A stretch of 22,520 nucleotides of DNA from Clostridia bacterium (lineage in GTDB: Bacteria > Bacillota > Clostridia > UMGS1883). The notes below the pieces were generated by a model. It was given only the letters and a program-made list of their open reading frames with translations. It was not told where the DNA came from and made no database searches. The stretch is from contig JBJDXJ010000002.1 in NCBI GenBank assembly GCA_051866635.1, forward strand, positions 1 to 22,520, given 5' to 3'. Of this stretch, positions 1 through 22,520 are shown one piece after another. The position numbers and the translations under genes are program-made. The first letter of the stretch is position 1. Every line of letters starts with the position of its first letter.

Positions 1-96
1 CCAAAAATCTTATATCTAATTCAAAAAAACTTACACACTTTTCTTGACAAAGCCAACGATATTTTTTAAATCGGGTTGACTACAGCCTCTTTTAAA

Positions 97-1569
97 TTAC
101 AGAATTATACATATAAGTCCGCCGGATCCTTCATTTATAATTTTCTGAAGGGTTTCCTGAAGTTTATACCTTGCCTCCTCAGGCATTTTGTAAAGTTTTG
201 TCTGTAAGCCTTCGTTCACCAATGAATACAGGCTTTTGCCGAAAATATTTGACTCCCATATTTTGCCCGGCTCACTTTCAAATTCTCCAAGCAAATATTT
301 AACAAGTTCTTCGCTTTGCTTTTCACTTCCCACGATAGGGCTTACCTCTGTCTGTATGTTCGCCTTTATTATATGCAGACTTGGTGCCGATGCCTTAAGC
401 CTTACTCCGTATCTTCCGCCTTGCTTAATAATTTTAGGTTCCTCTAAGCTCATGTTTGAAACCTCGGGAGGCACAATTCCGTAGCCTGTATTTTCAGCGG
501 CTTCTAAAGCAAAGCGAACTCTTTCATAATTCTTCTTGATTTGGGCAAGCTCTTCCATCAAGGTAATCAGCTTATCTTCCCCATCAACTTCAAAGCCCGT
601 CATTTCACCTAAAACCTTGTAAAAAAGGTTACTGTCAGCATTGGCTTTTATGTAAATACTGCCGTCACCAAGGTTTATTTTATCGCATATTGCACTGTTT
701 ATATACTCGTTTTCTTCAAGACCTTTTGAAACAGTGAATGCACATTTTACCTTGTCGGCATCATTTACGCATTGACGGATGGAGTTAAAAATACTTTCCT
801 TAAGGTAATGGTCGGGGCTTAATGCATCAACCCACTTGGGAAGGTCAATGTCAATTTCCCGTATGGGGAATTCAAAAAGAACTGCCCTTAAAACATCCTT
901 TATATCATCTTCCTCCATATCCGCACAGGAGGATATTACAACAGGTGCATTATACTTTTTCTCCAAATCCGCCCCAAGCCTTTTTACACTTTCGCTTTTA
1001 GGCGTTCTGGAATTCAAAAGTATTACAAAGGGCTTTCCTATTTCCTTTAATTCCCCCACAACTCTTTCTTCTGCCTCAATATAATCGTTTCTGTCAATAT
1101 CACATATACTGCCGTCTGTAGTTACCACAACACCGATTGTACTATGTTCCTTTATTACCTTTTCCGTACCTATTTCTGCGGCACGGTCAAAAGGGATATC
1201 TTCTTCAAACCAGGGTGTTGTAACCATTCGGACAATTCCGTCCTCGCTGTGTCCCAAGGCGGAATTTACCACATATCCCACACAGTCAATAAGCCTGACC
1301 TTAAATGACGCATTATCACCGATAGAAATTTCCACCGCCTCGTTTGGCACAAACTTAGGCTCTGTAGTCATTATGGTTCGTCCCCCTGCACTTTGGGGAA
1401 GCTCGTCAATTGCTCGCTCTTTTTTAAATTCTTCGGTTATGTTGGGCAAAACACTTTTATCCATAAACTTTTTTATAAAGGTGGACTTTCCCGTCCTCAC
1501 AGGACCTACAACGCCTATGTAAATATCTCCGCCACCGCGTTTTGCAATGTCTGTATATATATTTTCCAT
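97..1569 (-). CDS. spoIVA: Stage IV sporulation protein A (spore coat morphogenetic ATPase)
   Basis: 490 aa; N-terminal IYIGVVGPVRTGKSTFIKKF Walker A, DELPQSAGGRTIMTTEPKFVP, and C-terminal IINEGSGGLICIIL are SpoIVA signatures; GGGAGG RBS upstream. Confidence 0.97.
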   Translation of the reverse strand: MENIYTDIAKRGGGDIYIGVVGPVRTGKSTFIKKFMDKSVLPNITEEFKKERAIDELPQSAGGRTIMTTEPKFVPNEAVEISIGDNASFKVRLIDCVGYVVNSALGHSEDGIVRMVTTPWFEEDIPFDRAAEIGTEKVIKEHSTIGVVVTTDGSICDIDRNDYIEAEERVVGELKEIGKPFVILLNSRTPKSESVKRLGADLEKKYNAPVVISSCADMEEDDIKDVLRAVLFEFPIREIDIDLPKWVDALSPDHYLKESIFNSIRQCVNDADKVKCAFTVSKGLEENEYINSAICDKINLGDGSIYIKANADSNLFYKVLGEMTGFEVDGEDKLITLMEELAQIKKNYERVRFALEAAENTGYGIVPPEVSNMSLEEPKIIKQGGRYGVRLKASAPSLHIIKANIQTEVSPIVGSEKQSEELVKYLLGEFESEPGKIWESNIFGKSLYSLVNEGLQTKLYKMPEEARYKLQETLQKIINEGSGGLICIIL

Positions 1570-1600
1570 AAAAAATCCTCCCGTAAATACAAGTTGTTAC

Positions 1601-1630
1601 ATTGTATTTATGAGAGGACTTTTTTATTCC
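1601..1630 (-). promoter_or_regulatory. Putative sigmaE-type promoter of spoIVA
   Basis: Minus strand GGAATA-16 nt-AATACAAT matches the sigmaE pattern ATA-16/18-cATAcanT; spoIVA is a known sigmaE-dependent gene. Confidence 0.55.
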
Positions 1631-1660
1631 ATAAATTTATAACAAGGTTTCCTTTTTAAA

Positions 1661-2860
1661 TCAAAACTCATCAGAGAGCAGAAAATCGGTAAGATGTACA
1701 GTTTTTATTCCATTTTCATTGCCGCAGTAAAGAGAATCGAGGGTTACTATATACTTTGGATAGTTATCCCTTATTTCCATCAAGTTATCGTATTCCCTTG
1801 TGGAATTTTCAGGTATGCTTCTGCACACTTGAACGTAGAGTTTCTCATCTCTTTTCTCGGCAATAAAATCTATCTCTTTTGTTCCGTTCTTACCGACATA
1901 TACATCATATCCCCGACGTTTAAGTTCTAAAAATACAATGTTTTCCATAACAGATGCAACCATTTTTCCATTAAACCCAAACTGTGAATACTTAAATGCA
2001 ACATCGGATAAATAATACTTCTCCTGCGTTTGAAGCACAGATTTTCCTTGCAGATCATATCTTTTACACGGATAAATTATAAAGGCCTCTGCCATCCACT
2101 TAATATAGTTATATACTGTTTCTACAGAAAAACTTCTTTTTTCCCCTTTAAGAAATTTTACAACGCTGTTTGCCGAAAAGGTTTTCCCTATGTTTTCAAC
2201 AATAAACCTCACCACTCTGTCAAACAATTCCTGATCGTTAATTTTGTGCCTTTTTGAAATATCTTTTGTTATAACAGAGGAGTAAATGCCTTCAACAATC
2301 TGATAAGCAGACCTATCATCAAATTTTGATATAGCGATAATTGGGAATCCCCCAAGTCTTATATAGTCTTCCACCTTTTCCCTTCCGAAGGAAGTATCTA
2401 ACATTTTAAATTCCAAAAACTCTCTATATGATAATGTATACACAGGAATTGTTACATATCGTCCTGTCAGATAGGTTGAAATCTCTCCGGACATAAGTTT
2501 TGAGTTTGAGCCTGTAACGTATATATCGCAGTTATCTTCTTCAAGCAGTGTATTTATAACCTTTTCCCAACCGTCAACCTCTTGGACTTCGTCTAAAAAG
2601 AGATAGCATTTCCCCTTATCTGCCACAAAACTCTTTATTTCGTTATACATAGATTTATTTGTTAAATTGTCTTCTGAATTTATATGGCTGTAATTTTTAG
2701 CGAATATATTATCCTTGCTAATGCCCATATTTGCTATTTCATTTTTCATCATTTCCAGTATGGTCGTTTTTCCACATCTGCGGACACCAACAAGAATTTT
2801 TACAAATGGTTTACTTATAAAAGGGCGTATTGCTTTAATATAATCAGGTCTAAGTATCAT
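1661..2860 (-). CDS. ATP-binding protein, AAA_14 + DUF4143 family
   Basis: Walker A GVRRCGKTT, Walker B YLFLDEVQ, YVTGSNS, KYYLSD, and C-terminal MENIVFLEL...EIDFIA...YVQV (PD-(D/E)xK-like) typical of this family. Confidence 0.88.
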   Translation of the reverse strand: MILRPDYIKAIRPFISKPFVKILVGVRRCGKTTILEMMKNEIANMGISKDNIFAKNYSHINSEDNLTNKSMYNEIKSFVADKGKCYLFLDEVQEVDGWEKVINTLLEEDNCDIYVTGSNSKLMSGEISTYLTGRYVTIPVYTLSYREFLEFKMLDTSFGREKVEDYIRLGGFPIIAISKFDDRSAYQIVEGIYSSVITKDISKRHKINDQELFDRVVRFIVENIGKTFSANSVVKFLKGEKRSFSVETVYNYIKWMAEAFIIYPCKRYDLQGKSVLQTQEKYYLSDVAFKYSQFGFNGKMVASVMENIVFLELKRRGYDVYVGKNGTKEIDFIAEKRDEKLYVQVCRSIPENSTREYDNLMEIRDNYPKYIVTLDSLYCGNENGIKTVHLTDFLLSDEF

Positions 2861-2884
2861 AATACTGCCTCCATTCTTATAGTT

Positions 2885-2913
2885 ATTTTACTGCAATCCT
2901 CAAAAAAAATCAA
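2885..2913 (-). promoter_or_regulatory. Putative sigmaA promoter of the AAA ATPase gene
   Basis: Minus strand TTGATT-17-TAAAAT. Confidence 0.5.
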
Positions 2914-2948
2914 TAGTTTTTAACCAAAATAAGAAAAAACTATTGATT
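2908..2948. repeat. Perfect 14-bp inverted repeat (terminator or operator)
   Basis: AATCAATAGTTTTT (2908-2921), 13-nt spacer, AAAAACTATTGATT (2935-2948). Confidence 0.75.
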
Positions 2949-3006
2949 ATTATATATTTTTTATCGAATTTTAGATTAAACTATGTAAAATTAGTGTTTT
3001 TTATAT

Positions 3007-3981
3007 TTATTCCACAAATTTTCCGATAACATTACCAAACTCCCACTTAACACTTTCAGGGGATATAATTTTCATTTTCCCTCCGAATGTAAAAATCCAG
3101 CCGAAAAAGGTGGGGCTTATATCAACATTTGCTGTCACCTTAAAATGGTCATCATCCACCTTTTGTACGAATACGCTTTCGCCGAAACGGTCAATAACAC
3201 TGTTCATCATGGAGTTTTCACACAGAATTTCAACCCTTGTATTTTCACCGCCGTACATGGAAAATATATTTTTTGAATACTCACCTATGTTAAATTTTTC
3301 GCCCATAATTGTTTCTGCTTCGACGCTTGCTTCATCCGAAACTTTAATTTCAGTCATTCTGTCAACACGGAAATGGGTTAAATCATTGTGCTTTGGATAG
3401 TATGATATCAGATAGTAGTTTTCGTCCGATACAGTTAAGCTGTAAGGGCTTACTGTATACTCATTTCCCCCGTTTCTAAACCGCCTTTTTTTATTTGCAT
3501 CATATTCAAAATATTTAAAGGACACCTTTTTATGGCTGTTTATAGCTTCACTCAAGGTGTCAACGCTTCGGTAAATTTCTTCGTTTATACCCTTTATACG
3601 GTCTGCAATAAACACCTGTCGTTGCAATTTATACCCCTGATGCCTTGAAGCTAAGGACTCAATTTTTTTAATAAGCCTTTCGCTTTTTTTCTCGGTAATG
3701 AACTTTGATGCGGAAACACAGTCAACAAGCATCTTAAGCTCAGGAAGTTCAAAATCACGTGACACAATGTAATACCCCTTTGAACTGCTTAATATGTCAA
3801 AACCGAAAAGCTTTAAACTTTCAATATCCGAATATATGCTTTTTCTTTCCGCACTTATCCCACAGCTATCAAGGTAAGTAAGTATTTCCTTCATGCTTGC
3901 AGGATGTTCCTCATCTGTATTTTTCATAAGATAATCACAAAGATACATCGCTTTCAGCTTTTGCATTGGTGCTTTTGCCAT
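3007..3981 (-). CDS. WYL domain transcriptional regulator (wHTH-WYL-WCX)
   Basis: N-terminal QKLKAMYL...TDEEHP...ERKSIYSDI wHTH, VSPYSL...ENYYLISY and FRVDRM WYL motifs; the start is more likely ATG 3981 (GAGGAG RBS 9 nt upstream) than TTG 3990. Confidence 0.88.
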   Translation of the reverse strand: MAKAPMQKLKAMYLCDYLMKNTDEEHPASMKEILTYLDSCGISAERKSIYSDIESLKLFGFDILSSSKGYYIVSRDFELPELKMLVDCVSASKFITEKKSERLIKKIESLASRHQGYKLQRQVFIADRIKGINEEIYRSVDTLSEAINSHKKVSFKYFEYDANKKRRFRNGGNEYTVSPYSLTVSDENYYLISYYPKHNDLTHFRVDRMTEIKVSDEASVEAETIMGEKFNIGEYSKNIFSMYGGENTRVEILCENSMMNSVIDRFGESVFVQKVDDDHFKVTANVDISPTFFGWIFTFGGKMKIISPESVKWEFGNVIGKFVE

Positions 3982-3994
3982 CTCAATCAACTCC

Positions 3995-4543
3995 TCATGC
4001 AGTTAATCTAACTTTTTTATACTGACTGTACGCATTTAAAAATTCCTTTTCAACCTTATTCATATCCATATATTCCACAACAGGTGTTGAACAAAGAATT
4101 GGTGTTTTTTCAAAACAAATGGGGATTGTATGAAGCTTTTTGAATTCATAATATAGCATTGCTTCATCAACAGTTTTAACGAGGCGTTCTTCCTCCTTGG
4201 TCAATGGATAAAGGTTAAACTTTTTCATAATCTTTTCCTGAAAATCCTTTTCGATTTTTTTGTAATCATTAAGTAAGCTTTTTAATGGTGTAGGTATGTC
4301 GCACAAATACGCTTCACTTCCGTCATGAAGCAGTGCCGCAAAGCATACCCTGTCGGAAAATCCTCTCGCCTTTGCTTCACGCATACAGTTTATGCTGTGC
4401 TGTGCCACCGAATAAAAATGAGTAAACTGCCCTGATGCACGAGAAGTCAAACTGAGCCCGTGAGCGATATCCTCAATTTCTATTGCGTTTATATCAACAT
4501 TTTCCATATTAATCATTTTTCCGCTGTTTGTGAAAAAGCTCAT
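3995..4543 (-). CDS. HD-domain phosphohydrolase, YfbR/YfdR-like 5'-deoxynucleotidase family
   Basis: IEDIAHGLS..R..G...FYSVAQHS and ALLHDGSEAYLCDIPTPLK motifs. Confidence 0.85.
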   Translation of the reverse strand: MSFFTNSGKMINMENVDINAIEIEDIAHGLSLTSRASGQFTHFYSVAQHSINCMREAKARGFSDRVCFAALLHDGSEAYLCDIPTPLKSLLNDYKKIEKDFQEKIMKKFNLYPLTKEEERLVKTVDEAMLYYEFKKLHTIPICFEKTPILCSTPVVEYMDMNKVEKEFLNAYSQYKKVRLTA

Positions 4544-4713
4544 ACTCTCTCACCTCTCTTTATCAGCAAAGTACCGCCTAACATCAGAATTGATGCCATA
4601 ACGCCTTGAATAAGAATTCTGTCAACTGAAAGCATACCCGCATCAACACCCCCTGCGGTAGCCGCCGCAAGAACAAATCCCACAAATACCATAACAGCAA
4701 AAATCTTTTTCAT
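4540..4713 (-). CDS. Small 57-aa membrane protein with two hydrophobic segments (not in ORF track)
   Basis: Read manually: MKKIFAVMVFVGFVLAAATAGGVDAGMLSVDRILIQGVMASILMLGGTLLIKRGERV*; AGGAGGA RBS at 4721-4727; stop overlaps the HD start (ATGA). Confidence 0.8.
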   Translation of the reverse strand: MKKIFAVMVFVGFVLAAATAGGVDAGMLSVDRILIQGVMASILMLGGTLLIKRGERV

Positions 4714-4841
4714 ATGTACTTCCTCCTACTCAAATATTATTTTTTCTGACTTAAGGATATCTGATTAGGTGTCCTATAAAAAGTACATATCGCAATAATT
4801 TTATCATTTATCTTGCAAAAAGTAAACATTTATATCATAAT

Positions 4842-4870
4842 TTGACATTTATATATATTTATGCTATAAT
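4842..4870 (+). promoter_or_regulatory. Consensus sigmaA promoter of the MATE gene
   Basis: TTGACA-17-TATAAT with extended -10 TG. Confidence 0.8.
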
Positions 4871-4908
4871 TCCTTCCTACATTGTAAAAAATACAAAAGA
4901 GGTGTGTT

Positions 4909-6276
4909 ATGGAACAGCAAAGTGAAAATAAAATGGGCACCATGCCCGTAAATAAGCTTTTAATAACAATCAGCCTGCCAATGGTCATTTCAATGCTTGT
5001 ACAGGCTCTTTACAACATTGTGGACAGCGTATTCGTGTCAAACTACGATATTAACGCCTTAACTGCCGTTTCTTTAGCATTCCCTCTTCAGAATGTAATG
5101 ATTGCTTTTGCAACAGGTACAGGTGTTGGTATTAATGCACTTTTGTCCAAAAGCCTTGGGGAAAAGAATTTCAGCCGTGCAAACAAAGCCGCTTGCAACG
5201 GTTTGTTTCTGGCAATAGTTCATTACCTTATATTTCTTTTTGTAGGTGTATTTCTTGTGAACCCCTTCTTTTCGGCCCAAAGCCCCGACATGACAGTAGT
5301 AAATTACGGCATCACTTATGCATCCATATGCTGTATTGCTTCCTTGGGTCTTTTTATTCAGGTAACCGTGGAAAGACTTTTAATTTCTACAGGCAAGTCG
5401 CTTTTCTCCATGTGTACCCAGCTTACAGGTGCCCTGATAAACATTATTTTTGACCCTATTCTTATTTTCGGTATCGGTCCCTTCCCAAAGTTAGGTGTGG
5501 CAGGTGCCGCCATTGCAACAGTTATGGGTCAGTGGACAGCGGCTATTGTGGGCATTATTTTAAACCGTAAATTCAATGGTGAAATACATGTTACATTTCG
5601 TGGTTTCAAGCCCGATTTGTCTATTATAAAGAAAATCTACCTGGTAGGTATTCCTTCAATAATCATGGCGTCTATCACAAGTGTTATGACCTTTGGCATG
5701 AATAAGATTTTCACTTTCTTTGAAGCAATTGTCAACGATGCACAAAGTGTTTTCGGTGTATACTACAAGCTTCAGAGCTTTATATTTATGCCTGTGTTCG
5801 GACTTAATAACGGTATGGTGCCTATAGTCGCATATAACTACGGTGCGAAAAAGCCCGACAGAATGAAGAAAACTATCTTCCTTTCAATCATGTATGCAGT
5901 TTCAATTATGGCTTTGGGCTTTATCGCTTTTACATTCATACCCCACATTCTTTTAGGTATGTTTAACGCCAACGAAAATATGATTATACTTGGCGTTCCC
6001 GCCTTTCGAGCAATAAGCCTCAGCTTCATTTTTGCAGGCTTCTGTATTATTACCGGAAGTGTGTTGCAGGCTGTGGGCAACGGAATACTCAGCATGTGTA
6101 CCTCCATTGTCCGTCAGCTGGTGGTTTTACTTCCTGCGGCATACATTCTTTCACTATCAGGTAATATTAACCTTGTATGGTATTCCTTCCCCATTGCGGA
6201 AATAGCTTCATTTGCAATGAGTGCAATCTTCCTTCGTTATGTATTTAAGAAAATAATAAACCCTTTATATCAATAA
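4909..6276 (+). CDS. MATE family efflux transporter
   Basis: 455 aa, many TM segments; PMVISMLVQALYNIVDSVFV, INIIFDPILIFG, GVAGAAIATV motifs. Confidence 0.93.
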   Translation: MEQQSENKMGTMPVNKLLITISLPMVISMLVQALYNIVDSVFVSNYDINALTAVSLAFPLQNVMIAFATGTGVGINALLSKSLGEKNFSRANKAACNGLFLAIVHYLIFLFVGVFLVNPFFSAQSPDMTVVNYGITYASICCIASLGLFIQVTVERLLISTGKSLFSMCTQLTGALINIIFDPILIFGIGPFPKLGVAGAAIATVMGQWTAAIVGIILNRKFNGEIHVTFRGFKPDLSIIKKIYLVGIPSIIMASITSVMTFGMNKIFTFFEAIVNDAQSVFGVYYKLQSFIFMPVFGLNNGMVPIVAYNYGAKKPDRMKKTIFLSIMYAVSIMALGFIAFTFIPHILLGMFNANENMIILGVPAFRAISLSFIFAGFCIITGSVLQAVGNGILSMCTSIVRQLVVLLPAAYILSLSGNINLVWYSFPIAEIASFAMSAIFLRYVFKKIINPLYQ

Positions 6277-6333
6277 AGTTTTATATTAAAACAGTCTTTA
6301 GTACAATGAATGATAAAATTTTTAAAAAAATGC

Positions 6334-6362
6334 TTGACATTCGCCACATACTTGGTTATAAT
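6334..6362 (+). promoter_or_regulatory. Consensus sigmaA promoter of tRNA-Ser
   Basis: TTGACA-17-TATAAT ending 12 nt upstream of the tRNA. Confidence 0.8.
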
Positions 6363-6374
6363 AACTGAGGACCC

Positions 6375-6465
6375 GGAGAGATGGCTGAGTTGGTCTAAGG
6401 CGCACGACTGGAAATCGTGTAACGGTTAACCCCGTTCAAGAGTTCGAATCTCTTTCTCTCCGCCA
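6375..6465 (+). tRNA. tRNA-Ser (GGA)
   Basis: GGAGAGA/TCTCTCC acceptor stem, anticodon arm CACGA-CT GGA AA-TCGTG, long variable arm, GTTCGAATC T-loop, encoded CCA. Confidence 0.96.
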
Positions 6466-6496
6466 AAAGACGCACTTCATAAGAAGTGCGTCTTTT
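6465..6496. terminator. Bidirectional intrinsic terminator between tRNA-Ser and gpr
   Basis: AAAAGACGCACTTC-ATAA-GAAGTGCGTCTTTT between convergent genes. Confidence 0.85.
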
Positions 6497-6516
6497 AATT
6501 TTTCTGTGTTTTTTGG

Positions 6517-7407
6517 CTAATTTCCATACCTATCTATATCCTCACGGTCTAAGGGTTGAAGTGCCAGATTAATTCCGTTTGCTATAATTTTCGCACACCT
6601 TACTGCCAAGGAATCCACCTCTGTGGGCGTTACCACCATATCCGCATTATTGTCCTTCAATTTTTCGTAAATATCGGAGTAGTCCCCTCGTCCCTCTAAC
6701 ATTTCCATACAGTCTGCCGCAACCGTCAGTGCATCCACCACCATTGGAACACCGATTGCCACAACGGGAATGCCCAATGTATTTTCGCTAAGCTCTTTTC
6801 TGTTGTTCCCCACACCGCTTCCGGGGTTTATGCCTGTATTTGTAATCTGAATTGTTTTGCCAAGTCTTTTTAAATCCCTTGCCGCTAAGGCATCTACGGC
6901 AATCACAAGGCTTGGATTAACCTTCTCGGTAACACCTTTTATTATTTCGCTTGTTTCGATGCCTGTAAGAGCCATAACGGAAGGGCTTAATGCACAAACG
7001 CTTCTTACCCTTTCATCCACCTCCTCAGGCATCATTTCTTTTATGTGCCTTGTTACAAGGAGGTTTTTTATGCATTTAGGTCCGATTGAATCGGCAGTTA
7101 TATTTTCGTTTCCCAAACCTACCGCTAAAACAGGGTCGTTTTTTCCTATTTTAAGTATGGCTTTTAATTCCTTGGCTAAACAAAGACAAACTTCTTCATA
7201 TTCTTCCCTGTCATTTTCCGACAAATCAGCAGCCGTAATAGTTACGTAATTGCCTATGGGTTTACCGATTTTCTCTGCCGCTTCTCGTGTAGTAATATTT
7301 ACCCTTTCAATTTTAATATTGTCTTTTACCTCCTCCTCACTTTCAATTCCCGTAAGATATTCATTGTTGACCTTCGCTTCAACAGCCAAATCTGTTCTTG
7401 TATCCAT
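6517..7407 (-). CDS. gpr: Germination protease (SASP endopeptidase)
   Basis: RTDLAVE N-terminus, VGLGNENITADSIGP, IAVDALAAR, GINPGSGVGNNR, AIGVPMVVDA; the start is likely ATG 7407 (GAGGTG RBS) rather than 7419. Confidence 0.93.
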   Translation of the reverse strand: MDTRTDLAVEAKVNNEYLTGIESEEEVKDNIKIERVNITTREAAEKIGKPIGNYVTITAADLSENDREEYEEVCLCLAKELKAILKIGKNDPVLAVGLGNENITADSIGPKCIKNLLVTRHIKEMMPEEVDERVRSVCALSPSVMALTGIETSEIIKGVTEKVNPSLVIAVDALAARDLKRLGKTIQITNTGINPGSGVGNNRKELSENTLGIPVVAIGVPMVVDALTVAADCMEMLEGRGDYSDIYEKLKDNNADMVVTPTEVDSLAVRCAKIIANGINLALQPLDREDIDRYGN

Positions 7408-7446
7408 TTTTTTAGTCACCTCTTATTTATTATTGACTGATTTTCA

Positions 7447-7475
7447 TTGACTTAACAATGTTTCTAATGTAAAAT
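7447..7475 (+). promoter_or_regulatory. Putative sigmaA promoter of the ppx-trmL-trxA operon
   Basis: TTGACT-17-TAAAAT. Confidence 0.6.
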
Positions 7476-7507
7476 ATAATCATAAAATTGTTATATGAGG
7501 TGACATT

Positions 7508-8431
7508 ATGGAAAAACGTATTGCAGTTATAGATTTAGGCTCCAATTCAGTAAGAATGACCATTAACCTCCTTCACGAAGACGGCAGTTGGGATGTTCTG
7601 ATGAAAAAACGTTCCACAGTAAGACTATCCGAAGGTATGGGTATTGATAACATACTTAAGGAAGATGCCATGGTAAGGGTTATTAACGCCCTTAAGGATT
7701 TTTGCACTTTGGCAAAACTTGACTCTTGTCAGACCATTGTTGCAATAGCCACTGCCGCAGTAAGAAGTGCTGTGAACCGTGATATGTTCATCGAAAGGGT
7801 CAACCGTGAAACCGGAATACATTTTGACATTATTTCAGGTGACGATGAAGCGTATTACAGCTATCTTGCGGTGGTAAGCTCGCTAAGTGTGAAAAACGGT
7901 CTTGTTTTTGACACAGGCGGCGGAAGCACCGAGCTGATTTTAATTAAAAACGGTCACCTTGCAAAAAGTGCAAGTCTGCCCTTAGGTGCAGTTCGTCTCA
8001 CAGAAGCCTTCCGTAACAGAAGCCAGGCTGAGTTATACCGTTATGTAGTTACCCTTTTAGGCACAATTGACTGGATTGATGAAGCCGTAGGCTGTGACCT
8101 TTACGGTGTCGGTGGCAGTGCGAAAACTCTTGCAACACTTTCGCTTAAGGAATTAAAGGGCATTGACGAAGTCCACGGCCACAGTATCAGTTGCAATAAG
8201 GTAGCGGGAATTTATCAGAAGGTTTATTCCACACCTGTCTCCTTAAGACAAAATATCCCCGGTATGGAAAAAAGCCGTGCCGATATTATTCTTGCAGGTC
8301 TTATGCCAATGAAGGTGCTTATGGATATGCTTGGCAGTAAAAAATGCATCGTTTGCTCTCACGGTGTAAAAGAGGGCGTATTTTTCCGTGTCCGTGATGA
8401 AATAATGAGAAATGAGTGGGATAGGAAATGA
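7508..8431 (+). CDS. ppx: Ppx/GppA family exopolyphosphatase (short form)
   Basis: AVIDLGSNSVR, ATAAVR.A.N, ISGDDEA, DTGGGSTE, RADII, GVKEG motifs. Confidence 0.88.
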   Translation: MEKRIAVIDLGSNSVRMTINLLHEDGSWDVLMKKRSTVRLSEGMGIDNILKEDAMVRVINALKDFCTLAKLDSCQTIVAIATAAVRSAVNRDMFIERVNRETGIHFDIISGDDEAYYSYLAVVSSLSVKNGLVFDTGGGSTELILIKNGHLAKSASLPLGAVRLTEAFRNRSQAELYRYVVTLLGTIDWIDEAVGCDLYGVGGSAKTLATLSLKELKGIDEVHGHSISCNKVAGIYQKVYSTPVSLRQNIPGMEKSRADIILAGLMPMKVLMDMLGSKKCIVCSHGVKEGVFFRVRDEIMRNEWDRK

Positions 8432-8922
8432 GTTTTAATATAGTTCTTCACGAGCCTGAAATTCCGCAAAATACAGGCAACATTGCTCGCACCTGTGCGG
8501 CAACAGGCTCAAAACTTCATATAATCAAGCCCATGGGCTTTGAAATAAGTGACAAACACTTAAAGCGTGCAGGGCTTGACTATTGGCATATGTTAAGTAT
8601 AACTTACTATGAAAACCTTGACGACTTTTTTGAAAAAAACAAGGGCGGTAATTTCTACTTTTGCACAACAAAGGCACCTCACACATATGCAGAAGCCTCT
8701 TTTTCGGATAATGACTACCTTTTCTTTGGCAAAGAAACAAAGGGTCTTCCGGAAAGTCTTTTATCCGATAACCTGGAAAAATGCATACGTATCCCCATGG
8801 TGGCGGATGCACGAAGCCTTAATTTATCAAACTCCGTTGCAATTGTTGTATACGAAGCCCTTCGCCAGACAGGTTACTTTAACTTAATGGAAAAAAGCGA
8901 TTATCTTACACTTATCAAATAA
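8428..8922 (+). CDS. trmL: tRNA (cytidine(34)-2'-O)-methyltransferase, SPOUT family
   Basis: PEIPQNTGNIAR, KRAGLDYW, FGKETKGLP, RSLNLSNSVA; ATGA overlap with ppx. Confidence 0.93.
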   Translation: MSFNIVLHEPEIPQNTGNIARTCAATGSKLHIIKPMGFEISDKHLKRAGLDYWHMLSITYYENLDDFFEKNKGGNFYFCTTKAPHTYAEASFSDNDYLFFGKETKGLPESLLSDNLEKCIRIPMVADARSLNLSNSVAIVVYEALRQTGYFNLMEKSDYLTLIK

Positions 8923-8952
8923 ATTTTAAACTTAAAGAAAGAAGGATTTTTT

Positions 8953-9267
8953 ATGTTACAGGTTAATTCCAAAAGTTTTCAGGATGAAGTATTAAATTCT
9001 CCCATTCCCGTTGTGGTGGACTTTTTTGCCACATGGTGCGGTCCCTGCAGAATGTTAGCCCCCGTTCTTGAGTCTGTGTCGGAGGATTATGAGGGCAAGG
9101 TGAAATTCGTAAAACTTGACGTTGATGAGGCAGAGGATATTGCAAGGGATTATTCAATTATGAGTATTCCCACCATCATTATTTTCAAAAACGGTGAAGA
9201 AGCGGCAAAGACAGTTGGTGCGTTAGGTTTCGAAGAGCTTACCGACTGGATTGACGGAAATATATAA
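8953..9267 (+). CDS. trxA: Thioredoxin
   Basis: DFFATWCGPC active site, SIPT cis-Pro motif, 104 aa. Confidence 0.95.
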   Translation: MLQVNSKSFQDEVLNSPIPVVVDFFATWCGPCRMLAPVLESVSEDYEGKVKFVKLDVDEAEDIARDYSIMSIPTIIIFKNGEEAAKTVGALGFEELTDWIDGNI

Positions 9268-9279
9268 GGAGCAATGAGA

Positions 9280-10227
9280 ATGAAAAGAGTTTTTTCTATC
9301 ATACTTGCATTTATGCTTGCCGTGGCACTTACTGCCTGCGGTGGCACAAATGCTACATACACGGTTGGCATACTTGAGTACTCATCCCACGAAGCACAAT
9401 CACTTGTAATACAAGGTTTTTGCGATGTCCTTACAGAAAAGCTTGGCGATGATATTTCCTTTATCAGCCAGCATGCATCGGGAGATGCAAATTTCGCAAC
9501 ACTTATCGCAAACAATTTTGTAACAAAAAATGTTGACCTTATTTTGGCAGACAACACACAATCATTACAGATTGCCGCCGCCGCAACTGATACAATTCCC
9601 ATATTGGGCGGAGCCGTTACAAACTATTCAGAGGCACTGGGCATAAACTTTTCAGGTTCTTCAACAGGTATAAATGTTTCCGGCACAAGTGACCTTGCAC
9701 CTTTGAACAGACAAGCCGAAATGATAACAGAGCTTTTCCCCGAAGCAAAAAATGTTGGTCTTATATACTGTTCATCAGAGGTTAACTCTCTCTATCAGGT
9801 AAATACAATTCAGCAGTACCTTCTGACAAAAGGTATAAACGGTGTTGAATTTACTTTTACAGATTCAAACGACCTTGCATCTGCAGTTACTGCGGCATGT
9901 GAATTTTCGGATGTTATATATCTTCCTACAGACAACACAATTGCCGAATGTGCCGGCATTATAGGCGATATATGTCTCAATTTCCTTGTGCCTGTTATTG
10001 CAGGGGAAGAAGGCATTTGTGCCTCCTGCGGTCTGGCAACGCTTTCCATTGATTACTATGAGCTGGGCAGACAAACAGGCGAAATGGCTTACCTTATCTT
10101 AAAAGAAGGTGCATCTGTTTCAGATATGCCCATAAAGCACGACGACAATGCAACTAAAATGTATAACAGGGCTATTGCAGCCGATTTAGGCGTTACAATT
10201 CCTGATGACTATATCCCAATTGAATAA
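9280..10227 (+). CDS. ABC transporter substrate-binding lipoprotein (ABC_sub_bind/TrpX-like), divergent paralog
   Basis: Lipobox ALTAC, NVSGTSDLAP, IYLPTDNT, SIDYYELG; start probably ATG 9280 (AAGGAG RBS) rather than 9274. Confidence 0.85.
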   Translation: MKRVFSIILAFMLAVALTACGGTNATYTVGILEYSSHEAQSLVIQGFCDVLTEKLGDDISFISQHASGDANFATLIANNFVTKNVDLILADNTQSLQIAAAATDTIPILGGAVTNYSEALGINFSGSSTGINVSGTSDLAPLNRQAEMITELFPEAKNVGLIYCSSEVNSLYQVNTIQQYLLTKGINGVEFTFTDSNDLASAVTAACEFSDVIYLPTDNTIAECAGIIGDICLNFLVPVIAGEEGICASCGLATLSIDYYELGRQTGEMAYLILKEGASVSDMPIKHDDNATKMYNRAIAADLGVTIPDDYIPIE

Positions 10228-10287
10228 TAATTTATACAATATTTTTCCTTTCTTCCAACTTTTTTTGTGAATTTTGCCATTAAAATA

Positions 10288-10316
10288 TTGACATTTTTAT
10301 CCGAAAGTTTTATACT
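10288..10316 (+). promoter_or_regulatory. sigmaA promoter of the ABC transporter operon
   Basis: TTGACA-17-TATACT. Confidence 0.72.
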
Positions 10317-10349
10317 AATTCTATCATTTATTCAAAGGAGTAGATTATT

Positions 10350-11339
10350 ATGAAAAAGTTTTTTGCACTTGCAACTGCCGCAGTAATGGCATTGTCCATG
10401 GCAGCTTGCTCTCCCGCAAAGGAGGAAACTATTGCACCCACCGATCCCACTGAAGCAGTTGAAGAAGTTTACACAGTAGGTATCTGCCAGCTCGTTCAGC
10501 ACGTAGCTCTTGATGCCGCTACTCAGGGCTTTTGCGATGTACTTACAGAAAAGCTCGGTGACCGCGTAGTATTTGATGAACAGAATGCTTCCGGTGACAC
10601 TGCAGTATGTTCCACAATCGTTAACAAGTTCGTTTCCGACAAGGTTGACCTTATCCTTGCAAATGCTACACCTGCACTTCAGGCTGCAGCTTCCGCTACT
10701 TTCGAAATTCCCATTCTCGGCACATCCGTTACAGAATACGGTGTTGCTCTCGGTATCGAAAACTTTGACGGTGTTGTAGGCGGCAACATTTCCGGTACAA
10801 GCGACCTTGCACCTCTTGACCAGCAGGCTGATATGATTGTTGAGCTCTTCCCCGAAGCTAAGAAGGTTGCTCTTCTTTATTGCTCCGCTGAAGCTAACTC
10901 TCAGTATCAGGTTGACGAAGTTGCAAAGTACCTTGCTGAAAAAGGTCTTGAATCTCAGATGTTTGCATTTGCTGACTCCAACGACTTGGCTCAGGTTACA
11001 GAAGCCGCTTGTGCATACGCTGACGTTATCTATGCTCCCACAGACAACACAGTAGCATCCTCCACAGGCGTTATCGACGGTATCTGCCGTGCTAAGAAAG
11101 TTCCCGTTATTGCAGGTGAAGAAGGTATTTGTGTAGGTTGCGGTGTTGCAACACTTTCCATTGATTACTACAAGCTTGGTAGAGTTACAGGCGAACAGGC
11201 TTACAGAATTCTCGTTGAAGGCGAAGACATTTCCACAATGGCTATCGAATACGACAAGGACGTTGTTAAGAAGTATAACGCTGAAATCTGTGAAGAACTC
11301 GGTATAGAAGTTCCTGAAGATTACGTAGCAGTCGAATAA
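10350..11339 (+). CDS. ABC transporter substrate-binding lipoprotein (ABC_sub_bind/TrpX-like)
   Basis: Lipobox SMAAC, VGICQLVQHVALDAA.QGF, NISGTSDLAP, PTDNT; AAGGAG RBS; strongly biased codon usage. Confidence 0.9.
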   Translation: MKKFFALATAAVMALSMAACSPAKEETIAPTDPTEAVEEVYTVGICQLVQHVALDAATQGFCDVLTEKLGDRVVFDEQNASGDTAVCSTIVNKFVSDKVDLILANATPALQAAASATFEIPILGTSVTEYGVALGIENFDGVVGGNISGTSDLAPLDQQADMIVELFPEAKKVALLYCSAEANSQYQVDEVAKYLAEKGLESQMFAFADSNDLAQVTEAACAYADVIYAPTDNTVASSTGVIDGICRAKKVPVIAGEEGICVGCGVATLSIDYYKLGRVTGEQAYRILVEGEDISTMAIEYDKDVVKKYNAEICEELGIEVPEDYVAVE

Positions 11340-11353
11340 GATTTGCGATAAGT

Positions 11354-11389
11354 ATAAAACCGTTGGGCAAATCTGCCCAACGGTTTTAT
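11354..11389 (+). terminator. Intra-operon stem-loop (mRNA stabiliser or partial terminator)
   Basis: Perfect 16-bp arms ATAAAACCGTTGGGCA-AATC-TGCCCAACGGTTTTAT between SBP and permease. Confidence 0.75.
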
Positions 11390-11415
11390 CAGTATTATTA
11401 ACAAGGAGTTTTATA

Positions 11416-12342
11416 ATGTCAGTTTTATTTAGTATCATAAACTCTCTTCCCGGTGCCATTGCCCAGGGTCTTATATGGGGCATTATGGCCATTGGTCTTT
11501 ACATAACTTATTCAATATTGAAAGTATCTGACCTTACGGTAGACGGCAGTATATGTACCGGTGCCGCAGTTTGCGTAATGCTTACACTAAACGGCGTTCC
11601 GATTCCTCTTGCAATGATTTGTGCTTTTATTGCAGGCATGCTTGCCGGTTTTGTAACAGGCATTTTCCATACTTTTATGGGCATTCCCGCAATTCTGGCA
11701 GGTATTTTAACCCAGCTTTCTCTTTATTCAGTAAACTTGAAAATTATGGGCAAAGCAAATCAGGCTTTAAGTGTCCGTATATATGATTTGCTTGTTTCTC
11801 TTCAATATATTAAGAATGTTCCCTTCTGGAAGAACTCAATTTTTGTTGTGGCAATTTTTGTAGTTGTGCTTATTGCATTTCTTTACTGGTTCTTTGGCAC
11901 AGAATACGGCTGTTCCCTTCGAGCAACAGGTTCTAATCTTAACATGAGCCGTGCACAGGGTATAAACACAAGTTTTAACACTGTTATCGGTCTTATGATT
12001 TCAAACGGCATCGTGGCACTTTCCGGTGCACTTCTTGCCCAGTATCAGGGCTTTGCCGATGTTTCAATGGGTCGTGGTGCAATCGTTATAGGACTTGCGG
12101 CAATTATCATAGGCAACGCAATTTTCGGCAAAATGTTTAAAAACTTTGCATTGAAACTTTTTGCAGTTGCTTTAGGTGGCGTTACTTATTACGTAGTTTA
12201 CCAGATTGTTATCTGTATGGGTATAGACCCCGACCTTTTAAAGCTCCTTTCCGCAGTAGTTGTTGCAATTTTCCTTGCAACTCCTCACTGGAAGAGTACA
12301 TACTTCACAAAAGCGAAGAAGGGGGCAAGAGATAATGCTTGA
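11416..12342 (+). CDS. ABC transporter permease (BPD_transp_2 family)
   Basis: DLTVDGS, IPAILAGIL, LRATGSN, QYQGFADVSMGRG motifs; hydrophobic. Confidence 0.9.
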   Translation: MSVLFSIINSLPGAIAQGLIWGIMAIGLYITYSILKVSDLTVDGSICTGAAVCVMLTLNGVPIPLAMICAFIAGMLAGFVTGIFHTFMGIPAILAGILTQLSLYSVNLKIMGKANQALSVRIYDLLVSLQYIKNVPFWKNSIFVVAIFVVVLIAFLYWFFGTEYGCSLRATGSNLNMSRAQGINTSFNTVIGLMISNGIVALSGALLAQYQGFADVSMGRGAIVIGLAAIIIGNAIFGKMFKNFALKLFAVALGGVTYYVVYQIVICMGIDPDLLKLLSAVVVAIFLATPHWKSTYFTKAKKGARDNA

Positions 12343-13132
12343 AATTAAAAATGTCTATAAAACATTTAACCCCGGCACAATTAACGAAAAGGTTGCCCTT
12401 AATAATCTTAACCTCACACTTAACGACGGTGACTTTGTAACGGTTATCGGCGGTAACGGTGCCGGAAAAAGTACAATGCTTAACGCCGTTTCAGGCGTGT
12501 GGAAGGTTGACGAAGGCTCAATTCTTATTGACGGTATTGATGTTACTCAAATGCCTGAGCATAAGCGTGCACGCTTCTTGGGTCGTGTTTTCCAGGACCC
12601 CATGTTCGGCACAGCCCCTGATATGAGTATTCAGGAAAATATGGCTCTGGCACTTCGCCGTGGCAAAAGACGCGGTTTGGGATGGGGAATTACAGAAAAG
12701 GAAAAAGCACAGTTTAAGGAAGCTCTTAAAACCTTGGAATTAGGTCTTGAAACACGTGTTACAAGTAAAGTGGGACTTCTTTCAGGCGGTCAAAGACAGG
12801 CAGTTACCCTTCTTATGGCAACACTTCAAAAGCCTAAGCTTCTCCTTTTGGATGAACACACAGCGGCACTTGACCCTAAAACTGCCGCAAAGGTTTTGGA
12901 ATTGTCTGAAATGATTATTGAAAAAGATAATCTTACAGCATTGATGATTACTCACAACATGAAGGACGCAATCCGTTACGGTAACCGCCTTATTATGATG
13001 CACGAGGGTCATATAATATTCGATGTGTCAGGCGAAGAAAAGAAAAACCTTACAATAGAAGAGCTTGTTGCAAAATTCTCAACTGCATCAGGTGAGGAAT
13101 TTGCTAACGACAGAGCGTTGTTATCTAAATAA
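12335..13132 (+). CDS. ABC transporter ATP-binding protein
   Basis: GGNGAGKST, LSGGQRQ, LLLLDEHTAALDP; start ATG 12335 (MLEIKNVYK) overlapping the permease end. Confidence 0.93.
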   Translation: MLEIKNVYKTFNPGTINEKVALNNLNLTLNDGDFVTVIGGNGAGKSTMLNAVSGVWKVDEGSILIDGIDVTQMPEHKRARFLGRVFQDPMFGTAPDMSIQENMALALRRGKRRGLGWGITEKEKAQFKEALKTLELGLETRVTSKVGLLSGGQRQAVTLLMATLQKPKLLLLDEHTAALDPKTAAKVLELSEMIIEKDNLTALMITHNMKDAIRYGNRLIMMHEGHIIFDVSGEEKKNLTIEELVAKFSTASGEEFANDRALLSK

Positions 13133-13286
13133 ACAAAAAAAGGGGCTTAAAAAAAGTCCACACTGATATAACAAAAAGACCATTTTGTGGCTGTCCCAAC
13201 AAAACCTCGCAAGGTTTCTTTGGGACAGTCCCAAATGGTCTTAATTATTTCTTTAGAGACTTTTTTACAGTCTCTTTTTTGTTTAT
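13129..13286. repeat. Nested imperfect palindrome (MITE/IS-remnant-like) between convergent genes
   Basis: Four concentric arm pairs: 13129-13158/13258-13286, 13176-13185/13233-13242, 13191-13199/13220-13228, 13202-13207/13212-13217. Confidence 0.7.
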
Positions 13287-13990
13287 CCCACTATTTTATC
13301 TATAACTGCACACATTTCTGCCCTTGTTATAAATGCATCGGGGCGGAAAGTATTATCCTCATATCCTGTTACAATGCCCTTATCAAAAAGCCTTTCAATG
13401 ACATTCTCTGCCCAGTGACCTTCTATATCAGAAAAGCATTTATCCCCTTCAAGTAAGCTTTTTACCCTTTCTTTAAAGGCGATAAACTCCCCTTCGTTAC
13501 TAACCCACTGTGCAGGGCAGTTTTTATGGGTCACATCGTAGTGACGTATAACAAAGGTGTCAACTTCATTTTTGCCTATGCCTATCATTTTGCAAATCTC
13601 CGCACAAAGAAAAGCGGCATTACTTTGTGTTTTTTCGCTTACCGTGTAATTATTTTCGCAGCACATTTCAATACCGACGGAATTTTCGTTTCGTGCCAAA
13701 GAATAATAGGTTCCATTTGTACCGGCATGCCATGCTTTGTTTTTTATTTCAACTGACTGGTAAATGCTTTCATCATCCACAAAATAATGTGCCGAAGAAG
13801 ACAGACTGTTATTCTTAAAATACTTTGCATTATTAACTGCCTTATCTTTACTGTTTCCCGTGTAGTGCATCACCACATAGGAAATATTCCGTCCCTCTTT
13901 AACGGTGCAGTTTTTATTTTGAATATATTCTGTGTTAACCTCTATCCCCCCTGCCTTTTTTACAGGGCAAGTCTCACTGATATATTTCAT
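13283..13990 (-). CDS. N-acetylmuramoyl-L-alanine amidase (Amidase_2) with a C-terminal SLH domain
   Basis: VVMHYTGN, SAHYFVD, AWHAG, SVGIEMC, RHYDVTHKNCP; SLH FSDIEGHWA...GIVTGYEDNTFRPDAFITRAE; AAGGAGG RBS. Confidence 0.88.
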   Translation of the reverse strand: MKYISETCPVKKAGGIEVNTEYIQNKNCTVKEGRNISYVVMHYTGNSKDKAVNNAKYFKNNSLSSSAHYFVDDESIYQSVEIKNKAWHAGTNGTYYSLARNENSVGIEMCCENNYTVSEKTQSNAAFLCAEICKMIGIGKNEVDTFVIRHYDVTHKNCPAQWVSNEGEFIAFKERVKSLLEGDKCFSDIEGHWAENVIERLFDKGIVTGYEDNTFRPDAFITRAEMCAVIDKIVG

Positions 13991-14109
13991 CTACATCCTC
14001 CTTTTTATAAATTTCTCCCCAATTATACCATGAAAATGGAATATATAGAAGCTTATTAAGCCACATTGCCACCATAGGAAAAAAAATGACATAATTTTAT
14101 ACTATTTAC

Positions 14110-14137
14110 TTGATTTTTACAAAAAAGGTGATAAAAT
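14110..14137 (+). promoter_or_regulatory. Putative sigmaA promoter of the MFS gene
   Basis: TTGATT-16-TAAAAT with extended -10 TG. Confidence 0.5.
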
Positions 14138-14179
14138 ATATAGGGTTTCTTCAGAAATTTTCTATGAAAGGTTGATATT

Positions 14180-15493
14180 ATGGCTAACAACAATGCGGGC
14201 AATTGGCGGGAAAACAAGTGGTTCAGAGCCGCTATTCCTGCACTGCTTCTTCACTGCAGTATAGGTACTGTTTACTGCTGGTCTCTTTTCAGTGAACAGA
14301 TTGGTAACCACATCGGTTTTTCAAAGGGTGCTACAGAATGGGCGTTCAGTTTCGCAATTTTCTTCCTTGGTATGTCTGCTGCATTCTTAGGTAACCTTGT
14401 TGAAAAAGACATTCATAAATCCTCCTTAATTGCCGCACTCTGTTTTGCAGGCGGTATGGCAGGTACGGGCTTCTTTATTTGGTACGGTGGCAACCACCCA
14501 AAAAGCCTTGTTTCTCTTATCGGCATATATATTTGCTACGGTTTAATCATGGGCATCGGTTTAGGTACAGGCTATCTTTCTCCCGTTAAAACACTTATGC
14601 TGTGGTTTAATGACCGGAAGGGCTTGGCGACAGGTTTGGCAGTTGCAGGCTTCGGTGCCGCAAAGGCCATTGCAAGCCCCATAATGGAAGGCATGCTTTC
14701 AGGATTGGGCGACGGTGCAATATATAAAATGTTCTGGATTTTAGCAGCTGTTTATTTTGTAATGATGTTTGTGGGCCATCTTCTTTTAAAGAAGCCTTCA
14801 GATTGGCACGAACCCACAAACAAGGAAGAAAAGAAGAGTATTTTAAGCGTTCTTAAGCTCAGACCCATGACTAACTATATCGGTATCTGGCTTATGTTCT
14901 ACCTTAACATCACTTGCGGTCTTGCTCTTATCAGCCAGGAAAAGTACATTTTCAAATGTCTCGGTCTTGCAAGCATTGTAGGTATACTTTCCACATGCTC
15001 CGCAATATTTAACGCAGGCGGCAGACTTGGCTTGTCCGCTGCGGCAGATAAGCTCCGTGACCGTAACACAATATTTAAGATTATATTTGTTTTCTCCATT
15101 GTGTTTACACTTATTGTAGTAATAACACAGGGTATCACAAACGGTTATGTGGCTTTGGTTGTTGCTCTTATCATGGTTGTCAATGCAGGTTACGGCGGCG
15201 GTTTCAGTAACATTCCCACCCTTCTTTCCGACCATTACGGAATGAGCAATATCAGTGCAATCCATGGTATTACCCTTTCAGCCTGGGCATTTGCCGGTCT
15301 TACAGGCAACCAGCTTGCATCTTGGATTGTATCACATTTTGGACAGGAAGTTGAGCTTCACGGTATTATGGTTAACCCCACAGGCTATCAGACAGTTCTC
15401 TATGTAACACTTGTTTTGTACATAGTATCACTTCTCTTAAGTATGTTCTTTGTTAAAAAGTCAAAGAACACAGGCGAAGTTTCCGAACACTGA
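14180..15493 (+). CDS. MFS transporter, OFA (oxalate/formate antiporter-like) family
   Basis: HCSIGTVYCWS, GIGLGTGYLSPVKTLMLWF, GLATGLAVAGFG, FNAGGRL, YGGGFS.IP, IHGITLSAW; multiple TM segments. Confidence 0.87.
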   Translation: MANNNAGNWRENKWFRAAIPALLLHCSIGTVYCWSLFSEQIGNHIGFSKGATEWAFSFAIFFLGMSAAFLGNLVEKDIHKSSLIAALCFAGGMAGTGFFIWYGGNHPKSLVSLIGIYICYGLIMGIGLGTGYLSPVKTLMLWFNDRKGLATGLAVAGFGAAKAIASPIMEGMLSGLGDGAIYKMFWILAAVYFVMMFVGHLLLKKPSDWHEPTNKEEKKSILSVLKLRPMTNYIGIWLMFYLNITCGLALISQEKYIFKCLGLASIVGILSTCSAIFNAGGRLGLSAAADKLRDRNTIFKIIFVFSIVFTLIVVITQGITNGYVALVVALIMVVNAGYGGGFSNIPTLLSDHYGMSNISAIHGITLSAWAFAGLTGNQLASWIVSHFGQEVELHGIMVNPTGYQTVLYVTLVLYIVSLLLSMFFVKKSKNTGEVSEH

Positions 15494-15513
15494 TTTCTAT
15501 CATTCAAAAATAA

Positions 15514-15544
15514 GGAGTGCGATTACTCGCACTCCCTTTTTTTA
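15514..15544. terminator. Intrinsic terminator between MFS and degV
   Basis: GGAGTGCGA-TTAC-TCGCACTCC followed by a T-tract, with an A-rich run upstream; genes converge. Confidence 0.8.
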
Positions 15545-16396
15545 TTCACCGATAAACAATACACCCAACGTTCCGGGACCGCAATGGCTTGTTACAACAC
15601 TGCCTGCCCTTGTAATAAGAATTTCATCAAATCTTCCCATTTCTTCGAGTGTATTTTTCACCTGATTTATTATTTCCTCGTCACAGCCTGAGTGGGTTAT
15701 AAACACCCTGTCCTTCTTTGCTTTTTCAAGCCATGGACGTAAATCCTCCACATAGTGACTTATAACACTTCTCATTTTGCCACGGTACTTCTTGCCCGGT
15801 TGCATCTTTCCGTCAACAACGCTGATATAAGGGTGCAGTCCCAGCGTGCCGCCTACCATTGCCGCTAAACCACTGCAACGGCCGCCACGGTGAAGATATA
15901 CAAGTGTGTCCACAACAAAGCTTGCACGGACTTTTTTCTTTATACCATTGATATTTTCAACAATTTCCCTTGCCTCCATGCCATTATCTGCCATAATAGC
16001 CGCTTCGATAATTTGTAGACCGATACCTGTGGATAAATTTTCTGAATCAATAACAAACACTCTGTCCTCCTTACCAAGACTCATTGCCGCCATACGCATC
16101 ACATTTGCACAGGAGGACATTGTTTCGGAAATGCAAAAGCAAATTACATCTTTACCGTCCGTAAGGTGCTTTTCCAAAAATTCCTCTGCCTCCATAGGTG
16201 ATAAGGTGGAGGTTTTCGGTGTTTTATTAGTCTTATCTGACCATTCGTAAATCTGCTCCGGTGTAATATCAATTCCGTCGGAATACTGTTCTTCACCTAA
16301 ATGAACATGTAACGGAAAAGTCGCAATATCGTACCTTTCCAACAATTCCTTTGATAAATCACATGTACTGTCTGAAGTAATAACTACTTTTCTCAT
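15542..16396 (-). CDS. DegV family fatty-acid binding protein
   Basis: ITSDSTCDL, PKTS, IDSENLSTG, VDTLVYLHRGGR, SHCGPGTLG; extended -10 TGgTATAAT at 16430-16438. Confidence 0.92.
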   Translation of the reverse strand: MRKVVITSDSTCDLSKELLERYDIATFPLHVHLGEEQYSDGIDITPEQIYEWSDKTNKTPKTSTLSPMEAEEFLEKHLTDGKDVICFCISETMSSCANVMRMAAMSLGKEDRVFVIDSENLSTGIGLQIIEAAIMADNGMEAREIVENINGIKKKVRASFVVDTLVYLHRGGRCSGLAAMVGGTLGLHPYISVVDGKMQPGKKYRGKMRSVISHYVEDLRPWLEKAKKDRVFITHSGCDEEIINQVKNTLEEMGRFDEILITRAGSVVTSHCGPGTLGVLFIGE

Positions 16397-16464
16397 TCGT
16401 CCACGACCTTTCTTGTTCTTTACCCGAATATTATACCATATTTTTTAGTTTCTGTATATATTTT

Positions 16465-19400
16465 TTAATTCATTTTATATCCGCCCATATCGTAAACGGT
16501 AACACGTTCCTTTGTTTCGGAATCAATAAATGCCCAACTGCTTCCATGGTCGTGACCGTAGAAGTATACAAGATTAGGATAATCCTTAAATATATCAATC
16601 AGCCTGTATGTACAATCCGTTCCCATACCCTTACTGCTTTTTATTATGTTGTTTGAATTGTTAAGTGGAAAATGACCTGTAATAAACACAGTTTTGTCAC
16701 TGCCTATTTCCTTTAGCTTTTCTTCAATCCAATCCATTGCACCTTCTGTGTACTGGTAATTTGAATACTGCAAGTTTCCACGCATCATGTCAGGTGATGT
16801 GCTAAGTCCCATAAAGTATATATCACCCTGTTTGTAACAGTATGCAATGAGGACATCCCCTTCATAATATTCACTGGTTTCAAAATAACCGTTGCCATTA
16901 CTTTCTAAGTTCCCGTTATTTTCTTTCATGTACCACTCATAATAGTTAGCACTGTTGTAGTTGTCCCTTTCCCCTGCGTTGTAGTCATGGTTGCCTGCAA
17001 CTATGTAAATATTAGGTGAAATATTTTCCTTCAAAATACCCAAGACTGTTTCTACAACATATTTACATCTTTCCTCTGTTACAGATGATGAATACGTCAA
17101 ATCACCGCCAATCATAACAGCGTCAAATTTTGTACCCTTTAAGTCTTCAATCATTTTTGTAAATACCCCTCTTACAGGTTCATAGCTTTCATCTGCCAGA
17201 AGATATTTTCCTATCTGATAGTCACCTAAAAGAAGCACACGCATAGAAGGTTCTTTTGTATTACTGTCATCACCGTTAGATCTTATTATTGTATAAGGCG
17301 TGGGATTTTCCATTGTGCCTGTATATTCACCGTAGTTTCTCGTATTAAGCACAATTCTGTCCGAATACACTTCCATTACTGTAACCTGTACAATGCCCGG
17401 GTCATCATCGGTAATAGATGAATTATAGTCATTTGAATAATAAGCAAAGGAGCCCATAAAGCTTGTTGTAAAACTTCTTTCATAGTCTTGGTCAAAGTGA
17501 ACAGCCACAAAGGAGGGGACTAACATTTCGTCAATCATCATAAGTTTCATATTGTCCTTTTCTTCCAGCAAAAGAGTAAATCTTTCACCTTCTGTATATG
17601 AAAGCTCAATTGTTTCCCTGCCCTTGTAAATTCCGTCTTCATATGAAACATAATATGCCGTACTTGAAGAAGTTTCGTTAGCCTGAAGTATAACATTCTT
17701 TACTCCGTCCTCACCCATAAATGAACGGATAAAGCTTACCTTTTCACAATCGCCCCATGTAAGGTTTCCGATTATAAATTCTCCGGCACTACTTGAAGCA
17801 CCGCCACGTGCCAGACACTGACCTATATTTGTCATTTCAATGCCATTTGACCGGAAGGATGCATTTTCGCAAATAACCGTTCCGTGATATGAACCCTTTT
17901 GATATAAATATGCACTGTATGTCTTATTTTCAAAGTCTGCCAGTATTCTTACAGAATATACGATATTTCTTGAATAGAAAGCATTGCTCCGCAAATATCC
18001 TTCACTGCCAGAATAATACTGCACTCTGCCGTCGGTATACAATCTTAAAGCTATGCCACAGCTGTTCCATGCATCAACTGTATTATTATCACCGCTAAAG
18101 GCAATCACACCGTCAATACGGCTTGCCAAAGGCAGTAAATCAAAAGTAATTTCAGCCTTACTGCTGCTTGTTGCTTTCTTTTTAATTGTCGTAAAATCTG
18201 CCGTGCTGAAATATCCTTCCAGATAGTTCAGGTTTTCAGTGACAGCTACAACTGCCTTAATATTTACACATTGGGAAATTGTTCCCAAAACTTCAAATTC
18301 TCTTCCCTCTTTTTCGTAAAGGGAGGCTTCAACCTCTTCCCAAACTGCTTCGGCTTTAATATTTTTACCGTTAACCTTTATGGTTACGGATTTATCCAGC
18401 TCAGGTGCCACATGATGAGGTGTACTTTCGTAAATCACCAAATCTTCAATTTCCACAACCCTGTCGTAAACAAGGTTAATAACATTTTCTTCCTTGTTTG
18501 ATGACAGAGAGCTAATCGTGCCCTCACCTTTTGCATATACATATAAATCATCTTCCCACTTGACAAAAACGGGATAATCATAAGTATACGAAGCACCCTG
18601 CGGTAAATTATCAACCACATGGGAAAACATATTGTTTCCGTCTGCATCAATGTAGTTTACAACCACACCGCACTCAAGTTTTTCTGCTTTAAAAAGACCT
18701 ACAGCATCAAGATAAACCGACGAAACATTATATCCGTCAAATTCAAACCTGTCGCCCTCTTTTGCATCAAACACATAGCTGAACTTTTTCCAATCGGAGC
18801 CTATTACATCATTGTTAAAGGAATGAATTACTTCCCCATTCAGCCTGATTTCTAAGTTTCGCTTGTCGCTTGTGGTTCTTCTTGCGTAATATGAAAAATA
18901 ATATGTACCTTCACTTAAGGTCACAAACTGGTTAAAGGAGGAATGATTGTTATAAGCATCGGAATATCTTACACGCATGCTTACCTTACCTGTAACCTGT
19001 CTGTCACTATTTATTTCAAAGCATCCGTTAGTTGCATTATTTATGCCACTGCCGGTGCTTCCCGTAATTGTTGATTCCCATGAATAAATAAATGGGTATG
19101 TTTCTCCGTCGTCACGGTTATCAGTTTCATAATATTCAAAGCTTGCGTTTTTTATAAGGTTTTTGCCCAAAACCTTCACCTGACCGCCATCCATATCCGA
19201 AAGCTTTTCACCTATCACTTCAACTGTAAAACTTTCAGTATCACCGCTATTGTAATGGGCGGTTATTGTGTCAATATCTCCCACTTCGGGACGGGTATAT
19301 ACGCCGTCTGTTACAAAGCCTTTAGTATCTGTCCAATATCCGTCAATTTGGGGAAGAGAATCGTAAATGACATAATCATTTATAAAAAGCTCACTTCCCG

Positions 19401-20133
19401 CATTTTTTGGGGACACTTCATAAAGCACAATATCGTCAATAAGCGTGGGGCTACTTTCTGACCCTTTCAGGTACCTACAGTTTAACATAAAGTATTTTGC
19501 ATCACTTTTTGCCACCATGTACCCATCAATGGTGTGCCATCCGCCGCTTGTTACAACAGGTGCATTGTTATCAATGACCTCATCACTGTCTAAAAGTGTT
19601 TCTGCCGCAGCATAATCAGGGTATCTGCCACCGTATTCGGTAGCGGAATAAATTGACCAGAACTGCTTTGTTTTTGTTGCGTTCCACGCAATACGTATTG
19701 TCTGGGCGGTATCTGTATACACCTTCATGGAAAAGTAATACATCTTTTCCTTTCCAATAACGTCACCCTCATTAAGGGGGACAAATGTCAGCATTGAGCC
19801 TGTGCTTTTACTTCCCAAATCGCCCAGTGCTTCAACATAGCCATTTTCGTTGTATCGCCAATAACTGCTCGCTTCACTTAGCGTAGTTTCTTTATCGCCC
19901 TCTACCAAATATCCGCCTGTAGTGAAATGTTCAAGGCTTTCTTCGCTGTCAAAACTTCCCCATCCGCCAAATAAATCCTCAGATTCACAGTTAAAGATTA
20001 ATTCTTCACCGCTGTCTGTAATGTAGAGTAGTTCATTTGCATGGTCGTTTTCTGCCAATATGGGAATATTCACGCAGGCAAACAGCATAACACATGTCAA
20101 AAATACCGATAAACACTTTTTCATTTTCCTCAT
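16465..20133 (-). CDS. Large secreted multidomain protein with a C-terminal calcineurin-like metallophosphoesterase
   Basis: Signal peptide; NLIKNASFE CBM-like domain; MucBP-like and Ig-like segments; GDYQ, GGDLT, AGNHD, GHFP, YGHDH motifs; start may be ATG 20124. Confidence 0.8.
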   Translation of the reverse strand: MRKMKKCLSVFLTCVMLFACVNIPILAENDHANELLYITDSGEELIFNCESEDLFGGWGSFDSEESLEHFTTGGYLVEGDKETTLSEASSYWRYNENGYVEALGDLGSKSTGSMLTFVPLNEGDVIGKEKMYYFSMKVYTDTAQTIRIAWNATKTKQFWSIYSATEYGGRYPDYAAAETLLDSDEVIDNNAPVVTSGGWHTIDGYMVAKSDAKYFMLNCRYLKGSESSPTLIDDIVLYEVSPKNAGSELFINDYVIYDSLPQIDGYWTDTKGFVTDGVYTRPEVGDIDTITAHYNSGDTESFTVEVIGEKLSDMDGGQVKVLGKNLIKNASFEYYETDNRDDGETYPFIYSWESTITGSTGSGINNATNGCFEINSDRQVTGKVSMRVRYSDAYNNHSSFNQFVTLSEGTYYFSYYARRTTSDKRNLEIRLNGEVIHSFNNDVIGSDWKKFSYVFDAKEGDRFEFDGYNVSSVYLDAVGLFKAEKLECGVVVNYIDADGNNMFSHVVDNLPQGASYTYDYPVFVKWEDDLYVYAKGEGTISSLSSNKEENVINLVYDRVVEIEDLVIYESTPHHVAPELDKSVTIKVNGKNIKAEAVWEEVEASLYEKEGREFEVLGTISQCVNIKAVVAVTENLNYLEGYFSTADFTTIKKKATSSSKAEITFDLLPLASRIDGVIAFSGDNNTVDAWNSCGIALRLYTDGRVQYYSGSEGYLRSNAFYSRNIVYSVRILADFENKTYSAYLYQKGSYHGTVICENASFRSNGIEMTNIGQCLARGGASSSAGEFIIGNLTWGDCEKVSFIRSFMGEDGVKNVILQANETSSSTAYYVSYEDGIYKGRETIELSYTEGERFTLLLEEKDNMKLMMIDEMLVPSFVAVHFDQDYERSFTTSFMGSFAYYSNDYNSSITDDDPGIVQVTVMEVYSDRIVLNTRNYGEYTGTMENPTPYTIIRSNGDDSNTKEPSMRVLLLGDYQIGKYLLADESYEPVRGVFTKMIEDLKGTKFDAVMIGGDLTYSSSVTEERCKYVVETVLGILKENISPNIYIVAGNHDYNAGERDNYNSANYYEWYMKENNGNLESNGNGYFETSEYYEGDVLIAYCYKQGDIYFMGLSTSPDMMRGNLQYSNYQYTEGAMDWIEEKLKEIGSDKTVFITGHFPLNNSNNIIKSSKGMGTDCTYRLIDIFKDYPNLVYFYGHDHGSSWAFIDSETKERVTVYDMGGYKMN

Positions 20134-20148
20134 CCTTTTTATTTATAA

Positions 20149-21006
20149 TTATACACTTCTGAAACCTCGTCCCACAATTTCGCTTGTGGTAGTAATAATT
20201 GTAAAGGCACTTGGGTCAATTTCCTTAATCCTGTACCTTAATCTTATTGCTTCAATTCGCTTACACACAGTATGTATCATAACCTTATCGCTGTTTGAAA
20301 AACTGCCCACCGCCCGTGTAACTGTTGAGGAACGGTGCAATTCTTCCATTATGTATTCATTGATTAAATCAGGCTTGTCCGTAATAACAATAAAATATTT
20401 ACAGCTGTTGATATTATCAATAATCGAATCCACCAAAAAAGCCTTTGCAAACAGACCCGCCATTGAAAAAAGCCCTGTTTCAACATTGAAAATAAAAAAT
20501 GTTGACCCTGCAATGAAAAAATCCACCACAAGCAAAGCCTTTCCCACATCAAGTTTTGTATACTTCTTAAGAATTAATGCGGCAATATCAGTACCGCCCG
20601 AAGATGCACCGCTGTTAAATATAATTGCCGACCCCACGGCAGTAAGAAGCATTGCATATACAAGCTCCAAAAGGGGCTGGTCAGTCAAGGGCTTATCTAT
20701 AGGCACAATAAACTCTAATGCGTATGTTAAAAATGAAAAAAGCAAGCTACAGTAAATTGTCCTGACAATTTTGTTTTTCCCTAAAAATACAAACCCCAAA
20801 ACCAATAACGCTATATTTATAATCAAAATCCAGCTACCTGATGAAACATTCGGCACAATCTTTCCCAGTATTGTACCGATACCGCTTACACCGCCTGTTG
20901 CAAACCCGTTAGGTATTTTAAAAAAGTACACGCCTGCCGTAAGAAGCACAGTGCCTAAGGTAACATATAAATATCTTTTAATTTCTTTCAATATTTTACT
21001 TTTCAC
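20149..21006 (-). CDS. YitT family membrane protein (DUF2179 C-terminus)
   Basis: FATGGVSG, ASSGGTDI.A, IKEIDPSAF, EIVGRGF; the real start is likely GTG 21006 (GAGGTG RBS), since the upstream extension runs through a terminator. Confidence 0.87.
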   Translation of the reverse strand: MKSKILKEIKRYLYVTLGTVLLTAGVYFFKIPNGFATGGVSGIGTILGKIVPNVSSGSWILIINIALLVLGFVFLGKNKIVRTIYCSLLFSFLTYALEFIVPIDKPLTDQPLLELVYAMLLTAVGSAIIFNSGASSGGTDIAALILKKYTKLDVGKALLVVDFFIAGSTFFIFNVETGLFSMAGLFAKAFLVDSIIDNINSCKYFIVITDKPDLINEYIMEELHRSSTVTRAVGSFSNSDKVMIHTVCKRIEAIRLRYRIKEIDPSAFTIITTTSEIVGRGFRSV

Positions 21007-21079
21007 AAACACCACCTCTTCTCTTATTTTATCACATAGTGGGAAAAATACAATAGAAAAGATTTTGATATTCCTGATA

Positions 21080-21114
21080 AAAAATGTGGCAGTCTGTAAG
21101 ACCGCCACATTTTT
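21080..21114 (-). terminator. Intrinsic terminator of the zinc-ribbon gene
   Basis: AAAAATGTGGCAGTC-TGTAA-GACCGCCACATTTTT immediately after the stop at 21118. Confidence 0.75.
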
Positions 21115-21117
21115 CAA

Positions 21118-21669
21118 TCAACCGATTTCATCAATATCAATCTGATATCCTATAATTTCTCCTATTGATTTAACCTTTCCTTTTACAGTTACAACATCAC
21201 CAACGCTCTTTTCAAGAAGGAACGTCTTCTGATCGTCATTTTTTATATAACACATAGCCGTATCAAAATCCCACTCACTTGCATTTGTAGGCTTAATGCT
21301 TATATATTTTCCGTCGCTGTCAAAATTATTAATTCTGCCTTTAACTTCAACATATTTATCCTGATATTCACTTTCAGCCTTCATAGCATTATTTTTTAAG
21401 TCCTTAATCATCATGCCCAAATTAACAGCTTCATATTCAATTACATCTTCTGCCGCACTTGTGGCATTTTCCGTATCTACAGTTGTATTTGTAGTTTTAT
21501 TATCATTTCCACCGCTTGTACCGATAGCAATTATTACAACAACCACAATTGCCCAAAACCACCATTTTTTATAAATAGGCTTTTTGTTCTTTGCACCGCA
21601 ACCGGGACAAGTTTTTGCTGATTTAGCAATCTCATTTCCGCATGATGCACATTTAACCATTTTTCCCAT
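21118..21669 (-). CDS. Zinc-ribbon + single TM + OB-fold (tRNA_anti-like) membrane-anchored protein
   Basis: CASCG...CPGCG ribbon, KKPIYKKWWFW then TM helix, Thr/Asn linker, NAMKAESEYQDKYVEVKG...GDVVTVKG. Confidence 0.8.
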   Translation of the reverse strand: MGKMVKCASCGNEIAKSAKTCPGCGAKNKKPIYKKWWFWAIVVVVIIAIGTSGGNDNKTTNTTVDTENATSAAEDVIEYEAVNLGMMIKDLKNNAMKAESEYQDKYVEVKGRINNFDSDGKYISIKPTNASEWDFDTAMCYIKNDDQKTFLLEKSVGDVVTVKGKVKSIGEIIGYQIDIDEIG

Positions 21670-21717
21670 ATTCTGTTTCTCCTTTGTATAATCATTTTTG
21701 TACTTGCATACAATGAT

Positions 21718-21746
21718 ATTATACTCAATATTTTGAGTATTGTCAA
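21718..21746 (-). promoter_or_regulatory. Consensus sigmaA promoter with an embedded palindromic operator
   Basis: Minus strand TTGACA-17-TATAAT; palindrome ATACTCAA-TATT-TTGAGTAT at 21721-21740. Confidence 0.8.
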
Positions 21747-21782
21747 TAGATTAAGTATGATAGAATTATTTAGGTGATGAGA

Positions 21783-21983
21783 ATGATTAGTTATGCACCC
21801 TTTTATGAGACTCTGTTCAAAAAAGGAATTACTGAATATTATCTGATATTTAAGCAAGGTTTTTCTGCCAACACGCTTCACCGCATAAAAAAAGGTGAAG
21901 CAATCAGCACAAAAACACTTGACGCACTCTGTTACGTTCTTGATTGCGAAGTAGAAGATATAATTAAATTTGAAAAAGAATAG
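21783..21983 (+). CDS. Small Cro/C1-type (HTH_26-like) transcriptional regulator
   Basis: MISYAPF...TLHRIKKGEAISTKTLDALCYVLDCEVEDII; AGGTGA RBS favours ATG 21783. Confidence 0.85.
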   Translation: MISYAPFYETLFKKGITEYYLIFKQGFSANTLHRIKKGEAISTKTLDALCYVLDCEVEDIIKFEKE

Positions 21984-22020
21984 CACCCAATTCTGACTGA
22001 CAGAAAGATTGGGTGCTATT
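21979..22020 (+). terminator. Stem-loop terminator after the HTH gene
   Basis: AATAGCACCCAAT...ATTGGGTGCTATT, 13-bp perfect arms. Confidence 0.7.
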
Positions 22021-22113
22021 TTCATTTAGGAAACATAAAGGTTTCGTATTGCGGTATTTATGGAGGATATGTAAATCAACTCCTGACGGTCGTTATAACA
22101 TTTATGTCCATAA

Positions 22114-22287
22114 GTGAAATATCTCGCTTTGCTCGATGTGAAATAATTCCTGTCGAAATTGTGAAATTTGAAACAATTGTTTCAAGTGAAATGAAATACG
22201 CCCTTTAACATTTGCGAAGCAAATATTTCACAGCGAAGCTATTTCACAATGGTTACATTATTTCACACGCCGCAAGGCGTATTTCGT
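22114..22287. repeat. Bipartite heptamer/hairpin array (4x GTGAAAT, then 3x ATTTCAC plus a degenerate ATTTCGT)
   Basis: GTGAAAT at 22114, 22138, 22161, 22186; ATTTCAC at 22225, 22241, 22260; each spacer is a different short hairpin. Confidence 0.85.
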
Positions 22288-22289
22288 TG

Positions 22290-22326
22290 AAAAAACGGCA
22301 AATTCTGAAAGAATCTGCCGTTTTTT
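22290..22326 (-). terminator. Intrinsic terminator after tRNA-Cys
   Basis: AAAAAACGGCAAATTC-TGAAA-GAATCTGCCGTTTTTT adjacent to the tRNA CCA end. Confidence 0.75.
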
Positions 22327-22327
22327 C

Positions 22328-22401
22328 TGGAGGCGCCACCCAGATTCGAACTGGGGGTAAAGGCTTTGCAGGCCCGTGCCTTACCACTTGGCCATGGCGC
22401 C
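22328..22401 (-). tRNA. tRNA-Cys (GCA)
   Basis: Minus strand GGCGCCATGGCCAAGTGGTAAGGCACGGGCCT GCA AAGCCTTTACCCCCAGTTCGAATCTGGGTGGCGCCTCCA. Confidence 0.96.
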
Positions 22402-22434
22402 ATACTATATTATATTGTTCTTATGGATAAAATA

Positions 22435-22461
22435 TGCAAAAGACGCTAAACGTCTTTTGCA
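22435..22461 (-). terminator. Stem-loop between tRNA-Gly and tRNA-Cys
   Basis: TGCAAAAGACG-CTAAA-CGTCTTTTGCA, 11-bp perfect arms. Confidence 0.65.
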
Positions 22462-22466
22462 CATCC

Positions 22467-22520
22467 TGGAGCGGAAGACGAGATTCGAACTCGCGACGTT
22501 CACCTTGGCAAGGTGACGCT
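22467..22520 (-). tRNA. tRNA-Gly (GCC), 5' part outside the window
   Basis: Minus strand ...TCACC TT GCC AA GGTGA...GTTCGAATC...TTCCGCTCCA. Confidence 0.92.

Follow-up and report, generated by a model that had tools for sequence, protein, structure and literature searches.

Gut-1 RNA motifs form part of bipartite heptamer arrays that lie behind tRNA genes in gut Clostridia and are linked to PF05635 genes

Introduction

Since 2010, the RNA motif Gut-1 has remained an orphan. Weinberg et al. 2010 (PMC2864571), in their main text, group it with likely non-coding RNAs that are not affiliated with mRNAs, and Rfam types it (RF01706) as 'Gene; sRNA'. The elements described here share with Gut-1 its three hairpins with GUGAAAU between them and an origin in uncultivated, gut-derived Clostridia. 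The Rfam model, which has 77 positions, spans one half only of these elements and is without the complementary second half, the long-range helix P1, the position behind a tRNA and the PF05635 neighbour. A search of the 2010 main text found none of these four features, though Additional file 1 of that paper may hold more, and a literature search found no paper tying Gut-1 to tRNA genes or to PF05635.

PF05635 comprises the 23S-rRNA-intervening-sequence proteins (S23p), which are Avd-like four-helix bundles. Such proteins are common yet unexplained outside diversity-generating retroelements. Avd acts together with a structured RNA. A passage of PMC10053308 describes the resemblance of PF05635 to the Avd of diversity-generating retroelements, and passages of PMC4990558 describe the intervening sequences with an S23p ORF, in Coxiella and, as cited there, in Leptospira, as selfish and sporadic in distribution; the inverted repeats bordering such a sequence form a 28-bp stem that is cut by RNase III. 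Our elements have in common with these rRNA intervening sequences the protein family, complementary sequences capable of forming a stem, and a host site at a stable RNA. They differ as follows: the two complementary sets both precede the ORF, with hairpins breaking them up; the elements are located in the 3' flank of tRNA or tmRNA genes and not in helix 25 or 45 of the 23S rRNA; and many copies have no ORF.

Three further comparisons are instructive. REP, BIME and REPIN sequences are likewise multi-copy, extragenic and hairpin-forming, and often stand beside terminators. However, their 20-40-nt GTAG-type palindrome is absent here, where each unit combines a 7-nt repeat with a variable hairpin, and a search of the genome for RAYT/Y1 transposases (PF01797) gave two matches, at C46:95288 (broken by a stop) and C38:210807 (weak), both far from any element. 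The REP/REPIN-like, RAYT-associated character proposed in an earlier note on this DNA is therefore abandoned. The same note had dismissed a CRISPR array, rightly, as the repeats are only 7 nt long and the spacers are hairpins of 9-19 nt, in contrast to CRISPR repeats of ~23-50 nt with unique, non-palindromic spacers. ROOL and GOLLD are structured RNAs of unknown function that often lie beside tRNA genes in Firmicutes and the phages of these bacteria; at the element loci, Rfam models found only Gut-1 and tRNA or tmRNA, with no match to ROOL or GOLLD.

Taking Gut-1 as half of a two-state structure with a post-tRNA site and a tie to PF05635 would turn two unknowns into one testable system, and would bear on how selfish cassettes settle harmlessly in stable-RNA genes and on what Avd-like proteins recognize.

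Results

The array consists of two convergent Gut-1 matches

The window analysed here is a 22,520-nt stretch from a member of the Clostridia (contig JBJDXJ010000002.1). Direct counting confirmed the heptamer array at the spacings that the earlier note had given: GTGAAAT occurs four times, starting at positions 22114, 22138, 22161 and 22186 (spacing 24, 23 and 25 nt), ATTTCAC three times, starting at 22225, 22241 and 22260 (spacing 16 and 19 nt), and the variant ATTTCGT occupies 22281-22287. All the spacers named in that note are self-complementary. In the whole 2.33-Mb genome, at least three of these heptamers spaced by no more than 60 nt form eight clusters, and all eight are copies of the element, so the array is not a product of chance. 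Its computed fold is more stable than expected on both strands (z-scores of -5.1 for plus and -6.9 for minus), none of 200 shuffles being equally stable.

The minus-strand half, at 22220-22289, matches RF01706 with 55.5 bits, above the gathering cut-off of 50, and displays the hallmark of the family: unpaired GUGAAAU stands between three hairpins whose stems show compensatory changes. The plus-strand match, at 22112-22197, reaches 43 bits, below the cut-off. The array is thus confirmed to be two convergent Gut-1 matches and represents a bipartite version of the known motif. The earlier note had suggested, among other readings, an undescribed structured ncRNA; this is refuted in part, since the short-spacing half is Rfam Gut-1 and the other half a sub-threshold match to the same model. 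The motif is known, and the architecture and genetic association are new.

Read 5' to 3' on the minus strand, which is that of the adjacent tRNA-Cys, the array is a single element of ~175 nt, or ~215 nt with its 5' hairpin, P0. The order is P0, four forward heptamers with short hairpins (ACGAAAT followed by three GTGAAAT in the window), a short linker, and five reverse heptamers with longer hairpins (ATTTC followed by four ATTTCAC). In our parse, with all features on the minus strand, the short-spacing half, which is the canonical Gut-1 motif, runs through H1 (ACGAAAT, 22281-22287), hp1 (22267-22280), H2 (22260-22266), hp2 (22248-22259), H3 (22241-22247), hp3 (22232-22240) and H4 (22225-22231), and is closed by the beginning of hp4 (22210-22224). 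The linker GTTAAAG (22203-22209) leads to the distal segment X' (GGCGT, 22198-22202), which pairs with the 5' arm of hp1 and belongs to the 3' strand of P1, GGCGTATTTC (22193-22202), an inverted repeat of GAAATACGCC at 22276-22285. The long-spacing half (22114-22192), with the heptamer ATTTCAC, consists of R1 (22186-22192), HP5 (22168-22185), R2 (22161-22167), HP6 (22145-22160), R3 (22138-22144), HP7 (22121-22137) and R4 (22114-22120).

Covariation within and between the two halves

Full elements were found with a hairpin-aware parser; reverse heptamers occur inside hairpins too. It yielded 34 fully parsed elements with the halves in fixed order and at fixed distance. Covariation was counted on our own parse and on a MAFFT alignment (A1), in which H3 and H4 shift register in some rows, so that only P1 and hp1 were counted there. 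In 26-29 elements, each hairpin position holds 17-26 distinct sequences, with Watson-Crick pairs in 919 of 1008 stem cells; covariation thus agrees with the earlier proposal that the spacers conserve structure and not sequence. The proposal that the left and right heptamers are complementary sets is likewise borne out, since they change together across element classes (GTGAAAT/ATTTCAC, GCGATAT/ATATCGC, GCTAAAT/ATTTAGC, GTGGTAT/ATACCAC, ATGAAGN/NCTTCAT and ACATCAT/ATGATGT) and are complementary in every class. At one locus (L434), heptamer changes are uncompensated.

The long-range helix P1 has 10 bp and is paired in 99.1% of 350 cells of A1; both sides have changed in seven of its ten pairs, and none of 500 shuffles did as well. 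Hairpin hp1 is paired in 100% of cells, with both sides changed in all five pairs. P1 and hp1 are mutually exclusive, yet both are conserved. A ladder formed by pairing of the heptamer sets and the P1 state have nearly the same median computed energy (-54.8 vs -54.0 kcal/mol in 34 elements), and in the window element both states lie at -47.8 kcal/mol. Unconstrained minimum-energy folds fall below both modelled states, which counts against an RNA model. As to the order in which heptamers pair, nested, same-order and offset schemes all exceed the shuffled null in the 34 elements, at the level of heptamer class only, and none stands out.

Strand-specific features point to the tRNA strand, on which G-U outnumber A-C combinations in the stems by 29 to 8. 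In the long half, 33 of 47 internal mismatches are G.A or A.G and 66 of 101 loops are of the G..A type; in the short half, U..C loops close 80 of 107 hairpins, and the opposite strand would read these as G..A. We give an even chance to the reading that the heptamers act in RNA, the forward and reverse sets pairing much as an intervening-sequence stem of rRNA does, so as to permit processing or protein binding. The mirror design of the halves would be predicted likewise by a two-fold symmetric DNA site. An array of double-stranded DNA sites for a multimeric protein, PF05635 or another, serving as an operator or insulator near highly transcribed stable-RNA genes, would also account for heptamers that are identical within an element and present in both orientations, and ATTTCAC is also the box A heptamer of P1 parS. 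Duplex DNA, though, has no use for hairpin spacers that show compensatory changes and a G-U bias, nor does the covariation of P1 and hp1 find a place there, and heptamers can vary inside one element (L450), a poor fit to a single specificity. We regard such DNA sites as improbable.

Loop-loop 'kissing' between the halves was also considered, as the overall loop repertoires are reverse-complementary (UUC 25 vs GAA 21), and was dropped on finding by eye no within-element loop match in the window or at locus L022.

The family lies behind tRNA and tmRNA genes

The window's own genome (G000) has 15 RF01706 matches at nine loci, six of which are convergent pairs, and ~12 such elements in all; RF01706 matches were found in 24 of 41 related genomes. 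The element is hence multi-copy with homologues and not a single-copy oddity. Among the elements of gut Clostridia with at least 123 nt of upstream sequence (n = 53), 33 stand 25-48 nt behind a complete tRNA on the same strand, which substantiates the association with tRNA 3' ends that had been suggested for checking. The preceding tRNAs have 22 different anticodons, and one array follows a tmRNA gene; with the window element behind tRNA-Cys and other copies behind 22 kinds of tRNA and behind a tmRNA, the insertion into 23S rRNA seen in intervening sequences was not found. A T tract immediately precedes H1 in 43 of 55 elements. Viral contigs held seven genuine elements among 119 stretches with the GTGAAAT pattern, mostly behind a tRNA-type 3' end (CCA plus hairpin), and gave no sign of phage specificity.

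Such a distribution invites comparison with a small mobile or recombining DNA cassette that inserts at the 3' end of tRNA and tmRNA genes, or in their flank, and that may or may not contain the PF05635 gene. Its terminal inverted repeats would be the two sets of inverted heptamers; a solo copy would represent either a non-autonomous, MITE-like form or the product of a deletion. The family has inverted heptamer sets, many copies and a gene-bearing form, and its halves are mirror-designed. Near-identical paralogues occur in G000, where hairpins are common to the copies on contigs C4, C12 and C49 and likewise to those on C2, C30 and C46. The orthologous tRNA-Cys locus is polymorphic within one genus (element present in G009, absent from G002), 18 nt of a tRNA-Leu 3' end recur before the second copy at locus L411, one copy adjoins a rolling-circle Rep-like ORF, and another lies in a phage-like region. 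Contig C58 of G000 has a direct repeat of 239 nt that begins 46 nt into tRNA-Pro, and only one of its two copies has the gene, but homologous recombination can also explain these repeats. Moreover, the cassettes examined have no transposase or integrase inside or beside them, no target-site duplication was seen, and the inverted heptamers vary between elements, which is unexpected if one conserved enzyme binds them. The G-U bias of 29 to 8, tandem G.A pairs and two competing conserved helices indicate instead a folded single strand. Mobility at the DNA level as the basis of the design is, in our judgement, unlikely.

The complete form carries a PF05635 gene

At each of the six candidate loci tested, the ORF that begins 50-120 nt past the array matches PF05635 (E 1e-8 to 4e-21). 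Complete copies of the element have a PF05635 gene immediately behind the array. Across 41 genomes, which are related and not independent samples, Gut-1 and PF05635 occur together in 23, neither in 14, Gut-1 only in one and PF05635 only in three, with matched absences within three genera. At least 13 of the 77 listed PF05635 matches have a Gut-1 match within 470 nt upstream on the same strand, among the 150 of 279 Gut-1 matches listed. A 6-mer with its reverse complement recurs at least five times in the upstream 300 nt of 19 of 29 PF05635 loci, compared with 6 of 127 control windows.

The association extends to other phyla, in which the PF05635 ORF is flanked by inverted tandem heptamer arrays. 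When 250 nt upstream were compared with the reverse complement of 250 nt downstream at 29 loci of four genomes, 21 loci shared at least two distinct 9-mers, as against 79 of 812 mismatched locus pairs; 9-mers were used, chance alone giving ~3.6 shared 7-mers. In a Chlorobi MAG, seven tandem copies of GTGAAAT stand 60 nt before a PF05635 gene.

The window's own genome has a single PF05635 gene, on contig C58, whose product has as its closest solved relative PDB 2rld, a five-chain entry (E 1.2e-35). The multimeric protein-binding array and the non-autonomous element that the earlier note had envisaged are both possible, and this four-helix-bundle gene is the candidate partner for either. The bAvd Pfam model gave weak, sub-threshold hits (E 0.0018 and 0.0092). 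Unlike diversity-generating retroelements, the cassettes have no adjoining reverse transcriptase or template and variable repeats, the single reverse transcriptase match of the genome being on contig C19.

Three gene-linked loci were scanned for promoters, and each has a single promoter-like site (10 of 12 matches, TATAAT) on the tRNA strand, immediately before P0, which places the array between this site and the start codon. In several gene-linked copies (L022, L415, L427, L461 and L466), a promoter-like sequence was seen by eye between array and gene, so that the array would lie outside the 5' UTR there, a point against the RNA reading. This placement upstream of the gene's own promoter-like site, found in the tandem-heptamer variants as well as in several Gut-1-type copies, speaks for the DNA-site alternative, as do the five chains of 2rld and the Chlorobi array.

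An independent trans-acting sRNA, functionally unrelated to the tRNA or to PF05635 and with the second half as a separate convergent copy, would fit the Rfam type, the 2010 grouping (in the main text of that paper) and the great excess of solo copies over PF05635 genes (~12 arrays to one gene in G000). It seems very improbable, because the halves keep a fixed order and distance at six of nine loci of the genome and in the 34 parsed elements, the conserved P1 helix ties them together, the G-U bias assigns both to one strand, and the linkage to tRNA genes and PF05635 is strong; it also has no known promoter or target.

A two-state model

Under the preferred reading, in which the heptamers act in RNA, forward and reverse heptamers would form four helices of 7 bp each, a ladder with four-way junctions between its rungs. 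The alternative helix P1, in which H1 and X pair with X' and R0, would open the ladder and expose the heptamers. When paired, the element would correspond to the terminal stem found in rRNA intervening sequences with a PF05635 ORF, a double-stranded RNase III-type processing site at which the cassette could be split from the upstream stable RNA; when open, it would present a multimeric PF05635 protein with a series of single-stranded heptamers. RNase III is encoded in the genome; on the other hand, RNase III does not typically act on a ladder with four-way junctions. Identity, architecture, covariation and the ties to tRNA genes and PF05635 are established; for the window copy itself, the model predicts transcription, pairing within the same RNA, cleavage by RNase III and binding of protein.

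A wider extension is doubtful, and we offer it tentatively: Gut-1 might be half of a switchable 'heptamer ladder' RNA that marks widespread, undescribed selfish PF05635 cassettes. These would reside on stable-RNA genes, at tRNA and tmRNA 3' flanks in gut Clostridia and in 23S rRNA helices elsewhere, with inverted arrays of 7-nt repeats, specific to each element, at their borders. The paired arrays would form a processing stem that releases the host RNA from the cassette, and the multimeric protein would read the repeated heptamers once the stem is open. Solo arrays might then be surviving remnants that still fold, or partners acting in trans.

The window copy and its flanks

The window array lies downstream of tRNA-Cys (GCA; 22328-22401, minus strand; ARAGORN, Rfam tRNA 60.7 bits) in the tRNA's own direction, following its 3' CCA on the same strand. 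Between them is P0 (22289-22327, minus strand), an inverted repeat with 18-nt arms of 94% identity that is preceded by an A tract and followed by a T tract. P0 belongs to the repeated unit, CCA-GAAAAAACG...CGTTTTTTC, and this frame recurs behind other tRNAs with varying stems. P0 is terminator-like and could act bidirectionally. Its resemblance to an intrinsic terminator argues against the RNA reading, as it should stop most transcription arriving from the tRNA; the window copy has no evident promoter. On the other side, a perfect 13-bp hairpin (21979-22020; 13-nt arms, 100%) is common to the flank of the element and a convergent HTH_26 gene (21774-21983, plus strand; E 7e-12), and is likely the 3' limit of any transcript crossing the element. 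Of the terminators previously placed on both sides, the hairpins with T runs are there on direct reading, whereas a simple terminator scan called neither.

No ORF was found behind the window array, and we file this gene-less 'solo' copy as a derivative of the PF05635 cassette. On its own, the window is a modest result, a gene-less copy from a recognisable family. The flank past R4 (22060-22113, minus strand) aligns with the promoter, RBS and start region before the PF05635 gene of locus L022; the match is weak (local alignment score 33, next best locus 24), with a 10-nt gap and ATC in place of the L022 ATG. A degenerate unit had been suspected near 22071, a stretch that turned out to contain no heptamer. 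This stretch aligns weakly with the post-array promoter and RBS region of a related locus.

The window array consists of two Gut-1-like halves

Plus-strand copies of GTGAAAT begin at 22114, 22138, 22161 and 22186 (spacing 24/23/25) and those of ATTTCAC at 22225, 22241 and 22260 (spacing 16/19), with ATTTCGT at 22281–22287, and every spacer of the array holds a small hairpin. An earlier note, made from the sequence alone, had described these heptamers, the left-half spacings and the hairpin spacers correctly, as well as the location downstream of tRNA-Cys (22328–22401, minus strand); the degenerate unit that it suspected near 22071 is absent. The array folds far more stably than shuffled sequence: the z-scores are −5.1 (plus strand) and −6.9 (minus strand), and none of 200 shuffles reached its stability. 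The comparison with Rfam proposed in the note matched a described family, Gut-1 (RF01706), at 22220–22289 of the minus strand with 55.5 bits (cut-off 50), and a second RF01706 match was obtained at 22112–22197 of the plus strand with 43 bits (cut-off 50). Because these matches lie on opposite strands, the "bipartite array" amounts to two Gut-1-like halves facing each other.

Weinberg et al. 2010 (PMC2864571) reported Gut-1 as a probable non-coding RNA of unknown function found only in human gut sequence, and a supplement of their paper contains the seed alignment. The main text of that paper, as distinct from its Additional file 1, makes no mention of intervening sequences, four-helix proteins, Avd or a location downstream of tRNA. 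Our literature searches found no paper that connects Gut-1 with either tRNA genes or PF05635, the 23S-rRNA-intervening-sequence/Avd-like four-helix-bundle protein family, the main gap in this coverage being Additional file 1 of the 2010 paper. The right half of the window array is a Gut-1 member and the whole element extends beyond what the Gut-1 model describes; in our judgement the motif is known, and its larger architecture and its genetic partner are new. The element lacks the defining features of CRISPR, as the note had held, and also those of REP/RAYT systems, contrary to its REP/REPIN-like reading.

The element is multicopy and often follows tRNA genes

Far from being single-copy, a possibility that the note had left standing, the element's own genome contains 15 Gut-1 matches at nine loci, six of which have the convergent pair seen in the window. 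Clusters of at least three of these heptamers occur only eight times in this 2.33-Mb genome (39% G+C), and all eight are copies of the element. When copies were oriented by the strand that places the high-scoring, short-spacing half first, the order of parts was observed to be identical in every copy: a 5' hairpin (P0; 22289–22327 in the window), AACGAAAT, the hairpin hp1 (X-loop-X'), GTGAAAT-hp2-GTGAAAT-hp3-GTGAAAT-hp4, a short purine-rich linker, a second X', ATTTC and, finally, ATTTCAC-HP5-ATTTCAC-HP6-ATTTCAC-HP7-ATTTCAC.

The element lies directly 3' of seven different tRNA genes in its own genome (Cys-GCA, Leu-TAG, Asn-GTT, Glu-TTC, Leu-CAG, Arg-CCG and Arg-CCT, the last with an element of the GCGATAT class), where CCA is followed by GAAAAAACG...CGTTTTTTC and then the array. 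Among 53 parsed elements with enough upstream sequence, drawn from this genome, relatives and public metagenome-assembled genomes (MAGs), 33 have a complete same-strand tRNA 25–48 nt upstream, representing 22 anticodons. At one locus (L454), the gene ahead of a GCTAAAT-class array and PF05635 gene encodes a tmRNA (Rfam tmRNA, 152.7 bits) in place of a tRNA.

Gut-1 matches occur in 24 of 41 related genomes, with a maximum of 41 per genome. The orthologous tRNA-Cys carries the element in G009 but not in G002 (same genus), G011, G013 or G015; G026, G034, G027, G029 and G030 have other heptamer arrays in its place. Public loci with genuine elements are labelled as human or animal gut MAGs of Clostridia, Eubacteriales, Oscillospiraceae, Ruminococcaceae, Acutalibacteraceae, Christensenellaceae and Faecousia, and one as Bacteroidaceae. 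Pattern matches in other phyla were rejected as elements, being simple tandem repeats.

Downstream of many other tRNAs of the own genome lie a terminator and, beyond it, tandem TATTCAC/TATTCAT/TATTAAC-type heptamers without hairpin spacers (contigs C1, C5, C6, C14, C16, C54, C58 and C63; tRNA-Leu, Pro, Gln, Lys and Asp). In relatives, arrays of this kind occur after tRNA-Cys (G027, G029) and before PF05635 genes (L461, L464, L467, L470, L472).

Two mutually exclusive helices are conserved

The hairpins comprise 17–26 distinct sequences per position (26–29 elements), and Watson-Crick pairing is kept in 919 of 1008 stem cells; the spacers thus preserve structure and not sequence, as had been proposed. 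A long-range helix, P1, pairs GAAAT and the 5' arm of hp1 with X' and ATTTC immediately before the first ATTTCAC, over 10–15 bp in 28 of 29 elements. On a 35-sequence MAFFT alignment, 99.1% of 350 P1 cells are paired, 7 of 10 pairs have changed on both sides and none of 500 shuffles matches this; for hp1 pairing is 100% and 5 of 5 pairs have changed on both sides. Since P1 and hp1 share this 5' arm and each covaries, two mutually exclusive helices are both conserved.

The heptamers also change as sets. The own genome has, in addition, four GCGATAT/ATATCGC elements, and relatives contain GCTAAAT/ATTTAGC, GTGGTAT/ATACCAC, ATGAAGN/NCTTCAT and ACATCAT/ATGATGT classes; the forward heptamer H1 and the reverse R0 covary as ACGAAAT/ATTTC, ACGATAT/ATATC and ACTAAAT/ATTTA. 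The reading with the best support is that of an RNA element lying on the tRNA strand, in which the forward and reverse heptamer sets would pair with each other and P1 would be a competing state. Stems read on this strand contain 29 G-U against 8 A-C, G.A or A.G make up 33 of the 47 internal mismatches in the long half, and long-half loops are of the G..A form (GNA or GNRA-like) in 66 of 101. The mirror image, U..C, is found in 80 of 107 short-half loops, and this mirror design of the two halves is one main objection to an RNA element; a duplex DNA binding array is a rival reading. Another main objection is that P0 resembles a terminator. The order of pairing counts among the objections too: nested, same-order and offset schemes for matching forward to reverse heptamers, compared on 34 elements, all beat the shuffled null through heptamer class, and no scheme stood out. 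In the modelled ladder state (hp1 formed, H4:R1, H3:R2, H2:R3, H1:R4), the median energy is nearly that of the P1 state (−54.8 vs −54.0 kcal/mol; −47.8 for both in the window), and unconstrained folds are lower in energy than either.

Arrays are linked to PF05635 genes

Many arrays are followed within 50–120 nt by a same-strand ORF starting M(A/K)E(S/N)KL..., and all six such ORFs tested matched PF05635 (E 1e-8 to 4e-21). Across the 41 genomes, 23 have both Gut-1 and PF05635, one has Gut-1 only (G032), three have PF05635 only (G011, G037, G039) and 14 have neither, and the two are jointly missing from single genomes in three genera (G005, G015, G028); as related genomes are not independent, this co-occurrence is suggestive and not a formal test. 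Linkage was also observed locus by locus: among the PF05635 matches listed, at least 13 of 77 have a listed same-strand Gut-1 match within 470 nt upstream, a lower bound because the listing covered 150 of the 279 Gut-1 matches. A 6-mer and its reverse complement occurring at least five times in the upstream 300 nt were found at 19 of 29 PF05635 loci in relatives vs 6 of 127 controls. By eye, 14 of these loci carry bipartite hairpin-spaced arrays and five carry tandem TATTCAT...ATGAATA arrays after a tRNA.

At the three loci scanned for promoters (L456, L474, L480), the sole promoter-like site (10/12 matches, perfect TATAAT) lies just 5' of P0 on the element's strand, placing the array in the 5' leader of the gene. 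At other gene-linked copies a promoter-like site was seen by eye between array and gene; arrays upstream of the gene's promoter are a further main objection to the RNA-element reading, and an independent small RNA is a rival to it.

Ahead of the single PF05635 gene of the own genome (C58:423–818) lie tRNA-Pro, a terminator and heptamers of the form TATTCA/TGAATA, and the closest solved relative of its protein is PDB 2rld, a five-chain entry. A 239-nt direct repeat, 97% identical, spans 185–423 and 961–1199 here (776 nt later) and begins 46 nt inside tRNA-Pro-GGG. Copy one is followed by the PF05635 gene and copy two directly by the gene's terminator, so that gene-bearing and gene-less cassettes adjoin. 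A further rival is a mobile cassette acting at the DNA level; the window carries no integrase or transposase.

Two GCGATAT-class elements of the own genome have mobile-looking contexts, one directly 3' of an ORF that matches a rolling-circle Rep (REP_ORF2-G2P; L146, contig C26, ~3000–3270) and one beside YopX-like and Myb-like ORFs (L148, contig C41, ~3000–3170). Elsewhere, tandem elements occur at L411, where the second copy is preceded by a repeat of the final 18 nt of the tRNA-Leu that lies before the first, and two full elements lie between tRNA-Lys and one PF05635 gene at L415.

Relation to rRNA intervening sequences

Chance pattern matches led to four genomes of other phyla (G041, G042, G044 and G045: a Chlorobi MAG, a Bacteroidales MAG and two others) in which PF05635 ORFs have tandem 7–8-nt repeats on either side, inverted across the ORF and varying in sequence from locus to locus (L481–L510); at one locus AGGCAGT repeats precede the ORF and ACTGCCT repeats come after it, and a Chlorobi gene has seven GTGAAAT 60 nt upstream. 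When the upstream 250 nt are compared with the reverse-complemented downstream 250 nt, at least two distinct 9-mers are common to both at 21 of 29 loci vs 79 of 812 mismatched locus pairs; in direct orientation, such sharing occurs at 12 of 29. These inverted repeats mirror the published layout of rRNA intervening sequences. In the Coxiella example, an S23p ORF lies in the loop and the closing 28-bp terminal-inverted-repeat stem is cut by RNase III (PMC4990558). PF05635 is similar to Avd, a protein of diversity-generating retroelements (PMC10053308).

Although the whole element lacks the defining features of true rRNA intervening sequences, by analogy it seems to work like them. What the analysis establishes is the architecture, the covariation and the genetic linkage. 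If the RNA-element reading holds, the window copy would be transcribed and its halves would pair in cis; the paired form might serve as a processing site, cleaved so as to part the cassette from the stable RNA, and the open form could present repeated heptamers for binding by a multimeric PF05635 protein.

The window copy and its surroundings

Beyond the last ATTTCAC, the 3' flank in the window aligns weakly to the promoter/RBS/start region of another locus (L022) and no ORF follows the array; on this sequence evidence the copy is read as a gene-less, ordinary family member. The window encodes SpoIVA and the germination protease, indicating a spore-forming Firmicute source. A second tRNA gene (22470–22520, minus strand; Rfam tRNA, 34.3 bits) runs off the window end with its 5' end cut, and a hairpin at 22432–22464 lies between it and tRNA-Cys. 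The element adjoins a gene for a zinc-ribbon and tRNA_anti-like (OB-fold) protein (21118–21669, minus strand) and is convergent with a gene for a 69-aa HTH_26 protein (21774–21983, plus strand), with which it has the hairpin at 21979–22020 in common. Three neighbouring minus-strand genes at 1661–4543, encoding an AAA_14/DUF4143 ATPase, a WYL-domain protein and a 182-aa ORF without family, may form a small regulatory or defence-like module.
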